In this document: piece after piece, positions 1 through 24,361 of the stretch
Layout of the letters: each line of letters starts with the position of its first letter
How positions within the stretch are numbered: the first letter of the stretch is position 1
Source: a virus
Lineage: Duplodnaviria > Heunggongvirae > Uroviricota > Caudoviricetes
IMG/VR virus record: IMGVR_UViG_2700989535_000002
Length of the DNA stretch: 24,361 nucleotides
Reading direction: 5' to 3' (one strand)
Notes under the pieces: generated by a model
What the model saw: only the letters and a program-made list of their open reading frames with translations
Database searches by the model: none
Told to the model about the DNA's origin: nothing
Made by a program: the position numbers and the translations under genes

Positions 1-318
1 ATGAAAAAGATAGCTGCTATATCATTAATTAGTATTTTTATTATGTCTGGTTGTGCTGTGCATAATGATGAGACAAGTATCGGTAAATTTGGTCTTGCAT
101 ATAAAAGTAATATTCAGCGTAAACTCGATAACCAATACTACACCGAAGCCGAAGCTTCTTTAGCCAGGGGCAGAATATCTGGTGCAGAAAATATAGTAAA
201 AAATGATGCAGCCCATTTCTGTGTTACTCAGGGCAAAAAAATGCAGATAGTTGACCTGAAGACAGAAGGTGCAGGATTACATGGCGTCGCTCGTCTGACA
301 TTCAAATGTGGAGAGTGA
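1..318 (+). CDS. Small putative lipoprotein, chromosomal flank outside the prophage
   Basis: 105-aa ORF from ATG at 1; N-terminal signal peptide with lipobox-like Cys (MKKIAAISLISIFIMSGC). Lies left of the attL core, so it is host flank. From size and position beside a locI-type P2 site it could be E. coli yegR, but this is from memory of synteny, not sequence recognition. Confidence 0.6.
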   Translation: MKKIAAISLISIFIMSGCAVHNDETSIGKFGLAYKSNIQRKLDNQYYTEAEASLARGRISGAENIVKNDAAHFCVTQGKKMQIVDLKTEGAGLHGVARLTFKCGE

Positions 319-476
319 GAATATTTTTTGGTAAGCGTCAAACATGCGCGTTCTGGTTGTGCTTAGCCGGAACCTGTGCGAGCACGATGCCGTTACGTGA
401 AAGGCATCGTGCTATGAAGGGAGATTCTATCGATGTGGTCAATGGAAGACGGTGACCAGGGATAGGGCTTATGCAT

Positions 477-503
477 AAAAAATAAGCCCGTGTAAGGGAG
501 ATT
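477..503. other. attL core (P2-type 27-bp att core)
   Basis: AAAAAATAAGCCCGTGTAAGGGAGATT sits about 80 bp beyond the 3' end of the integrase gene; matches the P2 att core as I recall it. Recalled, not verified. Confidence 0.5.
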
Positions 504-582
504 TAGGGTGTCACCAGTAGGGGCTTTCAACGGTACAATGCGGGTTTGAGCGGCATAAATTACCACTGAAAGCCCTTAAACG

Positions 583-1596
583 TTACTCTACTGTGGACAC
601 TGTGTGGACACTCTCGGCCTCAGTACCACCTCTTAGCGGATTAAGAGAAATGGCGTCCTGAAGGTACTCTGGCGCAAAATGAGCGTAAGCCATAGTTTGC
701 TCAATCCGCGTGTGACCTAGTATCCGTTGTAACGTGATAATACTTCCTCCATTAATCATGAAATGAGTGGCAAAGCTGTGCCTTAGTGCATGTGTGGCTT
801 GCCCCATTGGCAAATCCGGTTTTATTGCTTTCATTGTTCGTCTGAAGCGAGGGTAATCAGCATCAGGGAATAAAAAACCTCGTTTGTTATCCGCGATCAT
901 TTTGGCAACAGCCTCTGAGATCGGGACGGTGCGTGGTTTGTTTGTTTTCGTTTTAACAAACGTGACGCGGTTATGGATGATATTTTCTGCTTTCAAACGA
1001 GCTGCTTCTCCCCAACGTGCTCCAGTACTCAGGCAAAGAATCGCAATCTTTTTGTTGTCGCCGTCAAGAGCAGCAAGCAGTAAGGCAATTTCTTCCTGCG
1101 TGAGATAGCCTGTGTCTGGTTTTTCCTCCTTAAGCCTTTTTGTCCCTCTGATAGGGTGCTCACCAAAGAATAACTCCGCTTCAATCAGGGCTGTAAACAT
1201 GCCGCTAATACATGTTAAATCACGATTGATACTCGAAGGTTTAATACCCTGACTTCTTCGGGTGGCGCAGTACTGGCTGATAAGCGATTTCGTAATTTGA
1301 AATGCGCATGGGTCATTCGTTATTTTTGTGAAGATTTCAATTTTTCCAAGATTAGATTTCCCATGCTCTTCGTGTTTACCCTTTAAATCCCACCAGATCT
1401 GTGTCAGCTCCGACAGACGTCGCTTGTCTGTTGGTTTTGATAGCCATTCTTTATTGTGGTGGTTGTACAACGTGTATTTCTCGAAAGCGACAGCTTCGCT
1501 TTTCTTATCAAACTTCCTACGGATGCGTTTTCCATTACGTCCAGTAGGGCGGATGTCCACTTCATATCGACCATCATCGAGTTTTTTGATTGCCAT
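583..1596 (-). CDS. int: Tyrosine integrase (P2 Int-like)
   Basis: 337-aa ORF on the minus strand next to the att core. C-terminal region has the tyrosine-recombinase pattern (ATHALRHSFATHFM ... ILGHTRIEQTMAYAHF). Same length and position as P2 Int. Confidence 0.9.
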   Translation of the reverse strand: MAIKKLDDGRYEVDIRPTGRNGKRIRRKFDKKSEAVAFEKYTLYNHHNKEWLSKPTDKRRLSELTQIWWDLKGKHEEHGKSNLGKIEIFTKITNDPCAFQITKSLISQYCATRRSQGIKPSSINRDLTCISGMFTALIEAELFFGEHPIRGTKRLKEEKPDTGYLTQEEIALLLAALDGDNKKIAILCLSTGARWGEAARLKAENIIHNRVTFVKTKTNKPRTVPISEAVAKMIADNKRGFLFPDADYPRFRRTMKAIKPDLPMGQATHALRHSFATHFMINGGSIITLQRILGHTRIEQTMAYAHFAPEYLQDAISLNPLRGGTEAESVHTVSTVE

Positions 1597-1711
1597 CAGA
1601 AAACCCTCCGAGTGGTGTGTTTTTTTGCGACTACTAATCGCTTTTTTCGTGGTGGCTGAAATTTAGCCACCAATAGTAGGCACTTGTGATGAATATATTC
1701 ACGATGAATTG

Positions 1712-2011
1712 TTAACCAGTCTTTTGACCGGAGTGGGGCGACGTTGTTTCGTTTTGCCCAAAGTGTGCGAGAGCGGGCGCAATTTGCCCGGACTCAGGAG
1801 CGATCTGATTGGTCATGAACCATAAAGTGTATTTGGTGAATTGTGGGGTCTGCAGGATGTTCATCATGACATCTGTTGGAGGTGTTGAACGACCACTTTC
1901 ATAGTAACTCAGCGTGCCATACGGAACCCCTGTTAAATCAGCAAGTTGTTGTCTGCTCAAATACTCTGATTTTCGCATTAAGACTATCTTCTCGCTTATC
2001 GTGTTTGACAT
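1712..2011 (-). CDS. C: Immunity repressor C
   Basis: 99-aa ORF divergent from cox; HTH-like segment LSRQQLADLTGVPYGTLSYYESG; same size and position as P2 C. Confidence 0.85.
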   Translation of the reverse strand: MSNTISEKIVLMRKSEYLSRQQLADLTGVPYGTLSYYESGRSTPPTDVMMNILQTPQFTKYTLWFMTNQIAPESGQIAPALAHFGQNETTSPHSGQKTG

Positions 2012-2044
2012 GGTGTTTAGATCTCAATAGTATTTAGTTTAGAT
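2005..2044 (+). promoter_or_regulatory. Early promoter Pe with two direct-repeat operator half-sites
   Basis: TTGACA (2005-2010), 17-bp spacer, TAGTAT (2028-2033). Direct repeats GTTTAGAT at 2015-2022 and 2037-2044, 22 bp apart, flank the -10, as described for P2 C operators. Further TTTAG repeats at 2033-2037 and 2053-2057. Confidence 0.5.
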
Positions 2045-2125
2045 GTAGATTGTTTAGTGCTTGGATGTGGGCACTAAAAGGCATTATAAGACATTAAACG
2101 CAATTCATGAGGGCTAGAGGACGAC

Positions 2126-2401
2126 ATGAGCAAGCAAGTAACACTCATGACTGATGCGATTCCTTATCAGGAGTTCGCAAAACTAATAGGAAAATCGACA
2201 GGAGCGGTTCGTCGGATGATCGATAAAGGAAAGCTGCCTGTAATTGATATGACCGATCCACAATCAGCTTCAGGTCGTGCAGGTGAATATTGGGTATACC
2301 TTCCGGCATGGAATAACGGACTAAAACTGGCTTATGAAAGCCGCCCTAAAGAGATTCGTGACGGCTGGTTGATGTGGTTAGGTCTCGGTGAACCACGTTA
2401 A
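2126..2401 (+). CDS. cox: Cox (excision/directionality factor and Pc repressor)
   Basis: 91-aa ORF, first gene of the rightward early operon; same length and position as P2 Cox. Confidence 0.85.
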   Translation: MSKQVTLMTDAIPYQEFAKLIGKSTGAVRRMIDKGKLPVIDMTDPQSASGRAGEYWVYLPAWNNGLKLAYESRPKEIRDGWLMWLGLGEPR

Positions 2402-2411
2402 GGAGAACCGT

Positions 2412-2582
2412 ATGAATGAGCCTCGTTGTATTGCTCAGTTACTGCGTAACGAAAGCCCCAGGGCGATTGACTTCACCATCACCCACGGTAAGGGGCGTAA
2501 GGGAATCATTATCCGCACCAAAAAACAGAGTCCGTTAAAAAAGGCTCTGACCTTTCTGAAAAGCCGGAGGGTATGGAAATGA
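2412..2582 (+). CDS. Small early protein (P2 orf78 position)
   Basis: 56-aa ORF from ATG at 2412 with SD AGGAG 6 nt upstream. The six-frame track start at 2388 lacks an SD. Confidence 0.55.
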   Translation: MNEPRCIAQLLRNESPRAIDFTITHGKGRKGIIIRTKKQSPLKKALTFLKSRRVWK

Positions 2583-3079
2583 CAGTGATGACGCTCAATC
2601 TCGTTGAAAAACAGCCAGCAGCTATGCGCCGGATAATTGGTAAGCATCTTGCCGTTCCTCGCTGGCAGGATACATGTGATTATTATAATCAGATGATGGA
2701 GCGCGAACGGTTAACGGTTTGCTTCCATGCTCAGTTAAAACAGCGTCACGCAACGATGTGTTTTGAAGAAATGAACGACGTCGAACGTGAACGACTGGTA
2801 TGTGCAATTGATGAATTGCGTGGTGCATTCTCAAAACGCCGTCAGGTTGGCGCAAGTGAGTATGCATATATTAGTTTTTTAACAGTCAGTCAGCGTCGTA
2901 CTTTATTTATGCATGCCGGATTGACTGAAAAAGAATTCAACCAGCCATACTGGCGAATTAATGAAGAGTCATGTTACTGGCGTGATGCTTTATTCCGTGC
3001 ATTACGTGAATTATTCAGTCTGTTTGAGTATGCACCGACAATTCTGACGTCGGTAAAACCGGAGCAATATCTGCATTAA
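2579..3079 (+). CDS. B: Replication protein B
   Basis: 166 aa from ATG at 2579 (GGAGG 8 nt upstream; the track start at 2573 is too close to the SD). Same length and position as P2 B. Confidence 0.8.
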   Translation: MTVMTLNLVEKQPAAMRRIIGKHLAVPRWQDTCDYYNQMMERERLTVCFHAQLKQRHATMCFEEMNDVERERLVCAIDELRGAFSKRRQVGASEYAYISFLTVSQRRTLFMHAGLTEKEFNQPYWRINEESCYWRDALFRALRELFSLFEYAPTILTSVKPEQYLH

Positions 3080-3142
3080 GTAATTAACCAGAGTTTTTAA
3101 CGCACTTAATTGTGCGGGGCTTCTTTTTGCCTGGAGAAAGTT

Positions 3143-3367
3143 ATGCATACAGTTTCTGAAAATCAGTGCGGTATATACGCATTACTGCTGCAACAGGCCA
3201 GAACCGAAGCACAGGCCGACGCTGCGACGCGCTTTTCTTCTCATCTTGATGCCATGATTCGCCACATCACAAAGGCGGAGTTATCCCGCGTGGAGATAGT
3301 CGAGCTGCTCAGTCAGGAGTCGGAAAAATTTCACAATATCGGATTGTCTCGCGGGGAGGTGCTTTGA
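3143..3367 (+). CDS. Small early protein (P2 orf80 position)
   Basis: 74 aa from ATG at 3143 with SD GGAG 6 nt upstream; stop overlaps the next start. Confidence 0.6.
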
Positions 3368-3669
3368 TGTTCTGTTCTCGTTCAGTTGTATTACTGAATA
3401 ACGCCTTAAAAATCGCCGTTATGAAAAATGGCGATTTGTCTCTTATTCAACTTGGTCTTGATAAAGAAAAACGCGAAATAACTGAGTCTGTTATCGCGAT
3501 CTATCAGAACGAATTAAACCTCCTGTCTGATGTGGTCAATTTACTTGTTAAACGCGCTGTGTTTCACAAGCAAATCTCCTCCGTGGATGAACTGACGAAA
3601 TTAACGACAGAAATCGCCAGCTATTGCGCTGATGAATTTAAAAACCTTAACGACAAAAGGAACTGGTAA
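3364..3669 (+). CDS. Small early protein (P2 orf81 position)
   Basis: 101-aa ORF, overlapping start/stop with neighbours (operon-style coupling). Confidence 0.6.
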
Positions 3670-3893
3670 TGCCGGACAACGTAGATTTTATTCAGGAACA
3701 ACAGGCTGAATTACTGGAGCGCCAGATTAACGCGGCAAGGGTAAAACATTGCGGTGCTTCTGCGCTGGTTTGCGAAGAGTGTGACGCGCCAATACCTGCT
3801 GCCCGTCGTGCGGCTTACCCGTCAGCCACGCGTTGTGTTTCCTGTCAGTCAGTCTTTGAAGCAAAAAACAAACATTACCGGAGAACGGCATGA
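3669..3893 (+). CDS. TraR/DksA-type C4 zinc-finger protein (P2 orf82 position)
   Basis: 74 aa with paired CxxC motifs (CEECDAPIP ... CVSCQ) typical of TraR/DksA-family zinc fingers. Confidence 0.65.
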   Translation: MPDNVDFIQEQQAELLERQINAARVKHCGASALVCEECDAPIPAARRAAYPSATRCVSCQSVFEAKNKHYRRTA

Positions 3894-4165
3894 GTATTCG
3901 TATTGAAATTGGCGAACGTTATGTCGTTACCAGTGACAGCTTTCAGTTTATTCTCCACGAGAAAAAGAGAGCGGAAAGCGGTAAAAACGCCGGTCAGGAA
4001 TGGCTGGCGGTGGTTGGTTATTACCCGAAATTAAGCCAGCTCGTTTCAGGCCTGATGCATCACGATATTCTGACCGGAAGCGCAAAGTCTTTTGCTGATT
4101 TAAACGTGCAGGTTGAGCAACTCAGCAAGCGTTGTTCAGAGGCTTTTGGCTCATATGGCCGTTAA
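3890..4165 (+). CDS. Small early protein (P2 orf83 position)
   Basis: 91-aa ORF coupled to neighbours; ends 11 nt inside A. Confidence 0.55.
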   Translation: MSIRIEIGERYVVTSDSFQFILHEKKRAESGKNAGQEWLAVVGYYPKLSQLVSGLMHHDILTGSAKSFADLNVQVEQLSKRCSEAFGSYGR

Positions 4166-6443
4166 AGCCTCCGGGCGTTTTGTCCCTCCGTCAGCATTTG
4201 CCGCAGGCACCGGTAAGGCGTTTACCGGTGCTTATGCATGGAACGCGCCACGCGAGGCTGTCGGGCGCGAAAGACCCCTTACACGTGATGAGATGCGTCA
4301 GGTGCAAGGTGTTTTATCCACGATTAACCGCCTGCCTTACTTTTTGCGCTCGCTGTTTACTTCACGCTATGACTACATCCGGCGCAATAAAAGCCCGGTG
4401 CACGGGTTTTATTTTCTCACATCCACTTTTCAGCGTCGTTTATGGCCGCGCATTGAGCGTGTGAATCAGCGCCATGAAATGAACACCGACGCGTCGTTGC
4501 TGTTTCTGGCAGAGCGTGACCATTATGCGCGTCTGCCGGGGATGAATGACAAGGAGCTGAAAAAGTTTGCCGCCCGTATCTCATCGCAGCTTTTCATGAT
4601 GTATGAGGAACTCTGCGATGCCTGGGTGGATGCGCATGGCGAAAAAGAATCGCTGTTTACGGATGAGGCGCAGGCTCACCTCTATGGTCATGTTGCTGGT
4701 GCTGCACGTGCTTTCAATATTTCCCCTCTCTACTGGAAAAAATACCGTAAAGGGCAGATGACCACGAGGCAGGCATATTCTGCCATTGCCCGTCTGTTTA
4801 ACGATGAGTGGTGGACCCATCAGCTTAAAGGCCAGCGTATGCGCTGGCATGAGGCGTTACTGATTGCTGTCGGGGAGGTCAATAAAGACCGTTCTCCTTA
4901 TGCCAGTAAACATGCCATTCGTGATGTGCGTGCACGCCGCCAGGCAAATCTGGAATTTCTTAAATCGTGTGATCTCGAAAACAGGGAAACCGGCGAGCGC
5001 ATCGACCTTATCAGTAAGGTGATGGGCAGTATTTCTAATCCTGAAATTCGCCGGATGGAGCTGATGAACACCATTGCCGGTATTGAGCGTTACGCCGCAG
5101 CAGAGGGTGATGTGGGGATGTTTATCACGCTGACCGCGCCGTCAAAGTATCACCCGACACGTCAGGTCAGAAAAGGCGAAAGTAAAACCGTCCAGCTAAA
5201 TCACGGCTGGAACGATGAGGCATTTAATCCAAAGGATGCGCAGCGTTATCTCTGCCGTATCTGGAGCCTGATGCGCACGGCATTCAAGGATAATGATTTA
5301 CAGGTCTACGGTTTGCGTGTCGTCGAGCCACACCACGACGGAACGCCGCACTGGCATATGATGCTTTTTTGTAATCCGCGCCAGCGTAACCAGATTATCG
5401 AAATCATGCGTCGCTATGCGCTCAAAGAGGATGGCGACGAAAGAGGAGCCGCGCGAAACCGTTTTCAGGCAAAACATCTTAACCGGGGCGGTGCTGCGGG
5501 ATATATCGCGAAATACATTTCAAAAAACATCGACGGCTATGCACTGGATGGTCAGCTCGATAACGACACCGGCAGGCCGCTGAAAGACACTGCAGCGGCT
5601 GTTAGCGCATGGGCGTCAACGTGGCGCATCCCGCAATTTAAAACGGTTGGCCTGCCGACAATGGGGGCTTACCGTGAACTACGCAAATTGCCGCGCGGCG
5701 TCAGCATTGCTGATGAGTTTGACGAGCGCGTCGAGGCTGCACGCGCCGCCGCAGACAGTGGTGATTTTGCGTTGTATATCAGCGCGCAGGGTGGGGCAAA
5801 TGTCCCGCGCGATTGTCAGACTGTCAGAGTCGCCCGTAGCCCGTCGGATGACGTTAACGAGTACGAGGAAGAAGTCGAGAGAGTGGTCGGCATTTACGCG
5901 CCGCATCTCGGCGCGCGTCATATTCATATCACCAGAACGACGGACTGGCGCATTGTGCCGAAAGTTCCGGTCGTTGAGCCTTTGACTTTAAAAAGCGGCA
6001 TCGCCGCGCCTCGGAGTCCTGTCAATAACTGTGGAAAGCTCACCGGCGGTAATACTTCGTTACCGGTTCCCACGCCTTCTGAGCACGCCGCAGCAGTGCT
6101 TAATCTGGTTGATGACGGTGTTATCGAATGGAATGACCCGGAGGTCGTGAGGACGCTCAGGGGTGCATTAAAACACGGACTGAGAAGACCAAACCGTCAG
6201 CAAAGAAACGGAAGCCCGTTAAAACCACATGAAATTGCGCCATCGGCCAGACTGACCCGGTCGGAACGAATGCAAATCACCCGTATCCGCGTTGACCTTG
6301 CTCAGAACGGTATCAGGCCGCAGCGATGGGAGCTTGAGGCGCTGGCGCGTGGGGCAACCGTAAATTATGGCGGAAAAAAATTCACGTATCTGGTTGCTAA
6401 TGAGTGGTTCGGGTTTCAAGATGACGTGTCATTTTTCATATAA
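4155..6443 (+). CDS. A: Replication initiation endonuclease A (rolling-circle initiator)
   Basis: 762 aa from ATG at 4155 (track ORF begins at 4113). Large last gene of the early operon, same position and nearly same size as P2 A. Contains HxH-like GTPHWHMM and tyrosine-rich GYIAKYISKN segments typical of rolling-circle initiators. Confidence 0.85.
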   Translation: MAVKASGRFVPPSAFAAGTGKAFTGAYAWNAPREAVGRERPLTRDEMRQVQGVLSTINRLPYFLRSLFTSRYDYIRRNKSPVHGFYFLTSTFQRRLWPRIERVNQRHEMNTDASLLFLAERDHYARLPGMNDKELKKFAARISSQLFMMYEELCDAWVDAHGEKESLFTDEAQAHLYGHVAGAARAFNISPLYWKKYRKGQMTTRQAYSAIARLFNDEWWTHQLKGQRMRWHEALLIAVGEVNKDRSPYASKHAIRDVRARRQANLEFLKSCDLENRETGERIDLISKVMGSISNPEIRRMELMNTIAGIERYAAAEGDVGMFITLTAPSKYHPTRQVRKGESKTVQLNHGWNDEAFNPKDAQRYLCRIWSLMRTAFKDNDLQVYGLRVVEPHHDGTPHWHMMLFCNPRQRNQIIEIMRRYALKEDGDERGAARNRFQAKHLNRGGAAGYIAKYISKNIDGYALDGQLDNDTGRPLKDTAAAVSAWASTWRIPQFKTVGLPTMGAYRELRKLPRGVSIADEFDERVEAARAAADSGDFALYISAQGGANVPRDCQTVRVARSPSDDVNEYEEEVERVVGIYAPHLGARHIHITRTTDWRIVPKVPVVEPLTLKSGIAAPRSPVNNCGKLTGGNTSLPVPTPSEHAAAVLNLVDDGVIEWNDPEVVRTLRGALKHGLRRPNRQQRNGSPLKPHEIAPSARLTRSERMQITRIRVDLAQNGIRPQRWELEALARGATVNYGGKKFTYLVANEWFGFQDDVSFFI

Positions 6444-6619
6444 AACATTTCAAAATTCAATGTAATGAAAGCATATCGTATATCGCTTTAATATGTGTTA
6501 TTCTTCTTGGTTGTTAATGTTTGATTTTATATGAAAAAATATTATATATAGAAAGATCAAATACAACGGTTTACTTGTTATGATGCAATTATTGGTTAGT
6601 TAGTGAGATACATCGCCAT

Positions 6620-6860
6620 CAATTGGGTATTTTTTACCCGTGGAAAGTTAACACTTTCTACCGTTTACCCCGCGCAACGCCCCTGCCAGCGACAAGAGTC
6701 ACAGGACCAGGTGGTATGGCGTATGGGAATTCGAACCCTTTGGGCGACAAAGGGTTCGTGGAGCAGGGAGCTAGTGCTGTTCAATCTCATCCTTATGAGG
6801 GCGAACCATAGTGTTGGAGCAGACATACCGTTTGCACACTATGGGCATAAGGAGCAAATC
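6620..6860 (+). ncRNA. Candidate structured RNA / long 5' leader upstream of the RT operon (possible retron msr-msd)
   Basis: GC-richer than the flanking AT-rich spacer. Perfect hairpins: GAAAGT/ACTTTC (6643-6658), CGAACCCTTTG/CAAAGGGTTCG (6732-6758), and a composite stem CCTTATG..CCATAGTGT / ACACTATGG..CATAAGG (6791-6852) whose 3' arm overlaps the downstream SD. a1/a2 repeats not identified, so retron ncRNA identity is unproven. Confidence 0.3.
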
Positions 6861-7016
6861 ATGAAGAATGATAAATTAACCAACGAACAGCAGGCGCAGA
6901 ACAAGTCAAACCTGAAAAAGAGGGCTGGTTATGCTTGGGAATTATTCAAATGGGGTATTAGACTGTTTGATTTAGTCACTCGAGCACTGGGCTACTTAGA
7001 AGGGGGTGGTGAGTAA
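6861..7016 (+). CDS. Small 51-aa protein of unknown function
   Basis: ATG at 6861 with strong SD AAGGAG 6 nt upstream; polar N-terminus, amphipathic C-terminus (AGYAWELFKWGIRLFDLVTRALGYL). The longer GTG-initiated track ORF (6603) is not supported. Confidence 0.4.
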   Translation: MKNDKLTNEQQAQNKSNLKKRAGYAWELFKWGIRLFDLVTRALGYLEGGGE

Positions 7017-7052
7017 TGCGTCCTCCCTAGTTTCAATAGCATGGAGTTGCCT

Positions 7053-7361
7053 ATGTTACATAAAGCCCTTCGTTTAATAAGGCAATACCATAAAGAATCA
7101 ATAGTTGAGTTATCTTCATCTTTAGGTATTCCAAAAGACAAAATAGTATCGCTTGAAAGCGGAGTTTGGTCACCGTCGATTGAAGTCTTAGAGCGTTACG
7201 CCTCCCATTTCGACATACCAGTATCCTCTTTAGTATTCTTTTCGGAATCATTAGGCACGCAAGGCCGTTTGTCTAAGCGATTGCGTTTAAATTTAGCCGG
7301 TAAAGTTCTGGATGTTCTGGAGTGGGTAAGTAATAAAAATGAAAAAACGGAAAAAGCTTAA
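7053..7361 (+). CDS. XRE-family helix-turn-helix DNA-binding protein
   Basis: 102 aa from ATG at 7053 (GGAG 6 nt upstream). HTH_3-like segment LSSSLGIPKDKIVSLESGVWSPSIEVLERYASHFDIP. Its 3' end overlaps the RT start by 23 nt. Confidence 0.6.
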   Translation: MLHKALRLIRQYHKESIVELSSSLGIPKDKIVSLESGVWSPSIEVLERYASHFDIPVSSLVFFSESLGTQGRLSKRLRLNLAGKVLDVLEWVSNKNEKTEKA

Positions 7362-8289
7362 GGTTAATACTAAAAATAAATCTTATGACATAATGGATTC
7401 GCCATTTTACAAACTCAAAAGTAAAAGAAAACTGGCGAATTTGCTTTGTGTTAGTCTTGAAGAATTATACTCTTTGAGAAAAGATGAAGGAAACTATTCC
7501 GTTTTTGAGCAACTTTCTAAAAAAGGAAAAGCACGAAAAATACAAAAGCCTTTAGAAAAACTAGAACTTGTACATACACGAATTGCAAGTTTGTTATCAC
7601 GGATTGCTTTGCCAGAATATCTGCACTCGGGGAAGAAGAAGTGCTCTAATGTGACGAATGCTAAAGCTCATCTTAATAATGAAAAGATGATGACAACAGA
7701 TATTAAAGCTTTTTTTCCATCAACTACAAGAGGGATGATATTTTCTTTTTTCTTTTCGGTGATGAAAATGTCATCTGATGTTGCTGATGTTTTGTCCCAC
7801 ATATGTACTTGTCATGACCGATTACCAACAGGTAGTCGCATCAGTATGCCGTTGGCATATTTTGCAAATTCAAGAATGTTTGGTGAAATATATCAACTTT
7901 GCCAAAAGTTACGAGTTAACATGACTGTTTATGTTGATGATCTCACTTTTTCAGGTGGTAACGTAAATCGATTGTTTTGCGCTGTAATTCGTAAGATCGT
8001 TAATAAGCATGGACATGTTATACACCCAACGAAAACAAAATTATATGCCAGAGATAAGCCTAAGTTGGTAACTGGAGTTATTGTATTCGGTAATGCTTTA
8101 AAAGTTAGGAATGAGCAGCATTTTTTGATGGCTAGGGAAATAGATTATTGGAAAATAATTAAAGACGCCGAAAATGCGAGAGAAACAATCATTGCCAAAA
8201 AGCTCTTTGGCCGTTTGCATTCAATGGGAGTGATTGAGCAACGTTACAAATCGAAGGTGCTTACTTTAAAGGCTAATACTGCAAATTAA
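7339..8289 (+). CDS. Reverse transcriptase, retron-type
   Basis: 316 aa. NAKAH (NAxxH), TDIKAFFPS, LPTGSRISMPLAYFAN, YVDDLTFS (YxDD catalytic motif) and LVTGVIV (VTG) align motif-by-motif with retron RTs such as Ec86 as recalled. Alternative start at 7393 possible. Confidence 0.8.
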   Translation: MKKRKKLKVNTKNKSYDIMDSPFYKLKSKRKLANLLCVSLEELYSLRKDEGNYSVFEQLSKKGKARKIQKPLEKLELVHTRIASLLSRIALPEYLHSGKKKCSNVTNAKAHLNNEKMMTTDIKAFFPSTTRGMIFSFFFSVMKMSSDVADVLSHICTCHDRLPTGSRISMPLAYFANSRMFGEIYQLCQKLRVNMTVYVDDLTFSGGNVNRLFCAVIRKIVNKHGHVIHPTKTKLYARDKPKLVTGVIVFGNALKVRNEQHFLMAREIDYWKIIKDAENARETIIAKKLFGRLHSMGVIEQRYKSKVLTLKANTAN

Positions 8290-8412
8290 CATATTGAATG
8301 TATTGCATAAAAGCATCAATAATTAAAATGACTTGGCGTTAGTAACGCCGCAAGTGCAGGAATTTACTTTCGATGCAGGCGGTGTTGATTAGAAACCTCA
8401 GAAAGTAGTTAG

Positions 8413-8850
8413 CTATGAAGCTGACGTCACAAAATTAACGCCAAGAGTCAACAGGTTTGTCACTGCTCCAGCAATTACACCTGGAGTTCCGTCTTTTACT
8501 GCACTGATAATTTTATCACCCATCGTTTCATTACCGCCAAGTGCTTCGGGTTTTTTGTTGAGCACCGCGAGTGCTTTCTCGGTCAGGCGCACATCATGAA
8601 AACCGGTCTGATGGTCTGTTCCGTACAGAATATAGCCGTTTTCGCTTAGGAAAGTGAATGTGCCATCAACCACACTACGCAACTGATTCAGTGCTTTCAT
8701 TTCTGGTGAGTTAAGTTGGTCAAAGTAGTCATCAGGTAACGCGGCGTTAAATTTTTTGTAGGTGATGACTTGTGGTACAGGAAAGTTATCCCATAGCACC
8801 GCAAAGATTTCTGCCGTCTGTTGGTTGAATAATTCGAGATTTTTGGACAT
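8413..8850 (-). CDS. Hypothetical tail-anchored membrane protein (145 aa)
   Basis: Minus-strand ORF with SD AGGGA 7 nt upstream of ATG; soluble N-terminal ~115 aa and C-terminal hydrophobic helix (GTPGVIAGAVTNLLTLGVNFV). Convergent with the RT operon. Confidence 0.6.
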   Translation of the reverse strand: MSKNLELFNQQTAEIFAVLWDNFPVPQVITYKKFNAALPDDYFDQLNSPEMKALNQLRSVVDGTFTFLSENGYILYGTDHQTGFHDVRLTEKALAVLNKKPEALGGNETMGDKIISAVKDGTPGVIAGAVTNLLTLGVNFVTSAS

Positions 8851-9181
8851 GCATAGTTCCCTTTCATCAATTAAAGACCCTTATGCCGACTGGGCAAAGA
8901 GGCTAACTGTAATGGCCTCAAATAACGACCTGAGCTCTCGCGAGGTGGACAGTTACACTGAAAAAATGGTTGAACAAGCCAGTAAAGATGAGCTTATGGT
9001 CGTTATAAAATACCTGTTAAATCACATCAGAATGAATAAATAAAATGATCTATATCAAGATGTTATCTCACATTTATGAAAGTCCGTGGACAACGATTTT
9101 TCTGCTAATTGTTGTCAGTACGTGCCTCAACAGTGTGATTGGTGCATTGCGCGGCCAGTGACAACTATAAAAATTGATCAG

Positions 9182-9210
9182 AACCGGCATCATGAATGCC
9201 GGTTTTTTTG
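9182..9210 (+). terminator. Intrinsic terminator-like hairpin
   Basis: AACCGGCAT / ATGCCGGTT 9-bp perfect stem, 5-nt loop, followed by a 7-T run. Confidence 0.5.
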
Positions 9211-9367
9211 TGCTTTTTCTGTGATATCCCCGTTTTTATCTGTGCATGCAATATGTGCATGGTTTTGCATGTGCCGGAGTTACATGTTCTGGCCGTGCGT
9301 CCGCCAAGACTGGCGTGGCTCAAAAGCGGTATTGCAACTGCATTAAAACCGCCCCATGAAGCGGGCG

Positions 9368-9386
9368 GGCGAGGCGGGGAGAGCAT
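9368..9386. other. Candidate cos (cohesive end) site
   Basis: GGCGAGGCGGGGAGAGCAT matches the P2 19-nt cohesive end as recalled (GGCGAGGCGGGGAAAGCAC) at 17 of 19 positions; sits between A and Q as expected. Confidence 0.45.
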
Positions 9387-9461
9387 TGCCCGCATCCGTT
9401 GTTTTATGTTATTACTACATTGTTAAATTGGATGATTCTTATTTCTTGTGAGGAAGCTGTT

Positions 9462-10730
9462 ATGGCATTGATTGAAGGATTTCGAATATCAAATTTCAGG
9501 TCTCTGAAGAACGTTACGTTAGGAAAAACTTGGAACGATAGAACAAAGAAACCATTGACACCACTTACGGTTGTTATTGGGCGTAATGGTTCTGGAAAAA
9601 GTTCGCTTTTTGATGCATTTGGTTTCTTGGCTGATGCCCTTACCTATGGGGTAGAAGAAGCATGTCATAAGAATGGTCGCGGTGGCTTCGAACGCTTACG
9701 GTCTGCAGGGAGTAGTGAGGATATTGAATTCGAGATTTACTATAGAGAATCACCAAAAGACCGTCCAATCACATATGAATTGTCAATTGGCATTGATGCT
9801 ACTGGAAGACCTATAGTTAAGAAAGAAAGGTTGCGTCAGCGCAGGAGAGGTCAAAATAGAGGGTGGCCTTTCTCTTTTCTTGAATTATACAATGGAGTAG
9901 GAAAGGTTTGGTCAGGGGAATCTTTGTCAGAAAAAAATGAAGAGCATGGCAATATTGATGTTTTGTTAAGTGAAGAGTCTAATGGAACTATGCCAATCGA
10001 GCTAAGCAATACTCAAATGCTTGGTATTGCTACTTTAGGCAACTTGAAAGAGCATCCGAGAATAGCCAGATTCAGAAAATTTATTGAAGGCTGGTATCTT
10101 TCTTATTTTACTCCTGATGCTGCAAGAGATTTGCCTCGAGTTGGCCCGCAGAAACATCTAAATAGAATAGGTGATAACTTAGGCAATTTTGTTCAGTATA
10201 TGGAAAGAGAACATCCCAAAAAATTTAGACAGGTTCTTGAGGATATAGCCCTGAAGATTCCAGGAATTATAAAGATAGATACAGAAGCATCACCTGATGG
10301 AAGATTGCTTTTAAGGTTTTTTAACAAGGGTTTTGATAAACCATTTTATGCTCAACAAATATCTGATGGAACATTAAAACTGTTTGCTTACATGCTTCTC
10401 TTGGAAGATCCTGACCCTGCACCGTTTGTATGTATAGAGGAGCCAGAGAACGGCCTGTATCATAAATTATTACAATCTCTTGCAGAGGAATTTAGGAGCC
10501 ACGCTACAGGTAAGAAAGGTGATTCTCAGTTGTTTGTAACTACTCATCAACCATATTTTGTGGATGCACTCAATCCAGAGGAAGTATGGATATTAGAAAA
10601 AGAATCAGATGGCTTTTCCGTGCTGAGTAGAGCATCTGACTATCCTGATGTGATGGCAATGTATGAACAAGGATTGCCGTTAGGAAGTTTATGGTACAGT
10701 GATCACATTGATAGCAAGGAATTTGACTGA
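9462..10730 (+). CDS. ABC-type / AAA_21-like ATPase (OLD/AriA/AbiLi-like)
   Basis: 422 aa from ATG at 9462 (GAGGAAG SD; the track start at 9399 is TTG). N-terminal FRISNFRSL ... VVIGRNGSGKSSLFDAF (Walker A); C-terminal FVCIEEPENGLYH (Walker B/D-loop) and FVTTHQPYF (H-loop). Confidence 0.85.
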   Translation: MALIEGFRISNFRSLKNVTLGKTWNDRTKKPLTPLTVVIGRNGSGKSSLFDAFGFLADALTYGVEEACHKNGRGGFERLRSAGSSEDIEFEIYYRESPKDRPITYELSIGIDATGRPIVKKERLRQRRRGQNRGWPFSFLELYNGVGKVWSGESLSEKNEEHGNIDVLLSEESNGTMPIELSNTQMLGIATLGNLKEHPRIARFRKFIEGWYLSYFTPDAARDLPRVGPQKHLNRIGDNLGNFVQYMEREHPKKFRQVLEDIALKIPGIIKIDTEASPDGRLLLRFFNKGFDKPFYAQQISDGTLKLFAYMLLLEDPDPAPFVCIEEPENGLYHKLLQSLAEEFRSHATGKKGDSQLFVTTHQPYFVDALNPEEVWILEKESDGFSVLSRASDYPDVMAMYEQGLPLGSLWYSDHIDSKEFD

Positions 10731-11362
10731 TGCATTATGAGATCTTAGTCGAGGGACAATGTGAACTAACTGCTCTTTCAATTCTATTACCTAAGATTAT
10801 TGGAGAGTATAATAATCCACATACTTGGAAAATACATAAACATAGAGGTAATGGTTCTATTCCTGATAACCCAGCATTAGCTCCAAAAATTTCAGATACT
10901 TCACTCTTGGGGCAATTGCCTGCAAAATTAAGGGCTTACTCCAATAATCCAGACCCTAATAGAAAAGTGATTGTATTATTAGATCTAGATGATAAAGATC
11001 GAGAATCGTTCCATACGGCTCTAATTGACTTGTTAAAATATTGTTCGAATCCGTTTGATGTGTCATTTCCTTTTGCAGAAGAGGAATTAGAAGCATGGTA
11101 CCTTGGTGATAGACAAGCATTGATAGCTTACAATGCAAAAATCAATATGACAAAACTAAATGGCTATATTCAAGACTCAATATGTGATACATGGCGTTTT
11201 TTATTAGAGGCTGATGAGCCTTCACTGTTAAAACTGAAAAAGAAAGATAAAAGACTGCTTGAAAAGAAAGTTTTCTGGGCTAAAAAAATTACTCCTCATA
11301 TGGATGTTGATAGGAATTTATCGCCTAGTTTTAATAGTTTTAAAGAATGTTTGCATAATTAA
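10730..11362 (+). CDS. TOPRIM-like small protein (DUF4276/DUF4435-style) partnered with the ATPase
   Basis: 210 aa; start overlaps the ATPase stop (TGATG). N-terminal ILVEGQCE and VIVLLDLDD (DxD) resemble TOPRIM/OLD-family nuclease motifs; EEELEAWYLGD downstream. Confidence 0.6.
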   Translation: MHYEILVEGQCELTALSILLPKIIGEYNNPHTWKIHKHRGNGSIPDNPALAPKISDTSLLGQLPAKLRAYSNNPDPNRKVIVLLDLDDKDRESFHTALIDLLKYCSNPFDVSFPFAEEELEAWYLGDRQALIAYNAKINMTKLNGYIQDSICDTWRFLLEADEPSLLKLKKKDKRLLEKKVFWAKKITPHMDVDRNLSPSFNSFKECLHN

Positions 11363-11368
11363 ATGAGA

Positions 11369-11395
11369 GGCCACCTCCTTAGGAGGTGGTTTTTC
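11369..11395 (+). terminator. Rho-independent terminator of the ATPase/TOPRIM operon
   Basis: CCACCTCC / GGAGGTGG stem with 3-nt loop followed by TTTTT, 8 nt after the stop codon. Confidence 0.7.
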
Positions 11396-11697
11396 ATAAT
11401 CTACTGTTCATATGAAGCTACAATGATATTTTGATTTCTATTCTAGGATTTTTACTTTGCCGTTCAGATGCGCGATTAATTTTTTTTGATACTTGCATGC
11501 ATTTGATAATTACCTCGTTTACATCTATTGAATTAACAAATTGCTATGTTGTTCAAAAATTATTTTGTCATAACTTCTTCTTGATGTAGATAATCAAGGG
11601 TGGATGCTGATTATACTGTTATAATTATTAATTACATGAGATATTGTGATTTTGGCTAATGCAATTGCGACGAGAAAAATAATCAAGATAATAATGA

Positions 11698-11716
11698 GGC
11701 CATCTTATTGATGGCC
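11698..11716 (-). terminator. Possible terminator downstream of Q
   Basis: GGCCATC / GATGGCC stem (5-nt loop) about 15 nt beyond the Q stop on the minus strand, followed by a T-rich stretch; weaker than the other two. Confidence 0.3.
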
Positions 11717-11730
11717 CTTGAAAGCTAATA

Positions 11731-12753
11731 TCAGTCAAAATGATAAGGCTTGAACTTAATGACTTCCTTTTCTAACCAGTTATTGAGTTCGGCAATACGA
11801 GTCTGGAGTGGGATAAGTTCATTGCGGACAAAGACCTTTGCCACTTTCTCAATATCACCCAGTGACCCGACGTTCTCCGGCTTGCCGCCCATCAACTGAA
11901 AAGGAATGCGGTGCGCGTCCAGCAGGTCAGCGGCGCTGGCTTTTTTGATATTAAAAAAATCGTCCTTCGTTGCCACTTCACTGAGCGGGATAATTTTAAT
12001 GCCGTCGGCTTTTCCCTGCGGGGCATAGAGAAACAGATTTTTAAAGTTGTTGCGGCCTTTCGACTTGACCATGTTTTCGCGAAGCATTTCGATATCGTTG
12101 CGATCCTGCACGGCATCAGTGACGTACATGATGTATCCGGCATGTGCGCCGTTTTCGTAATACTTGCGGCGGAACAGCGTGGCTGACTCATTCAGCCAGG
12201 CAGAGTTAAGGGCGCTGAGATATTCCGGCAGGCCGTACAGCTCCTGATTAATATCCGGCTCCAGCAGATGAAACACGGAGCCGGGCGCGAAAGGTGTCGG
12301 CTCGTTGAAGGACGGCACCCACCAGTAAACATCCTCCTCCACGCCACGGCGGGTATATTTTGCCGGTGAGGTTTCCAGTCTGATGACCTTACCGGTGGTG
12401 CTGTAACGCTTTTCCAGAAATGCATTACCAAATACCAGAAAATCCAGCACAAAGCGGCTGAAATCCTGCTGGGAAAGCCATGGATGCGGGATAAATGTCG
12501 AGGCCAGAATATTACGTTTGACGTAAATCGGTGAGCTGTGATGCACGGCAGCACGCAGGCTTTTTGCCAGACCGGTAAAGCTGACCGGTGGCTCATACCA
12601 TCTGCCGTTACTGATGCACTCAACGTAATCCAGAATGTCACGGCGGTCGAGTACCGGCACCGGCTCACCAAAGGTGAATGCCTCCATTTTCGGGGCGCTG
12701 GCGGTCATTGTTTTTGCCGCAGGTTGCGGTGTTTTCCCTTTTTTCTTGCTCAT
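11731..12753 (-). CDS. Q: Portal protein
   Basis: 340-aa minus-strand ORF; first gene after the cos region, start overlapping the P stop; position and size as P2 Q. Confidence 0.85.
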   Translation of the reverse strand: MSKKKGKTPQPAAKTMTASAPKMEAFTFGEPVPVLDRRDILDYVECISNGRWYEPPVSFTGLAKSLRAAVHHSSPIYVKRNILASTFIPHPWLSQQDFSRFVLDFLVFGNAFLEKRYSTTGKVIRLETSPAKYTRRGVEEDVYWWVPSFNEPTPFAPGSVFHLLEPDINQELYGLPEYLSALNSAWLNESATLFRRKYYENGAHAGYIMYVTDAVQDRNDIEMLRENMVKSKGRNNFKNLFLYAPQGKADGIKIIPLSEVATKDDFFNIKKASAADLLDAHRIPFQLMGGKPENVGSLGDIEKVAKVFVRNELIPLQTRIAELNNWLEKEVIKFKPYHFD

Positions 12754-14525
12754 CAGTAAAACTCCAGAATGGTGGATGTCAGCGGGGTGCTGATACCGGC
12801 GGTGAGTGGCTCATTTAACAGGGCGTGCATGGTCGCCCAGGCGAGGTCGGCATGGCTGGCTTCCTCGCTGCGGCTGGCCTCATAGGTGGCGCTGCGTCCG
12901 CTGCTGGTCATGGTCTTGCGGATAGCCATGAACGAGCTGGTGATGTCGGTGGCGCTGACGTCATATTCCAGACAGCCACGGCGGATAACGTCTTTTGCCT
13001 TGAGCACCATTGCGGTTTTCATTTCCGGCGTGTAGCGGATATCGCGCGCGGCGGGATAGAACGAGCGCACGAGCTGGAACACGCCGACACCGAGGCCGGT
13101 GGCATCAATTCCGATGTATTCGACGTTGTATTTTTCGGTGAGTTTGCGGATGGATTCCGCCTGTGTGGCAAAGTCCATGCCTTTCCACTGGTGACGCTCA
13201 AGTATTCTGAATTTGCCACCGGCCACCACCGGCGGTGCCAGCACCACGCATCCGGCACTGTCGCCACGGTGTGACGGGTCGTAACCAATCCATACCGGAC
13301 GGGAGCCGAACGGATTGGCGGCAAAGGGTGCATAGTCTTCCCATTCTTCCAGCGTGTCGACCATGCAGCGTTGCAGCTCCTCGAACGGGAACACCGATGC
13401 CTTGTCGTCAACAAATTCACACATGAACAGGTTTTTAAAATCGTCGGCGCTGTTTTCGCGTTTGAGCTGCTCAATGTCGAACAGTGTGCAGCCTCCTTTC
13501 AGGGCATCCTCAATGGTGACAATCTGCCGCCACTGACCGTCCGCACAGAGAAGCCCACCGGCTAGGGCGTTATGACTGACGTCGATTTCCACACGTTCGG
13601 CGGCGCTGGCGCGTCCCCGGTTGAACAGTTCACCCGACCAGAACGGGTAGGCGTCGTGCGCCAGCGTGGACGGGGTGGAGAAATAGGTCGAGCGCAGGTG
13701 ACTCTGTGAGGCCATACCTGATGCCACCTTACGCAGTACCTGAAAATTCGGGATCCAGAAAATCTCGTCGACGTACAGGTCGCCGTTATGGCTCTGCGCG
13801 GTGTTGGAGTTGGTGCCGAGAAAAATCAGTTTTGCGCCGTTATTGCCCAGGACAATCGGGTCACCGGTCAGGTCAACGTCAACCAGACGGGCAAAGGCGA
13901 TGATGTATTCGCGGAACACATACGCCTGCGTTTTACTGGCTGACAGAAAAATCTGGTTATGACCGGTTTTCAGGGCGCGCAGCAGCGCCTCGCGGGAAAA
14001 ATAAAACGTCGCGCCAATCTGGCGGGATTTCAGGATATCGCGGATGCGGTGCTCAAGCCCGGCGCGATACCAGTGCAACTGATAGTCGAAAGACTGCTCA
14101 AAGAAAATCTGCCCCAGCTTTTCGATGGCCTCGTCACTGAAAAAATTCTTTTTCGGTTTGCGCCGCCCGCCTTTGTTGCGGTTAGCGACGTTCGGATTAA
14201 GGTCTGCCTCGTTGCCGGTCTGACTGTAACGGTTGACCCGTGCCAGTCGTTCAATCTGGCGTCCGAGCAGGTCAATTTCCTTGAAGTCACCGCCGGTTTT
14301 CTGCGGTTTGATGATGAGCTGGGTCAGCCGCGCTTCCAGACTCATTTCGACACGGCTGATGGGGGCAACGCTGTCCCAGCCGTCGCGCTGTTTCCAGCTC
14401 TGCACCGTCGGGCGTTTCATCTGCAACATGGCGGCAATCTGCGGCACGGAAAATCCCTGCCAGTACAGCAGCGCCGCCTGACGACGCGGGTCGTGTAAAA
14501 GAGTGGTGTCTGTGGTGATGGTCAT
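12753..14525 (-). CDS. P: Terminase large (ATPase) subunit
   Basis: 590 aa from ATG at 14525 (track ORF extends to 14555); same size and position as P2 P. Confidence 0.85.
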   Translation of the reverse strand: MTITTDTTLLHDPRRQAALLYWQGFSVPQIAAMLQMKRPTVQSWKQRDGWDSVAPISRVEMSLEARLTQLIIKPQKTGGDFKEIDLLGRQIERLARVNRYSQTGNEADLNPNVANRNKGGRRKPKKNFFSDEAIEKLGQIFFEQSFDYQLHWYRAGLEHRIRDILKSRQIGATFYFSREALLRALKTGHNQIFLSASKTQAYVFREYIIAFARLVDVDLTGDPIVLGNNGAKLIFLGTNSNTAQSHNGDLYVDEIFWIPNFQVLRKVASGMASQSHLRSTYFSTPSTLAHDAYPFWSGELFNRGRASAAERVEIDVSHNALAGGLLCADGQWRQIVTIEDALKGGCTLFDIEQLKRENSADDFKNLFMCEFVDDKASVFPFEELQRCMVDTLEEWEDYAPFAANPFGSRPVWIGYDPSHRGDSAGCVVLAPPVVAGGKFRILERHQWKGMDFATQAESIRKLTEKYNVEYIGIDATGLGVGVFQLVRSFYPAARDIRYTPEMKTAMVLKAKDVIRRGCLEYDVSATDITSSFMAIRKTMTSSGRSATYEASRSEEASHADLAWATMHALLNEPLTAGISTPLTSTILEFY

Positions 14526-14698
14526 GAATACCTCGCCGTGATGAATACACGGCAAGGCTACTGAGTCGCGCCCCGCGATTCGCTAAGGTGCTGTTGTGTC
14601 AGTGATAAGCCATCCGGGACTGATGGCGGAGGATGCGCATCGTCGGGAAACTGATGCCGACATGTGACTCCTCTAATCACTATTCAGGACTCCTGACA
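14526..14698. promoter_or_regulatory. Divergent late promoter region between P and O
   Basis: 173-bp intergenic region between divergent late operons; in P2 this carries the Ogr-dependent late promoters. Short dyads present (CCATC-N7-GATGG, GTGA-N9-TCAC) but no confident consensus match. Confidence 0.3.
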
Positions 14699-15553
14699 AT
14701 GGCAAAAAAAGTCTCAAAATTCTTTCGTATCGGCGTTGAGGGTGACACCTGTGACGGGCGTGTCATCAGTGCGCAGGATATTCAGGAAATGGCCGAAACC
14801 TTTGACCCGCGAGTCTATGGTTGCCGCATTAACCTGGAACATCTGCGCGGCATCCTGCCTGACGGTATTTTTAAGCGTTATGGCGATGTGGCCGAACTGA
14901 AGGCCGAAAAGATTGACGATGATTCGGCGCTGAAAGGCAAATGGGCGCTGTTTGCGAAAATCACCCCGACCGATGACCTTATCGCGATGAACAAGGCCGC
15001 GCAGAAGGTCTATACCTCAATGGAAATTCAGCCGAACTTTGCCAATACCGGCAAATGTTATCTGGTGGGTCTGGCCGTCACCGATGACCCGGCAAGCCTC
15101 GGCACGGAATACCTGGAATTCTGCCGCACGGCAAAACACAACCCCCTGAACCGCTTCAAATTAAGCCCTGAAAACCTGATTTCAGTGGCAACGCCTGTTG
15201 AGCTGGAATTTGAAGACCTGCCTGAAACCGTGTTCACCGCCCTGACCGAAAAGGTGAAATCCATTTTTGGCCGCAAACAGGCCAGCGATGACGCCCGTCT
15301 GAATGACGTGCATGAAGCGGTGACCGCTGTTGCTGAACATGTGCAGGAAAAACTGAGCGCCACTGAGCAGCGCCTCGCTGAGATGGAAACCGCCTTTTCC
15401 GCACTTAAGCAGGAGGTGACTGACAGGGCGGATGAAACCAGCCAGGCATTCACCCGCCTGAAAAACAGCCTCGACCACACCGAAAGTCTGACCCAGCAGC
15501 GCCGCAGCAAGGCCACCGGCGGTGGCGGTGACGCCCTGATGACGAACTGCTGA
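14699..15553 (+). CDS. O: Capsid scaffolding protein
   Basis: 284 aa from ATG at 14699 (AGGA SD upstream; track ORF starts at 14633); coiled-coil-rich C-terminus; matches P2 O. Confidence 0.85.
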   Translation: MAKKVSKFFRIGVEGDTCDGRVISAQDIQEMAETFDPRVYGCRINLEHLRGILPDGIFKRYGDVAELKAEKIDDDSALKGKWALFAKITPTDDLIAMNKAAQKVYTSMEIQPNFANTGKCYLVGLAVTDDPASLGTEYLEFCRTAKHNPLNRFKLSPENLISVATPVELEFEDLPETVFTALTEKVKSIFGRKQASDDARLNDVHEAVTAVAEHVQEKLSATEQRLAEMETAFSALKQEVTDRADETSQAFTRLKNSLDHTESLTQQRRSKATGGGGDALMTNC

Positions 15554-15611
15554 CCGGCGTCAGTCAGTCCGGGAAAACCTTCACGATTAACCCTTAATTT
15601 CAGGAAAAACT

Positions 15612-16685
15612 ATGCGCCAGGAAACCCGCTTTAAATTTAATGCCTATCTGTCCCGTGTTGCCGAACTGAACGGCATCGACGCCGGTGATGTGTCGAAAAA
15701 ATTCACCGTTGAACCGTCGGTCACCCAGACCCTGATGAACACCATGCAGGAGTCCTCTGATTTTCTGACCCGCATCAATATTGTGCCGGTCAGCGAAATG
15801 AAAGGGGAAAAAATTGGTATTGGTGTCACCGGCTCCATCGCCAGCACCACCGACACTGCCGGTGGTACCGAGCGTCAGCCGAAGGACTTCTCGAAGCTGG
15901 CGTCAAACAAGTACGAATGCGACCAGATTAACTTCGATTTTTATATCCGCTACAAAACGCTGGACCTGTGGGCGCGTTATCAGGATTTCCAGCTCCGTAT
16001 CCGTAACGCCATTATCAAACGCCAGTCCCTTGATTTCATCATGGCCGGTTTTAACGGCGTGAGGCGTGCCGAAACCTCTGACCGCAGCAGCAATCCGATG
16101 CTGCAGGATGTGGCGGTCGGCTGGCTGCAGAAATACCGCAATGAAGCCCCGGCGCGCGTGATGAGCAAGGTCACTGACGAGGAAGGCCATACCACCTCTG
16201 AGGTTATCCGCGTGGGTAAGGGCGGTGATTATGTCAGCCTTGATGCACTGGTGATGGATGCGACCAATAACCTGATTGAACCGTGGTATCAGGAAGACCC
16301 TGACCTTGTGGTGATTGTGGGGCGTCAGCTACTGGCGGACAAGTATTTCCCCATCGTTAACAAGGAGCAGGACAACAGCGAAATGCTGGCCGCTGACGTC
16401 ATCATCAGCCAGAAACGCATCGGTAACCTGCCGGCGGTACGCGTCCCGTACTTCCCGGCGGATGCGATGCTCATCACAAAGCTGGAAAACCTGTCCATCT
16501 ACTACATGGATGACAGCCATCGCCGCGTGATTGTGGAAAACCCGAAACTCGACCGCGTGGAGAACTACGAGTCAATGAACATTGATTACGTGGTGGAAGA
16601 CTACGCCGCCGGTTGTCTGGTGGAAAAAATTAAGGTCGGTGATTTTTCCACACCGGCTAAGGCGACCGCAGAGCCGGGAGCGTAA
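15612..16685 (+). CDS. N: Major capsid protein
   Basis: 357-aa ORF following O; size and position as P2 N. Confidence 0.9.
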   Translation: MRQETRFKFNAYLSRVAELNGIDAGDVSKKFTVEPSVTQTLMNTMQESSDFLTRINIVPVSEMKGEKIGIGVTGSIASTTDTAGGTERQPKDFSKLASNKYECDQINFDFYIRYKTLDLWARYQDFQLRIRNAIIKRQSLDFIMAGFNGVRRAETSDRSSNPMLQDVAVGWLQKYRNEAPARVMSKVTDEEGHTTSEVIRVGKGGDYVSLDALVMDATNNLIEPWYQEDPDLVVIVGRQLLADKYFPIVNKEQDNSEMLAADVIISQKRIGNLPAVRVPYFPADAMLITKLENLSIYYMDDSHRRVIVENPKLDRVENYESMNIDYVVEDYAAGCLVEKIKVGDFSTPAKATAEPGA

Positions 16686-16688
16686 CCG

Positions 16689-17432
16689 ATGACGAGTCCC
16701 GCACAGCGCCACATGATGCGGGTCTCGGCAGCGATGACCGCGCAGCGGGAAGCCGCCCCGCTGCGACATGCAACTGTCTATGAGCAGATGCTGGTCAAGC
16801 TGGCCGCAGACCAGCGCACACTGAAAGCAATTTATTCAAAAGAGCTGAAGGCCGCGAAAAAGCGCGAACTGCTGCCGTTCTGGTTGCCGTGGGTGAACGG
16901 CGTGCTGGAGCAGGGCAAAGGTGCACAGGATGACATTCTGATGACAGTCATGCTGTGGCGTCTGGATACCGGCGATATTGCCGGTGCGCTGGAGATTGCC
17001 CGTTATGCCCTGAAGTACGGTCTGACCATGCCGGGTAAACACCGCCGCACCCCGCCGTACATGTTCACCGAGGAAGTGGCGCTTGCGGCCATGCGCGCTC
17101 ACGCTGCCGGTGAGTCTGTGGATCCCCGCCTGCTGATGGACACCCTCGAACTGACCGCCACGGCTGACATGCCTGATGAAGTGCGCGCAAAGCTGCACAA
17201 AATCACCGGTCTGTTTCTGCGTGACGCTGGTGATGCCGCCGGTGCGCTGGCTCACCTGCAACGTGCGACACAGCTCGACTGTCAGGCAGGCGTCAAAAAA
17301 GAGATTGAACGACTGGAGCGGGAGCTGAAACCGAAGCCGGAGCCGCAGCCCAAAGCGGCCACCCGCGCCCCGCGTAAGACCCGGAGCGTGACACCGGCAA
17401 AACGTGGACGCCCGAAAAAGAAAGCCAGTTAA
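16689..17432 (+). CDS. M: Terminase small / endonuclease subunit
   Basis: 247-aa ORF with basic C-terminal tail; size and position as P2 M. Confidence 0.85.
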   Translation: MTSPAQRHMMRVSAAMTAQREAAPLRHATVYEQMLVKLAADQRTLKAIYSKELKAAKKRELLPFWLPWVNGVLEQGKGAQDDILMTVMLWRLDTGDIAGALEIARYALKYGLTMPGKHRRTPPYMFTEEVALAAMRAHAAGESVDPRLLMDTLELTATADMPDEVRAKLHKITGLFLRDAGDAAGALAHLQRATQLDCQAGVKKEIERLERELKPKPEPQPKAATRAPRKTRSVTPAKRGRPKKKAS

Positions 17433-17531
17433 CAACCGAATGCGCCCCGCGCCAGGGCGGCACGCCGGTCAGTGAGGGTGAATCACCTGACACTGCACCG
17501 GCGTCCACCGCCCGACTTTTCAGAGGTAGTC

Positions 17532-18041
17532 ATGATGACGCTGATTATTCCGCGAAAGGAGGCTCCCGTGTCCGGTGAGGGTACGGTGGTCATCCCGCAA
17601 CCGGCAGGCGACGAGCCGGTGATTAAAAACACGTTCTTTTTTCCCGATATCGACCCGAAGCGCGTCCGGGAACGTATGCGCCTTGAGCAGACCGTCGCCT
17701 CCGCCCGTCTGCGTGAGGCCATCAAGTCAGGCATGGCGGAGACGAATGCGGAGCTGTACGAGTACCGCGAACAGAAAATTGCCGCCGGTTTTACGCGTCT
17801 GGTGGAAGTCCCGGCGGACGATATCGACGGTGAAAGCATCAAAGTTTTTTACTACGAGCGCGCCGTGTGTGCGATGGCGACCGCATCGCTTTATGAGCGT
17901 TATCGCGGCGTGGATGCCAGTGCCAAAGGCGACAAGAAGGCCGACAGCATTGACAGCACCATTGATGAACTGTGGCGGGATATGCGCTGGGCGGTGGCGC
18001 GTATCCAGGACAAGCCGCGCTGCATCGTGAGTCAAATCTGA
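17532..18041 (+). CDS. L: Head completion protein
   Basis: 169 aa from ATG at 17532 (AGAGG SD; track ORF starts at 17472); matches P2 L. Confidence 0.8.
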   Translation: MMTLIIPRKEAPVSGEGTVVIPQPAGDEPVIKNTFFFPDIDPKRVRERMRLEQTVASARLREAIKSGMAETNAELYEYREQKIAAGFTRLVEVPADDIDGESIKVFYYERAVCAMATASLYERYRGVDASAKGDKKADSIDSTIDELWRDMRWAVARIQDKPRCIVSQI

Positions 18042-18244
18042 TGAAGACCTTTGCGCTACAGGGCGACACGCTCGACGCCATCTGTGTCCGGTATTACGGG
18101 CGCACTGAGGGCGTGGTTGAGACCGTGCTCGCCGCAAATCCGGGACTGGCTGAACTGGGGGCGGTGCTGCCGCACGGCACCGCCGTCGAACTGCCCGACG
18201 TTCAGACCGCGCCCGTGGCTGAAACTGTCAATCTGTGGGAGTAA
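18041..18244 (+). CDS. X: Tail protein X
   Basis: 67 aa from ATG at 18041, overlapping the L stop (TGATG); matches P2 X. Confidence 0.8.
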   Translation: MKTFALQGDTLDAICVRYYGRTEGVVETVLAANPGLAELGAVLPHGTAVELPDVQTAPVAETVNLWE

Positions 18245-18247
18245 CGC

Positions 18248-18529
18248 ATGACAGCAGAAGAAAAAAGCGTCCTGTCGCTTTTCATGATTGGGGTGCTGAT
18301 TGTTGTCGGCAAGGTGCTTGCCGGTGGTGAACCCATCACCCCGCGTCTGTTTATCGGGCGCATGTTGCTCGGTGGTTTTGTCTCGATGGTTGCCGGTGTT
18401 GTTCTGGTGCAGTTTCCTGACCTGTCACTGCCTGCGGTGTGCGGCATCGGCTCCATGCTGGGTATCGCCGGCTATCAGGTGATTGAGATTGCCATTCAGC
18501 GCCGTTTTAAGGGCAGGGGGAAACCGTAA
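18248..18529 (+). CDS. Y: Holin
   Basis: 93 aa with hydrophobic transmembrane segments (LSLFMIGVLIVVGKVLAGG ... FVSMVAGVVLV); first gene of the lysis cassette as in P2. Confidence 0.85.
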   Translation: MTAEEKSVLSLFMIGVLIVVGKVLAGGEPITPRLFIGRMLLGGFVSMVAGVVLVQFPDLSLPAVCGIGSMLGIAGYQVIEIAIQRRFKGRGKP

Positions 18530-19026
18530 TGCCGGTAATTAACACGCATCAGAATATCGCCGCCTTTCTCGACATGCTGGCCGTGTCCGAAGGGACGGCG
18601 AATCATCCGCTGACGAAAAACCGGGGCTATGACGTGATAGTCACCGGACTGGACGGAAAGCCGGAAATTTTCACCGACTACAGTGACCACCCGTTCGCAC
18701 ATGGCCGACCAGCGAAGGTGTTTAACCGTCGCGGTGAAAAATCCACGGCCTCCGGTCGCTATCAGCAGCTTTACCTGTTCTGGCCGCACTACCGTAAACA
18801 GCTTGCCCTGCCTGATTTCAGTCCGTTGTCACAGGACAGACTCGCCATTCAGTTGATCCGCGAACGCGGTGCACTGGATGACATCCGGGCGGGACGCATT
18901 GAGCGCGCCATTTCACGCTGTCGCAATATCTGGGCGTCCCTGCCGGGTGCCGGTTACGGTCAGCGTGAGCATTCACTGGAAAAACTGGTCACCGTCTGGC
19001 GTACCGCTGGCGGCGTACCGGCTTAA
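18529..19026 (+). CDS. K: Endolysin (lysozyme)
   Basis: 165-aa ORF directly after the holin; size and position as P2 K. Confidence 0.85.
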   Translation: MPVINTHQNIAAFLDMLAVSEGTANHPLTKNRGYDVIVTGLDGKPEIFTDYSDHPFAHGRPAKVFNRRGEKSTASGRYQQLYLFWPHYRKQLALPDFSPLSQDRLAIQLIRERGALDDIRAGRIERAISRCRNIWASLPGAGYGQREHSLEKLVTVWRTAGGVPA

Positions 19027-19040
19027 ACGGAGTAAACACC

Positions 19041-19466
19041 ATGAAGAAATTATCCCTTTCACTGATGCTGAACGTGTCGCTGGCACTGATGCTGGCACTG
19101 TCCCTGATTTACCCGCAGAGCGTGGCCGTCAGTTTTGTCGCCGCCTGGGCGATTCTGGCGACGGTTATCTGTGTGGTTGCCGGTGGTGTCGGCGTGTATG
19201 CCACTGAGTATGTGCTGGAACGCTACGGGCGGGAGCTGCCGCCGGAATCGCTGGCCGTGAAGATTGTCGCGTCGCTGTTTTTGCAGCCGGTGCCGTGGCG
19301 CAGACGGGCGGCGGCTCTGGTGGTGATGGTGGCGACGTTTATCTCGCTGGTCGCTGCCGGGTGGATTTTTACTGCGCTGATTTACCTCGTGGCGTCGGTG
19401 TTCTTCCGGCTGATACGTACGGCCTGCCGTCAGCGTTTTGAGGGGCGGGAACCATGTCAAAGCTGA
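19041..19466 (+). CDS. lysA: Lysis regulatory membrane protein LysA
   Basis: 141 aa, multiple hydrophobic helices; position as P2 lysA. Confidence 0.8.
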   Translation: MKKLSLSLMLNVSLALMLALSLIYPQSVAVSFVAAWAILATVICVVAGGVGVYATEYVLERYGRELPPESLAVKIVASLFLQPVPWRRRAAALVVMVATFISLVAAGWIFTALIYLVASVFFRLIRTACRQRFEGREPCQS

Positions 19467-19879
19467 TGATTGTGCTGGTCGTGTTGTTATCACTGGCGGT
19501 GCCGGGGCTGTTTCTGGTGAAGCATGAAAATGCCAGCCTGCGCACCTCACTGGACAGGGCGAACAGCGTCGCCAGCGGGCAGCAGACGACCATCACCATG
19601 CTGAAAAATCAGCTTCATGTTGCACTCACCAGGGCAGACAAAAACGAGCTGGCGCAGGTGGCACTGCGTCAGGAACTGGAGAACGCCGCGAAGCGTGAAG
19701 CACTGCGCGAGAAAACCATCACGAGGTTACTGAATGAAAACGAGGATTTCCGCCGCTGGTATGGCGCTGACCTGCCTGATGCTGTGCGCCGGTTGCACCA
19801 GCGTCCGGCCTGCACCGACGCCAGTGATTGTCGCCAACGCCTGCCCGAAAGTGAGCCTTTGCCCGATGCCGGGCAGTGA
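19454..19879 (+). CDS. lysB: i-spanin (Rz-like) LysB
   Basis: 141 aa; N-terminal TM segment then a charged coiled-coil region. Confidence 0.8.
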   Translation: MSKLMIVLVVLLSLAVPGLFLVKHENASLRTSLDRANSVASGQQTTITMLKNQLHVALTRADKNELAQVALRQELENAAKREALREKTITRLLNENEDFRRWYGADLPDAVRRLHQRPACTDASDCRQRLPESEPLPDAGQ

Positions 19880-20024
19880 TCCGCAGACGAACGGCGATTT
19901 AAGTGCCGATATCCGGCAGCTTGAGAACGCGCTGGCACGCTGTGCCAGCCAGGTAAAAATGATTAAACACTGTCAGGACGAAAACGATGCTCAAACCCGA
20001 CAGCCTGCGCAGGGCGCTGACTGA
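19734..20024 (+). CDS. lysC: o-spanin (Rz1-like lipoprotein) LysC
   Basis: 96 aa in a different frame, nested across the lysB 3' end and into R; lipobox signal MALTCLMLCAGC; Pro-rich mature region. Confidence 0.75.
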   Translation: MKTRISAAGMALTCLMLCAGCTSVRPAPTPVIVANACPKVSLCPMPGSDPQTNGDLSADIRQLENALARCASQVKMIKHCQDENDAQTRQPAQGAD

Positions 20025-20454
20025 TGCCGTCACGGTGCTGAAAACCAGTCCAGAGATGCTTCGGATATTCGTGGATAACGGGAGTATTGCCTCCACGCTG
20101 GCGACGTCGCTGTCGTTCGAAAAGCGTTACACGCTCAATGTGATTGTGACCGACTTTACCGGTGATTTTGACCTGCTCATCGTGCCGGTGCTGGCGTGGC
20201 TGCGGGAAAATCAGCCCGACATCATGACCACCGACGAAGGCCAGAAAAAGGGCTTCACGTTTTATGCAGACATCAACAATGACAGCAGCTTTGATATCAG
20301 CATCAGTCTGATGCTGACCGAGCGCACGCTGGTCAGCGAGGTTGACGGTGCGCTGCATGTGAAGAATATCCCGGAACCCCCGCCGCCGGAGCCGGTCACC
20401 CGCCCGGTGGAGCTTTATATCAATGGCGAACTGGTGAGCAAGTGGGATGAATGA
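19987..20454 (+). CDS. R: Tail completion protein R
   Basis: 155-aa ORF; size and position as P2 R. Confidence 0.8.
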   Translation: MLKPDSLRRALTDAVTVLKTSPEMLRIFVDNGSIASTLATSLSFEKRYTLNVIVTDFTGDFDLLIVPVLAWLRENQPDIMTTDEGQKKGFTFYADINNDSSFDISISLMLTERTLVSEVDGALHVKNIPEPPPPEPVTRPVELYINGELVSKWDE

Positions 20455-20899
20455 GTTTAAGCGTTTTGAAGACCGGCTGACCGGACTGATTGAATCGCTG
20501 TCACCGTCAGGGCGTCGGCGACTGAGTGCCGAACTGGCGAAACGTCTGCGTCAGAGTCAGCAGCGTCGGGTGATGGCACAGAAAGCCCCGGACGGCACAC
20601 CCTACGCGCCACGTCAGCAGCAGAGCGCCAGAAAAAAGACCGGTCGCGTTAAGCGAAAAATGTTTGCGAAACTTATCACCAGTCGTTTTTTGCATATCCG
20701 CGCCAGCCCGGAACAGGCATCAATGGAGTTTTACGGCGGAAAGTCACCGAAAATCGCCAGTGTGCATCAGTTCGGTCTGTCGGAAGAAAACCGGAAAGAC
20801 GGTAAGAAAATTGATTATCCGGCGCGTCCTCTGCTCGGCTTTACCGGTGAGGATGTGCAGATGATTGAAGAGATTATCCTGGCTCACCTCGACCGTTAG
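20447..20899 (+). CDS. S: Tail completion protein S
   Basis: 150-aa ORF overlapping the R stop; size and position as P2 S. Confidence 0.8.
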   Translation: MNEFKRFEDRLTGLIESLSPSGRRRLSAELAKRLRQSQQRRVMAQKAPDGTPYAPRQQQSARKKTGRVKRKMFAKLITSRFLHIRASPEQASMEFYGGKSPKIASVHQFGLSEENRKDGKKIDYPARPLLGFTGEDVQMIEEIILAHLDR

Positions 20900-20965
20900 T
20901 TGTGCCATTCCCGACACCTCATCGGCACATTGCCGCCGGTATGACCCGGCGGCATCCTTCCCGTT

Positions 20966-21601
20966 ATGAACACTCTCGCAAATATTCAGGAACTCGCGCG
21001 CGCACTGCGCAACATGATCCGCACCGGCATTATCGTCGAAACCGACCTTAACGCCGGTCGCTGCCGTGTGCAGACCGGCGGCATGTGCACCGACTGGCTT
21101 CAGTGGCTGACCCATCGCGCCGGACGTTCGCGCACATGGTGGGCACCTTCCGTGGGGGAACAGGTGCTGATTCTGGCCGTGGGCGGTGAACTCGACACGG
21201 CGTTCGTTCTGCCGGGGATTTATTCCGGCGATAACCCCGCGCCGTCTGCGTCGGCGGATGCCCTGCATATCCGTTTCCCTGACGGGGCGGTGATTGAGTA
21301 TGAACCCGAAACCAGTGCACTCACGGTAAGCGGAATTAAAACGGCCAGCGTGACGGCTTCTGATTCTGTTACTGCCACGGTGCCGGTGGTCATGGTGAAA
21401 GCGTCAACCCGCATCACCCTGGACACCCCGGAGGTGGTCTGCACCAACAGACTGATTACCGGCACGCTGGAAGTGCAGAAGGGCGGGACGATGCGCGGCA
21501 ACATTAAACATACCGGCGGTGAACTCTCATCAAACGGTAAGGTACTGCATACCCATAAACACCCCGGCGACAGCGGCGGCACAACCGGGAGTCCTCTATG
21601 A
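20966..21601 (+). CDS. V: Baseplate spike protein V
   Basis: 211-aa ORF starting the baseplate operon; size and position as P2 V. Confidence 0.85.
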   Translation: MNTLANIQELARALRNMIRTGIIVETDLNAGRCRVQTGGMCTDWLQWLTHRAGRSRTWWAPSVGEQVLILAVGGELDTAFVLPGIYSGDNPAPSASADALHIRFPDGAVIEYEPETSALTVSGIKTASVTASDSVTATVPVVMVKASTRITLDTPEVVCTNRLITGTLEVQKGGTMRGNIKHTGGELSSNGKVLHTHKHPGDSGGTTGSPL

Positions 21602-21945
21602 CAGCGCGTTATCTTGGAATGAATCGCAGTGATGGTCTGACTGTCACTGACCTTGAGCATATCAGCCAGAGTATCGGCGATATCCTGCGCACGCCGGTCG
21701 GCTCACGGGTGATGCGTCGTGATTACGGCTCATTGCTGGCGTCAATGATTGACCAGCCGCAGACCCCGACGCTTGAGTTGCAGATTAAGGTCGCCTGTTA
21801 CATGGCGGTGCTGAAATGGGAACCCCGCGTCACCCTGTCATCCGTCACCACTGAGCGCAGTTTTGACGGGCGAATGACGGTCACGTTAACCGGCCAGCAC
21901 AACGACACCGGCCAGCCACTTTCGTTAACCATCCCTGTGAGTTGA
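21598..21945 (+). CDS. W: Baseplate protein W
   Basis: 115-aa ORF overlapping the V stop; as P2 W. Confidence 0.85.
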   Translation: MTARYLGMNRSDGLTVTDLEHISQSIGDILRTPVGSRVMRRDYGSLLASMIDQPQTPTLELQIKVACYMAVLKWEPRVTLSSVTTERSFDGRMTVTLTGQHNDTGQPLSLTIPVS

Positions 21946-21949
21946 AACC

Positions 21950-22858
21950 ATGCCGATTATCGACCTGAACCAGCTACCCGCACCGGATGTGGTCGAGGAG
22001 CTGGACTTTGAAACCATTCTTGCCGAACGCAAGGCGACACTGATTTCCCTTTACCCGGAAGACCAGCAGGAGGCGGTTGCCCGTACCCTGACGCTGGAAT
22101 CCGAGCCTCTCGTCAAACTGCTGGAGGAAAATGCTTATCGTGAGCTTATCTGGCGTCAGCGTGTGAATGAGGCCGCACGGGCGGTAATGCTGGCCTGTGC
22201 CGCCGGTAATGACCTTGATGTGATTGGTGCCAATTACAACACCACGCGCCTGATTATCACCCCGGCAGATGATTCGACCATCCCGCCGACACCGGCAGTG
22301 ATGGAGTCTGACACCGATTATCGTCTGCGTATTCAGCAGGCGTTTGAGGGCTTAAGCGTCGCCGGGTCGGTAGGAGCCTATCAGTATCATGGTCGCAGTG
22401 CCGACGGGCGTGTCGCGGATATCTCTGTCACCAGTCCGTCTCCGGCCTGCGTCACTATCTCCGTGCTGTCACGTGAAAATAACGGCGTCGCATCCGAAGA
22501 CCTGCTGGCCGTGGTGCGTAACGCCCTTAATGGCGAGGACGTCAGGCCGGTGGCCGACCGCGTGACCGTGCAGTCTGCCGCCATTGTTGAATACCAGATA
22601 AACGCCACGCTTTACCTTTACCCTGGTCCCGAAAGCGAACCCATCCGCGCTGCTGCCGTGAAAAAACTGGAAGCGTACATCACGGCACAGCACCGGCTGG
22701 GGCGCGACATCCGTCTGTCTGCCATTTATGCCGCTTTGCATGTGGAAGGCGTGCAGCGTGTCGAACTGGCTGCACCGCTGGCCGATATCGTGCTTAACAG
22801 CACGCAGGCGTCTTTCTGTACCGAATACCGCGTCGTGACCGGAGGCTCGGATGAGTGA
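21950..22858 (+). CDS. J: Baseplate protein J
   Basis: 302-aa ORF; as P2 J. Confidence 0.85.
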   Translation: MPIIDLNQLPAPDVVEELDFETILAERKATLISLYPEDQQEAVARTLTLESEPLVKLLEENAYRELIWRQRVNEAARAVMLACAAGNDLDVIGANYNTTRLIITPADDSTIPPTPAVMESDTDYRLRIQQAFEGLSVAGSVGAYQYHGRSADGRVADISVTSPSPACVTISVLSRENNGVASEDLLAVVRNALNGEDVRPVADRVTVQSAAIVEYQINATLYLYPGPESEPIRAAAVKKLEAYITAQHRLGRDIRLSAIYAALHVEGVQRVELAAPLADIVLNSTQASFCTEYRVVTGGSDE

Positions 22859-23462
22859 TTCGCGCCTGCTGCCGACCGGCTCATCACCGCTTGAAGTCGC
22901 CGCCGCAAAAGCCTCTGCGGAAATTGAAAAAACGCCGGTCAGTATTCGTGAGCTGTGGAACCCGGACACCTGCCCGGCAAATCTGCTGCCGTGGCTGGCG
23001 TGGTCATTTTCGGTTGACCGCTGGGATGATAAGTGGCCGGAAGCGACAAAACGCGCTGTTATCCGCGATGCGTATTTCATTCACTGCCATAAGGGCACTA
23101 TAGGCGCAATCCGGCGTGTGGTGGAGCCGCTCGGCTATCTGATTGAGGTGAGGGAGTGGTGGCAACTCAATGAGGAGCCGGGGACGTTCCGTATCGTTGT
23201 TGGCGTGCTTGAGCAGGGTATTACCGAGGAAATGTATCAGGAGCTGGAGCGCCTCGTTGCTGATGCAAAACCGGCAAGCCGCCATCTGACGGGACTGGCT
23301 ATCAGTTTAAGCACAACCGGCAACATTTTTGCCGGTGCGGGATGCTATCACGGCGACGCCCTGACGGTTTATCCCTACACCCCGGAGGCCATTATTGTCG
23401 GAGGGGATTATTTCCCGGCCTCGGCCATTCATTTAATTGATAACCTGAGAGTAAACGCATGA
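22851..23462 (+). CDS. I: Baseplate protein I
   Basis: 203-aa ORF, start overlapping the J stop. Longer than my recollection of P2 I (176 aa), so the start or family variant is uncertain. Confidence 0.7.
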   Translation: MSDSRLLPTGSSPLEVAAAKASAEIEKTPVSIRELWNPDTCPANLLPWLAWSFSVDRWDDKWPEATKRAVIRDAYFIHCHKGTIGAIRRVVEPLGYLIEVREWWQLNEEPGTFRIVVGVLEQGITEEMYQELERLVADAKPASRHLTGLAISLSTTGNIFAGAGCYHGDALTVYPYTPEAIIVGGDYFPASAIHLIDNLRVNA

Positions 23463-24361
23463 CAGTGAAATACTACGCCATTCTGACTAATCAGGGCGCA
23501 GCACGGCTGGCTAACGCGACGATGCTCGGCAGTAAGCTGAATCTGACGCAAATGGCCGTTGGTGATGCGAATGGTGTCTTGCCGACACCAGACCCGGCAC
23601 AGACAAAACTGATTAATCAGAAACGCATTGCACCGCTGAATCTTCTGAGTGTTGACCCGAACAACCAGAGCCAGATTATTGCGGAGCAAATCATCCCTGA
23701 GAACGAGGGCGGATTCTGGATCCGTGAGATTGGGCTTTATGATGATGAAGGCGTACTCATTGCGGTGGCGAACTGCCCGGAAACGTACAAACCGCAGTTG
23801 CAGGAAGGCAGTGGTCGTACCCAGACTATCCGCATGATTCTGGTTGTCACGAATACCGAAGCTATCACGCTGAAAATCGACCCGTCGGTGGTACTGGCGA
23901 CCCGTAAATATGTGGATGATGAAGTCCTGGAATTAAGGCTGTATGTGGATGACCAGATGAGCAAACACATTGCCGCACAGGACCCTCATACCCAGTATGC
24001 ACAGAAACATAATCCGACATTTACCGGAGAACCAAAAGCGCCGACGCCTGCCGCAGGAAATAACACCACGCGGATTGCGACCACTGAGTTTGTTCAGGCC
24101 GCTATTACCGCTCTGATTAACGGTGCGCCAGCCACACTGGACACACTGAAAGAAATTGCCGCGGCCATTAACAATGACCCGAAATTCAGCACCACCATTA
24201 ACAATGCGCTGTCAGGTAAGCAGCCACTGGATGAGACGCTGACTCATTTGAGTGGAAAGGATGTTGCCGGTCTTCTCGCATACCTTGGTTTGGGAGAAGC
24301 GGCAAAACGGAATGTGGGCACAGGAGATAATCAGATACCGGATATGGGAGCATTCGCTTCT
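23459..24361 (+). CDS. H: Tail fibre protein H, 5' part (truncated by window end)
   Basis: ATG at 23459 overlapping the I stop (ATGA); open frame continues to the last base (about 300 codons, no stop); N-terminus MTVKYYAILTNQGAARLANA resembles conserved P2-type tail-fibre N-termini. Confidence 0.8.
   Translation, partial: MTVKYYAILTNQGAARLANATMLGSKLNLTQMAVGDANGVLPTPDPAQTKLINQKRIAPLNLLSVDPNNQSQIIAEQIIPENEGGFWIREIGLYDDEGVLIAVANCPETYKPQLQEGSGRTQTIRMILVVTNTEAITLKIDPSVVLATRKYVDDEVLELRLYVDDQMSKHIAAQDPHTQYAQKHNPTFTGEPKAPTPAAGNNTTRIATTEFVQAAITALINGAPATLDTLKEIAAAINNDPKFSTTINNALSGKQPLDETLTHLSGKDVAGLLAYLGLGEAAKRNVGTGDNQIPDMGAFAS

Follow-up and report, generated by a model that had tools for sequence, protein, structure and literature searches.

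A probable Type VI retron of the Vpa2/Eco12 kind in the tin/old cargo slot of a P2-like prophage

The cassette, its genes and the slot it occupies

The window analysed here is the whole stretch of 24,361 nt from a virus of the Caudoviricetes (IMG/VR record IMGVR_UViG_2700989535_000002). Between its gpA and gpQ genes, next to a cos-like site, it carries a rightward cassette consisting of a structured leader and three genes, which encode a small protein (SP), a helix–turn–helix (HTH) protein and a reverse transcriptase (RT). The features of the cassette and of its borders are listed in Table 1.

Table 1. Positions in the window of the cassette genes, the predicted RNA elements and the borders of the slot
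Feature	Position	Strand	Basis
P2 gpA replication endonuclease, left border of slot	4155–6443	+	phrog_91, 1130 bits
Candidate extended −10 promoter, TGtTATGAT	6576–6584	+	read by eye from alignment
Predicted hybrid RNA (hyRNA), ~460 nt: msr-msd-like ncRNA, SP CDS and 3' tail	6591–7052	+	fold, consensus
Two short 5' stem-loops (6624–6639, 6641–6660), msr-like part	6624–6660	+	consensus structure
Long msd stem-loop, predicted main reverse-transcription template	6669–6727	+	alignment, consensus
Hairpin H1, 27 nt, 11 bp, predicted msd 3' end	6732–6758	+	perfect inverted repeat
IR1 (UGGAGCAGGGAG), a2-like arm just 3' of msd, pairs with IR2	6759–6770	+	MFE, consensus
5' arm of 8-bp helix closing the riboregulator arm	6775–6782	+	perfect inverted repeat
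Riboregulator	6790–6853	+	inverted repeats, folds of 27 loci, CM
SP, 51-aa small-protein toxin by homology (MKNDKLTNEQQAQNKSNLKKRAGYAWELFKWGIRLFDLVTRALGYLEGGGE)	6861–7016	+	profile of distant SPs, phrog_15287
IR2 (CUCCCUAGUUUCA), a1-like arm, 7 nt past the SP stop codon	7023–7035	+	pairs with IR1
Cro/C1 (XRE)-type HTH protein, 102 aa	7053–7361	+	PADLOC HTH_VI, 7.7e-31
RT, Type VI retron, 316 aa	7339–8289	+	PADLOC RT_VI, catalytic YVDD aa 198–201
cos-like site GGCGAGGCGGGGAGAGCAT, right border of tin/old side of slot	9368–9386	+	2 mismatches vs P2 cos
Portal protein gpQ	11731–12753	−	phrog_68, 2.5e-174

The gpA homologue bears the name 'replication endonuclease' in RefSeq. The site at the right border was compared with the sequence that we take to be P2 cos, for which 0 chance matches were expected, and in alignments with linear P2-like phage genomes the region 9050–9377 fell at their right ends. 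GC content was 0.31–0.44 in the cargo, compared with 0.51–0.58 in the backbone. P2 carries tin/old at this place, and the proposal of a first-pass annotation that the cassette sits in the tin/old cargo slot was borne out by gpA upstream and by cos and gpQ downstream. Other E. coli prophages, Peduovirus P22H1 and a Klebsiella phage carry the same cassette in this slot. The gpA–gpQ interval has been described as a defence hotspot of P2-like phages, with retrons among the systems found there (Rousset et al. 2022, PMC9122126).

The RT contains, in order, NAKAH (aa 107), TDIKAFFPS (aa 120), LPTGSRISMPLAYFAN (aa 162), YVDDLTFS (aa 198) and LVTGVIV (aa 243), so that all five motifs quoted for this ORF in the first-pass annotation were found in the order given there; these include the general retron-RT motifs NAxxH, YxDD and VTG (aa 244–246), again in order. 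Its placement in the retron clade was upheld by profile searches, in which PADLOC RT_VI matched essentially over the full length (2.8e-105, 349.6 bits; residues 21–306 aligned to profile positions 1–278 of 279), the second-best PADLOC model being RT_III-A (151.9 bits), and Pfam RVT_1 matched at 5.5e-7 (29.9 bits, cutoff 29.6). Homologues of the RT at E ≤ 1e-20 numbered 355 and were mostly 314–320 aa long.

An RT of a non-retron class (Abi-P2, UG/DRT, group II intron or DGR) was considered, as an Abi-P2-class RT is known from the same variable locus of P2-like phages: according to later papers, the RT that Odegrip et al. (2006, PMC1367236) described from P2-EC30, the earliest known from the P2 slot, is of the Abi-P2 class. 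For the window RT such an origin is extremely improbable. The best 25 of 37 PADLOC matches were all retron RT models, with RT_VI well ahead, and membership of the Abi/UG group was rejected on these same matches; in NCBIfam the only matches were to retron models, all of them sub-threshold, and every match in the PDB was a retron RT. The NAxxH and VTG motifs and the presence of a retron-type structured RNA directly 5' of the genes argue in the same direction.

The HTH gene ends at 7361 and its 3' end overlaps the RT start by 23 nt, in agreement with the overlap reported earlier. Its start is most likely the ATG at 7053 (102 aa) rather than that at 7041 (106 aa), because GGAG is located 6 nt 5' of the former ATG, the RefSeq protein WP_001310277.1 starts there and this start places a conserved Arg at position 7, as in Retron-Vpa2. 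In relatives, the HTH protein represses reverse transcription and/or serves as an antitoxin. Type VI retrons have been defined by a Cro/C1-type HTH protein of 91–110 aa encoded upstream of, or overlapping, the RT gene (Mestre et al. 2020). All the characteristics of this type (Mestre et al. 2020; RT clade 3) were present in the window, namely the RT clade, an HTH gene upstream of and overlapping that for the RT, and SP directly upstream of the HTH gene. The suggestion that the cassette belongs to an HTH-associated retron type was therefore confirmed and could be made specific, since the matches to RT_VI and HTH_VI identify Type VI. Pfam taken alone was almost blind at the cassette, RVT_1 lying barely above its cutoff and the matches of the HTH protein to HTH_31/HTH_3 being weak and below threshold.

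Comparisons with Retron-Vpa2 were made using a Vibrio parahaemolyticus locus (L084), which was taken as the Vpa2 locus by its match at every published mutated residue: its SP has K15, I39, F43 and F45 and its HTH protein R7, exactly the residues mutated in Retron-Vpa2. The RT of the window was 54.6 % identical to that of L084 and the HTH protein 48 % identical (4.5e-36), with R7 kept as the counterpart of Vpa2 HTH R7. In the window SP, K15, V39, L43 and Y45 match Vpa2 K15, I39, F43 and F45 in residue number; in pairwise comparison the two SPs showed weak similarity and were barely alignable. From L031 onwards, the Type VI loci of the scan were more distant, with RT identities of 29–40 % and different, mostly longer SPs.

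The SP ORF, preceded by AAGGAG 6 nt 5' of its ATG, is already annotated in RefSeq (WP_001762320.1) and matched phrog_15287 at 1.7e-32. A profile built from distant SPs only, the Vpa2 SP included, matched the window SP with 41 bits (E 7e-9 at Z = 1e6), and the SP frame was its sole match among the reading frames of the window. An ORF of 47–56 aa occupies the SP position in about 25 diverse loci, with the order SP–HTH–RT kept, and loci whose DNA is unalignable share a pattern in which a polar N-terminus containing QQ or WQ is followed by a basic stretch, a hydrophobic helix and an acidic tail. SP is predicted to be helical: AlphaFold2, run with an alignment of seq­uences from seven SPs that is too shallow to bear on the published two-helix core, gave one long helix (pLDDT 76). 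The first-pass annotation had regarded the 51-aa ORF as falling outside any recognised architecture, a view that does not stand, as SP–HTH–RT is the canonical Type VI order and the small protein is the toxic effector.

The ORF might alternatively be untranslated, with the region acting as an RNA scaffold or leader and the effector lying elsewhere, for example in the HTH protein or a neighbouring gene. None of the Pfam, NCBIfam and PADLOC models matched the 51-aa ORF, and the SP coding region is base-paired with covarying pairs (as is that of Retron-Sen3), so that an RNA-level constraint does exist. Lack of translation is nonetheless highly improbable given that an ORF of 47–56 aa with the same pattern holds the same position where the DNA is unalignable, that the profile match of 7e-9 is specific to the SP frame, that a consensus SD is ideally spaced from the start codon, and that the small proteins of Vpa2 and of Sen3 have both been shown to be toxins.

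Architecture and covariation of the leader RNA

The earlier description of a structured non-coding region was supported by folding, which gave −166.3 kcal/mol for 6570–7060 (z = −4.09), far more stable than shuffled sequences (0 of 100 equally good). In the candidate −10 hexamer the TA..AT positions were invariant across nine aligned loci. A consensus sigma-70 scan upstream of the RNA found no promoter, being silent at 6576–6584 because there is no −35 match. The functional unit probably begins at the conserved extended −10 element, slightly to the right of 6560, and if the 5' end of the hyRNA is set by this candidate −10 it would lie near 6591.

The consensus structure obtained with RNAalifold from nine loci comprised 133 pairs, 24 of them with compensatory changes, and the window and L084 shared the same MFE architecture. 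The 5' stem-loops contained compensatory pairs at alignment columns 87/99 and 109/116 and both were also present in the L084 fold. In the long msd stem, lineage-specific indels and substitutions were confined to the middle, and the flanking pairs were kept, some of them covarying; in Vpa2 the counterpart of this stem is covered by a 63-nt msDNA. Compensatory changes were found in 10 of the 11 pairs of H1 across 32 loci. H1 is predicted to template the 5' stem-loop of the msDNA, its counterpart in Vpa2 being a 23-nt 5' msDNA extension that is essential for SP translation. The long stem and H1 of L084 together amount to 86 nt, equal to the published full Vpa2 msDNA, and by analogy the msDNA template of the window is predicted at ~6665–6758 (~90 nt).

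Downstream of the msd, the strand 6775–6782 pairs with 6885–6892 (GAACAGCA), which encodes Glu-Gln-Gln of SP; this helix was invariant in nine loci and therefore holds no covariation information, and more generally the long-range helices were almost invariant in the close alignment, which was thus uninformative on their covariation. Within the riboregulator, an anti-RBS strand at 6790–6797 (UCCUUAUG) pairs with 6846–6853 (CAUAAGGA), covering the SD AAGGAG (6849–6854), and encloses an inner hairpin at 6806–6844. The same succession of anti-RBS strand, loop, hairpin and RBS strand was repeated in single-sequence folds of 27 loci. Two covariance models (CMs) of the core, R1 and R2, each had a single match in the window, at 6728–6866 (171.8 and 149.2 bits), and core CM matches lay directly 5' of SP in 32 loci. 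Across these loci 94.5 % of cells were paired, 33 of 34 pairs had compensatory changes and the covariation score was 0.730, whereas shuffles reached 0.171 and slid controls no more than 0.092. The counts derive from alignments fitted to the model, a procedure that tends to favour the modelled structure.

The 3' tail of the hyRNA is predicted to pair back onto the ncRNA through IR1 and IR2. Pairing of this type, with other sequences, was found in Vpa2 (UCGAGACGGGGG × CCCCCUAGUUUCGA) and in three further loci (L014, L015 and L008), and the block CCTCCCT.GTTTCAA at IR2 was near-invariant in nine loci though non-coding. Single-sequence shuffle tests of the IR1–IR2 pairing were weak, because G-rich and C-rich segments pair anyway, and the pairing is supported by its conserved position and by changes in both arms between lineages. 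An alternative 5' pairing, 6592–6601 × 6874–6883, with one G-C to A-U compensation, and the pairing 6759–6770 × 7023–7035 are mutually exclusive in the predicted folds, which may point to a conformational switch. The location of the a1-like arm beyond the toxin gene may likewise point to a priming geometry unlike that of canonical retrons. No conserved G adjoining IR2 was found that could be the branching G, the best duplex offering a 5' a1 arm for the post-msd segment was no better than shuffles (178/300), and an Rfam scan of 6300–8500 at E ≤ 10 returned two chance lncRNA matches and no retron RNA family.

Two copies of a 7-nt direct repeat were located, one in the msd loop and one in the riboregulator loop, as in Vpa2-type systems; the hybrid RNA of such systems is likewise present in the window by prediction. 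Copy 1 (GGGCGAC, 6742–6748) is situated in the H1 loop and its closing pair and copy 2 (GGGCGAA, 6799–6805) in the internal loop of the riboregulator. The copies share 6 of 7 nt and are missed by an exact-7-mer search because they differ at the last base. Comparison across lineages in the CM-based alignment revealed that both copies change together, with GGACGAA twice in Vpa2, TGGTGAC, GGGTGAA or AGCGAAG twice in other lineages and GGGCGA(C/A) in the window. Such co-variation would be the evolutionary mark of msDNA and mRNA making a direct kissing contact, and the repeats provide independent comparative support for the msDNA-riboregulator model.

Relationship to named retrons and the proposed mechanism

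Retron-Vpa2 of V. parahaemolyticus belongs to the Type VI 'Large' lineage (Zhang et al. 2025) and has a hyRNA of ~470 nt (bioRxiv 10.1101/2025.10.22.683967). The window cassette resembles it in the order hyRNA(SP)–HTH–RT with HTH overlapping RT, in the length of SP (51 aa in the window and 55 aa in Vpa2) and, among protein residues, in SP K15, the hydrophobic residues at 39, 43 and 45 and HTH R7. [quoted passage not shown] They differ in the repeat itself (GGACGAA in Vpa2 and GGGCGA(C/A) in the window) and in setting, the window cassette having an enterobacterial host and a P2-like prophage as carrier, whereas L084 is chromosomal, beside hipA and rpoD.

Retron-Eco12, an E. coli retron of Type VI that was cloned as a whole operon with its native promoter, defends against lambda-vir and has no detectable basal msDNA (10.1101/2025.10.22.683967). 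The window cassette was 99.9 % identical to E. coli chromosomal cassettes and may for this reason be Eco12 or an allele of it; at least four alleles of the cassette were distinguished in E. coli (≥99 %, 96 %, ~83 % and a divergent C5 type). The first-pass annotation had held that the HTH-associated type has no worked-out mechanism. This has been overtaken, as mechanisms have been published for Retron-Vpa2 (Zhang et al. 2025, bioRxiv 10.1101/2025.10.22.683967) and Retron-Sen3 (Garcia-Rodriguez et al. 2026, bioRxiv 10.64898/2026.04.27.721009), both studies being preprints, and lambda defence has been shown for Retron-Eco12. The kind of system and its mechanism are thus already described in preprints of 2025–2026, and no new category is involved here.

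We consider it most likely, with a probability of about 0.6, that 6576–8289 constitutes an intact retron of Type VI and of the Vpa2/Eco12 kind, that it is cargo of the gpA–cos (tin/old) slot of a P2-like prophage, and that it works by a Vpa2-like mechanism. By analogy with its relatives, the transcript ends, msDNA, trigger, toxicity and defence of the window retron would be as follows. A constitutive promoter would give rise to a hybrid RNA of ~460 nt that serves both as msr-msd-like template and as mRNA of the 51-aa toxin, the ribosome-binding site of SP being locked in the helix 6790–6797 × 6846–6853 so that SP would stay untranslated. RT, HTH protein and hyRNA would form a complex in which the HTH protein restrains reverse transcription, and the scant resting cDNA would be turned over by RecBCD. 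On infection by a phage with lambda Red/Gam-type recombination or anti-RecBCD functions, ssDNA of ~90 nt (~6665–6758) would accumulate, and its 5' hairpin, with the complement of copy 1, would pair with copy 2 next to the anti-RBS strand and open the riboregulator. Translation of SP would then arrest the cell (abortive infection) and the lysogen population would be protected.

The RNA features alone do not prove this mode, because Retron-Sen3 has a similar scaffold and a sequestered RBS, yet makes its ssDNA and SP constitutively. Sen3, a Type VI retron of Salmonella enterica in the cl2075 lineage (Garcia-Rodriguez et al. 2026), is likewise an SP–HTH–RT operon. Its structured ncRNA, within ~280 nt of the start of SP, has a long stem that varies and pairs with sequence after the SP stop codon, and the RBS is likewise held in a stem. 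It differs in producing ssDNA (112 and 145 nt) and SP constitutively and in being controlled after translation, via HTH. Its trigger is the lambda Red operon (10.64898/2026.04.27.721009). The same window retron could operate in this way, with constitutive RT-dependent ssDNA and SP, the HTH protein as a protein antitoxin, SP freed by loss of RecBCD on infection and an RNA scaffold that organises the complex and is no translation switch. Such operation has been published for another enterobacterial SP–HTH–RT Type VI retron, one in which the RBS lies in a basal stem and an IR1–IR2 pairing to the region after SP stop, comparable to that in the window, is also present, and the alternative pairing 6592–6601 × 6874–6883 suggests two conformers. 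We nevertheless regard it as unlikely, although the most serious of the alternatives. The 51-aa SP is like the 55-aa SP of Vpa2, whereas that of Sen3 has 79 aa with extra N- and C-terminal parts; the RT, the HTH protein, the SP profile and the RNA model all tie the window to Vpa2; concerted change of both repeats is predicted by the msDNA-riboregulator model; and E. coli Eco12 has no detectable basal msDNA. The SPs of cl2075 are 75–79 aa long; they are extended by ~25 aa at the N-terminus and have an amphipathic helix at the C-terminus, which in Sen3 has been proposed as the HTH interface. A cl2075-type SP was rejected for the window, as its SP aligned with SPs of 47–56 aa including that of Vpa2 (the Sen3 SP being compared by its description).

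In its Vpa2-like form the window retron shares with canonical retrons (Ec86/Eco1, Ec48/Eco6 and Se72/Sen1) a retron-clade RT with NAxxH, YxDD and VTG, a predicted stem-loop template in the neighbouring ncRNA with an a1/a2-like inverted repeat around it, and, by homology, the logic of abortive infection guarding recombination and RecBCD. In contrast to these, its msDNA would be scarce at rest and would serve as an activator rather than as an antitoxin, the retron RNA is predicted to include the toxin mRNA, and the a1-like arm lies ~265 nt 3' of the msd, past the toxin gene, with no branching G found.

Distribution and significance

The cassette was present in 100 of 5,426 complete E. coli genomes (~2 %), where it was labelled merely 'reverse transcriptase family protein / HTH / hypothetical protein'. 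The alternative that the cassette has decayed or fallen silent as a passenger, its ORFs intact and its defence function lost, has nothing in the sequence to support it and is very unlikely. None of the three ORFs is truncated, YVDD and the remaining RT motifs are preserved, and so are the RBS, the two repeats and every helix. Copies of at least 99 % identity were found in 10 complete E. coli genomes, and a further 90 carry related alleles; in every one of them the three genes are annotated. In place of the generic label, such cassettes can now be annotated as Type VI retrons whose toxin is a small protein. The window provides a natural, prophage-borne enterobacterial example of a Vpa2-type system and so a convenient test of the msDNA-riboregulator model in native host and carrier.

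P2 old excludes lambda in a manner that depends on lambda red/gam (the Spi phenotype). The window retron occupies the same gpA–cos/gpQ slot as P2 old/tin, whereas Old (an ATPase-Toprim nuclease) and Tin are unrelated to it in proteins and mechanism. As the Type VI trigger consists of the same phage functions (red/gam) as those involved in the exclusion of lambda by P2 old, it is conceivable, although we put this forward only tentatively, that the retron is a functional replacement for old, tripped by the same lambda functions via an RNA–DNA switch. That the retron sits where P2 has old/tin suggests an exchange, among P2-like phages, of modules unrelated in mechanism, all of which may monitor one target: the recombination and anti-RecBCD functions of phages.

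Class of the reverse transcriptase and its relatives

The 316-aa reverse transcriptase (RT) was barely detected by the Pfam model RVT_1 (29.9 bits) and matched the PADLOC model RT_VI over the whole profile (2.8e-105), the runner-up model scoring less than half as high. The Cro/C1-type helix–turn–helix protein (HTH) matched HTH_VI (7.7e-31), and the RT matches in NCBIfam and PDB were retron RTs throughout. At the level of sequence the PADLOC retron models are decisive for Type VI, so the retron clade proposed in the first-pass annotation was confirmed by the profile-HMM search. Because all these matches were to retron enzymes, Abi-P2, the RT first reported at this P2 locus, was ruled out, as were UG/DRT, group II and DGR enzymes, and an RT of non-retron kind is unlikely. 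The five RT motifs noted earlier were found in the same order, NAKAH (position 107), TDIKAFFPS (120), LPTGSRISMPLAYFAN (162), YVDDLTFS (198) and LVTGVIV (243), and the layout of 51-aa ORF, HTH ORF and RT, the last two overlapping by 23 nt, also held. One correction concerns the HTH start: it is more probably the ATG at 7053, since this has GGAG 6 nt upstream, is the start used in RefSeq and places a conserved Arg at position 7.

Type VI retrons have been defined by a clade-3 RT, a Cro/C1 HTH of 91–110 aa and small accessory proteins (Mestre et al., 2020). In Retron-Vpa2, RT, HTH and a hybrid RNA (hyRNA) form one complex in which reverse transcription is repressed by HTH; an 86-nt msDNA builds up only after phage triggers (lambda Red), and translation of the small protein (SP) is derepressed only with msDNA, which also works when supplied in trans (Zhang et al., 2025, bioRxiv 10.1101/2025.10.22.683967). 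In a second mode, described for Retron-Sen3 (79-aa SP, cl2075 lineage), ssDNA and SP are constitutive, HTH is a protein antitoxin and RecBCD is under surveillance (Garcia-Rodriguez et al., 2026, bioRxiv 10.64898/2026.04.27.721009). In the light of these three papers, two earlier statements, that this retron type had no worked-out mechanism and that the 51-aa ORF lay outside any recognised architecture, do not stand: two mechanisms have been described, and the ORF is the expected Type VI toxin gene.

A search with the RT gave 355 homologues (E ≤ 1e-20) in Enterobacterales, Vibrio, Shewanella and other Gammaproteobacteria, mostly of 314–320 aa, and a scan of species-representative genomes gave 80 loci. 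About 25 closer loci carried a 47–56-aa ORF and an HTH of about 100 aa 5′ of the RT gene, at nearly constant spacing. A V. parahaemolyticus locus, L084, encodes a 55-aa SP (K15, I39, F43, F45) and an HTH that has R7. Precisely this set of residues was mutated in the Vpa2 study (Zhang et al., 2025), and on this sequence match L084 is treated here as Vpa2 or a near-identical allele. Compared with it, the window RT was 54.6 % and the HTH 48 % identical.

Pairwise, the SPs were barely alignable across loci; what they had in common was a pattern in which a polar N-terminus with QQ or WQ is followed by basic residues, then by a hydrophobic helix, and lastly by an acidic tail. A profile built from distant SPs alone scored 41 bits against the window SP (E 7e-9 at Z = 1e6) and matched no other reading frame of the window; AlphaFold2 predicted a helix for the window SP. 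That the 51-aa ORF is untranslated is unlikely. The most distant loci (RT identity 29–40 %) bore different, mostly longer SPs, and the window therefore appears to group with Vpa2 and not with the 79-aa-SP lineage of Sen3, as judged by the published description of the latter.

In three loci from Catenovulum and Pseudoalteromonas (L025, L027 and L029, at about 2640–3050), the RNA core was followed by an 88-aa ORF whose end runs into the start of the RT gene. A separate HTH gene was missing, and these represent a Type VI-like variant without HTH. About 22 % of Type VI loci have been reported to lack HTH (Garcia-Rodriguez et al., 2026).

Structure and covariation of the predicted hybrid RNA

The structured leader noted in the first-pass annotation was borne out, the segment 6570–7060 (leader plus small ORF) folding at −166.3 kcal/mol (z = −4.09 against dinucleotide shuffles). 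In an alignment of nine loci from promoter to HTH start, the non-coding blocks were the most conserved parts. The middle of the long stem formed one hypervariable segment with lineage-specific indels, as would be expected of an msd stem. The RNA elements in the table are those on which the consensus structure and single-sequence folds of the window and L084 agreed.

Features of the retron cassette and its surroundings
Feature	Coordinates	Strand	Basis
gpA	5′ of retron		phrog_91
Candidate extended -10 element TGtTATGAT	6576-6584	+	TA..AT invariant in 9 loci; inferred
Two short 5′ hairpins	6624-6660	+	Consensus; window/L084 folds
Long stem	6669-6727	+	Consensus; window/L084 folds
H1, 27-nt hairpin, loop with GGGCGAC	6732-6758	+	Consensus; window/L084 folds
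IR1 x IR2, long-range pairing arms; IR2 begins 7 nt past SP stop	6759-6770 x 7023-7035	+	Consensus; folds
8-bp helix	6775-6782 x 6885-6892	+	Consensus; window/L084 folds
Riboregulator helix (holds SP ribosome-binding site), UCCUUAUG x CAUAAGGA (SD)	6790-6797 x 6846-6853	+	Consensus; folds
Riboregulator internal loop GGGCGAA	6799-6805	+	Consensus; window/L084 folds
Riboregulator inner hairpin	6806-6844	+	Consensus; window/L084 folds
Start-codon hairpin		+	Consensus; window/L084 folds
Long imperfect helix from SP coding region		+	Consensus; window/L084 folds
SP ORF, 51 aa	6861-7016	+	ORF; AAGGAG 6 nt 5′ of ATG
HTH ORF (102 aa from probable ATG)	7053 (probable)-7361	+	GGAG, RefSeq start, Arg position
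RT ORF, 316 aa	7339-8289	+	ORF; 23-nt overlap with HTH ORF
cos-like site GGCGAGGCGGGGAGAGCAT	9368-9386	+	2 mismatches to presumed P2 cos; none expected by chance
Portal gpQ	3′ of retron		phrog_68

In L084 the long stem and H1 together measured exactly 86 nt, the published full length of the msDNA, and H1 corresponds to the 23-nt ‘5′ extension’ of Vpa2 msDNA that was found essential (Zhang et al., 2025). By analogy, the window msDNA should be about 90 nt long, with a template at about 6665–6758. As to the priming site, neither a conserved G next to the a1-like arm nor a 5′ partner was found.

A covariance model of the RNA core (6728–6866) had a single match in the window and, after one iteration, matched directly 5′ of the SP gene in 32 loci, L084 included. 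Paired cells made up 94.5 % of this alignment, a value inflated by fitting to the model, and compensatory changes occurred in 33 of 34 pairs; the covariation score was 0.730, against 0.171 for shuffles (none of 500 as high) and at most 0.092 with slid partners. Independent minimum-free-energy folds of 83-nt segments gave, for the majority of the 27 loci, the same motif (an anti-RBS strand, then loop, hairpin and RBS strand) with differing helix sequences. The IR1–IR2 pairing was invariant among close relatives and recurred with both arms altered in Vpa2 and three further loci (L014, L015 and L008). A 10-bp pairing of the RNA 5′ end (6592–6601) with SP codons 5–8 (6874–6883), for which two loci show a compensatory change from G-C to A-U, crosses IR1–IR2; on these models the two would be either alternatives or a pseudoknot, and two conformers, of the kind suggested for Sen3, could underlie this.

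The 7-nt repeat copies, extracted from the H1 and riboregulator loops of the model alignment, changed in concert among loci. Both copies read GGACGAA in Vpa2, TGGTGAC in two Alcanivorax loci, GGTGAC in a Legionellaceae MAG, GGGTGAA in Pseudohongiella, TGGCGAC in Yersinia aldovae, GGCGACACC in Acinetobacter, AGCGAAG in Nitrosomonas and GGGCGAGA in an Oceanospirillaceae MAG; the window has GGGCGAC and GGGCGAA. Where both copies were readable, a C at the variable position of one was never accompanied by a T in its partner. No P value is attached to this co-variation because the lineages are related. Contact between the conserved direct repeats was proposed by Zhang et al. (2025), and the co-varying sequences are what that hypothesis predicts if the msDNA complement of copy 1 pairs with RNA copy 2.

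Genomic setting

Placement of the cassette in the P2 cargo slot was confirmed by gpA on its 5′ side and the cos-like site and gpQ on its 3′ side. The segment 9050–9377 aligned with the right-hand termini of linear genomes of P2-like phages (Midge, SW9) and, together with the cos-like site (compared with what we take to be the P2 cos sequence), indicates that the window spans the prophage cohesive-end site. The GC content of the cargo was 0.31–0.44, against 0.51–0.58 for the backbone. This interval is a defence hotspot whose contents include retrons (Rousset et al., 2022, PMC9122126).

The cassette was present in 100 of 5,426 complete E. coli genomes, chromosomal in all, with alleles of ≥99 % (10 genomes), 95–99 % (18), 80–90 % (71) and 60–80 % identity (1). 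In all sampled P2-like cases it directly followed gpA, and the neighbours on the other side varied. In E. coli C5 (L090, NZ_CP010122.1, 3144–4573) and Enterobacteriaceae UBA5654 (L004), a divergent member of Type VI with an RT about 64 % identical was located beside yeiP and genes of the YkgJ family, outside any P2 prophage. The conserved RNA core could still be made out there (DNA identity about 78 %), so movement of the cassette does not depend on P2.

Many ‘complete’ E. coli chromosomes (e.g. NZ_LR890334.1, NZ_CM128599.1 and NZ_CP115376.1; H3, H5 and H7) had the retron at 2290–4246 or 2298–4128, so these records begin exactly at the P2 gpA gene start; genome-rotation software may take the prophage replication gene as chromosome start.

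A second defence candidate, HEC-01A (AAA_21 ATPase, 2.6e-190) with HEC-01B (7.5e-81), occupied 9462–11362 (+) in the same hotspot, between the cos-like site and gpQ, so that cos separates it from the retron. Megablast of these 2 kb against the 5,426 complete E. coli genomes gave no match; the adjoining retron was 99.9 % identical to E. coli copies. Converging on the RT gene was a 145-aa ORF (8413–8850, −; phrog_2266, 2.4e-61; RefSeq WP_000042038.1) in which no domain was found, and a terminator-like hairpin lay at 8335–8349. The phrog_2266 ORF matched 91 E. coli genomes. Several P2-like prophages and a Klebsiella phage had it together with the retron; it was absent in L088, L089 and P22H1.

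Proposed mode of action

We consider that the retron probably works in the Vpa2 mode (probability about 0.6). SP translation would be locked within the hyRNA and RT held back by HTH; phage recombination or anti-RecBCD functions would then cause the msDNA of about 90 nt to build up, its 5′ hairpin would open the riboregulator through the repeat contact, and the SP produced would arrest the cell. Operation of the same retron in the Sen3 mode is a distinctly less probable reading, which stays a rival on sequence alone because Sen3 has much of the same RNA scaffold. That the cassette is a silent remnant is unlikely.

The Spi phenotype, which concerns the lambda red/gam functions, is the background for a comparison with old. 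By analogy resting on that phenotype, the retron may stand in for old in sensing these functions.

Retron-Eco12, an E. coli Type VI retron, protects against lambda-vir (Zhang et al., 2025), and the kind of system, its architecture, mechanism, occurrence in E. coli and hotspot are already published. What the window adds is a well preserved, prophage-borne member of Type VI, together with some comparative support in the form of co-varying repeats and a covarying riboregulator.

Follow-up and report, generated by a model that had tools for sequence, protein, structure and literature searches.

A structured RNA upstream of a predicted Type VI retron operon in a P2-like prophage is probably the 5′ domain of a Vpa2-like hybrid RNA

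The highly structured region at positions 6620-6860 of a 24,361-nt Caudoviricetes sequence (IMG/VR record IMGVR_UViG_2700989535_000002; this whole stretch is hereafter called the window) probably forms the non-coding 5′ part of a Type VI retron's hybrid RNA (hyRNA), acting as a translational switch like that of Retron-Vpa2. A first-pass annotation of the raw sequence had considered that it might be a retron msr-msd RNA or else a leader that gates translation of the downstream reverse transcriptase (RT) operon in cis; the anatomy of the Vpa2 hyRNA, together with a compensated stem over the Shine-Dalgarno (SD) sequence, suggests that the element is both at once. The observation is correct; the kind of element is already known and is not new as a discovery. 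Reading the raw sequence alone nevertheless gave the correct coordinates of an unusual regulatory design described only recently, in what appears to be a native E. coli/P2-prophage member of the Vpa2 lineage.

For comparison we draw on two preprints. Zhang et al. (2025, 10.1101/2025.10.22.683967) report that in Retron-Vpa2 a single transcript, a hyRNA of ~470 nt, holds both the retron template and a toxin ORF whose translation is repressed. Its small protein (SP) is described as toxic, as is deletion of the non-coding part. The msDNA is reported to appear only upon triggering, phage-induced msDNA derepressing toxin translation, and SP translation is induced when msDNA that carries its 5′ stem-loop is provided in trans. 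Neither the accessible parts of both preprints nor those of the Zhang et al. supplementary tables gave a sequence or accession for Vpa2 or Retron-Eco12. We took a V. parahaemolyticus locus (L205) as Vpa2 indirectly, by the length of its SP (55 aa) and by the presence of SP residues K15, I39, F43 and F45 and HTH residue R7, which are those mutated in Vpa2.

Genes and genomic setting

Three genes follow the structured region in the order SP-HTH-RT:

6861..7016, + strand: SP, an ORF of 51 aa, putative toxic effector (phrog_15287, 1.7e-32)
7053..7361, + strand: HTH protein of the Cro/C1 type, 102 aa (HTH_VI match)
7339..8289, + strand: retron reverse transcriptase, 316 aa (RT_VI, RVT_1), overlapping the HTH gene by 23 nt

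The RT matches the PADLOC profile RT_VI at 2.8e-105 over profile positions 1-278 of 279 (runner-up profile, 4.7e-45), and the HTH protein matches HTH_VI at 7.7e-31. Because of these scores the locus is, on sequence grounds, a Type VI retron (as classified by Mestre et al. 2020; PADLOC retron VI) in the P2 gpA-portal hotspot. The gene-level hallmarks of the class are present: an SP encoded upstream of the HTH gene, a Cro/C1-type HTH gene that overlaps the RT gene, and a clade 3 RT with YxDD and VTG. The RT carries YVDD, NAKAH and VTG, the last being a retron RT signature (PMC8632793), and YVDD and LVTGV are invariant among 26 homologs. The HTH gene most likely starts at 7053 rather than 7041, since the HTH_VI match begins at residue 5 of the longer ORF and RefSeq homologs start there.

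Relative to the L205 proteins, the RT is 55% identical (Vpa2-like RT P0075) and the HTH protein 48% identical, with R7 kept. The SP resembles the Vpa2 SP in position, size, K15 and hydrophobic residues at 39, 43 and 45; it is kept in E. coli variants and in a broader set of homologs, at lengths of 47-56 aa. In a pairwise comparison it is only weakly similar to its Vpa2 counterpart (E = 0.057), which counts against a Vpa2-like reading.

The surroundings are those of a P2-like prophage, with integrase, C, Cox, gpA, portal and terminase genes. Peduovirus P22H1 carries the same element at 95.5% identity, 100 of 5,426 complete E. coli genomes contain it, and the element and RT_VI occur together across Gammaproteobacteria. 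Among Type VI retrons, defence against phages and RT-dependent ssDNA are known only from Vpa2, Eco12 and Sen3; both activities are putative at the locus studied here.

Extent and folding of the predicted RNA

The structured interval appears to belong to a longer transcript, bounded by a candidate promoter and the end of the conserved fold:

6576..6584, + strand: inferred promoter, extended -10 TGtTATGAT (weak -35 at ~6556-6561; predicted start ~6590)
6590..7045, + strand: predicted hyRNA with predicted ends (MFE -159.7 kcal/mol, z = -4.74)

The promoter assignment draws on alignment and on published RNA length. In the homolog alignment the site coincides with TTGACx-17-TAnnAT promoters of distant members, and at the same position L205 has TTGCAA-17-TATTGT, which predicts an RNA of ~460-470 nt, the published hyRNA size. 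A consensus promoter scan did not flag 6576-6584. Measured from this putative promoter to the conserved fold end at 7035, the RNA would be ~450-455 nt long, and it holds an msr-msd-like non-coding domain, a riboregulator, the SP ORF and a 3′ inverted-repeat arm. The element extends beyond the interval first noted, to ~6590-7045, with structure continuing through the 51-aa ORF to 7035.

The strong structure claimed in the first-pass annotation was borne out. RNAfold gave -92.2 kcal/mol for 6620-6860, compared with -69.7 +/- 4.8 for 200 dinucleotide shuffles (z = -4.66, 0/200 as good), and the wider interval 6560-6870 gave z = -4.62 against shuffles. Covariation was assessed in a MAFFT alignment of 42 homologs sharing < 95% identity. 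Under the proposed structure 85.1% of cells are paired, compared with 70.2% in shuffles (0/500 as high) and 43-48% when partners are slid along the alignment, and the covariation score is 0.421 against 0.197. For the riboregulator arm, RNAalifold on a plain MAFFT alignment found J2 (below) alone because of indels within that arm, which was assessed from single-sequence folds instead. RNAduplex of the entire predicted msDNA against the riboregulator arm returned giant looped duplexes spanning everything; these were uninformative and were dropped.

The interval was also said to lack a credible ORF, and this reading stands: the 137-aa ORF at 6603-7016 is simply the 51-aa ORF read in frame from further upstream, and length differences among homologs, in which the variable stem segment ranges from 47 to 119 nt, are not multiples of three.

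The msr- and msd-like 5′ domain

The non-coding domain begins with two small stem-loops, followed by a long variable stem and a hairpin with a conserved loop:

6624..6640, + strand: stem-loop SLa (msr-like), 6 bp, 98.4% paired, 4/6 pairs changed on both sides
6642..6659, + strand: stem-loop SLb (msr-like), 7 bp, 97.5% paired, 5/7 pairs changed on both sides
6669..6727, + strand: variable long stem-loop, predicted main msd stem, closed in 42/42 homologs
6732..6758, + strand: hairpin HP, 10 perfect bp in the window, loop GGGCGAC (DR1, 6742-6748)

All hairpins listed in the first-pass annotation (SLb, HP and the composite stem discussed below) are present in the sequence at the places given. SLb consists of GGAAAGU/ACUUUCU around a UAAC loop, with one G-U among its seven base pairs. 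SLa and the variable stem lie in the same interval and are additional to those hairpins.

The long stem is closed as a single stem in every homolog, with a span of 43-115 nt and scant sequence conservation. Zhang et al. (10.1101/2025.10.22.683967) report that RT-dependent DNA in Vpa2 maps to the long stem-loop of the msr-msd part, and by analogy 6669-6727 is predicted to template most of the msDNA. The base of the HP stem is paired in 91.6% of cells with 6/7 pairs changed on both sides, and the loop motif is conserved. HP is the predicted template of the msDNA 5′ stem-loop; in Vpa2 this 23-nt element is reported to bear a 7-nt repeat and to be required for switching on SP translation (10.1101/2025.10.22.683967). 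No branching G could be assigned, which counts against the Vpa2-like reading: the homolog alignment contained no invariant G after either candidate a1 helix. At G6615, in a UCGCC motif, some homologs have A, and 3′ of 7035 no G is fixed.

A probable gate on the small-protein start

The second half of the interval forms a riboregulator that buries the SD sequence of the SP:

6790..6797, + strand: anti-SD strand UCCUUAUG, pairing with 6846-6853
6799..6805, + strand: direct repeat DR2 (GGGCGAA), within the internal loop that separates the anti-SD helix from the inner hairpin
6806..6844, + strand: riboregulator inner hairpin, 9 bp (6806-14/6836-44) plus 6 bp (6819-24/6830-35)
6846..6854, + strand: SD strand CAUAAGGA, pairing with the anti-SD strand, with SD AAGGAG at 6849-6854

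The composite stem pairs CCUUAUG (6791-97) with CAUAAGG (6846-52) and extends to 8 bp (6790-97/6846-53). As the first-pass annotation had seen, its 3′ arm covers the SD of the 51-aa ORF, since AAGGAG lies at 6849-6854 and the ATG at 6861. This pairing is conserved with compensation. The anti-SD helix is 80.6-84% paired in the plain MAFFT alignment, and all eight of its pairs have changed on both sides. Folded one at a time, 41/42 homologs form an outer helix like this one; the anti-SD strand takes up 3 nt or more of the SD motif in 39/40 and the entire motif in 32/40. The inner hairpin is supported by the MFE structure and by compensatory changes visible in the alignment, its column-wise count being weakened by indels. 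In the Vpa2 hyRNA a second stem-loop is described as burying the SP start codon. The candidate counterpart, a small hairpin at the start codon (6858-62/6868-72), is found in the window and close relatives; it is ~53% paired across the 42-sequence alignment and is not conserved there, which counts against a Vpa2-like reading. Earlier described as a leader gating the operon, the element can be upheld as a gate on the 51-aa SP, whereas an action on the whole operon is not demonstrable.

The two loop repeats are also a feature shared with Vpa2, one lying in the msd loop (6742-48) and the other in the riboregulator loop (6799-6805). DR1 (GGGCGAC) and DR2 (GGGCGAA) agree at 6/7 positions and both sit in loops of the MFE structure. 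The repeat is present in the 42 homologs with a common stretch of 5-9 nt per locus, and it matches the 7-nt repeats that Zhang et al. describe as conserved. In other lineages DR1 and DR2 change together, to GGTGATCC, GGGCGAAG and GGCGACACC, as judged with a permutation test that does not correct for phylogeny; this concerted change is possibly new. The match in the window is 6 nt only and would make a short duplex, which counts against a Vpa2-like switch.

A sequestered SD, and the U-rich, terminator-like tract that distant homologs carry 3′ of the inverted repeat described below, would also suit a purely cis-acting leader, such as a riboswitch, thermosensor or attenuator, controlling the operon with no reverse transcription of the region. 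Such a leader would not account for the co-occurrence with RT_VI, the hypervariable closed stem of the msd type or the duplicated loop repeat. In Vpa2, moreover, RT-dependent DNA is reported from the homologous stem and defence is reported to require RT catalysis. We regard this explanation as highly improbable.

Inverted repeat and three-way junction

Downstream pairing joins the 5′ domain to the SP coding region and the sequence that follows it:

6759..6770, + strand: a1/a2-like inverted repeat (IR), 5′ arm, pairing with 7023-7035
6775..6782, + strand: J2 helix, 5′ strand, pairing with SP codons 9-11 (6885-6892)
6893..6898 / 7017..7022, + strand: J3 helix, 94.3% paired, 5/5 pairs changed on both sides
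7017..7035, + strand: non-coding tail 3′ of the SP stop codon, comprising the J3 3′ strand (7017-7022) and the IR 3′ arm (7023-7035)

The first-pass annotation could not identify an a1/a2 repeat. One is present (6759-6770/7023-7035), its second arm lying beyond the noted interval, 3′ of the SP stop codon. The 5′ arm adjoins the 3′ side of the msd hairpin, and the repeat has 12 pairs and one bulge, is 85.2% paired in the 42 homologs with 12/12 pairs changed on both sides, and was also recovered by an unbiased helix scan. At the top of that scan stands J2, which closes the riboregulator arm (98.2% paired, 8/8 pairs changed on both sides). The tail keeps the motif GTYCCCCYTAGTTTC in 42/42 homologs despite being non-coding. 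All with compensatory changes, IR, J2 and J3 fit the Vpa2 layout, in which inverted repeats connect three arms at one central node and the 3′ end folds back beside the msr-msd arm. The SP ORF is itself part of the fold, contributing the J2 3′ strand (6885-92) and the J3 5′ strand (6893-98), and in the modelled structure J2 and J3 would clamp it into the three-way junction.

This layout bears on whether the region is a canonical retron msr-msd, producing abundant, constitutive branched msDNA as an antitoxin, with the SD overlap incidental. Like canonical retron RNAs (Retron-Eco1/Ec86), the locus has a VTG RT downstream, a long variable msd-like stem preceded by small 5′ stem-loops, and an inverted repeat adjoining the 3′ end of the template. 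In the window, however, the order is effectively permuted, because the repeat has its second arm where the coding region ends and not where the RNA begins; no a1/a2 pair flanks a compact RNA beside the RT, the sole candidate at the 5′ end being a 5-bp helix (6605-09/6784-88), and the SP and HTH genes stand between RNA and RT. Rfam searches found no retron or other relevant family at gathering score across the whole window, and only a chance lncRNA match at E <= 10 for 6500-7100. Conservation of the SD pairing with compensation also argues against an incidental overlap. According to the preprint text, Type VI retrons of the Vpa2 lineage have no detectable msDNA at rest, and their msDNA is an activator rather than an antitoxin. 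A canonical msr-msd is thus very unlikely.

A helix that crosses the junction

The 5-bp helix just mentioned joins the start of the RNA to the riboregulator:

6605..6609, + strand: crossing helix, 5′ strand GAGAU, pairing with 6784-6788, 94.7% of cells paired
6784..6788, + strand: crossing helix, 3′ strand AUCUC, adjoining the anti-SD strand

Two of its pairs have changed on both sides, one from A-U to G-C in 8 sequences and the other split 19/16 between G-C and U-A. The first-pass annotation had drawn a different partner for this segment, a competing CUCAU/AUGAG hairpin (6786-90/6795-99) that would make two exclusive folds. That hairpin can be drawn, but at 52% paired, which is background, and with no compensation it is not conserved; the conserved partner of AUCUC (6784-88) is GAGAU (6605-09). 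RNAfold also proposed a basal stem (6568-82/6846-60) as an a1/a2 pair holding the SD. We rejected it: it overlaps the putative -10 element, which is promoter DNA, and is paired in 46% of cells, equal to background, or in 61% within Enterobacterales with no compensation.

Since 6605-09/6784-88 crosses both IR and J2, it would form a pseudoknot or belong to an alternative state. A crossing of the junction helices by this 5-bp helix is possibly new. We offer as a tentative and rather doubtful proposal that the hyRNA is a true conformational switch or pseudoknot, with a DR1/DR2 kissing contact as its trigger. If so, SD release would be physically coupled to docking of the 5′ msr domain, which binding of RT/HTH might control or which copying and degradation of the template might abolish, and the joint evolution of the two repeats would point to a DNA-loop/RNA-loop kissing contact of just 6-9 nt as the trigger. 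Neither the coupling through a crossing helix nor a kissing trigger appears in the accessible text of the Zhang et al. or Garcia-Rodriguez et al. preprints.

Proposed mechanism and relation to known systems

By homology with Retron-Vpa2, we propose that one transcript (~6590-7045) would present two msr-like stem-loops first, then the msd (6669-6727 plus 6732-6758) and the a1/a2-like IR, with its second arm beyond the small ORF. In its riboregulator hairpin, the SD of the SP would be paired with the upstream anti-SD, and the second GGGCGA copy would sit in the internal loop. In an uninfected cell, RT and HTH protein would be bound to the RNA, cDNA would not build up and the SP would remain untranslated. 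Phage recombination or anti-RecBCD functions may then cause msDNA to accumulate, and its 5′ stem-loop, carrying the GGGCGA complement, would open the anti-SD helix by pairing with the copy next to it. The freed SD would allow the toxic SP to be made, and growth of the infected cell would stop.

This Vpa2-like reading finds its closest parallel in Retron-Vpa2, a Type VI retron of the 'Large' lineage, represented here by L205. Both loci share the order promoter, ncRNA, SP, HTH, RT, and the L205 MFE structure has the same helix order (SLa, SLb, variable stem, repeat hairpin, IR-3′ tail, J2, anti-SD/SD, J3). The repeated loop motif occurs in both, as GGACGAA in L205 and GGGCGA(C/A) in the window, and the SPs measure 55 and 51 aa, respectively. 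The predicted RNA of ~455 nt compares with ~470 nt reported for Vpa2. Unlike Vpa2, the locus in the window is carried by a P2-like prophage, and its RNA is known from sequence and predicted folds. Zhang et al. name Retron-Eco12 as the E. coli relative of Vpa2.

Retron-Sen3 suggests a different mode of control. Here a Type VI RNA would have its SP made constitutively and neutralised post-translationally by the HTH antitoxin, with constitutive ssDNA, and the SD pairing would tune expression or scaffold an RT-HTH-RNA complex instead of serving as an infection switch. Garcia-Rodriguez et al. (2026, 10.64898/2026.04.27.721009) report such control in an enterobacterial Type VI retron that shares much with the window: the order SP-HTH-RT, a structured ncRNA within ~280 nt of the SP start, predicted sequestration of the SD, long-range pairs flanking the SP ORF with the 3′ IR arm directly past its stop codon, and an SP coding region under selection for RNA structure. 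Because the Sen3 SP is constitutive despite this, SD pairing alone is no proof of translational gating, and an HTH mutant is reported to be toxic in Vpa2 as well. Sen3 belongs to the cl2075 lineage, however, with an SP of 79 aa that includes an N-terminal extension of ~25 residues, an internal stem of ~166 nt and constitutive ssDNA of 112 and 145 nt, whereas the window has a 51-aa SP lacking the extension and a 59-nt stem. The Sen3 SD is reported to lie in a basal stem with the 5′ end, built from terminal inverted repeats of the ncRNA, the equivalent of which in the window is the unconserved 6568-82/6846-60 pairing. The fold in the window instead matches the locus identified as Vpa2 helix for helix, and Eco12, a Type VI retron from E. 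coli, is reported by Zhang et al. to have no detectable msDNA at rest. We consider Sen3-like control unlikely. Separately, an assignment to cl2075 was rejected for loci whose RT is 47% identical to that of the window, because their SPs are 50-54 aa.

The helix map offers precise mutational targets, namely the ORF-split repeat, J2 in codons 9-11, the crossing helix and the co-varying repeats, which could help choose between translational derepression by msDNA and post-translational control of the SP by the HTH protein.

In toehold-type riboregulators and in sRNA anti-antisense activation such as DsrA-rpoS, the SD is likewise paired in a hairpin, and an exposed adjacent loop is complementary to a trans-acting nucleic acid. 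The element in the window would differ from these in that its activator is DNA reverse-transcribed from the same RNA, and its exposed complementarity is 6 nt.

Genomic setting and family assignment

The gene content of the window is that of a P2-like prophage (integrase, C repressor, Cox, gpA, portal, terminase, scaffold and capsid), and the structured leader occupies the variable cargo site between gpA and the portal gene, immediately 3′ of gpA. Three ORFs follow 3′ of the leader, encoding in order a small protein (SP), an HTH protein and a reverse transcriptase (RT).

4113-6443, gpA replication protein
~6590-7045, predicted hybrid RNA (hyRNA) carrying the msr-msd part and the SP ORF
6603-7016 (+), 137-aa ORF from GTG, in frame with SP
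6861-7016, SP, 51 aa
7053-7361, HTH protein
7339-8289, RT, 316 aa
8413-8850 (-), 145-aa ORF convergent with RT; phrog_2266, 2.4e-61
9399-11362 (+), further candidate defence system, sharing the P2 cargo site

Against PADLOC, the RT gives a full-length match to RT_VI (2.8e-105; runner-up retron type, 4.7e-45) and the HTH protein matches HTH_VI (7.7e-31), while YVDD, NAKAH and the retron motif-7 signature VTG are all present in the RT. Judged by these sequence matches, the locus is a Type VI retron. Together with the conserved, compensated fold described below, they uphold the main interpretation of the first-pass annotation, that the leader is a retron RNA or gates translation. For the HTH protein, the most probable start codon is ATG 7053, with GGAG 7043-46 ahead of it, and not the first ATG (7041): a MLHKALRLIRQYH-type N-terminus opens the HTH_VI match, the homologs as annotated in RefSeq and the HTH protein of the Vpa2-like locus. 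SP also matches phrog_5826 over the C-terminal half of the profile (positions 47-97); given the 97-residue length of that profile and the in-frame 137-aa ORF, some public annotations probably call an over-long ORF running across the non-coding RNA.

Among 5,426 complete E. coli genomes, 100 carry the retron segment, in every case on the chromosome and at identities grouped near 99, 96 and 82-84%; it also occurs in Peduovirus P22H1 and P2-like Klebsiella phages, and its adjacent cargo genes differ between strains. The 145-aa ORF, which had no match in Pfam or PADLOC, is found 3′ of the E. coli O157:H7 retron (L001) as well; other strains have in its place an FRG-domain protein (L002, L003) or a different hypothetical protein (L004). 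Since the gene after the retron differs among these loci, we regard the retron as a separately travelling module. A diverged ncRNA-SP-HTH-RT copy in E. coli C5 (L005; NZ_CP010122.1 2216113-2222325) lies outside any P2 prophage, with yeiP/yeiQ, a DUF4236 gene and a split YkgJ gene as neighbours. The second candidate defence system comprises an AAA_21 ATPase (PADLOC HEC-01A, 2.6e-190) and a DUF4276 protein (HEC-01B, 7.5e-81) whose start codon overlaps the ATPase stop codon.

Structure and conservation of the leader RNA

Every hairpin listed in the first-pass annotation, its composite stem and the SD overlap were found by direct sequence reading. The first hairpin is the msr-like stem-loop SLb (6642-6659; 7 bp, loop UAAC) and the second has 10 perfect bp and the loop GGGCGAC (6732-6758). 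In the composite stem, an outer helix (CCUUAUG 6791-97/CAUAAGG 6846-52) encloses an inner hairpin (6806-14/6836-44, 9 bp; 6819-24/6830-35, 6 bp), and the SD AAGGAG (6849-54) lies within the 3′ arm, ahead of the ORF start at 6861. Two additional stems, one at 6624-6640 and one, long and imperfect, at 6669-6727, lie within the annotated interval (6620-6860), which folds in RNAfold at -92.2 kcal/mol, compared with -69.7 ± 4.8 for 200 dinucleotide shuffles (z = -4.66; 0/200 as good).

Homologous loci were gathered from genomes, IMG/VR and metagenomes via an RT-homolog alignment, RNA-plus-SP regions were located in the RT-bearing loci by nhmmer, and 42 sequences below 95% identity were aligned with MAFFT (alignment A3). 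An unbiased scan of A3 for helices (antiparallel column runs, at least 80% standard pairs, several pair types) recovered the msr-like stem-loops SLa and SLb, the base of hairpin 6732-6758, the long-range junction helices J2 and J3, an a1/a2-like inverted repeat (IR) in two parts, and a crossing helix; the nested helices are all present in the MFE of 6590-7045. Covariation bears out the fold, with 85.1% of cells paired over the full structure against 70.2% in shuffles (0 of 500 as high) and 43-48% with partners slid by 1-3 columns, and covariation scores of 0.421, 0.197 and at most 0.157, respectively.

Table. Helices in A3: position; cells paired; pairs with both-side changes
SLa; 6624-29/6635-40; 98.4%; 4/6
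SLb; 6642-48/6653-59; 97.5%; 5/7
Base of hairpin 6732-58; 91.6%; 6/7
IR; 6759-63/7031-35 and 6766-69/7024-27; 85.2%; 12/12
J2; 6775-82/6885-92; 98.2%; 8/8
J3; 6893-97/7018-22; 94.3%; 5/5
Anti-SD/SD; 80.6-84%; 8/8
Crossing helix; 6605-09/6784-88; 94.7%; 2/5

The first-pass annotation had found no a1/a2 repeats; a pair resembling them is the IR (6759-6770/7023-7035). Its 5′ arm lies directly 3′ of the msd hairpin and its 3′ arm in a strongly conserved non-coding tail beyond the SP stop codon, so that the SP ORF is enclosed by the fold. J2 joins 6775-82 to SP codons 9-11 (6885-6892). At these codons its 3′ strand reads GAACAGCA (E-Q-Q), and distant homologs instead have TTTTGGCA (F-W-Q), compensated by changes in the 5′ strand; because the peptide changes while pairing is kept, selection at these codons acts on the RNA. 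The 5-bp crossing helix crosses IR and J2 and abuts the anti-SD strand, and is either a pseudoknot or an alternative conformer. At the SLa-SLb junction, C-G-N-G-G (6639-6643) shows little or no variation across the 42 homologs, a degree of conservation beyond what pairing alone requires, and may be a protein contact or priming site.

The segment separating SLb from the conserved hairpin folds into a single closed stem-loop in each of the 42 homologs, with sequence and span (43-115 nt, median 60) differing widely among them, the hallmark of an msd stem. A branching G was sought after both candidate a1 helices and could not be placed. Of two GGGCGA repeat copies, DR1 (GGGCGAC) occupies the loop of hairpin 6732-58 and DR2 (GGGCGAA, 6799-6805) an internal loop adjoining the anti-SD helix. 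Copies within each locus have 5-9 nt in common, and in other lineages a change in one accompanies a change in the other (GGTGATCC, GGGCGAAG, GGGCGAAT, GGCGACACC); none of 5,000 permutations reached the own-locus identity, in a test without correction for shared ancestry.

Sequestration of the SD motif

Since indels blur A3 inside the riboregulator arm, this arm was folded homolog by homolog. In 41/42 homologs the MFE joins the stretch immediately 5′ of the GCGA repeat to a distal strand through an outer helix of 5 bp or more, which stops a median 7 nt ahead of the start codon. The SD motif pairs with the anti-SD strand over at least 3 nt in 39 of 40 homologs and in its entirety in 32. These folds make the proposed hiding of the ribosome-binding site by the last stem a conserved, compensated feature. 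The competing hairpin CUCAU/AUGAG put forward alongside it is unconserved (52% paired among homologs), and the start-codon hairpin, which forms in the window and close relatives, did not prove conserved across A3 (about 53% paired). A basal stem suggested by RNAfold (6568-82/SD) was also unconserved (46% paired) and was removed because the predicted transcript starts near 6590.

Comparison with published Type VI systems

Zhang et al. studied Retron-Vpa2 and assayed Eco12, a relative from E. coli, for production of msDNA and defence against phage. Vpa2 makes an abundant "hybrid RNA" of ~470 nt, comprising the msr-msd and the ORF of a toxic SP, with three arms about a central node, both RBS and start codon sequestered, a 3′ end that anneals back via a1/a2-resembling inverted repeats, and a conserved 7-nt direct repeat in the msd and riboregulator loops. 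Its msDNA is undetectable at rest, accumulates when phage recombination functions trigger and, when it carries its 5′ stem-loop, is enough to switch on SP translation in trans (10.1101/2025.10.22.683967).

A V. parahaemolyticus homolog, L205, has a 55-aa SP with K15, I39, F43 and F45 and an HTH protein with R7. As the Vpa2 study mutated these residues and gives the same SP length (10.1101/2025.10.22.683967), we take L205 to be Retron-Vpa2. Its RT and HTH protein are 55% and 48% identical to those of the window and its SP aligns weakly, whereas its MFE has the same helices in the same order. The L205 promoter (TTGCAA-17-TATTGT) aligns with a putative extended -10 element in the window (TGtTATGAT, 6576-84) and predicts an RNA of ~460-470 nt, in agreement with the published size; the window transcript should therefore start near 6590.

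To the RNA anatomy, conservation with compensatory changes and family assignment observed here, homology adds a predicted mechanism. RT and HTH protein would bind the hyRNA, and cDNA of ~90 nt would be copied from ~6758 back through 6669; to accumulate, it would require phage recombination or anti-RecBCD functions. The msDNA 5′ hairpin loop (5′-GTCGCCC) would then pair with GGGCGA 6799-6804 and open the adjacent anti-SD helix, leading to SP translation and cell arrest. As J2, J3 and IR contain coding or flanking sequence, we infer that translation and upkeep of the priming fold should be mutually exclusive on a single RNA molecule.

The main rival comes from Retron-Sen3 of the cl2075 lineage, in which ssDNA and SP are constitutive and the HTH protein, as antitoxin, controls post-translationally; its ncRNA is likewise structured, its SD is predicted to be sequestered, and its SP ORF is flanked by a long-range pairing (Garcia-Rodriguez et al., 10.64898/2026.04.27.721009). 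Membership of that lineage was rejected for the window, whose SP has 51 rather than 79 aa and which lacks the conserved 5′/3′ basal stem.

The feature is of a kind already described in 2025-2026 and no discovery, and the locus may be Retron-Eco12 itself; the helix map, crossing helix and repeat co-variation are useful leads. The more distant half of the family (L139, L165, L166 and L016 among others) differs in two places, covered by A3 columns 359-380 and 612-632. Its inner hairpin of the riboregulator consists of one stem, whose loop holds a conserved CAATTYCG motif, and its IR 3′ arm precedes a T run resembling an intrinsic terminator, which could explain the higher abundance of hyRNA relative to the HTH-RT message.

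What the first reader, a model, noticed from the sequence alone, without database searches (positions are those of the whole stretch)
6861..7016. Unannotated 51-aa ORF with a near-ideal SD between the structured RNA and the HTH gene
AAGGAG sits 6 nt upstream of the ATG, but the product has no recognisable domain. It could be a small effector, a toxin-like peptide or an assembly factor of the RT system. Its placement inside a retron-like unit is unusual.
Basis: seen in the sequence. Interest (0 to 1): 0.5.

Follow-up and report, generated by a model that had tools for sequence, protein, structure and literature searches.

The report
Type VI retron small toxin gene
The 51-codon reading frame is real and conserved, and it is the already-described small toxic "SP" effector gene that sits inside the structured RNA of Type VI retrons, here carried by a P2-like prophage of E. 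coli, so the finding is correct but not new.

Summary
The ORF is there as described: AAGGAG 6849-6854, a 6-nt spacer, ATG 6861, TAA 7014-7016, 51 aa. It is not a chance ORF. A 47-55 aa ORF with a Shine-Dalgarno (SD) site sits 34-52 nt before the HTH gene in all 15 related loci examined, from E. coli to Vibrio and Shewanella. Selection is frame-specific (pN/pS 0.44, against 0.81 and 0.94 in the other frames).

The neighbouring genes match PADLOC HTH_VI and RT_VI, so this is a Type VI retron in the gpA-portal hotspot of a P2-like prophage. Two preprints (Zhang et al. 2025, Retron-Vpa2 and Retron-Eco12; Garcia-Rodriguez et al. 2026, Retron-Sen3) show that this small protein (SP) is the retron's toxic effector.

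The window's SP is homologous to the Vpa2 SP (hhalign 98%, E 3e-13). The RNA features reported for Vpa2 are also present:
- an SD-sequestering helix with compensatory changes;
- a long-range repeat that brackets the SP gene;
- paired GGGCGA direct repeats.

RefSeq already annotates the ORF as a hypothetical protein, and PHROGs holds it as an unknown-function family.

The likely mechanism is that SP translation is repressed within a hybrid RNA and released by phage-induced msDNA, with the HTH as co-repressor or antitoxin. That is inferred by homology and was not tested here.

The parts
6605..6860 (+). Non-coding 5' part of the hybrid RNA (msr-msd-like retron ncRNA). The 5' boundary is approximate. 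The msr/msd borders and the promoter were not determined.
   Evidence: This stretch aligns at nucleotide level across 15 loci, from E. coli to the Vpa2 locus. RNA fold z = -4.6. Conserved hairpins 6624-6640 and 6642-6659 show compensatory changes. A length-variable segment at about 6673-6723, closed by the 6669-6672/6724-6727 pairing, is a candidate msd stem (inference). There is no Rfam family.
6732..6758 (+). Perfect 11-bp hairpin whose loop carries direct repeat copy 1 (GGGCGA, 6742-6747).
   Evidence: Inverted repeat I1. The pairs covary (columns 215-232).
6759..6770 (+). 5' arm of the long-range inverted repeat that brackets the SP gene. It pairs with 7023-7035.
   Evidence: RNAalifold pairs at columns 237-248 with 556-568. 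92-100% of cells are paired and 4 pairs change on both sides.
6775..6782 (+). Near-invariant ncRNA motif UGCUGUUC, which pairs with SP codons N8-E9-Q10-Q11 (6885-6892).
   Evidence: Inverted repeat I7. 95.8% of cells are paired, with UA-to-GC and CG-to-UA compensatory changes.
6790..6797 (+). Anti-SD strand UCCUUAUG, which pairs with CAUAAGGA at 6846-6853 and sequesters the SP ribosome-binding site.
   Evidence: Inverted repeat I8. The pairing is present in the MFE fold. An equivalent duplex with lineage-specific compensatory sequence is found in all 15 loci.
6799..6804 (+). Direct repeat copy 2 (GGGCGA), immediately 3' of the anti-SD strand. It is the proposed landing site for the complementary msDNA segment.
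   Evidence: The two copies change together across lineages: GGACGAA twice in the Vpa2 locus and GGGCGAG twice in Shewanella. They correspond to the conserved 7-nt direct repeats described by Zhang et al..
6849..6854 (+). Shine-Dalgarno sequence AAGGAG of the SP gene, 6 nt before the ATG.
   Evidence: An SD-like sequence lies upstream of the ATG in every homologous locus.
6861..7016 (+). SP gene: a 51-aa small toxic effector of the Type VI retron (Vpa2/Eco12-type, 'Large' lineage).
   Evidence: The ORF is conserved in 15 of 15 loci. pN/pS is 0.44 in frame, against 0.81 and 0.94 out of frame, and the true frame has one stop against 3-8 in the others. hhalign against the Vibrio/Vpa2 group gives 98% probability, E 3e-13. 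The AF2 model is a single helix over residues 3-48 with pLDDT 77.5. RefSeq annotates it as WP_001762320.1. It matches phrog_15287.
7023..7035 (+). 3' arm of the long-range inverted repeat (CUCCCUAGUUUCA), in the 36-nt gap between the SP stop codon and the HTH start.
   Evidence: This is the most conserved non-coding stretch downstream of the stop codon in alignment A2.
7053..7361 (+). Cro/C1-type HTH protein of the Type VI retron (102 aa): repressor and/or antitoxin partner of SP.
   Evidence: PADLOC HTH_VI, E 7.7e-31. The RefSeq start gives 102 aa. R7, the residue mutated in Vpa2 HTH(R7D), is conserved.
7339..8289 (+). Type VI retron reverse transcriptase (316 aa, YVDD at residues 198-201). 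It overlaps the HTH gene by 23 nt.
   Evidence: PADLOC RT_VI, E 2.8e-105. Pfam RVT_1. It is 55% identical to the RT of the Vpa2 locus. The RTs of the sister E. coli loci are labelled 'Large' in the published Type VI tree.

Best explanation
ORF 6861-7016 encodes the SP, the small toxic effector of a Type VI retron of the Vpa2/Eco12 ('Large') lineage. The retron is carried in the gpA-portal defence hotspot of a P2-like prophage. The SP gene is not a free-standing cistron. It is the 3' half of a roughly 430-450-nt 'hybrid RNA' whose 5' half is the retron's msr-msd-like template. In the resting state the SD (6849-6854) is paired with an upstream anti-SD strand (6790-6797). SP codons 8-11 pair with a near-invariant ncRNA motif, and a long-range repeat (6759-6770 with 7023-7035) closes the whole SP gene into the RNA scaffold, so little SP is made. 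The HTH and RT proteins bind this RNA, and the HTH holds reverse transcription down. On infection, phage recombination or anti-RecBCD functions let msDNA accumulate. The msDNA segment complementary to the GGGCGA repeat is proposed to anneal next to the anti-SD strand and free the ribosome-binding site. SP is then translated, and its amphipathic C-terminal helix arrests growth of the infected cell (abortive infection). Shown here: ORF conservation, frame-specific selection, homology to the Vpa2 SP, family assignment of the HTH and RT, and covariation of the helices and repeats. Inferred from the Vpa2 and Sen3 experiments: toxicity, translational repression, msDNA-dependent release, the role of the HTH, and the triggers. 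The confidence given applies mainly to the identity of the gene as the retron's SP effector (about 0.93 on its own). The Vpa2-type control mode specifically is about 0.55-0.6.
For: Family: HTH_VI 7.7e-31 and RT_VI 2.8e-105. The RTs of the 96%-, 86%- and 74%-identical E. coli loci (WP_000746343.1, WP_053270700.1, WP_001461245.1) are labelled 'Large', the Vpa2 lineage, in the published tree file. Coding: an ORF of 47-55 aa with an SD lies 34-52 nt before the HTH gene in 15 of 15 loci across four kinds of genomic context. The only indel among the close relatives is in-frame (Kosakonia, 3 codons). Pairwise dN/dS is 0.08-0.6. Pooled pN/pS is 0.44 in frame, against 0.81 and 0.94. Homology to a tested toxin: locus L015 encodes a 55-aa ORF with K15, I39, F43 and F45, and an HTH with R7, exactly the residues mutated in Retron-Vpa2. 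Its sequence agrees with the Vpa2 SP fragments printed in Table S3. The profile of the enterobacterial SPs matches the group containing it with 98% probability, E 3e-13. Shape: a single long helix with pLDDT 77.5. The N-terminal half is basic (+4) and the C-terminal helix is amphipathic (muH 0.77). RNA: z = -4.6. An SD/anti-SD duplex with compensatory changes is present in all 15 loci. The named helices are 91% paired against 48-62% when slid, with 8 pairs changed on both sides and 0 of 500 shuffles as high. The direct repeats co-vary. [quoted passage not shown] Retron-Eco12 from E. coli defends against lambda-vir.
Against: Nothing was tested experimentally on this locus, and I could not obtain the Eco12 sequence to see whether it is the same element. 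In Retron-Sen3 the SP is made constitutively although its SD is also predicted to be sequestered, so a sequestering helix does not prove translational repression. The strong conservation of SP residues 1-20 is confounded by RNA pairing of the same nucleotides. The C-terminal half evolves fairly fast (pN/pS 0.54). The AF2 pTM is low (0.34) and the alignment is shallow (6 sequences). No sigma-70-like promoter was found on the + strand upstream. Two rare disrupted alleles exist in databases (P0003 and P0007).
Confidence: 0.85

Rival explanations
1. Same gene and same toxin, but controlled as in Retron-Sen3. SP is translated constitutively and is neutralised post-translationally by the HTH antitoxin. 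Phage inhibition of RecBCD releases it, and msDNA levels do not change. This is partly compatible with the best explanation, because both layers of control could coexist.
For: Sen3 experiments: an HTH frameshift cannot be maintained, the SP-HTH pair behaves as a toxin-antitoxin module without RT or ncRNA, and SP is detected under basal conditions. The window SP has a strongly amphipathic C-terminal helix (muH 0.77). That helix aligns locally with the Sen3-type helix: WELFKWGIRLFDLVTRALG against GELVFRALRITDIAIRAVS, 32% identity over 19 residues, pairwise E 0.0065. Garcia-Rodriguez et al. report this amphipathic feature as absent from Vpa2.
Against: The RT lineage, SP length, SP N-terminus, C-terminal EGG[D/G]E motif and the alignable ncRNA all place the locus with Vpa2 and not with cl2075/Sen3. 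The hhalign probability against cl2075 is only 5.9%. Eco12, the E. coli relative, gave no detectable basal msDNA, like Vpa2 and unlike Sen3.
Confidence: 0.3
2. The ORF is not translated. Its conservation merely reflects selection on the RNA structure of the retron transcript.
For: SP codons 8-13 and the stop-codon region take part in conserved helices. The adjacent non-coding RNA also yields spuriously 'conserved' peptides such as MGIRTLWATKGSW. Garcia-Rodriguez et al. report RNA structural selection within SP coding sequences.
Against: The excess of synonymous change is specific to this frame (0.44 against 0.81 and 0.94). The true frame has one stop against 3-8 in the other frames. The ATG, SD and length are conserved at RT identities down to 48%. 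Protein-level profile similarity persists where the DNA has diverged. Early stop or frameshift mutations in the Vpa2 and Sen3 SPs abolish toxicity or defence.
Confidence: 0.03
3. The real product is the longer in-frame protein: 97 aa from ATG 6723, as in phrog_5826, or 137 aa from GTG 6603.
For: The frame is open back to 6603 in this window. A 97-aa PHROG family exists.
Against: The upstream extension is interrupted by stops or lies in another frame in the E. coli C5, Yersinia, Dickeya, Acerihabitans, Providencia, Aeromonas, Vibrio and Shewanella loci. There is no SD before 6723 or 6603. The extension overlaps the conserved structured ncRNA. RefSeq calls the 51-aa form.
Confidence: 0.02
4. An independent type I toxin-antitoxin-like membrane peptide (Hok/TisB-like) that merely sits next to the retron.
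For: It is small and helical with a hydrophobic C-terminus, and it sits in an mRNA whose 5' and 3' parts fold back over the SD, as in hok mRNA. The hok comparison comes from my own knowledge of that system.
Against: There is no Pfam hit, HOK_GEF included. The best 19-residue hydropathy is 0.79, below the usual transmembrane threshold of about 1.6. The ORF travels strictly with HTH_VI and RT_VI through unrelated genomic contexts: P2 prophages, a yeiP-side island, loci next to QatB-, HipA- or type IV secretion-family genes, and a Mu-like phage. No antisense RNA was sought or seen.
Confidence: 0.02

Closest known systems
SP of Retron-Vpa2 (Vibrio parahaemolyticus; Zhang et al. 2025, bioRxiv 10.1101/2025.10.22.683967)
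   Same: The position is the same (ncRNA-SP-HTH-RT, one strand), the size is similar (55 against 51 aa) and both are predicted to be helical. Both share an N-terminal polar/basic segment with the QQ motif and a C-terminal [FL][ED]GG[GD][ET] tail. The RTs are 55% identical. The ncRNA is alignable, with the same SD-sequestering helix, the same long-range repeat after the stop codon and the same paired direct repeats.
   Different: Only about 16% of the hhalign-aligned columns are identical. The Vpa2 C-terminus is aromatic-rich and weakly amphipathic, whereas the window's is a charged-face amphipathic helix. The hosts and contexts differ: a Vibrio chromosomal island next to a HipA-family gene, against a P2-like prophage. 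The window locus itself is untested.
Retron-Eco12 (E. coli Type VI retron tested by Zhang et al. 2025)
   Same: It is an E. coli Type VI retron related to Vpa2, with an SP that was modelled alongside the Vpa2 SP. It gives no basal msDNA and defends against lambda-vir. The window locus, or one of its three E. coli sister variants, may be this element.
   Different: Identity could not be checked, because no Eco12 sequence or accession is in the held text or supplements. At least four E. coli variants exist, at 99.9%, 96%, 86% and 74% nucleotide identity.
SP of Retron-Sen3 and the cl2075 cluster (Garcia-Rodriguez et al. 2026, bioRxiv 10.64898/2026.04.27.721009)
   Same: It has the same operon slot and the same role as the retron's toxin. 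The SP gene is also embedded in a structured transcript, with a repeat after the stop codon. There is a local resemblance in the C-terminal amphipathic helix, R-h-x-D-h-x-x-R-A/L-h.
   Different: The Sen3 SP is 79 aa with a 25-residue N-terminal extension and ends in DWMK, not EGGxE. It belongs to a different RT subclade (cl2075, against 'Large'). The profile match is not significant (5.9%). Sen3 makes msDNA and SP constitutively.
Fold-back-repressed type I toxin mRNAs (for example hok/sok)
   Same: It works in a similar way: a small toxic peptide whose ribosome-binding site is hidden by long-range pairing within its own mRNA until a nucleic-acid event refolds it (and my own knowledge of hok).
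   Different: It is not a member. There is no HOK_GEF match, no predicted transmembrane helix, and no antisense RNA was sought. The proposed activator is a reverse-transcribed ssDNA rather than mRNA processing.

Membership tests
Type VI retron (Mestre et al. 2020 classification; PADLOC retron VI) | Reverse transcriptase of the Type VI clade | tested here: met
   RT_VI E 2.8e-105, with the next best model (RT_III-A) at 4.7e-45. The RTs of the sister E. coli loci are named in the published Type VI tree as 'Large'.
Type VI retron (Mestre et al. 2020 classification; PADLOC retron VI) | Cro/C1-type HTH gene immediately upstream of, or overlapping, the RT gene | tested here: met
   HTH_VI E 7.7e-31. 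There is a 23-nt overlap with the RT gene.
Type VI retron (Mestre et al. 2020 classification; PADLOC retron VI) | Structured ncRNA template upstream on the same strand | tested here: met
   Fold z = -4.6. 40 of 71 consensus pairs show compensatory change in at least one sequence. There is no Rfam model for it.
Type VI retron (Mestre et al. 2020 classification; PADLOC retron VI) | RT-dependent msDNA synthesis and phage defence | not testable with these tools
   These need wet-lab assays. They are shown only for Vpa2, Eco12 and Sen3 in the literature.
Vpa2/Eco12-type SP toxin encoded in a hybrid RNA | Small ORF between the ncRNA and the HTH gene, same strand, with its own SD | tested here: met
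Vpa2/Eco12-type SP toxin encoded in a hybrid RNA | Sequence homology to the Vpa2 SP | tested here: met
   hhalign 98% probability, E 3e-13 over 49 columns. The Vpa2 identity of L015 was checked through K15, I39, F43, F45 and HTH R7, and through Table S3. Both profiles are small (10 and 5 sequences).
Vpa2/Eco12-type SP toxin encoded in a hybrid RNA | Helical protein with a hydrophobic C-terminal helix | tested here: met
   AF2 helix over residues 3-48, pLDDT 77.5. The KD maximum lies at residues 33-43.
Vpa2/Eco12-type SP toxin encoded in a hybrid RNA | RBS sequestered in a conserved stem of the hybrid RNA | tested here: met
   6790-6797 pairs with 6846-6853. A lineage-specific complementary pair is present in 15 of 15 loci.
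Vpa2/Eco12-type SP toxin encoded in a hybrid RNA | Start codon sequestered in a stem | tested here: inconclusive
   The MFE fold puts AUCAU (6857-6861) in a 5-bp hairpin with AUGAU (6867-6871). Covariation was not tested.
Vpa2/Eco12-type SP toxin encoded in a hybrid RNA | [quoted passage not shown] | tested here: met
   6759-6770 pairs with 7023-7035, 92-100% paired, with compensatory changes.
Vpa2/Eco12-type SP toxin encoded in a hybrid RNA | Conserved short direct repeats, one in an msd loop and one in the riboregulator loop | tested here: met
   GGGCGA at 6742 and 6799. The two copies change together in the Vpa2 locus and in Shewanella.
Vpa2/Eco12-type SP toxin encoded in a hybrid RNA | Toxic when expressed alone, with translation dependent on msDNA or a phage trigger | not testable with these tools
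   Shown for Vpa2 only.
cl2075 (Sen3-type) SP | About 79 aa with a roughly 25-residue N-terminal extension, and sequence similarity to Sen3, Yersinia and Xenorhabdus SPs | tested here: not met
   The window SP is 51 aa. hhalign probability is 5.9% and covers only a 19-residue local match. The reference sequences were rebuilt from Table S3 and are approximate.
cl2075 (Sen3-type) SP | Associated RT in the cl2075 subclade | tested here: not met
   The sister-locus RTs carry the 'Large_' label in the published tree.
Hok/Gef-type or other type I TA membrane toxins | Family HMM match and a transmembrane helix | tested here: not met
   No Pfam hit. The best 19-residue KD mean is 0.79.

The most novel reading that the evidence does not exclude
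The enterobacterial 51-aa SP may be a bridging form under double control. It has the Vpa2-type hybrid-RNA riboregulator (SD helix and msDNA-complementary repeat), but also a Sen3-like charged amphipathic C-terminal helix that could be bound and neutralised by the HTH. If so, the two published and apparently conflicting Type VI mechanisms would be two layers of one ancestral system. A related point is that SP codons 8-13 (NEQQAQ) serve both as peptide and as one strand of a conserved helix with the near-invariant UGCUGUUC motif, which couples toxin sequence to RNA switching.
Probability: 0.25. Interest if true: 0.45.

Novelty: already known. Interest (0 to 1): 0.2.

Why it matters
For annotation, about 100 of 5,426 complete E. 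coli genomes and several P2-like phage records carry this gene labelled 'hypothetical protein'. It can now be named as the SP toxin of a Type VI retron, and the surrounding 450 nt as its hybrid RNA. For biology, it adds nothing new in principle beyond the 2025-2026 preprints. The E. coli/P2 version is still a convenient native-host model for deciding between the two proposed control modes, translational derepression by msDNA and post-translational neutralisation by the HTH. The way the SP kills remains unknown.

Tried and rejected
- Rfam permissive scan of 6300-8500: no family.
- Pfam, NCBIfam and PADLOC on the SP: no hits.
- Genome-contig scan with the RT: only two distant loci, Acinetobacter and Flavobacterium, which were not used further.
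- Promoter and terminator scan of 6400-7100: nothing on the + strand, so the transcription start is left undetermined.
- Attempts to obtain the Retron-Eco12 sequence or accession from text and supplements failed, so identity with Eco12 is open.
- Membership in the cl2075/Sen3 SP cluster was considered and rejected.
- Two loci (L006, L012) appeared to have a truncated RT beside an intact SP and HTH. Translation showed the RT is intact and the 147-aa call is a gene-calling artefact.
- The longer 97-aa and 137-aa reading of the frame was rejected because the extension is not conserved.
- The third large protein search and the representative-library search were not spent, because the literature and 15 loci already answered the question.

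Full report
OBSERVATION. The sequence shows AAGGAG at 6849-6854, a 6-nt spacer, ATG at 6861 and TAA at 7014-7016. The product is 51 aa: MKNDKLTNEQQAQNKSNLKKRAGYAWELFKWGIRLFDLVTRALGYLEGGGE. AAGGAG-N6-ATG occurs twice in the window, against 0.21 expected. The region 6600-7052 folds far better than shuffles (z = -4.6).

'Unannotated' applies only to the raw window. In the 99.9%-identical RefSeq locus, PGAP calls exactly this ORF (WP_001762320.1, hypothetical protein). It also matches PHROG phrog_15287 (51 aa, unknown function, E 1.7e-32). Pfam, NCBIfam and PADLOC have nothing for it.

CONTEXT. The two genes downstream are a Cro/C1-type HTH (PADLOC HTH_VI, 7.7e-31) and a reverse transcriptase (RT_VI, 2.8e-105). 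Together they define a Type VI retron. The HTH most likely starts at 7053, as in RefSeq, and not at 7041.

The window is a P2-like prophage. It carries an integrase (583-1596), the replication endonuclease gpA (4113-6443), and then portal, terminase, scaffold and capsid genes from 11731 onward. The retron therefore lies in the variable region between gpA and the portal gene. A second candidate defence pair, HEC-01A/B, sits beside it.

The same retron is present in 100 of 5,426 complete E. coli genomes and in sequenced P2-like phages of Klebsiella.

IS IT A GENE? I collected 15 loci with RT identities from 98% down to 48%. They come from four E. coli variants, Enterobacter, Citrobacter, Kosakonia, Yersinia, Dickeya, Acerihabitans, Providencia, Aeromonas, two Vibrio strains and a Shewanella Mu-like phage. 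Their contexts differ: P2 prophages, a chromosomal island beside yeiP, loci next to QatB-, HipA- or type IV secretion-family genes, and a Mu-like phage.
- Every locus has a 47-55 aa ORF with an SD ending 34-52 nt before the HTH start, including two loci where no gene had been called.
- The upstream in-frame extension seen in the window is not conserved.
- Pairwise dN/dS is 0.08-0.6.
- Pooled pN/pS is 0.44 in the ORF's frame, against 0.81 and 0.94 in the other two.
- The true frame carries only its terminal stop, against 3-8 stops in the other frames.

Two database alleles are frameshifted, but they are single-member clusters.

WHAT IS IT? Two preprints describe this element.
- Zhang et al. 2025 (10.1101/2025.10.22.683967) show that in Retron-Vpa2 the ncRNA and a small-protein (SP) coding sequence form one 'hybrid RNA'. 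SP alone is toxic and K15* abolishes toxicity. The RBS and AUG are sequestered. msDNA is needed for SP translation, and supplying it in trans is enough to induce it. RT, HTH and the RNA form a complex. Lambda Red beta+exo trigger the system. An E. coli relative, Retron-Eco12, also defends against phage.
- Garcia-Rodriguez et al. 2026 (10.64898/2026.04.27.721009) show for Retron-Sen3 that SP is the toxin and the HTH its antitoxin. In that retron both SP and ssDNA are made constitutively, and RecBCD inhibition is the trigger.

Locus L015 encodes a 55-aa ORF with K15, I39, F43 and F45, and an HTH with R7, exactly the residues mutated in the Vpa2 work. It agrees with the Vpa2 SP fragments printed in Table S3. 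A profile of the ten enterobacterial SPs matches the group containing it with 98% probability (E 3e-13). Shared features are the N-terminal QQ motif, a basic patch and the C-terminal [FL][ED]GG[GD][ET] tail.

The RTs of the three sister E. coli loci appear in the published Type VI tree under the 'Large' label, the lineage of Vpa2. The window SP is not a cl2075/Sen3-type SP. It has 51 aa rather than 79, a different RT subclade, and an hhalign probability of 5.9%.

RNA ANATOMY. The ncRNA aligns at nucleotide level from E. coli to the Vpa2 locus. Four features reported for the Vpa2 hybrid RNA are present.
- The SD is paired with an upstream strand (6790-6797 with 6846-6853). Each of the 15 loci has its own complementary version.
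- The near-invariant motif UGCUGUUC (6775-6782) pairs with SP codons 8-11 (6885-6892).
- A long-range repeat (6759-6770 with 7023-7035) brackets the SP gene.
- GGGCGA occurs twice, in the loop of hairpin 6732-6758 and just 3' of the anti-SD strand. The two copies change together in other lineages.

On the named helices, 91% of cells pair, against 48-62% when the partners are slid. Eight pairs change on both sides, and 0 of 500 shuffles reach that. These controls are indicative, not probabilities.

PROTEIN. AF2 gives one long helix over residues 3-48 (pLDDT 77.5, pTM 0.34, shallow alignment). The N-terminal half is polar and basic (+4). Residues 26-46 form a strongly amphipathic helix (muH 0.77), and no 19-residue window reaches transmembrane hydropathy. 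That helix aligns locally with the amphipathic helix of Sen3-type SPs (32% over 19 residues, not significant). Garcia-Rodriguez et al. report this feature as lacking in Vpa2.

MECHANISM. I commit to the Vpa2-type model. SP is translationally repressed inside the hybrid RNA. The HTH and RT bind the RNA, and the HTH restrains reverse transcription. Phage recombination or anti-RecBCD functions let msDNA accumulate. msDNA complementary to the GGGCGA repeat anneals beside the anti-SD strand and frees the RBS. SP is then made and arrests the cell.

Identity of the gene is well supported (about 0.93). The control mode is inferred by homology (about 0.55-0.6), and the Sen3-type post-translational control (rival, 0.3) may replace or add to it. 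How SP kills is unknown.

VERDICT. However, the arrangement is canonical for Type VI retrons and is already described, so novelty and interest are low.

Noticed in passing
window 8413-8850 (- strand): A 145-aa ORF of unknown function (phrog_2266, E 1.2e-60; no Pfam, PADLOC or NCBIfam hit). It lies convergent to the RT gene. An ORF of 143-162 aa occupies the same position and strand beside the retron in P2-like prophages of E. coli, Enterobacter and Citrobacter (L001, L004, L010, L011), but not in the non-P2 loci. It could be a hotspot passenger or a retron accessory.
   Followed up: partly
window 9399-11362 (+ strand): A second candidate defence pair in the same prophage hotspot: a 443-aa AAA_21/AbiEii-like ATPase (PADLOC HEC-01A, E 2.6e-190) and a 210-aa DUF4276 protein (HEC-01B, E 7.5e-81), with adjoining reading frames. 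In other P2-like prophages that carry the same retron, different cargo occupies this slot.
   Followed up: partly
window 6603-6860 and 6716-6811: ORF finders extend the SP frame upstream to 97 or 137 aa, and phrog_5826 is built on the 97-aa call. They also report a 31-aa ORF. The apparent peptide conservation of these (MGIRTLWATKGSW..., MAYGNSNPLGD...) across genera comes from the conserved retron ncRNA and not from coding.
   Followed up: yes
window 7041-7053: The mechanical ORF for the HTH starts at ATG 7041. The conserved start, with GGAG 6 nt upstream, is ATG 7053 (102 aa), as annotated in RefSeq. The PADLOC match also begins at residue 5 of the longer form.
   Followed up: yes
window 6984-7027: The codons for the conserved C-terminal EGG (GAAGGGGGU) are G-rich and could pair with the CCUCCC of the repeat arm just after the stop codon. 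This would be an alternative to that arm's long-range pairing with 6766-6770. It might be part of a switch, and it might partly explain why the EGG tail is so conserved. It was not tested.
   Followed up: no
P0003 and P0007 (database alleles of the SP): There are two single-member variant alleles. One E. coli allele has a frameshift near the C-terminus that reads through to 71 aa. Another is frameshifted after K20. They may be sequencing errors or decayed copies.
   Followed up: no
L009 (E. coli C5), L019 (Dickeya), L020 (Acerihabitans), L023 (Shewanella Mu-like phage): The same ncRNA-SP-HTH-RT module moves between very different carriers: a P2 prophage hotspot, a chromosomal island beside yeiP, a locus next to QatB-family and other defence-like genes, a locus beside type IV secretion genes, and the middle of a Mu-like phage genome. 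This suggests it is mobile as a unit of about 1.7 kb.
   Followed up: partly

Follow-up and report, generated by a model that had tools for sequence, protein, structure and literature searches.

An XRE-type HTH protein whose gene overlaps that of a retron reverse transcriptase in a P2-like Escherichia coli prophage is a subunit of a type VI retron

In the window (the whole stretch of viral DNA analyzed here, 24,361 nucleotides), the P2 replication gene A was identified at positions 4113–6443 (Phage_GPA, E 6e-123). A retron lies 3' of this gene, between gene A and the region where related prophages hold the portal gene. It is composed of a structured leader RNA (hyRNA) with an embedded SP gene, an HTH gene and a reverse transcriptase (RT) gene, all on the plus strand:

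6556–6584, plus strand: putative promoter, with a -35 element ATCAAA (6556–6561), a 17-nt spacer and a -10 element TATGAT (6579–6584)
6590–7036, plus strand: hyRNA, an msr-msd-like structured leader with the embedded SP coding sequence; both ends are predicted
6666–6729, plus strand: candidate msd, a long variable stem-loop (alignment columns 86–105 pair with columns 178–200)
6732–6758, plus strand: conserved hairpin, an 11-bp perfect inverted repeat whose loop contains the first repeat copy, GGGCGAC (6742–6748)
6790–6873, plus strand: riboregulator, with an outer stem (6790–6797/6846–6853), an internal loop, an inner hairpin (6806–6844) and an AUG hairpin (6859–6862/6868–6871)
6861–7016, plus strand: SP, 51 aa, polar and rich in Lys at the N-terminus, with a hydrophobic helix at the C-terminus; predicted toxic effector
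7053–7361, plus strand: HTH, 102 aa, with an XRE domain at residues 1–64 (five helices) and a long conserved C-terminal helix at residues 75–101
7339–7361, plus strand: HTH/RT overlap, 23 nt, the RT being in the +1 frame
7339–8289, plus strand: RT, 316 aa, with NAKAH (residue 107), YVDD (198–201) and VTG (244)

The plus-strand listing of open reading frames (ORFs) gives an ORF at 7041–7361 (106 aa) followed by one at 7339–8289 (316 aa). In a 99.9% identical E. coli locus, RefSeq/PGAP places the HTH gene at 7053–7361 (WP_001310277.1) and the RT gene at 7339–8289 (WP_001762321.1). The sequence MLHKALR forms the N-terminus in all 25 of the aligned HTH homologs, N-terminal extensions being found in two, and a GGAG motif (7043–7046) is located 6 nt 5' of the ATG at 7053. 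Since the homologs begin at this position and the spacing of the GGAG is that of a Shine-Dalgarno (SD) sequence, 7053 is the better HTH start. The ATG at 7041 was rejected: the homologs start at the equivalent of 7053, and the GGAG, which falls in codons 1–2 of the longer ORF, is the SD of the shorter one. As regards the RT, the N-terminal residues read from the 7339 start (KLK-V/I-x-TKNKSY) are kept in RTs down to about 45% identity, and a downstream start at Met19 (7393), which would remove the overlap, was discarded because residues 2–18 are conserved. Both starts being upheld by the conservation of their homologs, the 23-nt overlap is real, and the end of the HTH gene does lie inside the RT N-terminus, as had been noticed in a first-pass annotation made from the sequence alone.

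The HTH_VI profile of PADLOC matches the HTH protein over 91 of its 92 positions (E 7.7e-31), and 83 HTH homologs were found; on these two grounds, the HTH gene is not a chance ORF. Its assignment to the XRE type, already proposed in the first pass, was confirmed at several levels. A profile of the family (26 members) matches SinR, PezA, CylR2, C.BclI, DdrO and HipB at about 1e-6. The AlphaFold2 model (mean pLDDT 80, and 83–92 over residues 1–60) shows the five-helix XRE fold followed by helix 75–101, and can be superimposed on the DNA-binding domain of SinR with an rmsd of 1.1 Å over 62 residues. In Foldseek comparisons of this model with the SinR, DdrO and C.BclI domains, the TM scores were 0.8–0.9 (target-normalised) and the rmsd values 1.0–1.2 Å, the best E-value being 2e-3 and none reaching 0.001. 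The search with HTH_3/XRE models that had been suggested in the first pass gave a divided answer: the PADLOC profile matches at full length, but the Pfam models HTH_31 (18.6 bits, cut-off 27), HTH_19 (17.8, cut-off 30.2) and HTH_3 (17.9, cut-off 23), with E-values of about 3e-3, all remain below their gathering scores in this protein. Precomputed PF01381 matches are present in many of its homologs. The ORF at 7053–7361 is thus an XRE/Cro-C1-type HTH protein, the standard HTH subunit of a type VI retron.

PHROGs places the HTH protein in a generic "transcriptional regulator" family, and the gene is located inside a P2-like prophage. It might accordingly be read as a regulator of the prophage, or as a spurious ORF, abutting the RT gene by chance. 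This reading is extremely improbable and is effectively refuted: the match to HTH_VI is specific, the prophage has C and Cox regulator genes of its own at another place, as annotated in the related locus L001, and the HTH-RT pair, which spans Alpha-, Beta- and Gammaproteobacteria, is not confined to prophages, being found next to T4SS genes (L076), a resolvase gene (L068) and rpoD (L083).

In the alignment of 25 homologs, helix 1 (R7, R10, H13), the FDIPVSSLVFFSE segment and the C-terminal helix contain the invariant positions of the HTH protein. Few parts of the family are as conserved as helix 75–101, in which A82, K84 and W91 do not vary. The recognition helix is IPKDKIVSLESG in the enterobacterial clade, and the distant members keep the XRE consensus ISKSYLSELESG. 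The five-helix fold is shared with the XRE antitoxins and repressors HipB, PezA, HigA, SinR, CylR2 and C.BclI, and SinR, like the HTH protein, has a C-terminal helical extension, a feature used for protein-protein contacts. Type VI HTH proteins differ from the XRE repressors in their known partners, which are the RT, an RNA and a small toxin, and in their poorly conserved recognition helix.

These features bear on the question as to whether the protein might be a classical XRE repressor, which would bind an operator at about 6540–6600 and autoregulate the operon, as the antitoxins HipB, HigA and PezA do. The intact DNA-binding fold, the nearest solved relatives, which are DNA-binding repressors and antitoxins, and the textbook recognition-helix motif of the distant members of the family are in line with this possibility. 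In the enterobacterial clade, however, the recognition helix has drifted from that motif, and the Pfam HTH models score below their gathering thresholds. The promoter region does not favor it either. The promoter-like site, which would predict a transcript start near 6590, has as its counterpart TTGACA-17 nt-TAATCT in L002 and L068, two Vibrio relatives, with TAGTGT in L078; a generic promoter scan did not list the site at 6556–6584. The spacer between its -35 and -10 elements is not conserved among relatives with 75–89% identical HTH proteins, and no shared palindrome was evident at the promoter upon inspecting the alignment of nine sequences. Lastly, the published phenotypes are explained via a complex of RNA and protein, and there is no report of DNA binding. 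A classical repressor therefore seems unlikely. The first-pass annotation had taken the DNA at 6560–6860 as the target to be examined for HTH binding; this is probably the wrong molecule, given that in published work HTH interacts with the RT, the hyRNA and SP.

The RT sequence gave a match with the RT_VI profile of PADLOC covering 278 of 279 positions (E 2.8e-105, 349.6 bits), the runner-up being RT_III-A (4.7e-45). It also matches Pfam RVT_1, just over the cut-off, and phrog_2825. The retron RT motifs NAxxH, YVDD and VTG are all present, and the catalytic YVDD is intact. Going by these profile scores and motifs, it is a type VI (clade 3) retron RT. A partial RT showing 87% identity has been recorded from Salmonella.

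The first-pass annotation took the overlap to mean that the two genes are translationally coupled and co-expressed. Co-expression is borne out by the conservation of the overlap, which was found in 47 of the 60 loci where the two genes are adjacent, and which shows co-transcription and a shared evolutionary constraint. Coupling is a less secure matter. No well-spaced SD precedes the RT AUG, either in the window or in the relatives, and yet this AUG lies within an unstructured A-rich stretch (fold z = +0.4) that allows independent initiation. Translation of the RT might be coupled with that of the HTH protein, and independent initiation is equally possible. Structure-dependent coupling was rejected, no significant RNA structure being present around the RT start. 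A programmed frameshift yielding an HTH-RT fusion via the A-rich overlap was also discarded, as the A-run is not kept in the relatives, among which no conserved slippery site was found at the overlap.

The region 6560–7060 folds better than shuffled sequences (z = -3.98, based on the single sequence), and the RNAalifold consensus of nine relatives includes 90 pairs, 29 of which show compensatory double changes. Many compensatory pairs are present in the candidate msd stem, where the relatives have a loop insert of variable length. The hairpin at 6732–6758 folds in all nine relatives, and its stem has undergone compensatory changes in L076, L078 and L002. The same riboregulator was obtained from each of the nine sequences folded alone, and three pairs of the outer stem and most of the inner stem covary. 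The outer stem buries the SP SD, AGGAG (6850–6854), and the small hairpin covers the SP AUG. Additional pairing was found between 6775–6782 and 6885–6892, and a long-range inverted repeat (6759–6770/7023–7035) closes the SP-containing domain of the hyRNA.

The internal loop of the riboregulator contains the second repeat copy, GGGCGAA (6799–6805), and in each of the nine sequences this loop includes a conserved unpaired AGGGCGAAC (AGGCGAAC in L077 and L068). GGGCGA is therefore a direct repeat, one copy of which is located in the loop of the conserved hairpin and the other in that of the riboregulator; the 7-nt copies match at six of their seven positions. This layout is the arrangement given by Zhang et al. 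(10.1101/2025.10.22.683967) for the conserved 7-nt repeats. An 8-nt repeat, TACCGTTT (6659–6666 and 6826–6833), was rejected as a functional repeat, since it is not repeated in the other eight relatives. When the whole window was compared with Rfam, no match reached a gathering threshold, Rfam having no type VI ncRNA family. Two plus-strand ORFs in this region, 6603–7016 (137 aa) and 6623–6811 (62 aa), were dismissed as by-products of the structured RNA; they are not annotated by PGAP. A conserved 5' UCGCC (6613–6617) is complementary to both GGCGA copies (within 6742–6748 and 6799–6805). RNAalifold pairs it with the copy in the hairpin loop, at invariant positions without any covariation. It has the same sense as a cDNA copy of that loop, which hints at a pseudoknot or an alternative switch pairing.

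The SP gene (translation MKNDKLTNEQQAQNKSNLKKRAGYAWELFKWGIRLFDLVTRALGYLEGGGE), which the AGGAG of the outer stem serves as SD, was overlooked in the gene layout of the first-pass annotation; it encodes the component that the HTH protein would restrain. It is annotated by PGAP as WP_001762320.1, and its product matches phrog_15287 over the full length (E 1.7e-32). Its stop codon is located 36 nt before the HTH start, as it is in L068 and L070–L073, and the protein is 31% identical to the SP of the Vibrio parahaemolyticus type VI retron in L068. Based on its position and these matches, the ORF at 6861–7016 is the SP of a type VI retron, a predicted toxin. Starting from an in-frame ATG at 6795, SP would gain 22 residues encoded by the riboregulator and reach 73 aa. 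Longer SP calls, of 97 aa or more, exist elsewhere (L074; phrog_5826), and the SPs annotated as 79 aa long in the cl2075 lineage have an N-terminal extension of about 25 aa that is not part of the structural core and may be translated riboregulator sequence.

Type VI retrons were defined by their Cro/C1-type HTH partner (Mestre et al., 2020, PMC7736814), a protein of 91–110 aa belonging to cluster 2_1, the gene of which is directly upstream of the RT gene or overlaps it (PMC7736814). The order of the operon is ncRNA, SP, HTH and RT (Zhang et al., 10.1101/2025.10.22.683967). [quoted passage not shown] Judging from its sequence, the system is a complete type VI retron, consisting of a putative promoter, a hyRNA with SP, HTH and RT. 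The HTH protein is an already described subunit and not a new RT partner; it is ordinary for its family and can be annotated with HMMs.

The distribution of this gene order was analyzed in 66 independent loci obtained by a pattern search with the HTH alignment, which belong to Alpha-, Beta- and Gammaproteobacteria and other groups. The RT start is located between -60 and +40 nt from the HTH stop in 60 of the 66. The commonest lengths of overlap among the 47 overlapping pairs are 20, 23 and 26 nt, and 22 pairs have an overlap of 20–26 nt. Nearly all the 66 loci carry an SP-like ORF of 45–65 aa, the product of which is basic at the N-terminus and has a hydrophobic helix at the C-terminus; its stop is mostly located 25–60 nt ahead of the HTH gene. 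The leader-SP-HTH-RT order is widespread, and the overlap is not peculiar to the window. In the complete genome of Neopusillimonas aromaticivorans (L013, chromosome, 3001–4299), HTH and RT form a single in-frame ORF of 432 aa. This fits a physical HTH-RT complex; the ORF may be either a real Rosetta-stone fusion or the result of an assembly indel.

One relative studied experimentally is Retron-Vpa2. The RT homolog P0158 of V. parahaemolyticus was found in locus L083 with an SP ORF upstream, and since this 55-aa SP has K15, I39, F43 and F45, which are the positions at which the Vpa2 SP was mutated experimentally, L083 is the Retron-Vpa2 locus or an identical allele. Locus L068 was rejected as Retron-Vpa2, as the V. 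parahaemolyticus type VI SP encoded there lacks I39, F43 and F45. At least three type VI retron alleles occur in V. parahaemolyticus (L068, L084 and L083), with SPs of 50, 47 and 55 aa, respectively. The order leader, SP, HTH, RT is common to Vpa2 and the window. The Vpa2 HTH and RT are 48% and 55% identical to those of the window, respectively, R7 is present in both HTH proteins, and the HTH/RT overlap is 20 nt long in Vpa2 versus 23 nt in the window. The hyRNA of Vpa2, which is roughly 470 nt long and has three arms, is matched by that of the window, and both sequester the RBS and AUG of an SP of about 50 aa with a hydrophobic C-terminus. In each, a 7-nt direct repeat is located in the loops of the hairpin and of the riboregulator (GGACGAA in Vpa2, GGGCGA-C/A in the window), and the SP stop codon is followed by the CCCTAGTTTC motif and a conserved 3' inverted repeat. 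The window differs from Vpa2 in that its SP can barely be aligned with the Vpa2 SP, and in its host and mobile element, an E. coli P2-like prophage hotspot. The candidate msd stem-loop of the window is about 64 nt long.

In Vpa2, RT, HTH and hyRNA co-purify, and HTH represses reverse transcription and hence the translation of the toxin (Zhang et al., 10.1101/2025.10.22.683967); the idea put forward in the first pass that HTH might have a regulatory role reaching the leader agrees with these data. Loss of HTH raises the msDNA level about 5-fold and de-represses SP, and both the R7D substitution in HTH and deletion of the non-coding leader are toxic (10.1101/2025.10.22.683967). The Vpa2 SP is under translational repression, and its inducers are lambda Beta+Exo, the loss of HTH (only with an active RT) and msDNA supplied in trans, the 5' stem-loop of the msDNA being required (10.1101/2025.10.22.683967). 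The toxicity of SP has been demonstrated in Vpa2 and in Sen3 (10.1101/2025.10.22.683967; 10.64898/2026.04.27.721009). Deleting HTH was expected in the first pass to have consequences, and this is so in the relatives: Vpa2 R7D is toxic, and a frameshifted Sen3 HTH cannot be maintained.

In the light of these data, the HTH protein of the window is likely to act as the brake of the type VI retron, binding the RT and the hyRNA in a riboregulator switch of the Vpa2 type. The gene content, the family, the conserved synteny and overlap, the covarying RNA structure and the repeat pair were all established in the present analysis. The binding partners, the repression, the trigger and the toxicity are transferred from relatives, the mechanistic sources being two preprints (2025–26) on proteins about 48% identical or less to those of the window. 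One transcript would yield all four parts, and the gene overlap would link HTH and RT synthesis. HTH bound to the RT and hyRNA would limit the reverse transcription of the msd, and with little cDNA, the SP RBS would stay buried in the 6790–6797/6846–6853 stem. During infection, phage recombination or anti-RecBCD functions would cause cDNA to accumulate; the cDNA complement of GGGCGAC (6742–6748) would then pair with GGGCGAA (6799–6805) and the stem would open. Translation of SP would follow, arresting the infected cell (abortive infection). The C-terminal helix of HTH might also bind SP directly, as a protein antitoxin, which is not exclusive with its role as a brake.

A direct action of HTH on SP has been described in Retron-Sen3 of Salmonella enterica (cl2075 lineage), in which HTH is purified together with the RT and cells are not viable without it (Garcia-Rodriguez et al., 10.64898/2026.04.27.721009). 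The Sen3 HTH neutralises SP without the RT or the ncRNA, the ssDNA and SP are produced constitutively, control is post-translational, and the trigger is the loss of RecBCD function (10.64898/2026.04.27.721009). If the same logic held in the window, cDNA and SP would be constitutive, and HTH would be solely an antitoxin sequestering SP via its C-terminal helix; the RT-HTH contact would relay RecBCD inhibition and the riboregulator would not be decisive. We regard this as possible rather than probable, and it is compatible with the Vpa2-type brake. Helix 75–101, which is so highly conserved, corresponds to the alpha-6 predicted to bind SP in Sen3, where neutralisation by HTH alone was observed, and the two systems have in common an enterobacterial host, the same three proteins and a structured RNA embedding SP. 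The proteins themselves differ, however. The Sen3 SP has 79 aa and starts with MKYETL, whereas that of the window, with its 51 aa, is close to the 55 aa of Vpa2 and lacks the N-terminal and amphipathic C-terminal extensions typical of cl2075. The Sen3 RT has 319 aa with YVDD at 191–194, versus 316 aa and 198–201 in the window, and the Sen3 HTH ends in ...APSY (as read from the reverse primer), unlike the HTH of the window. This inferred C-terminus was present in none of the 83 HTH matches, and a search with the published Sen3 primer sequence gave only chance matches in viral contigs. In addition, the window resembles Vpa2 in the strong conservation of the stem that sequesters the RBS and of the repeat pair. 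The Vpa2-type brake is favored here because the window shares with Vpa2 the short SP, the sequestered RBS and the repeat pair. Since Vpa2 (translational control by msDNA) and Sen3 (a post-translational antitoxin) disagree, lineage-specific behavior is to be expected.

A more speculative proposal, which we make tentatively, is that the HTH proteins of enterobacterial, P2-borne retrons no longer bind DNA and may serve as a dual hub, both repressing cDNA synthesis in the RNA/RT-bound state and directly sequestering any leaked SP. The conserved 20–26-nt overlap might then set the HTH:RT ratio, and the L013 fusion might be the extreme case.

Type VI retrons are at present the least conventional of all retrons, as their cDNA turns a toxin on instead of restraining it. 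The HTH and RT genes are called by defence-annotation HMMs and the role of HTH has been studied experimentally in relatives, so that the present data do not amount to a new discovery. The retron in the window is a native, widespread E. coli example in which the published RNA and protein features are intact, and it offers a practical, host-matched means of telling the two competing models for HTH apart.

Of 5426 complete E. coli genomes, 100 (about 2%) carry the same retron, 10 of them with at least 99% identity. Eco12, an E. coli type VI retron, defends against lambda-vir under its native promoter, and its msDNA is undetectable at rest (Zhang et al., 10.1101/2025.10.22.683967). In view of its frequency in E. 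coli genomes, the element in the window may be Retron-Eco12 or a close allele. Within its P2-like E. coli prophage, the retron is carried as cargo at the gpA-portal defence hotspot, which was described by Rousset et al. (2022, PMC9122126). As an otherwise identical retron in L001 has different cargo downstream, this hotspot is a mosaic.

Several other features are located 3' of the RT gene. A palindromic hairpin (8335–8349, GGCGTTAGTAACGCC) separates the RT gene from a convergent ORF of 145 aa (8413–8850, minus strand), which matches phrog_2266 (unknown function; E 1.2e-60) and gave no Pfam or PADLOC match. This ORF is partly overlapped by one of 93 aa (8762–9043, plus strand) matching phrog_2454. 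A candidate HEC-01 defence pair occupies 9399–11362 (plus strand): an AAA_21/AAA_15 ATPase gene (443 aa) is followed, with a 1-nt overlap, by one encoding a DUF4276 protein (210 aa), and the two were identified with PADLOC as HEC-01A (E 2.6e-190) and HEC-01B (E 7.5e-81). Seven terminator-like sites were counted in the region 6300–9500, versus 2.9 expected, and strong terminator-like hairpins at 9180–9206 (plus strand) and 9349–9368 (minus strand) flank a gap of about 150 nt just 5' of the HEC-01 pair.

What the first reader, a model, noticed from the sequence alone, without database searches (positions are those of the whole stretch)
8413..8850. Orphan tail-anchored 145-aa protein convergent with the RT operon
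It has its own SD and sits in the cargo island between the RT and the cos site, but is on the opposite strand and belongs to no recognisable operon. Small prophage-encoded membrane proteins in this location are often superinfection-exclusion or abortive-infection factors.
Basis: inference. Interest (0 to 1): 0.5.

Follow-up and report, generated by a model that had tools for sequence, protein, structure and literature searches.

The report
Head-to-head prophage accessory gene pair
The 145-aa gene is real, but it is neither an orphan nor convincingly membrane-anchored: it encodes a soluble, acidic winged-helix protein that forms a widespread, uncharacterised two-gene cassette with a small gene on the other strand, found in the variable regions of many temperate phages, and its function is still untested.

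Summary
The ORF at 8413-8850 (-) is a real gene under strong purifying selection (dN/dS 0.05-0.1).

1. It is not an orphan. Its ATG overlaps, in the palindrome CATG (8848-8851), the ATG of a conserved 64-aa gene on the + strand (8849-9043). The same head-to-head overlap recurs in 13/13 enterobacterial loci, 46/80 IMG/VR loci of ~30%-identical homologues and an E. coli BcepMu-like phage.

2. "Tail-anchored" is not supported. The C-terminal segment is a poor transmembrane candidate, is charged in most relatives, and folds into a confident globular model (pLDDT 94).

The protein belongs to phrog_2266, a large family of unknown function. It is acidic, winged-helix and has no catalytic motifs or defence-database hits. 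The cassette is AT-rich relative to its phages, patchily present and inserted at many sites. The 145-aa gene usually lies antisense to lytic operons and the partner sense.

Best reading (inferred): a lysogeny-expressed binding protein whose lytic-strand partner silences or neutralises it, like Listeria TERi. Function untested. Interest is moderate.

The parts
8413..8850 (-). 145-aa acidic winged-helix protein (phrog_2266 family), referred to here as the wH gene
8858..8862 (-). Shine-Dalgarno sequence (AGGGA) of the 145-aa gene. It lies inside codons 4-5 of the partner gene on the other strand.
   Evidence: Read directly from the sequence.
8848..8851 (.). CATG palindrome in which the two divergent start codons overlap by 2 nt
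   Evidence: Sequence. The same overlap occurs in 13/13 enterobacterial loci, in 46/80 IMG/VR loci with at least 8 different junction sequences, in L013 and in phage PhiKM.
8849..9043 (+). 64-aa partner gene (phrog_2454), head-to-head with the 145-aa gene
   Evidence: phrog_2454 match at E 2.3e-38. An intact full-length ORF persists in 13 loci at 50-87% aa identity. dN/dS 0.15-0.20. RefSeq annotates it in E. coli. It is positionally equivalent to the 66-89-aa partner family A5 / phrog_25421 of distant cassettes.
8325..8349 (-). Terminator-like hairpin (GGCGTTACTAACGCC) plus T-run downstream of the 145-aa gene. There is no T-run on the + strand side.
   Evidence: sequence.
9180..9216 (+). Strong terminator-like hairpin (11-bp stem plus T-run) downstream of the partner gene, just before cos
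   Evidence: sequence.
9368..9386 (.). cos cohesive-end sequence that bounds the island on the right
   Evidence: The GGCGAGGCGGGG motif, together with alignment of the right ends of the linear 186 and Midge genomes. About 1000 E. coli genomes share this flank.

Best explanation
The 145-aa gene is one half of a mobile two-gene accessory ('moron') cassette of temperate phages.

Shown:
- It encodes a small, acidic, non-enzymatic winged-helix protein whose N- and C-terminal helices belong to the same globular fold.
- Its start codon overlaps that of a small divergent partner gene, so each gene's ribosome-binding site, and necessarily its promoter or 5' leader, lies inside the other gene.
- The cassette is AT-rich relative to its phage, patchily present among related phages, and inserted at many different genomic sites.
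- In most insertions the wH gene points against the neighbouring lytic operon and the partner points with it.

Inferred:
- The wH gene is transcribed from its own promoter when lytic operons are silent, that is, in the lysogen. There the protein acts by binding a protein, or less likely a nucleic acid, of a competing phage or of the host.
- When lytic or SOS-driven transcription reads through, it runs antisense across the wH gene and sense through the partner. This shuts off the wH gene by transcriptional interference or antisense pairing and produces the partner protein.
- The partner neutralises the wH protein so that the prophage's own development is spared. This amounts to a defence-or-modulator-plus-self-immunity logic.

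The molecular target is unknown.
For: Real, conserved gene pair.

CATG start overlap: 13/13 enterobacterial loci, 46/80 IMG/VR loci, L013 and PhiKM. 22 of 43 clusters of the wH protein at 70% identity carry a partner.

Distant partners form one family with the motif MDWVRARxYW..LAEAL (A5, phrog_25421).

Reciprocal Shine-Dalgarno sequences lie inside the other gene's first codons (junction sequences).

Insertion sites differ:
- next to cos in enterics;
- between tube FII and gpE;
- between TerL and gpW, and upstream of TerS;
- between the repressor and gpD;
- in early operons.

The gene 3' of the wH gene is convergent in 34/42 loci, often with the two stop codons 1-4 nt apart. The gene after the partner is co-oriented in 29/42.

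In L014 and L094 the wH gene lies in the same direction as, and downstream of, the HTH repressor gene.

The wH gene is a median 7 GC points below its phage. In the window it is 44% against 53-55% for gpA and Q-P.

Presence is patchy: 78 E. coli genomes carry the pair, against 1077 that share the cos flank.

The protein is non-enzymatic. Conserved positions are almost all hydrophobic, Gly or Pro, and only K92 and K119 are conserved charged residues.

The locus is the described P2 defence hotspot between gpA and gpQ next to cos. This protein is listed there only as 'hypothetical' (PMC9122126 text and Table S5A).

A functional precedent exists for this architecture. In Listeria TERi, TerI is a lysogeny-transcribed small gene antisense in the early lytic module. 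The complementary-strand gene both silences it by antisense RNA and encodes an anti-TerI protein (bioRxiv 10.1101/2025.02.27.640495).
Against: No expression, phenotype or interaction data exist for any family member.

No promoter could be placed consistently.

About half of the wH clusters lack a partner, including close relatives in the same TerL-gpW site. The partner is therefore dispensable.

In Mu-like phages and in one P2-like tail operon (L088) the wH gene is in the sense orientation inside lytic operons. That does not fit lysogen-only expression.

In this window the upstream transcription unit is a retron that is itself expected to be active in lysogens, so read-through would not be lytic-specific here.

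The enterobacterial partner is not demonstrably homologous to the partners elsewhere (hhalign probability 1.3%, P 0.04).

PADLOC finds nothing.
Confidence: 0.4

Rival explanations
1. The wH protein is a conventional winged-helix transcription factor. It binds DNA in the overlapping promoter region and regulates itself, the divergent small gene, or other phage genes. Under this reading the cassette is a small regulatory switch rather than an effector plus antagonist.
Against: The family is acidic (median pI 5.1; query 4.87). No basic residue is conserved in the putative recognition helix or wing apart from K92. No Pfam HTH model reaches threshold in the query, and only 1-2 of 147 members hit any winged-helix-type Pfam model (HTH_45, DUF6293_C). 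The best structural neighbours include many protein-binding winged helices such as kleisin, RPA32, cullin and MukE/ScpB. Many relatives have no divergent partner to regulate. The HHpred link to T7 gp5.5/5.7 cited in the Midge record was not reproduced.
Confidence: 0.2
2. The wH protein is an anti-defence or host-takeover factor that helps the phage's own lytic growth. One possibility is that it acts as a decoy winged helix against an SMC/kleisin-type or ABC-ATPase-type host complex. The partner would be a modulator.
For: The gene lies in the sense orientation in the early operon of Mu-like phages, between B and GemA/Mor, and in tail operons. The protein is acidic and non-enzymatic. There are weak structural resemblances to the KITE/kleisin winged helices MukE, ScpB, JetB, ScpA/Scc1 and to LmuABC.
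Confidence: 0.15
3. One reading: a tail-anchored inner-membrane protein that excludes superinfecting phages or triggers abortive infection at the membrane.
For: The last 22 residues are uncharged and contain a GxxxG-like pattern (G124-G128). The enterobacteria-only AF2 model gave low confidence for residues 101-145. The gene sits in a defence hotspot. In one lineage (L099/L100) a predicted membrane protein follows the wH gene on the same strand.
Against: The Kyte-Doolittle maximum is 1.52, below the usual 1.6. The summed Hessa free energy is +4.3 kcal/mol, with two Asn in the segment, against +0.5 for the holin-position ORF in the same window. The equivalent helix is charged in most of the family (median 6 charges in the last 30 residues; positions 124 and 127 are usually D/E and K/R). 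The deep-alignment AF2 model packs it into the fold (pLDDT 93-97, pTM 0.89).
Confidence: 0.08
4. The gene is an accessory or self-immunity component of the adjacent type VI retron.
For: In E. coli the exact allele WP_000042038 co-occurs with the retron genes in the stored part of Rousset et al. Table S5A (18 occurrences each for it and the HTH gene). The pair is also adjacent to the retron in Klebsiella phage ST147-VIM1phi7.1 and in E. coli QEC11-421.
Against: The same pair occurs without any retron in phages Midge and FSLSP004, in Salmonella prophages and in E. coli O157:H16. It also occurs in unrelated phage types. Published type VI retrons are complete as ncRNA-SP-HTH-RT and defend without a fourth gene (bioRxiv 10.1101/2025.10.22.683967 and 10.64898/2026.04.27.721009). 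The gene is on the opposite strand.
Confidence: 0.03

Closest known systems
Listeria prophage TERi system (TerI + anti-TerI1/anti-TerI2; Azulay et al., bioRxiv 10.1101/2025.02.27.640495)
   Same: Both have a small prophage gene embedded antisense in a lytic module and overlapped by a lytic-strand gene on the complementary strand. In TERi the complementary gene both silences TerI by antisense RNA and encodes a neutralising protein (self-immunity). The genes are small, non-enzymatic and unannotated. The cassette here is also often next to terminase genes or cos.
   Different: No sequence relationship was shown; TerI is 65 aa against 145 aa here, and the sequences were not compared. In TERi the two ORFs overlap along their length, whereas here only the start codons and leaders overlap. 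Terminase targeting, lysogenic transcription and self-immunity are experimentally shown for TERi and are entirely untested here.
Classical prophage morons / lysogenic-conversion exclusion genes in the same P2 hotspot (P2 old and tin, 186 orf97; BstA with its aba self-immunity element)
   Same: All are cos-proximal or otherwise variable positions, patchy in distribution, carry their own translation and termination signals, have atypical GC, and are oriented against lytic transcription. BstA shows that prophage defences need cognate self-immunity (PMC8585504).
   Different: There is no homology to Old, Tin, Orf97, SieB or BstA, and no PADLOC hit. Those are single genes, or a gene plus a DNA element, with enzymatic or HTH domains. 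This is a two-protein head-to-head cassette with no catalytic motif.
Small winged-helix regulators (MarR/PadR/Rrf2-like; B. subtilis YjcQ, PDB 2HGC)
   Same: They share the fold order helix-strand-helix-helix-hairpin, flanked by N- and C-terminal helices as in dimeric MarR/PadR proteins. The motif 'LTxKGL' follows the wing.
phrog_2266 / phrog_2454 / phrog_25421 (PHROGs families of unknown function)
   Same: The 145-aa protein and all 147 diverse relatives tested match phrog_2266. The partner matches phrog_2454. Distant partners match phrog_25421.
   Different: PHROGs records these as three unrelated families of unknown function. I did not find the physical linkage, the start-codon overlap or the orientation rule described anywhere.

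Membership tests
phrog_2266 (phage protein family, unknown function) | Full-length match to the family profile | tested here: met
   E 2.4e-61, residues 1-142 against profile positions 1-143 of 144. All 147 members of alignment A2 match it.
Tail-anchored membrane protein | A single C-terminal segment hydrophobic enough to span the membrane | tested here: not met
   Kyte-Doolittle 19-residue maximum 1.52. Summed Hessa free energy +4.3 kcal/mol against +0.5 for the holin-position ORF of the same window. No dedicated transmembrane predictor was available.
Tail-anchored membrane protein | The hydrophobic tail is conserved as such across homologues and independent of the folded domain | tested here: not met
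   Relatives carry a median of 6 charged residues in the last 30, and only 3 of 143 reach KD 1.6 anywhere. Positions 124 and 127 are usually D/E and K/R. AF2 places the helix in the globular fold at pLDDT 93-97.
Tail-anchored membrane protein | Membrane localisation | not testable with these tools
   Needs fractionation or microscopy.
Winged-helix DNA-binding transcription factors (MarR/PadR-like) | Winged-helix fold | tested here: met
Winged-helix DNA-binding transcription factors (MarR/PadR-like) | Significant match to a curated HTH/wHTH family model | tested here: not met
   No Pfam or NCBIfam hit for the query. Only 1-2 of 147 relatives touch HTH_45, DUF6293_C or DUF4364 weakly. The PDB profile search gives E>=0.07.
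Winged-helix DNA-binding transcription factors (MarR/PadR-like) | Basic recognition helix or wing, and DNA binding | tested here: inconclusive
   The family is acidic (median pI 5.1) and no conserved K/R lies in helix 49-70. This argues against DNA binding, but binding itself cannot be tested here.
Type VI retron (ncRNA-SP-HTH-RT) | Part of the retron operon and co-inherited with it | tested here: not met
   The gene is on the opposite strand. The pair occurs without a retron in Midge, FSLSP004, Salmonella prophages and E. coli O157:H16. Published operons have no such gene.
Known or candidate anti-phage defence systems (PADLOC-DB 2.0) | Match to any defence-protein model | tested here: not met
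   No families at E<=1 for either the 145-aa or the 64-aa protein. The flanking RT_VI/HTH_VI and HEC-01A/B genes match strongly in the same call.
Prophage moron / lysogenic-conversion cassette | Variable presence among related phages, and insertion at different sites | tested here: met
   78 against 1077 E. coli genomes. At least 5 distinct insertion contexts.
Prophage moron / lysogenic-conversion cassette | Own expression signals, atypical composition, and orientation against lytic operons | tested here: met
   SD and terminator-like hairpin. GC 44% against 53-55% for the backbone, with a median deficit of 7 points across loci. Convergent with the upstream gene in 34/42 loci. Exceptions are the Mu-like and L088/L011 sense insertions.
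Prophage moron / lysogenic-conversion cassette | Transcription in the lysogen | not testable with these tools
   No transcriptome of a carrier strain was available. The promoter scan was uninformative.
Defence-plus-self-immunity modules (TERi-like) | A lysogeny-side gene overlapped by, or antisense to, a lytic-side gene | tested here: met
   The start codons and leaders overlap, and the partner is co-oriented with lytic operons.
Defence-plus-self-immunity modules (TERi-like) | The effector blocks phages, and the partner neutralises it by binding and/or antisense RNA | not testable with these tools
   Requires plaque assays, prophage-induction assays and interaction tests.
Type II toxin-antitoxin pair | Co-directional bicistronic operon with a recognisable toxin or antitoxin domain | tested here: not met
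   The genes are divergent. Neither protein has a Pfam or PADLOC TA domain.

The most novel reading that the evidence does not exclude
The phrog_2266 winged-helix protein and its head-to-head partner constitute a previously unrecognised, widespread prophage conflict module. The wH protein, made in lysogens, would inactivate an essential late function of invading relatives or satellites. DNA packaging is an obvious candidate, given the repeated placement beside cos, TerS and TerL. The partner, made only when lytic transcription runs antisense through the wH gene, would provide self-immunity. The overlapping start codons would act as a hard-wired either/or expression switch.
Probability: 0.2. 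Interest if true: 0.75.

Novelty: new variant of a known kind. Interest (0 to 1): 0.55.

Why it matters
If the model holds, hundreds of temperate phages would share a compact effector/anti-effector module. These include P2-like, lambda-like-head and Mu-like phages across Enterobacteriaceae and GC-rich Proteobacteria. The module is invisible to current defence finders and is catalogued only as three unrelated 'unknown' PHROGs.

It would add a Gram-negative counterpart to the recently described prophage defences with self-immunity (BstA/aba, TERi). It would also offer a clean natural example of mutually exclusive gene expression enforced by overlapping divergent start codons.

Even if the function proves regulatory, the cassette is a useful marker of moron insertion sites. 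It also explains part of the 'hypothetical' content of the P2 cos-proximal hotspot.

Tried and rejected
1. Retron accessory gene. Rejected, because the pair occurs in retron-free contexts and published type VI operons have no such gene.

3. The weak Pfam RecJ_C hit (E 0.013, 16 bits against a cut-off of 30). Treated as noise.

4. Transmembrane tail.

5. Homology between the enterobacterial 64-aa partner (A6) and the widespread partner family (A5). The register looks plausible by eye, but hhalign gives probability 1.3% and P 0.04. I treat the two as positional analogues only.

6. Sigma-70 promoter placement. Counts in the window are no higher than in shuffles, and no position was conserved across 30 loci. 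An apparent '-10' element 10 nt before the partner ATG is simply the complement of the conserved Asn-Ile codons.

8. Sequence-based function. Pfam, NCBIfam, PADLOC and PDB-sequence searches on the query, the family and the partner found nothing.

9. Literature. No paper mentions WP_000042038, WP_000042039, CPTMidge_045 or phrog_2266. The protein appears only as 'hypothetical' in Table S5A of Rousset et al. 2022.

10. The search for related loci with the broad alignments A2 and A3 failed for lack of a conserved stretch. A narrower alignment, A4, worked.

11. Plasmids. The family is essentially absent, with 3 records per query.
Full report
**What is in the window**

The window is a P2-like prophage. 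It carries int, C, cox, B and gpA on the left and Q, P, O, N and the remaining late genes on the right.

Between gpA (ends 6443) and the portal gene Q lie four units:
1. A complete type VI retron: the SP ORF at 6861-7016, HTH at 7041-7361 and RT at 7339-8289 (PADLOC RT_VI 2.8e-105, HTH_VI 7.7e-31).
2. The finding itself, a 145-aa ORF at 8413-8850 on the - strand.
3. A 64-aa ORF at 8849-9043 on the + strand.
4. The cos sequence GGCGAGGCGGGGAGAGCAT at 9368-9386. The right ends of the linear 186 and Midge genomes align to ~9366/9376.

Beyond cos sits a HEC-01/AbiL-/PARIS-like pair, an AAA_21 ATPase plus a DUF4276 protein. This is the cos-proximal gpA-gpQ hotspot described by Rousset et al. 2022 (PMC9122126).

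**Checking the observation**

The coordinates, strand and length are correct. So are the Shine-Dalgarno sequence (AGGGA, 7 nt upstream of the ATG), the convergence with the RT gene and the position between RT and cos. A - strand terminator-like hairpin follows the gene at 8349-8335.

The ORF is a real gene. It matches phrog_2266 end to end at E 2.4e-61. It has 70 close homologues in Enterobacteriaceae. An exhaustive HMMER search found 332 clusters at 50% identity, nearly all 125-170 aa and aligned over the full length. Against orthologues from Salmonella, Klebsiella, Entomohabitans, Scandinavium and Rosenbergiella, dN/dS is 0.05-0.10.

**It is not an orphan**

The ATG of the 145-aa gene (complement of 8848-8850) and the ATG of the 64-aa + strand ORF (8849-8851) share the palindrome CATG.

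The 64-aa ORF is itself a gene:
- It matches phrog_2454.
- It is kept intact and full-length in 13 loci at 50-87% amino-acid identity.
- Its dN/dS is 0.15-0.20.
- RefSeq annotates it.

Of the 13 phage records that hold it, 10 also hold the 145-aa gene. Phages SW9 and SI22 (3 records) retain the small gene plus only the first 19 codons of the large one.

**The pairing is ancient and widespread**

I fetched 80 IMG/VR loci that encode ~30%-identical relatives.

- In 46 of them a divergent 58-89-aa ORF starts in exactly the same CATG overlap, and the junction sequences fall into at least eight different types. Three further loci have the same partner a few bases away.
- Counting clusters of the large protein at 70% identity, 22 of 43 carry a partner.
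- These partners form one family with the motif MDWVRARxYW...P.E.LAEAL, and some end in a Cys cluster (alignment A5; phrog_25421).
- The same arrangement is present in a metagenomic P2-like element (L013).
- It is also present in the E. coli BcepMu-like phage PhiKM, where the large gene is not annotated.
- The enterobacterial 64-aa partner cannot be shown to be homologous to this family (hhalign probability 1.3%, P 0.04). I call it a positional analogue.
- In the non-enteric cassettes, each gene's GGAG-type Shine-Dalgarno sequence lies within codons 2-5 of the other gene (junctions). Each promoter or leader must therefore lie inside the other gene.

**The protein**

With a 147-sequence alignment, AlphaFold2 gives a single confident domain (pLDDT 94.3, pTM 0.89). 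Its elements are:
- a long N-terminal helix;
- a winged-helix core (strand 27-30, short helices, helix 49-70, hairpin 78-89);
- helix 91-97;
- two C-terminal helices (110-120 and 123-144).

Sequence searches also return nothing usable. Profile and single-sequence searches of Pfam, NCBIfam, PADLOC and PDB sequences gave only sub-threshold winged-helix matches such as YjcQ, MarR, eS10 and AspA.

The family is acidic (query pI 4.87; median 5.1). The conserved columns are hydrophobic, Gly or Pro, and only K92 and K119 are conserved charged residues. There is no catalytic signature and no conserved basic recognition helix. An HHpred link to T7 gp5.5/5.7, quoted in the Midge GenBank record, was not reproduced.

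**'Tail-anchored' is not supported**

The last 22 residues are uncharged, but several lines argue against a membrane anchor.

- The Kyte-Doolittle maximum is 1.52.
- The summed Hessa free energy of the best 19-mer is +4.3 kcal/mol, and the segment contains two Asn. The holin-position ORF in the same window scores +0.5.
- In the family at large the equivalent helix is amphipathic and charged, with a median of 6 charges in the last 30 residues. Positions 124 and 127 are usually D/E and K/R.
- The deep-alignment model packs this helix into the fold at pLDDT 93-97.

One caveat remains. With enterobacterial sequences only, the C-terminus was modelled at low confidence. A clade-specific membrane affinity therefore cannot be excluded without an experiment.

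**Genomic logic**

The cassette behaves like a moron.

It is patchy. 1077 of 5426 complete E. coli genomes share the cos flank, but only 78 carry the pair.

In enterics it always sits next to cos, while different cargo lies between it and gpA:
- the retron;
- a GNAT gene;
- DinI/Tum plus unknown genes;
- nothing at all.

It is therefore independent of the retron. Published work also defines the retron as a self-sufficient ncRNA-SP-HTH-RT operon.

Elsewhere the cassette is inserted at other sites:
- between tube FII and the chaperone gpE of P2-like tails;
- between TerL and gpW, or upstream of TerS, in phages with lambda-like head genes;
- between the repressor operon and gpD;
- within early operons.

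The large gene is a median 7 GC points below its phage. In the window it is 44% against 53-55% for gpA and Q-P. The family is essentially absent from plasmids.

An orientation rule emerges. The large gene is convergent with the gene on its 3' side in 34 of 42 loci, often with the two stop codons only 1-4 nt apart. The partner is followed by a co-oriented gene in 29 of 42. These counts are crude, because shadow ORFs in GC-rich DNA inflate the exceptions. In L014 and L094 the large gene runs in the same direction as the HTH repressor gene.

The typical layout is therefore [lytic operon ->][<- wH gene][partner ->][rest of operon ->]. Lytic transcription must cross the wH gene in antisense before it reaches the partner in sense.

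In this window the layout is the same. The early operon and retron run rightward. The hairpin after the retron has a T-run only on the - strand side. The partner points rightward and is followed by a strong terminator at 9180-9206, just before cos.

**Counter-examples**

- About half of the clusters have no partner, including close relatives at the same TerL-gpW site.
- In Mu-like phages the gene is in the sense orientation in the early region, between B and GemA/Mor.
- In two tail clusters it is in the sense orientation and, in L011, translationally coupled between gpD-like and V-like genes.
- In the two Mu-like loci examined (L015, L011) it shows no GC deficit.

**Most likely mechanism (inferred; confidence about 0.4)**

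The wH protein is a non-enzymatic binding protein expressed from its own promoter when lytic operons are off, that is, in the lysogen. On induction, read-through transcription silences the wH gene by transcriptional interference or antisense pairing across the overlapping leaders. The same transcription expresses the partner, which antagonises the wH protein so that the prophage's own cycle is spared.

This is the logic experimentally shown for the Listeria TERi system. There the small lysogeny-transcribed gene terI lies antisense in the early lytic module. The complementary-strand gene both reduces terI RNA and encodes an anti-TerI protein (bioRxiv 10.1101/2025.02.27.640495). More loosely, it is also the logic of BstA with its aba element (PMC8585504).

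The shown steps are the gene pair, the start-codon overlap, the orientation rule, the moron-like composition and distribution, and the fold. The timing of expression, the wH-partner antagonism and the target are all inferred.

**Rivals**

- A conventional winged-helix autoregulator or switch (0.2). The fold and the divergent layout favour it. The acidity and the lack of conserved basic contacts count against it.
- An anti-defence or host-takeover factor, possibly a decoy of KITE/kleisin-type winged helices (0.15). Only the sense-oriented Mu-like contexts and non-significant structural hits support it.
- A retron accessory gene (0.03).

**What is known, and novelty**

The protein is listed only as 'hypothetical' within P2-hotspot arrangements in Table S5A of Rousset et al. 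2022. No paper in the library mentions its accessions or PHROG. PHROGs files the two genes, and the distant partner family, as three unrelated families of unknown function.

I found no description of the linkage, the CATG start overlap or the orientation rule. That is an absence in the searched library, not proof of novelty.

I rate the finding a new variant of a known kind, namely a prophage moron or conflict cassette with an antisense-coupled partner. Interest is moderate (0.55). The architecture is striking and widespread, and it makes a clear, cheap experimental prediction. No function is established.

Noticed in passing
window 6444-8289: A complete type VI retron: the small-protein (SP) toxin ORF at 6861-7016, HTH at 7041-7361 and RT at 7339-8289. 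A ~420-nt non-coding stretch (6444-6860) presumably holds the ncRNA/hyRNA. Rfam has no model that hits it.
   Followed up: partly
window 9399-11362: A HEC-01 / AbiL-/PARIS-like pair (AAA_21 ATPase plus DUF4276 protein). It lies on the far side of cos, between cos and portal gene Q, so the prophage carries cargo on both sides of cos. E. coli EF7-18-58 has two different unknown genes at the same place.
   Followed up: partly
window 9368-9386: The cos cohesive-end sequence GGCGAGGCGGGGAGAGCAT. About 1000 of 5426 complete E. coli genomes share the 60-nt flank around it.
   Followed up: yes
L003 (Salmonella phage SW9) 5003-5252: SW9 and SI22 keep the 64-aa partner gene together with only the first 19 codons of the 145-aa gene. 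This suggests that the retained stub carries the partner's RBS or promoter.
   Followed up: partly
L005 (Escherichia phage PhiKM, PQ738613) ~4965-5342: An unannotated homologue of the 145-aa protein (34% identity). It lies head-to-head (CATGATG) with the annotated 71-aa CDS at 30863-31078, which carries the widespread partner motif. The pair is embedded antisense in the leftward early operon of a BcepMu-like phage.
   Followed up: yes
L028 5772-6444; L059 5751-6441: In GC-rich prophages the cassette is wedged into essential late operons, either tube FII | cassette | gpE or TerL | cassette | gpW. The stop codon of the large gene lies 1-4 nt from the stop of the convergent essential gene, which leaves no room for a terminator.
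   Followed up: partly
IMG/VR loci L028-L048, L092, L014 (partner ORFs): Many partner proteins end in a Cys cluster (CQCCRHF, CRCCRCC, CPVCGRK). This may be a metal-binding tail. It is absent from the enterobacterial and TerL-gpW-type partners.
   Followed up: no
L011 6001-6393; L088 6001-6447: In a Thermodesulfovibrio Mu-like prophage and in one P2-like phage, the homologue sits in the sense orientation inside the tail/baseplate operon just before the V spike gene. In L011 both its start and its stop overlap the neighbouring genes by 4 nt. This is unlike a moron and is unexplained by the main model.
   Followed up: no
L099 6458-6961: In one lineage the large gene is followed on the same strand by a 167-aa protein with an N-terminal hydrophobic segment. 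The pair sits at the lambda 'bor' position, between the lysis genes and TerS.
   Followed up: no

Follow-up and report, generated by a model that had tools for sequence, protein, structure and literature searches.

A predicted packaging site probably divides the gpA–gpQ accessory region of a P2-type Escherichia coli prophage into two cargo slots

The interval between gpA and gpQ has been published as the 'cos-proximal' P2 defence hotspot (Rousset et al. 2022, PMC9122126; also PMC13586616), and retrons are among its listed contents (PMC9122126). The concept of a slot on the Q side of cos is also already in the literature, where it has been described since 1996/1999. According to PMC6868368, which cites Dodd & Egan 1996, the retrons Ec86 and Ec67 stand in place of a stretch of ~180 bp that runs from cos to the packaging-gene terminator; the content of that article (Virology 219:115) is followed here as it is reported in PMC6868368, PMC7826664 and PMC5694545. 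PMC5694545 cites Nakayama 1999 for the location of ctx between cosL and Q in phiCTX, and ORF1–4 of the Ralstonia phage phiRSY1 are a further case of cargo in this slot. In the phiCTX record (NC_003278), cosL occupies nt 1–21, ctx lies at 362–1222 with its own promoter and terminators, and Q follows at 1417–2469 on the opposite strand. In the record of satellite P4, the gop/beta/cII genes start at nt 247, directly past cosL. A 55-bp cos core was defined experimentally in 1990.

The window, by which we mean the whole stretch of 24,361 nucleotides analysed here, is a P2-type prophage with an integrase gene (583–1596) and a chromosomal flank (yegR, yegS, gatR and gatD) that is 100% identical to E. 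coli. The backbone genes relevant to the accessory region and to packaging are the following.

4155–6443, plus strand: gpA replication protein (Pfam Phage_GPA, E = 6e-123; gene call from the identical locus L165)
11731–12753, minus strand: gpQ portal (96% amino-acid identity to P2 Q)
12753–14525, minus strand: gpP large terminase, the expected cos cutter (Pfam Terminase_6N, Terminase_6C and Terminase_5)
16689–17432, plus strand: gpM small terminase (Pfam Phage_term_smal, on the identical gene of L165 and in related loci)

In the loci identical to the window, gpP was called as a 590-aa gene. Beyond it, the backbone continues with head genes (including gpM), then lysis and then tail genes, inside which the window ends. 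On the right-end side, the cargo region is bounded by the core gene gpA: DNA homology to P2 amounts to 95% in A as far as 6417 and to 97.7% from 11810 onwards, and between these positions it is limited to 9339–9385. The GC content of the cargo is 30–45% on both sides, versus 52–58% in the phage core genes. The remnant of homology in the middle of this region comprises two nested features.

9339–9393, plus strand: cos core, made up of 29 nt with a GC hairpin (9349–9368), the 19-nt cohesive end and 7 nt (TGCCCGC)
9368–9386, plus strand: cohesive-end 19-mer (unique match; alignment to the cos of P2 and 186)

The 19-mer, GGCGAGGCGGGGAGAGCAT, occurs once in the window, and even with three mismatches it finds no second match in the 24.4 kb, where shuffled sequences lead one to expect 0.01. 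Compared base for base, it matches 17 of the 19 nucleotides of the P2 cohesive end (GGCGAGGCGGGGAAAGCAC, 'cosL', NC_001895 nt 1–19) and equally 17/19 of that of 186 (GGCGTGGCGGGGAAAGCAT, 'cos', NC_001317 nt 1–19), and the alignment puts it at the position homologous to cos in P2, 186 and P4. With blastn, the match to the 186 right end reaches nt 30623 of the 30624-nt record (window 9366); the 186 record stops one base short of the 19-mer, so the start of the 19-mer corresponds to the start of the 186 virion map. Gene order (A, cos, Q, P ... M) and orientation are fixed, with the cognate terminase genes in cis, as in the surveyed loci. The 19-mer is thus predicted to be the sequence at which cos is cleaved in this P2-type (Peduovirus) E. 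coli prophage. From the 19-mer to the Q stop, the window has 2,344 bp, as compared with P2 (167 bp) and 186 (176 bp). Several statements of the initial annotation are borne out by these results, namely that the 19-mer occupies the P2 cos position, here within the core common to P2 and P4, that cargo genes lie to either side of it, that Q stands close behind cos in canonical P2, and that about 2.3 kb of cargo intervenes in this prophage.

What P2 and P4 have in common at cos is limited to 29 nt, the 19-mer and the 7 nt (T/C)GCGCGC, their 7-mers differing at the first base; their alignment diverges on either side of this 55-bp block, the boundaries of which correspond to window 9339–9393. The window is identical to P2 at 51 of these 55 positions, and the core was kept in all 142 surveyed loci in which cos was located. 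Position 14 of the window's 19-mer is a G, as against A or T in all 142 other cos sites surveyed, and its 7-mer is TGCCCGC versus the near-universal TGCGCGC, a variant unique in the survey. The hairpin of the core (9349–9368, CCGCCCC-ATGA-AGCGGGCGG) ends at the first base of the 19-mer and scores as a terminator because TTTTAATGCA follows on the minus strand; this conserved GC hairpin is kept in every surveyed P2-like locus and in P4.

On the gpA side of the core, which corresponds to the right end of the virion map, we found the following features.

6444–9338, no strand assigned: gpA-side cargo, corresponding to tin/old in P2 (retron VI, 145-aa gene and right-end leader)
7041–7361, plus strand: HTH gene of a type VI retron (PADLOC HTH_VI, 7.7e-31)
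7339–8289, plus strand: RT gene of a type VI retron (PADLOC RT_VI, 2.8e-105)
8413–8850, minus strand: 145-aa gene without significant Pfam or PADLOC match
9180–9206, plus strand: terminator-like hairpin ahead of cos, at the position of 186 t95b (terminator scan)

This cargo has a GC content of 33–45% and no homology to P2. The combination of an RT_VI gene with an HTH_VI accessory gene identifies a type VI retron at the level of its genes; an Rfam search of 6300–11900 (E ≤ 1) gave no match to a retron msr/msd ncRNA or to any RNA. An ORF of 137 aa (6603–7016) had no significant Pfam or PADLOC match, and the 145-aa gene always accompanies the retron in L165–L172. Towards cos, 9183–9366 and the 186 right end share 76% identity, homology beginning at the hairpin 9180–9206; t95b is annotated at 30436–30463 in 186.

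The gpQ side, or left end of the virion map, has a different composition.

9394–11809, no strand assigned: gpQ-side cargo segment, replacing P2 nt ~27–277 (GC 30–42%)
9462–10730, plus strand: HEC-01A-type AAA_21/AAA_15 ATPase (PADLOC HEC-01A, 2.6e-190; Pfam AAA_21, 2.4e-41)
10730–11362, plus strand: HEC-01B-type DUF4276 protein (PADLOC HEC-01B, 7.5e-81; Pfam DUF4276, 5.1e-10)
11371–11389, plus strand: likely terminator of the HEC-01 operon (palindromic GC hairpin, then TTTTT)
11697–11717, minus strand: terminator-like hairpin just past the Q stop, replacing P2 tQ (terminator scan)

Past TGCCCGC (9393), the homology that the window shares with P2, 186 and every surveyed phage comes to an end, and the whole segment 9394–11809 lacks homology to P2 or 186, foreign genes having replaced the canonical spacer of ~150 bp between cos and the portal gene. 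The ATG of the ATPase gene lies 75 bp past the 19-mer, with an RBS (GAGGAAG) at 9450–9456; its stop and the DUF4276 start overlap at 10730, and the two genes are translationally coupled. Adjacent HEC-01A (AAA_21 ATPase) and HEC-01B (DUF4276) genes are what PADLOC defines as HEC-01, which is a candidate system only, and the pair is presumed to be expressed and active in defence. The ATPase also matches PADLOC AriA (2.4e-39) and AbiLi (1.4e-31). PARIS was nevertheless rejected as an identity for the pair: the AriB partner (DUF4435 TOPRIM) is absent, with no DUF4435 or AriB match to the second gene in PADLOC or Pfam, and this gene matches only DUF4276/HEC-01B. The second product had initially been read as a TOPRIM protein and the pair described as upstream of Q; the first reading found no support in a permissive Pfam search, which gives DUF4276 only, and the second needs correction, the pair being convergent with Q and situated beyond its 3' end, on the downstream side.

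A consensus scan detected no consensus sigma-70 promoter between cos and the ATPase start; by eye, a weak extended −10 candidate (TGtTAAATT) can be seen at ~9421–9429, which is not evidence for a promoter. The scan assigned the hairpin at 11371–11389 to the minus strand; its stem is a palindrome, with GGTGGTTTTTCAT on the plus strand. Between the HEC-01 and Q terminators, the ~300 bp of 11390–11696 (30% GC) gave no Rfam match and no ORF of more than 52 aa; one of its small ORFs is hydrophobic and 30 aa long (11594–11686, minus strand).

The distal junction lies 79 nt inside Q, where the last 26 codons (11731–11809) belong to the replaced segment and have no DNA homology to P2, the rest of Q being ~98% identical. 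The Q ORF is retained at 340 aa, and its tail (LQTRIAELNNWLEKEVIKFKPYHFD) is identical to that of P2 (LQDRIREINGWLGQEVIRFKNYSLDTDND) at 16/26 residues and four residues shorter. The cassette swap has therefore rewritten the C-terminus of an essential structural protein; P2 tQ (160–181) also falls inside the replaced P2 interval (~27–277). Its location in the 3' portion of Q makes this distal junction suggestive of recombination with a second genome of the P2 family, and the Q tail looks like the product of a crossover inside Q with a more distant member of the family. The Rahnella lineage was rejected as donor of the tail (1/26 identical), and none of ~160 loci was better than P2 itself or L077 (16–17/26). 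No DNA matches were obtained for 11363–11815, and blastn of 11340–11800 against phages gave none.

The exact ATPase product was called in 98 blocks of the assembly collection. Among the matches listed, 10/10 lie in P2-type prophages that occupy yegS/yegR and carry a cos variant and HEC-01 cassette identical to those of the window, a combination joined to three different gpA-side contents.

Seven loci: retron VI and the 145-aa gene
L164: a DUF3850 gene and a 174-aa ORF
L168 and L173: almost empty

L165 (GCA_001420125.1, contig LIVJ01000002.1), one of the retron VI loci, is 100% identical to the window over 6300–12000. In L164, homology to the window starts at 9333 and five mismatches are clustered in the right half of the core, which places the crossover within the core. 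Given this crossover and the three gpA-side contents, the A-side and Q-side slots appear to assort independently, with the 19-mer/7-mer variant apparently travelling with the left-hand cassette. Head, terminase, lysis and early tail genes were called intact in the cassette loci, except L167. In L167 (13293–15065), the gene for the large terminase gpP was not called and may be a pseudogene, and in L169 (7593–8828), the retron HTH and RT were called as a single 411-aa fusion; some prophage copies may therefore be decaying.

Relatives of the pair were found in other settings. A 186-like prophage of Rahnella bonaserana (L178) has a 77%-identical HEC-01 pair in the same cos–Q slot, arranged as follows.

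4874–4892: cos, then TGCGCGC
5001–6883: HEC-01 pair
6990–7997: Q, opposite strand

Another HEC-01 homologue is present in a chromosomal Erwinia locus. The closest non-identical pair (90% identity; Klebsiella aerogenes, L176/L177, 4777–8198) is located between icd and the integrase of an unrelated (lambdoid-type) prophage, beside an IS1 fragment, a position indicating that the same cassette also occurs at the att-proximal cargo site of another phage type. The cassette was absent from 50,697 phage records, 5,426 complete E. coli genomes and IMG/VR: megablast with 9300–11850 hit nothing but the core of cos and the end of Q, and neither an exact search for the cos variant nor a protein-guided search of IMG/VR yielded a match. 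Consequently, no isolated virus is known to carry it. An origin of the cassette from a satellite was considered and set aside, no satellite copy having been recovered in the cos-variant and protein-guided searches.

We estimated the use of the Q-side slot by collecting loci encoding Q homologues and measuring the distance from the Q stop to cos.

IMG/VR, close P2 relatives (Q at least 96% identical), n = 80: <300 bp, 79 loci; 300–900 bp, 0; at least 900 bp, 1
GTDB, Enterobacterales species representatives, n = 62: <300 bp, 43 loci; 300–900 bp, 3; at least 900 bp, 16

The canonical gaps of the IMG/VR set range from 79 to 177 bp (mode 169), and its sole long gap is 1,875 bp (L100). The long gaps of the GTDB set (16/62, 26%) measure 0.9–3.7 kb, and all 16 are among the 57 loci with a Q that is 69–82% identical to that of the window. 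Furthermore, P2 nt 1–330 are contiguous in 1,544 of the 1,714 complete E. coli genomes with any match to this stretch. On these counts, Q-side cargo is rare in the close P2 lineage and common in the wider P2 family. The earlier description of such cargo as unusual is therefore accurate for the close lineage (1/80 in IMG/VR) but does not extend to the P2-like prophages of the Enterobacterales species representatives (16/62).

The cargo of the Q-side slot is different in nearly every locus, diverse and often related to defence; it is mostly oriented from cos to Q, starting 16–85 bp past cos. A complete Lamassu system (LmuA/LmuC/LmuB) fills the 3.7-kb cos–Q slot of a Citrobacter P2-like prophage (L012, 11069–14681), and other slots hold an AbiL-like ATPase (L021), PDC-M11 (L023), an Avs5/SIR2-like protein (L044) or an NsnA-like protein (L100), with several carrying genes of no recognised identity. 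Such contents (Lamassu, Avs-like, AbiL-like and unknown genes) make this slot a further place to seek new defence systems. The gpA side of L012 measures only ~0.9 kb, and the Q-side slot is the main cargo site there. Half of the 16 long-gap loci (eight) have in addition 1.5 kb or more on the A side, where the remaining eight have little, so either slot, or both, can be filled.

Eleven loci, including the window, diverge directly past the 7-mer (TGCGCGC position), and seven keep the canonical left sequence, with the insertion closer to Q. Because natural replacements start right past the 7-mer in those eleven loci and in P4, these comparisons suggest that the terminase may need nothing past ~7 bp to the left of the cut, in agreement with the experimentally defined core. 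In two close P2 relatives from IMG/VR (L097 and L117), the cos–Q spacer is shortened to 79 and 92 bp, respectively, versus 169, and L097 diverges directly past TGCGCGC; these natural deletions suggest that the canonical left spacer may be dispensable. The contigs of three enterobacterial P2-like prophages (L005, L009 and L055) bear the names Bacillota MAG, Vagococcus sp. and Chryseobacterium sp., labels that most likely reflect contamination or mis-binning in the assemblies.

We consider it very probable that the site is the phage's own cos, that its core splits the gpA–gpQ island into two slots, the contents of which would lie at opposite virion termini, and that the left-hand cassette was gained by replacement. 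A cos in the middle of the accessory region is accounted for by the permutation of the prophage map at attP. The P2-family terminase (gpM/gpP) would recognise the 55-bp core enclosing the 19-mer. The right-end slot, at the P2 tin/old position, would contain the type VI retron and the 145-aa gene, and the HEC-01-type operon would occupy the left-end slot that separates cos from the portal gene, starting 75 bp past the cut site and being transcribed towards Q. This cassette would have been acquired through the replacement of P2 nt ~27–277, with one junction at the edge of the 55-bp core and the other within the 3' end of Q. In packaged linear DNA, the right terminus would carry the retron and the left terminus the HEC-01 operon, and annealing of the cohesive ends would rejoin both cargo sets. 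The initial annotation had proposed this geometry if the 19-mer is cut, with the RT operon and the 145-aa gene at the right end and the ATPase pair at the far left end, and our results support it. Its further statement that the cargo 'shows' undisturbed packaging was too strong for the sequence of a prophage, from which this can be argued by precedent. Homology, junctions, gene identities and recurrence are established here, and on that basis cleavage at 9368–9386 and functional packaging are predicted. As phiCTX and P4 are packaged viruses, the compatibility of packaging with foreign DNA to the left of the core rests on established cases.

It is improbable, in our judgement, that the site is instead a decayed cos in a defective prophage, in which the Q-side replacement and two base changes inactivated packaging and only vertical inheritance remains. 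The G at position 14 and the TGCCCGC sequence, unique among 142 surveyed cos sites, would be expected of such decay, but position 14 is already A or T among functional family members, and the 7-mer of P4 differs at its first base. The presence of 10/10 of the listed loci at the same yegS/yegR site and the lack of a match in sequenced phages or IMG/VR could likewise reflect vertical inheritance, but the cassette-linked cos variant is found in three recombinant phage backbones. The failure to call gpP in L167 is set against structural and terminase genes that are intact in 9/10 listed loci, and phiCTX and P4 are packaged with foreign DNA at the same position.

Far less probable still is a cos that belongs to the cargo, having come with a cos-bearing element, such as a P4-like satellite fragment, inserted as one gpA–gpQ island; on this reading, the packaging site with cargo to either side would not really be that of the phage itself. 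The linkage between the cos variant and the HEC-01 cassette in 10/10 listed loci, together with the P4-like satellite hotspot directly to the left of cos, could be taken in this sense. However, the window has a single cos-like site, placed and oriented with respect to A and Q as is typical of the family and as seen in all 142 loci, and its right-hand flank (9183–9366) is homologous to 186-type right ends; the interval contains no P4 genes according to Pfam and PADLOC, and no satellite copy of the cassette was found. Even if the 19-mer and 7-mer had arrived with the cassette through a crossover within the core, they would now form the only cos of the phage.

A phage cos flanked by two slots does not overturn the current understanding. 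The new elements are modest: the frequency with which the Q-side slot is used, in about a quarter of diverse enterobacterial P2-like prophages, and the evidence for independent recombination of the two slots at the cos core. For annotation, the gpA–gpQ defence island should be seen as interrupted by the packaging site, its halves being separate modules, and the correct virion map is obtained when it is divided at the 55-bp core. We also put forward, as a tentative and rather doubtful generalisation, that the hotspot could consist of two independently assorting slots joined by the cos core as a portable crossover point, the Q-side slot being the positional homologue of the P4 hotspot; cassettes could then move between helper and satellite and between lineages, with the cos variant hitch-hiking.

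The window belongs to the published gpA–gpQ hotspot, with variable genes that include retron VI and HEC-01 matches. The hotspot studies (PMC9122126, PMC13586616) treat A–Q as one interval 'adjacent to the cos site' and do not give the side. P2 itself carries its entire cargo (orf91, tin, old) on the A side, whereas the window has cargo on both. The P4-like satellite hotspot (gop/beta/cII in P4; PARIS and others) resembles the window in having cargo directly past the 55-bp core on the cosL side, with a sequence that diverges right past (T/C)GCGCGC, but P4 is a satellite without a portal gene beside the slot, which in the window adjoins Q. PARIS also differs in its second gene, AriB being a DUF4435 protein and that of the window a DUF4276 protein, although the ATPase matches AriA.

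The Pseudomonas phage phiCTX shares with the window the order of cosL, an accessory gene oriented towards Q and a convergent portal gene. Both phiCTX and phiRSY1 are isolated phages. The genus is another one, the cohesive ends measure 21 nt, a toxin or Vgr-like gene takes the place of the defence pair, and cos and the gene are 340 bp apart in phiCTX versus 75 bp in the window. The 186-related E. coli prophages with Ec67 (Eco2) and Ec86 (Eco1), as far as they are described in the sources cited above, resemble the window in carrying defence cargo in the cos–portal slot, on the same side. Their slot holds a retron, whereas that of the window holds an ATPase and a DUF4276 gene and its retron is in the other slot, and their backbone is of the 186 type, that of the window being of the P2 type (Q 96% identical to P2). 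Ec67 and Ec86 replace ~180 bp up to the terminator, with a junction at the portal terminator that, according to the title of the original article, leaves the portal gene untouched; in the window, the junction lies 79 nt inside Q, so that the replacement also removes the terminator and rewrites the last 26 codons of Q.

Follow-up and report, generated by a model that had tools for sequence, protein, structure and literature searches.

The window, a stretch of 24,361 nucleotides from IMG/VR virus record IMGVR_UViG_2700989535_000002, carries a self-contained, mobile cassette of the HEC-01 type as accessory cargo of a P2-like E. coli prophage, in which an ABC ATPase (A) probably gates a Toprim nuclease (B). 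Judged from the sequences of both proteins, the cassette is a member of PADLOC HEC-01, an already catalogued candidate anti-phage family. It is not a new kind of defence system, and the known kinds are left unchanged by it. Two genes of 422 and 210 codons joined by a TGATG, lying between cos and the portal gene with a terminator behind them, had been read from the letters in a first-pass annotation. Our analysis agrees on each of these points. The features are as follows.

9368-9386, no strand: P2-type cos site, GGCGAGGCGGGGAGAGCAT; 17 of 19 bases match the annotated cosL of P2 (NC_001895, positions 1-19)
9450-9456, plus strand: Shine-Dalgarno of gene A, GAGGAAG, read from the sequence, 5 nt upstream of the ATG at 9462
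9462-10730, plus strand: gene A, 422 aa; SMC/Rad50-like ABC ATPase (HEC-01A), presumed sensor and regulator
10726-10732, plus strand: TGATG stop/start overlap of A and B; the stop TGA of A (10728-10730) shares one base with the ATG of B
10730-11362, plus strand: gene B, 210 aa; DUF4276 protein with an OLD-type Toprim fold (HEC-01B), presumed metal-dependent nuclease effector
11363-11397, plus strand: intrinsic terminator that ends the cassette, a 16-bp stem closed by a 3-nt loop, with a T-run on the descending arm
11398-11730, no strand: AT-rich spacer from the cassette terminator to the portal stop codon, 31% GC, outside the mobile cassette
11697-11717, minus strand: portal-operon terminator-like site from a consensus scan, within the AT-rich spacer
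11731-12753, minus strand: portal gene (Pfam Phage_portal)

Family assignment

We place the cassette in HEC-01 because both proteins match the HEC-01 profiles over their full length. Protein A matches HEC-01A (PDLC04182) at 2.2e-190 with 630.9 bits, from residues 1-418 and profile positions 1-402 of 406. Protein B matches HEC-01B (PDLC04205) at 7.5e-81 with 268.9 bits, from residues 1-209 and profile positions 1-210 of 213. The adjacency that HEC-01 calls for is present too, with both genes on the same strand and overlapping at TGATG. The Pfam, PADLOC and fold searches are all highly significant and far beyond chance. PADLOC on the window was among the checks proposed beforehand, and a search of both proteins against the PADLOC models names the family. 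The suggestion that the pair is a distinct variant was right in that it is separate from PARIS and AbiL; the variant had already been named, as HEC-01.

HEC-01 stands for Hma-embedded candidate 01, a candidate system from a 2024 preprint by Payne et al. (10.1101/2024.01.29.577857). In that preprint one HEC-01 representative gave no protection against a BASEL subset and several classic coliphages, and most of the shortlisted candidate systems were not enriched near defence systems. In a cold-seep study, E. coli carrying one representative withstood at least one of the phages T4, T5 and T7, although the study gives few details and describes only an AAA_21 domain. The published results are mixed, and the anti-phage activity of the family is not firmly established. 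The reports of a phenotype contradict each other, even though at least one environmental survey ranks HEC-01 with the most abundant candidate defence types. The copy described here sits in a classic and genetically tractable setting, the A-to-Q region of a P2-like E. coli prophage. That makes it well suited to tests in the host it comes from.

Protein A is an ABC ATPase

The reading frame of gene A could be extended upstream to a TTG at 9399. All 41 of 41 homologues start at the ATG at 9462, with MA(L/K)IEG, and we take this as the start. Protein A matches Pfam AAA_21 at 2.1e-41 over the full profile and above the gathering score, and AAA_15 at 1.1e-15. It has a Walker A (GRNGSGKS, G40 to S47), an ABC signature (S301-D302-G303), a Walker B (C324-I-E326-E327-P-E), a D-loop (N330-G331-L332) and an H-loop (T360-T361-H362-Q-P), and each is invariant in 42 sequences. 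The first-pass annotation had pointed to the Walker A, Walker B/D-loop and H-loop of this 422-aa protein, and all of them hold up.

A PDB sequence search with protein A gave only a marginal match to the SMC3 P-loop. Since these searches were weak, the comparison was moved to the fold level. The predicted model has a pLDDT of 75.8, and residues 213-239 are modelled with low confidence although their sequence is invariant. Its closest folds are the SMC, Rad50 and PtuA heads, and RecF and RecN match too. All five motifs together with an ABC head fold make protein A an ABC ATPase of the SMC/Rad50/OLD-like kind. The best 120 homologues are 65-90% identical to it and spread across phyla, and in 69 of 72 loci A is the better conserved of the two proteins. 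Going by these sequence comparisons, such conservation would be unusual for a sensor that follows fast-evolving phage proteins.

Protein B has an OLD-type Toprim fold

Protein B matches Pfam DUF4276 at 5.1e-10 with 40.3 bits, above the cut-off of 30.2. DUF4276 is placed in the Toprim superfamily by the Menshen paper. A PDB sequence search with a profile of B returned only chance PHD-finger matches at E ~0.1, and no PHROGs family matches it. The structure is more informative. The AlphaFold model has a pLDDT of 95.4, and the fold search identifies a Toprim fold for which BpOLD and PH0156 are better matches than AriB. The glutamate E8 of LVEG directly follows a strand at residues 2-7 and the D85-L-D87 of VIVLLDLDD follows a strand at 78-82, which is how the residues of a Toprim domain are placed.

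The VEG glutamate and the DxD motif had been noticed beforehand, together with the argument that an absence of conserved acidic residues among homologues would count against a Toprim protein. The opposite is found. E8, D85, D87, E118 and E119 are all invariant in 45 homologues. Further out, at about 30% identity, each of D85, D87, E118, E119 and K180 is retained by 43 of 44 loci. The position of E8 is an aligned Glu in 26 of these 44; in the other 18 the N-terminus of B is unaligned, and nearly all of them have an N-terminal (V/L/I/T)EE motif. The HEC-01 preprint (10.1101/2024.01.29.577857) reports a metal site conserved relative to BpOLD. From its model, we regard protein B as an OLD-type Toprim fold with metal-binding acidic residues, and its role as a nuclease is presumed. 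The earlier reading of the pair as an ABC ATPase with a TOPRIM-like partner can now be restated as AAA_21 plus a DUF4276 protein of OLD-type fold. The HMM searches suggested for it found AAA_21, AAA_15 and DUF4276; DUF4435 and Toprim_OLD gave no match at E <= 0.1.

Pairing, mobility and distribution

The TGATG overlap in the sequence indicates that translation of A and B is coupled. The pairing is strict. In all 79 assessable loci, each from a different species, the B homologue is immediately preceded by an A-type reading frame on its own strand. The distance from the stop of A to the start of B is between -11 and +12 nt in 68 of the 79. A and B have also co-evolved, with a correlation of r = 0.90 across 72 loci between their identities to the window proteins.

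As a unit, the cassette travels among P2-like prophages, lambdoid prophages, a mobile island and bare chromosomal sites. Its GC content is 33-39% while that of the phage backbone is 53-55%. Homology between the E. coli copy and that of a Klebsiella lambdoid prophage covers only 9458-11348, which is exactly the two genes. An exact two-gene unit has been exchanged between unrelated prophage types. The cassette adjoins the integrase in the Klebsiella lambdoid prophage. A Rahnella P2-like prophage has it at the matching position, and E. coli P2-like prophages have the same cassette with three different sets of neighbours. In Dickeya it lies in an island with an integrase, AlpA and a primase, with toxin-antitoxin genes on the flanks. 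Some homologous cassettes stand alone between housekeeping genes with no defence neighbours.

The distribution is patchy. The cassette is absent from a Klebsiella phage that carries the same retron as the window, and neither near nor distant search modes found it in 5,426 complete E. coli genomes. Draft and read-archive assemblies of E. coli do nevertheless contain the exact B protein. Among 50,697 records of a phage collection there is one distant B homologue (tblastn, 31% identity), and a plasmid collection has two distant matches for B. About 1,500 clusters at 50% identity match protein B.

The cos-to-portal spacer

The P2 A-to-Q region is known in the literature as a defence hotspot with old and tin. 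The cos site is the left edge of the spacer that contains the cassette. P2 itself lacks the cassette, and its cos is 187 nt from the stop of Q. A type VI retron adjoins the cassette in the window, with the retron to the left of cos and HEC-01 to the right. The hotspot therefore has cargo on both sides of cos.

The terminator of the cassette has a folding energy of -24.9 kcal/mol (z = -6.5), and 0 of 200 shuffles are as stable. Its core stem is CCACCTCC/GGAGGTGG followed by TTTTT. The repeat search recovers it as inverted repeat I3, and the consensus scan flags the hairpin on the minus strand only. Apart from this hairpin, the repeat search around the cassette found only short chance pairs; its flanks have no direct or inverted repeats that could hint at transposition. 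The AT-rich spacer (searched as 11396-11735) has no match in the phage collection. A sigma-70 consensus scan gave no promoter match between cos and A (9387-9461), and its 8 promoter-like matches in total are fewer than the shuffle mean of 10.4. Expression of the cassette in the lysogen is putative, since no promoter match lies upstream of A. Rfam at gathering thresholds had no match in the whole window, and thus gave neither a known RNA partner nor a retron ncRNA.

Proposed function

We argue, by analogy, that the cassette most likely aborts phage infection by means of a Toprim nuclease under the control of the ATPase. The mechanism is modelled on PARIS, OLD, Gabija and WonAB, and it is from these systems that the complex, the trigger and the substrate are borrowed. 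Translational coupling would fix the proportion of A to B, and the two would form a complex. The ATPase would hold the nuclease inactive within that complex. A cue from infection, perhaps a phage protein or nucleic acid of abnormal structure, would alter how the ATPase is assembled or which nucleotide state it is in. This change would free or activate the Toprim nuclease. B would then cut nucleic acid, possibly tRNA as AriB of PARIS and P2 Old do, and the infection would be stopped at a cost to growth. Several observations speak against this function: the null result in the founding preprint, the scant detail of the positive one, the missing promoter match upstream of A, the lone cassettes among housekeeping genes and the high conservation of A.

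One can imagine a more specific version of this. B could be an RNase that arrests translation, for instance a tRNase like AriB or Old, while the unusually conserved A senses not a variable phage protein but a conserved cue from nucleic acid or from the state of the host. In that case the window copy would be the first member of HEC-01 to show a clear phenotype in its natural host. We hold this version only tentatively and consider it rather doubtful, but if true it would explain the null heterologous result in the founding preprint.

Other explanations have to be weighed against an ATPase-gated nuclease. The cassette could be a toxin-antitoxin or addiction module that stabilises a prophage or island, with B as a toxic nuclease, A as its antitoxin and no dedicated sensing of phage. 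In favour of this, the two genes form a tightly coupled operon and one of them encodes a small protein of nuclease fold, the Dickeya copy lies among RelE/HTH, Gp49/HTH and TacA/acetyltransferase pairs, and the lone chromosomal cassettes fit selfish persistence. The Pfam description of AAA_21 even names the AbiEii type IV toxin-antitoxin system. However, the antitoxin would have to be an ATPase of 422 aa in which none of the catalytic motifs varies, and this points to an active, regulated step over simple sequestration. Deletion of the ATPase is also non-toxic in PARIS and WonAB, where the nuclease needs it in order to act. We consider an addiction module unlikely. Less likely still is a role in the DNA metabolism of the phage or cell, as a RecF/RecR- or SbcCD-like pair that works near cos in packaging, replication or repair. 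RecF-RecR likewise joins an ABC ATPase to a Toprim protein. The fold of A is closest to SMC and Rad50 heads with RecF and RecN also matching, A is highly conserved, the cassette abuts cos, and some copies lie among housekeeping genes. A role of this kind does not explain why P2, the Klebsiella phage with the same retron and all of the complete E. coli genomes searched do without the cassette, or why B has no PHROG family and a single distant homologue in the phage collection. Patchiness across phyla, foreign GC and mobility as a unit fit accessory, conflict-type genes better, and B retains the acidic residues of a nuclease.

The least probable of these explanations, and in our view a very remote one, is a divergent PARIS or AbiL. 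Under it a large AriA-AriB complex would sense Ocr-like anti-restriction proteins and release an AriB that cleaves tRNA-Lys. The two-gene logic is the same, with an ABC ATPase and then a Toprim protein. Protein A matches the AriA entries of PADLOC (2.1e-39 and 1e-18) and AbiLi (1.3e-30), and in HHpred tables of the PARIS paper DUF4276 is weakly related to AriB, at 91.8% probability. The AriA models equal Pfam AAA_21 in length and matched range and come within one position of AAA_15 in length (304 and 373 against 304 and 374), and they fall far short of the 2e-190 for HEC-01A. AriA is only 27th among the folds near A, behind the SMC, Rad50 and PtuA heads. B is 210 aa against 305 for AriB, and is nearer to BpOLD and PH0156. 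The partner decides the matter, since B has no match to DUF4435, AriB or AbiLii, the second AbiL component, at E <= 0.1 in Pfam and PADLOC. The cassette is not PARIS because the DUF4435 partner is missing and replaced by DUF4276, and the AAA_15/AAA_21 ATPase that is present is generic and common to many systems. It is not AbiL either, as the AbiLi match is partial (profile 50-272 of 326) and B matches no AbiL model. The likeness to a split OLD, PARIS or AbiL that was first proposed thus survives as an OLD-type fold and a two-gene logic, and fails as membership in PARIS or AbiL.

Comparison with known systems

Two Toprim tRNases, AriB of PARIS and P2 Old, are likewise controlled by ABC ATPases. 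Among the matching passages of the supplementary tables of Rousset et al. there is no AAA_21 + DUF4276 system, and DUF4276 is mentioned solely for a weak HHpred relationship to AriB and Old. P2 Old, BpOLD, TsOLD and Gabija GajA have the ATPase and Toprim fused in one polypeptide, whereas here they are two genes. The likeness of B to the OLD family is at the fold level only. OLD classes 1-2 are rejected on the two separate reading frames and on the Toprim_OLD result for B. The old gene of P2 also lies on the other side of cos from our cassette.

In MADS and Menshen, Mad4 and the C-terminal domains of some Menshen NsnC proteins are DUF4276 homologues of the Toprim superfamily, like B, and Mad3 has weak matches to A. 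MADS is rejected since A scores 93.5 bits against NCBIfam MAD3 (NF047739), where the cut-off is 420. B matches no PADLOC model outside HEC-01, and no methyltransferase or other MADS or Menshen genes are nearby, where the neighbours are phage genes and the retron. WonAB, PD-T4-4 and Septu resemble the cassette in joining an ABC ATPase to a separate nuclease. WonAB arrests translation, and its ATPase is needed for the nuclease to act. WonAB and PD-T4-4 are rejected because WonB and PD-T4-4_B are PD-(D/E)xK nucleases and B has a Toprim fold. Septu PtuA is among the closest folds to A, but the PtuB nuclease is HNH and not Toprim, which excludes Septu as well.

HEC-01 is described as an ABC ATPase with a TOPRIM-like protein that has a conserved metal site, and A and B have the same make-up. 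The window copy differs in its location, as it is not Hma-embedded but lies between cos and the portal gene of a P2-like prophage in E. coli.

Membership in HEC-01

Gene A encodes an ABC ATPase of 422 aa and gene B a DUF4276 Toprim-fold protein of 210 aa. We are highly confident that, by family and architecture, this cassette is a member of HEC-01. Both proteins match the PADLOC-DB models over their full length, A to HEC-01A (PDLC04182, 2.2e-190) and B to HEC-01B (PDLC04205, 7.5e-81). HEC-01, 'Hma-embedded candidate 01', is a pairing of an ABC ATPase with a TOPRIM-like partner (10.1101/2024.01.29.577857). The first-pass annotation was sound in interpreting the region as a two-gene ABC-ATPase plus Toprim-like module, and re-reading the two ORFs showed its coordinates to be exact.

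Layout and flanks

Features of the region (window coordinates)
6603-7016, plus strand: retron-associated ORF, 137 aa (phrog_5826, 3.8e-61)
7041-8289, plus strand: type VI retron-like pair, just left of cos and adjoining the cassette
8413-8850, minus strand: retron-associated ORF, 145 aa (phrog_2266, 2.4e-61)
9368-9386: cos-like site (GGCGAGGCGGGGAGAGCAT) upstream of A, 17 of 19 bases as in the annotated left cohesive end of phage P2
9462-10730, plus strand: gene A, 422 aa, GAGGAAG ahead of its ATG
10730-11362, plus strand: gene B, 210 aa
11363-11397: paired region of a 16-bp terminator hairpin directly 3' of B (-24.9 kcal/mol, z = -6.5), with a T-run after the core stem
11697-11717: portal-operon terminator, within the AT-rich spacer 11398-11730
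11731-12753, minus strand: portal gene, downstream of the cassette
12753-14555: large terminase gene, beyond the portal gene

The stop codon of A and the start codon of B overlap by one base (TGATG). A mechanical ORF list gives an alternative TTG start for A at 9399, upstream of the ATG at 9462. All 41 aligned homologues begin with MA(L/K)IEG at the ATG position, which fixes the start at 9462. Between cos and the portal stop P2 has 187 nt and the window 2,345 nt, and A and B occupy 1,901 of the latter. Their GC content is 39% and 33%, respectively, against 53-55% in the phage replication and packaging genes.

Just left of cos, the plus strand has two terminator-like hairpins, each with a T-run (9180-9206 and 9240-9262). 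They probably terminate transcription of the left-hand cargo, in which case the cassette needs its own promoter. A promoter consensus scan upstream of A found none. On the other side, the 333-nt spacer from the cassette terminator to the portal stop (11398-11730, 31% GC) is outside the mobile cassette. It has no match in the phage collection searched, and its plus strand carries three promoter-like sites directed into the 3' end of the portal gene.

The two proteins

A matches Pfam AAA_21 across the entire profile (2.1e-41), and AAA_15 and SMC_N also match. It is an SMC/Rad50-like ABC ATPase with no special kinship to the ATPases of PARIS or OLD. The following motif residues do not vary across 42 homologues: Walker A (G40...K46-S47), ABC signature (S301-D302-G303), Walker B (E326-E327), D-loop (N330-G331-L332) and H-loop (H362). 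The protein looks catalytically competent. In the same alignment, length varies chiefly in an insert at roughly residues 152-181. Residues 213-239 (window about 10098-10178; LSYFTPDAAR.LP..GPQKHLN..GDNLGN) are near-invariant across phyla, yet are modelled at pLDDT below 50. Possibly this segment is an interface or Q-loop region, becoming ordered only in a dimer or in complex with B. Distant homologues at seven loci (L030, L065, L070, L076, L078, L088 and L092), for example in Shinella and Amycolatopsis, sit in frames of 560-800 codons with the match to the 422-aa core at the C-terminal end. These are lengths of the whole open frames, which may carry N-terminal extensions.

B matches Pfam DUF4276 at 40.3 bits (cut-off 30.2), and a PDB sequence search found no sequence-level relative. 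Its structure model is very confident (pLDDT 95.4, pTM 0.90); in a fold search with it, scores drop to 6.7 after the leading matches. In the model E8 lies just past the first strand, D85-x-D87 just past the third and E118-E119 past the fourth. All five residues are invariant in 45 homologues. Homologues at 44 further loci are only about 30% identical, and 43 of them retain each of D85, D87, E118, E119 and K180. The 26 that aligned at the N-terminus all retain E8, and nearly all the rest have an N-terminal (V/L/I/T)EE motif. Two independent papers assign DUF4276 to the Toprim superfamily, the Menshen paper and the HEC preprint (10.1101/2024.01.29.577857). B has a Toprim fold with intact metal-binding residues. 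Since B shows both a relationship to Toprim proteins and conserved acidic residues, the earlier description of it as Toprim-like holds. Residues 36-38 of B (window 10835-10843), where strand 2 ends, form an H-K-H triplet that is invariant in close homologues; at about 30% identity only H36 is kept. The triplet may serve the active site or substrate binding in this subfamily specifically.

Pairing and spread

Relatives of B were scanned using one genome per species. This gave at least 493 loci, of which 80 were kept, each from another species and together spanning many phyla. Wherever upstream DNA is present (79/79), the B relative is directly preceded by an A-type ORF in the same orientation, and in 68 of these loci the A stop is -11 to +12 nt from the B start. 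Identities of A and B to the window proteins are correlated (r = 0.90 over 72 loci), with A the more conserved partner in 69 of the 72. The two are always encoded together, tightly coupled and co-evolving. The best 120 homologues of A are 65-90% identical and come from Proteobacteria, Cyanobacteria, Desulfobacterota and Nitrospirota. In a library of 50%-identity representatives B has 1,489 relatives at E <= 0.001, 668 of them at E <= 1e-10.

Genomic settings

The exact B protein is on record as 'DUF4276 family protein [Escherichia coli]'. Eight E. coli loci carry it within the same P2-like prophage, invariably in the interval from cos to the portal gene, and yegS/yegR adjoin the prophage in the three that reach the host flank. 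These otherwise near-identical prophages (L001-L008) vary in their cargo left of cos, compared over window 6407-9333. It is a type VI retron-like RT cluster as in the window, an ASCH/DUF3850 gene with a 174-aa ORF, or empty. The part right of cos, with the cassette, is constant, and homology breaks at 9242-9333, just left of cos. The P2 accessory region is bipartite around cos.

The retron-like pair comprises a 106-aa HTH protein (PADLOC HTH_VI, 7.7e-31) and a 316-aa reverse transcriptase (RT_VI, 2.8e-105) whose genes overlap. An Rfam scan of the whole window at gathering thresholds gave no msr/msd RNA for the retron. The ORFs at 8413-8850 and 6603-7016 matched no Pfam or PADLOC family, and either could be an extra retron component. 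At the DNA level, the surroundings of the retron (window about 6574-9393) share 82% identity with Klebsiella phage ST147-VIM1phi7.1, a phage without the ATPase/Toprim cassette.

Variants occur elsewhere: at the same position in a Rahnella P2-like prophage (B 51% identical), adjoining the integrase of a Klebsiella lambdoid prophage (72%), and amid three toxin-antitoxin-like pairs in a Dickeya island with integrase, AlpA and primase (73%). Lone copies sit amid housekeeping genes in Shinella, Cobetia, Vibrio and one metagenome contig. The E. coli and Klebsiella copies are homologous in DNA only over 9458-11348, precisely the two genes. The cassette is rare. None of 5,426 complete E. coli genomes matched it, 50,697 phage records gave a single distant match, and no PHROGs family matched B. 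It is foreign cargo in prophage accessory positions.

Proposed function

We somewhat favor an ATPase-gated anti-phage nuclease, arguing by analogy. AriA, the PARIS ATPase, holds the Toprim protein AriB and later releases it, and AriB cleaves tRNA-Lys. In P2 Old an inactive tetramer is destabilised and its Toprim site opens for tRNA cleavage. In WonAB nuclease action requires the ATPase, and translation is arrested. Since these systems are the model, A would gate B. Infection would turn B on, nucleic acid, perhaps tRNA, would be cut, and infection would be aborted. The strong conservation of A suggests, speculatively, that its cue is a conserved one rather than a variable phage protein. In P2, the region from the phage's own A gene to the portal gene is a documented defence hotspot, home of old and tin. 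Against this function, the founding preprint saw no protection by its HEC-01 representative from any phage tested (10.1101/2024.01.29.577857), and the sole positive defence report is a brief one in a cold-seep study. That the scan found no promoter and that many copies are without defence neighbours also count against it.

One can imagine a plain toxin-antitoxin or addiction module instead, which we consider unlikely. A housekeeping or phage DNA-metabolism role is more improbable still, because the cassette is patchy, mobile and of foreign GC, and is missing from most P2-like phages.

Comparison with known systems

The first-pass annotation suggested HMMs for both proteins. AAA_21 and AAA_15 matched A and DUF4276 matched B, but DUF4435 and Toprim_OLD did not match B at E <= 0.1. 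At that threshold Pfam and PADLOC also gave no AriB or second AbiL component, and no PADLOC model outside HEC-01 matched. A does match PADLOC 'AriA' models (2.1e-39 and 1e-18), but their length and matched range are the same or nearly the same as those of AAA_21 and AAA_15, so these matches are non-specific. A PARIS or AbiL variant fails since the defining partner protein is absent. MADS is rejected, as A scores 93.5 bits against NCBIfam MAD3 (cut-off 420). So are PD-T4-4 and WonAB, whose nucleases are PD-(D/E)xK, as well as Septu, and OLD for want of a Toprim_OLD match. Given the full-length HEC-01 matches and these failed partner and score tests, the cassette is HEC-01 and none of the others. 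An E. coli-native copy in a classic prophage hotspot has practical value, as a suitable case for deciding if this family, abundant yet unproven, works and by what means. The 'distinct variant' first suggested is indeed distinct from PARIS and AbiL, but it is not a new system: it adds one member to an already catalogued candidate family.
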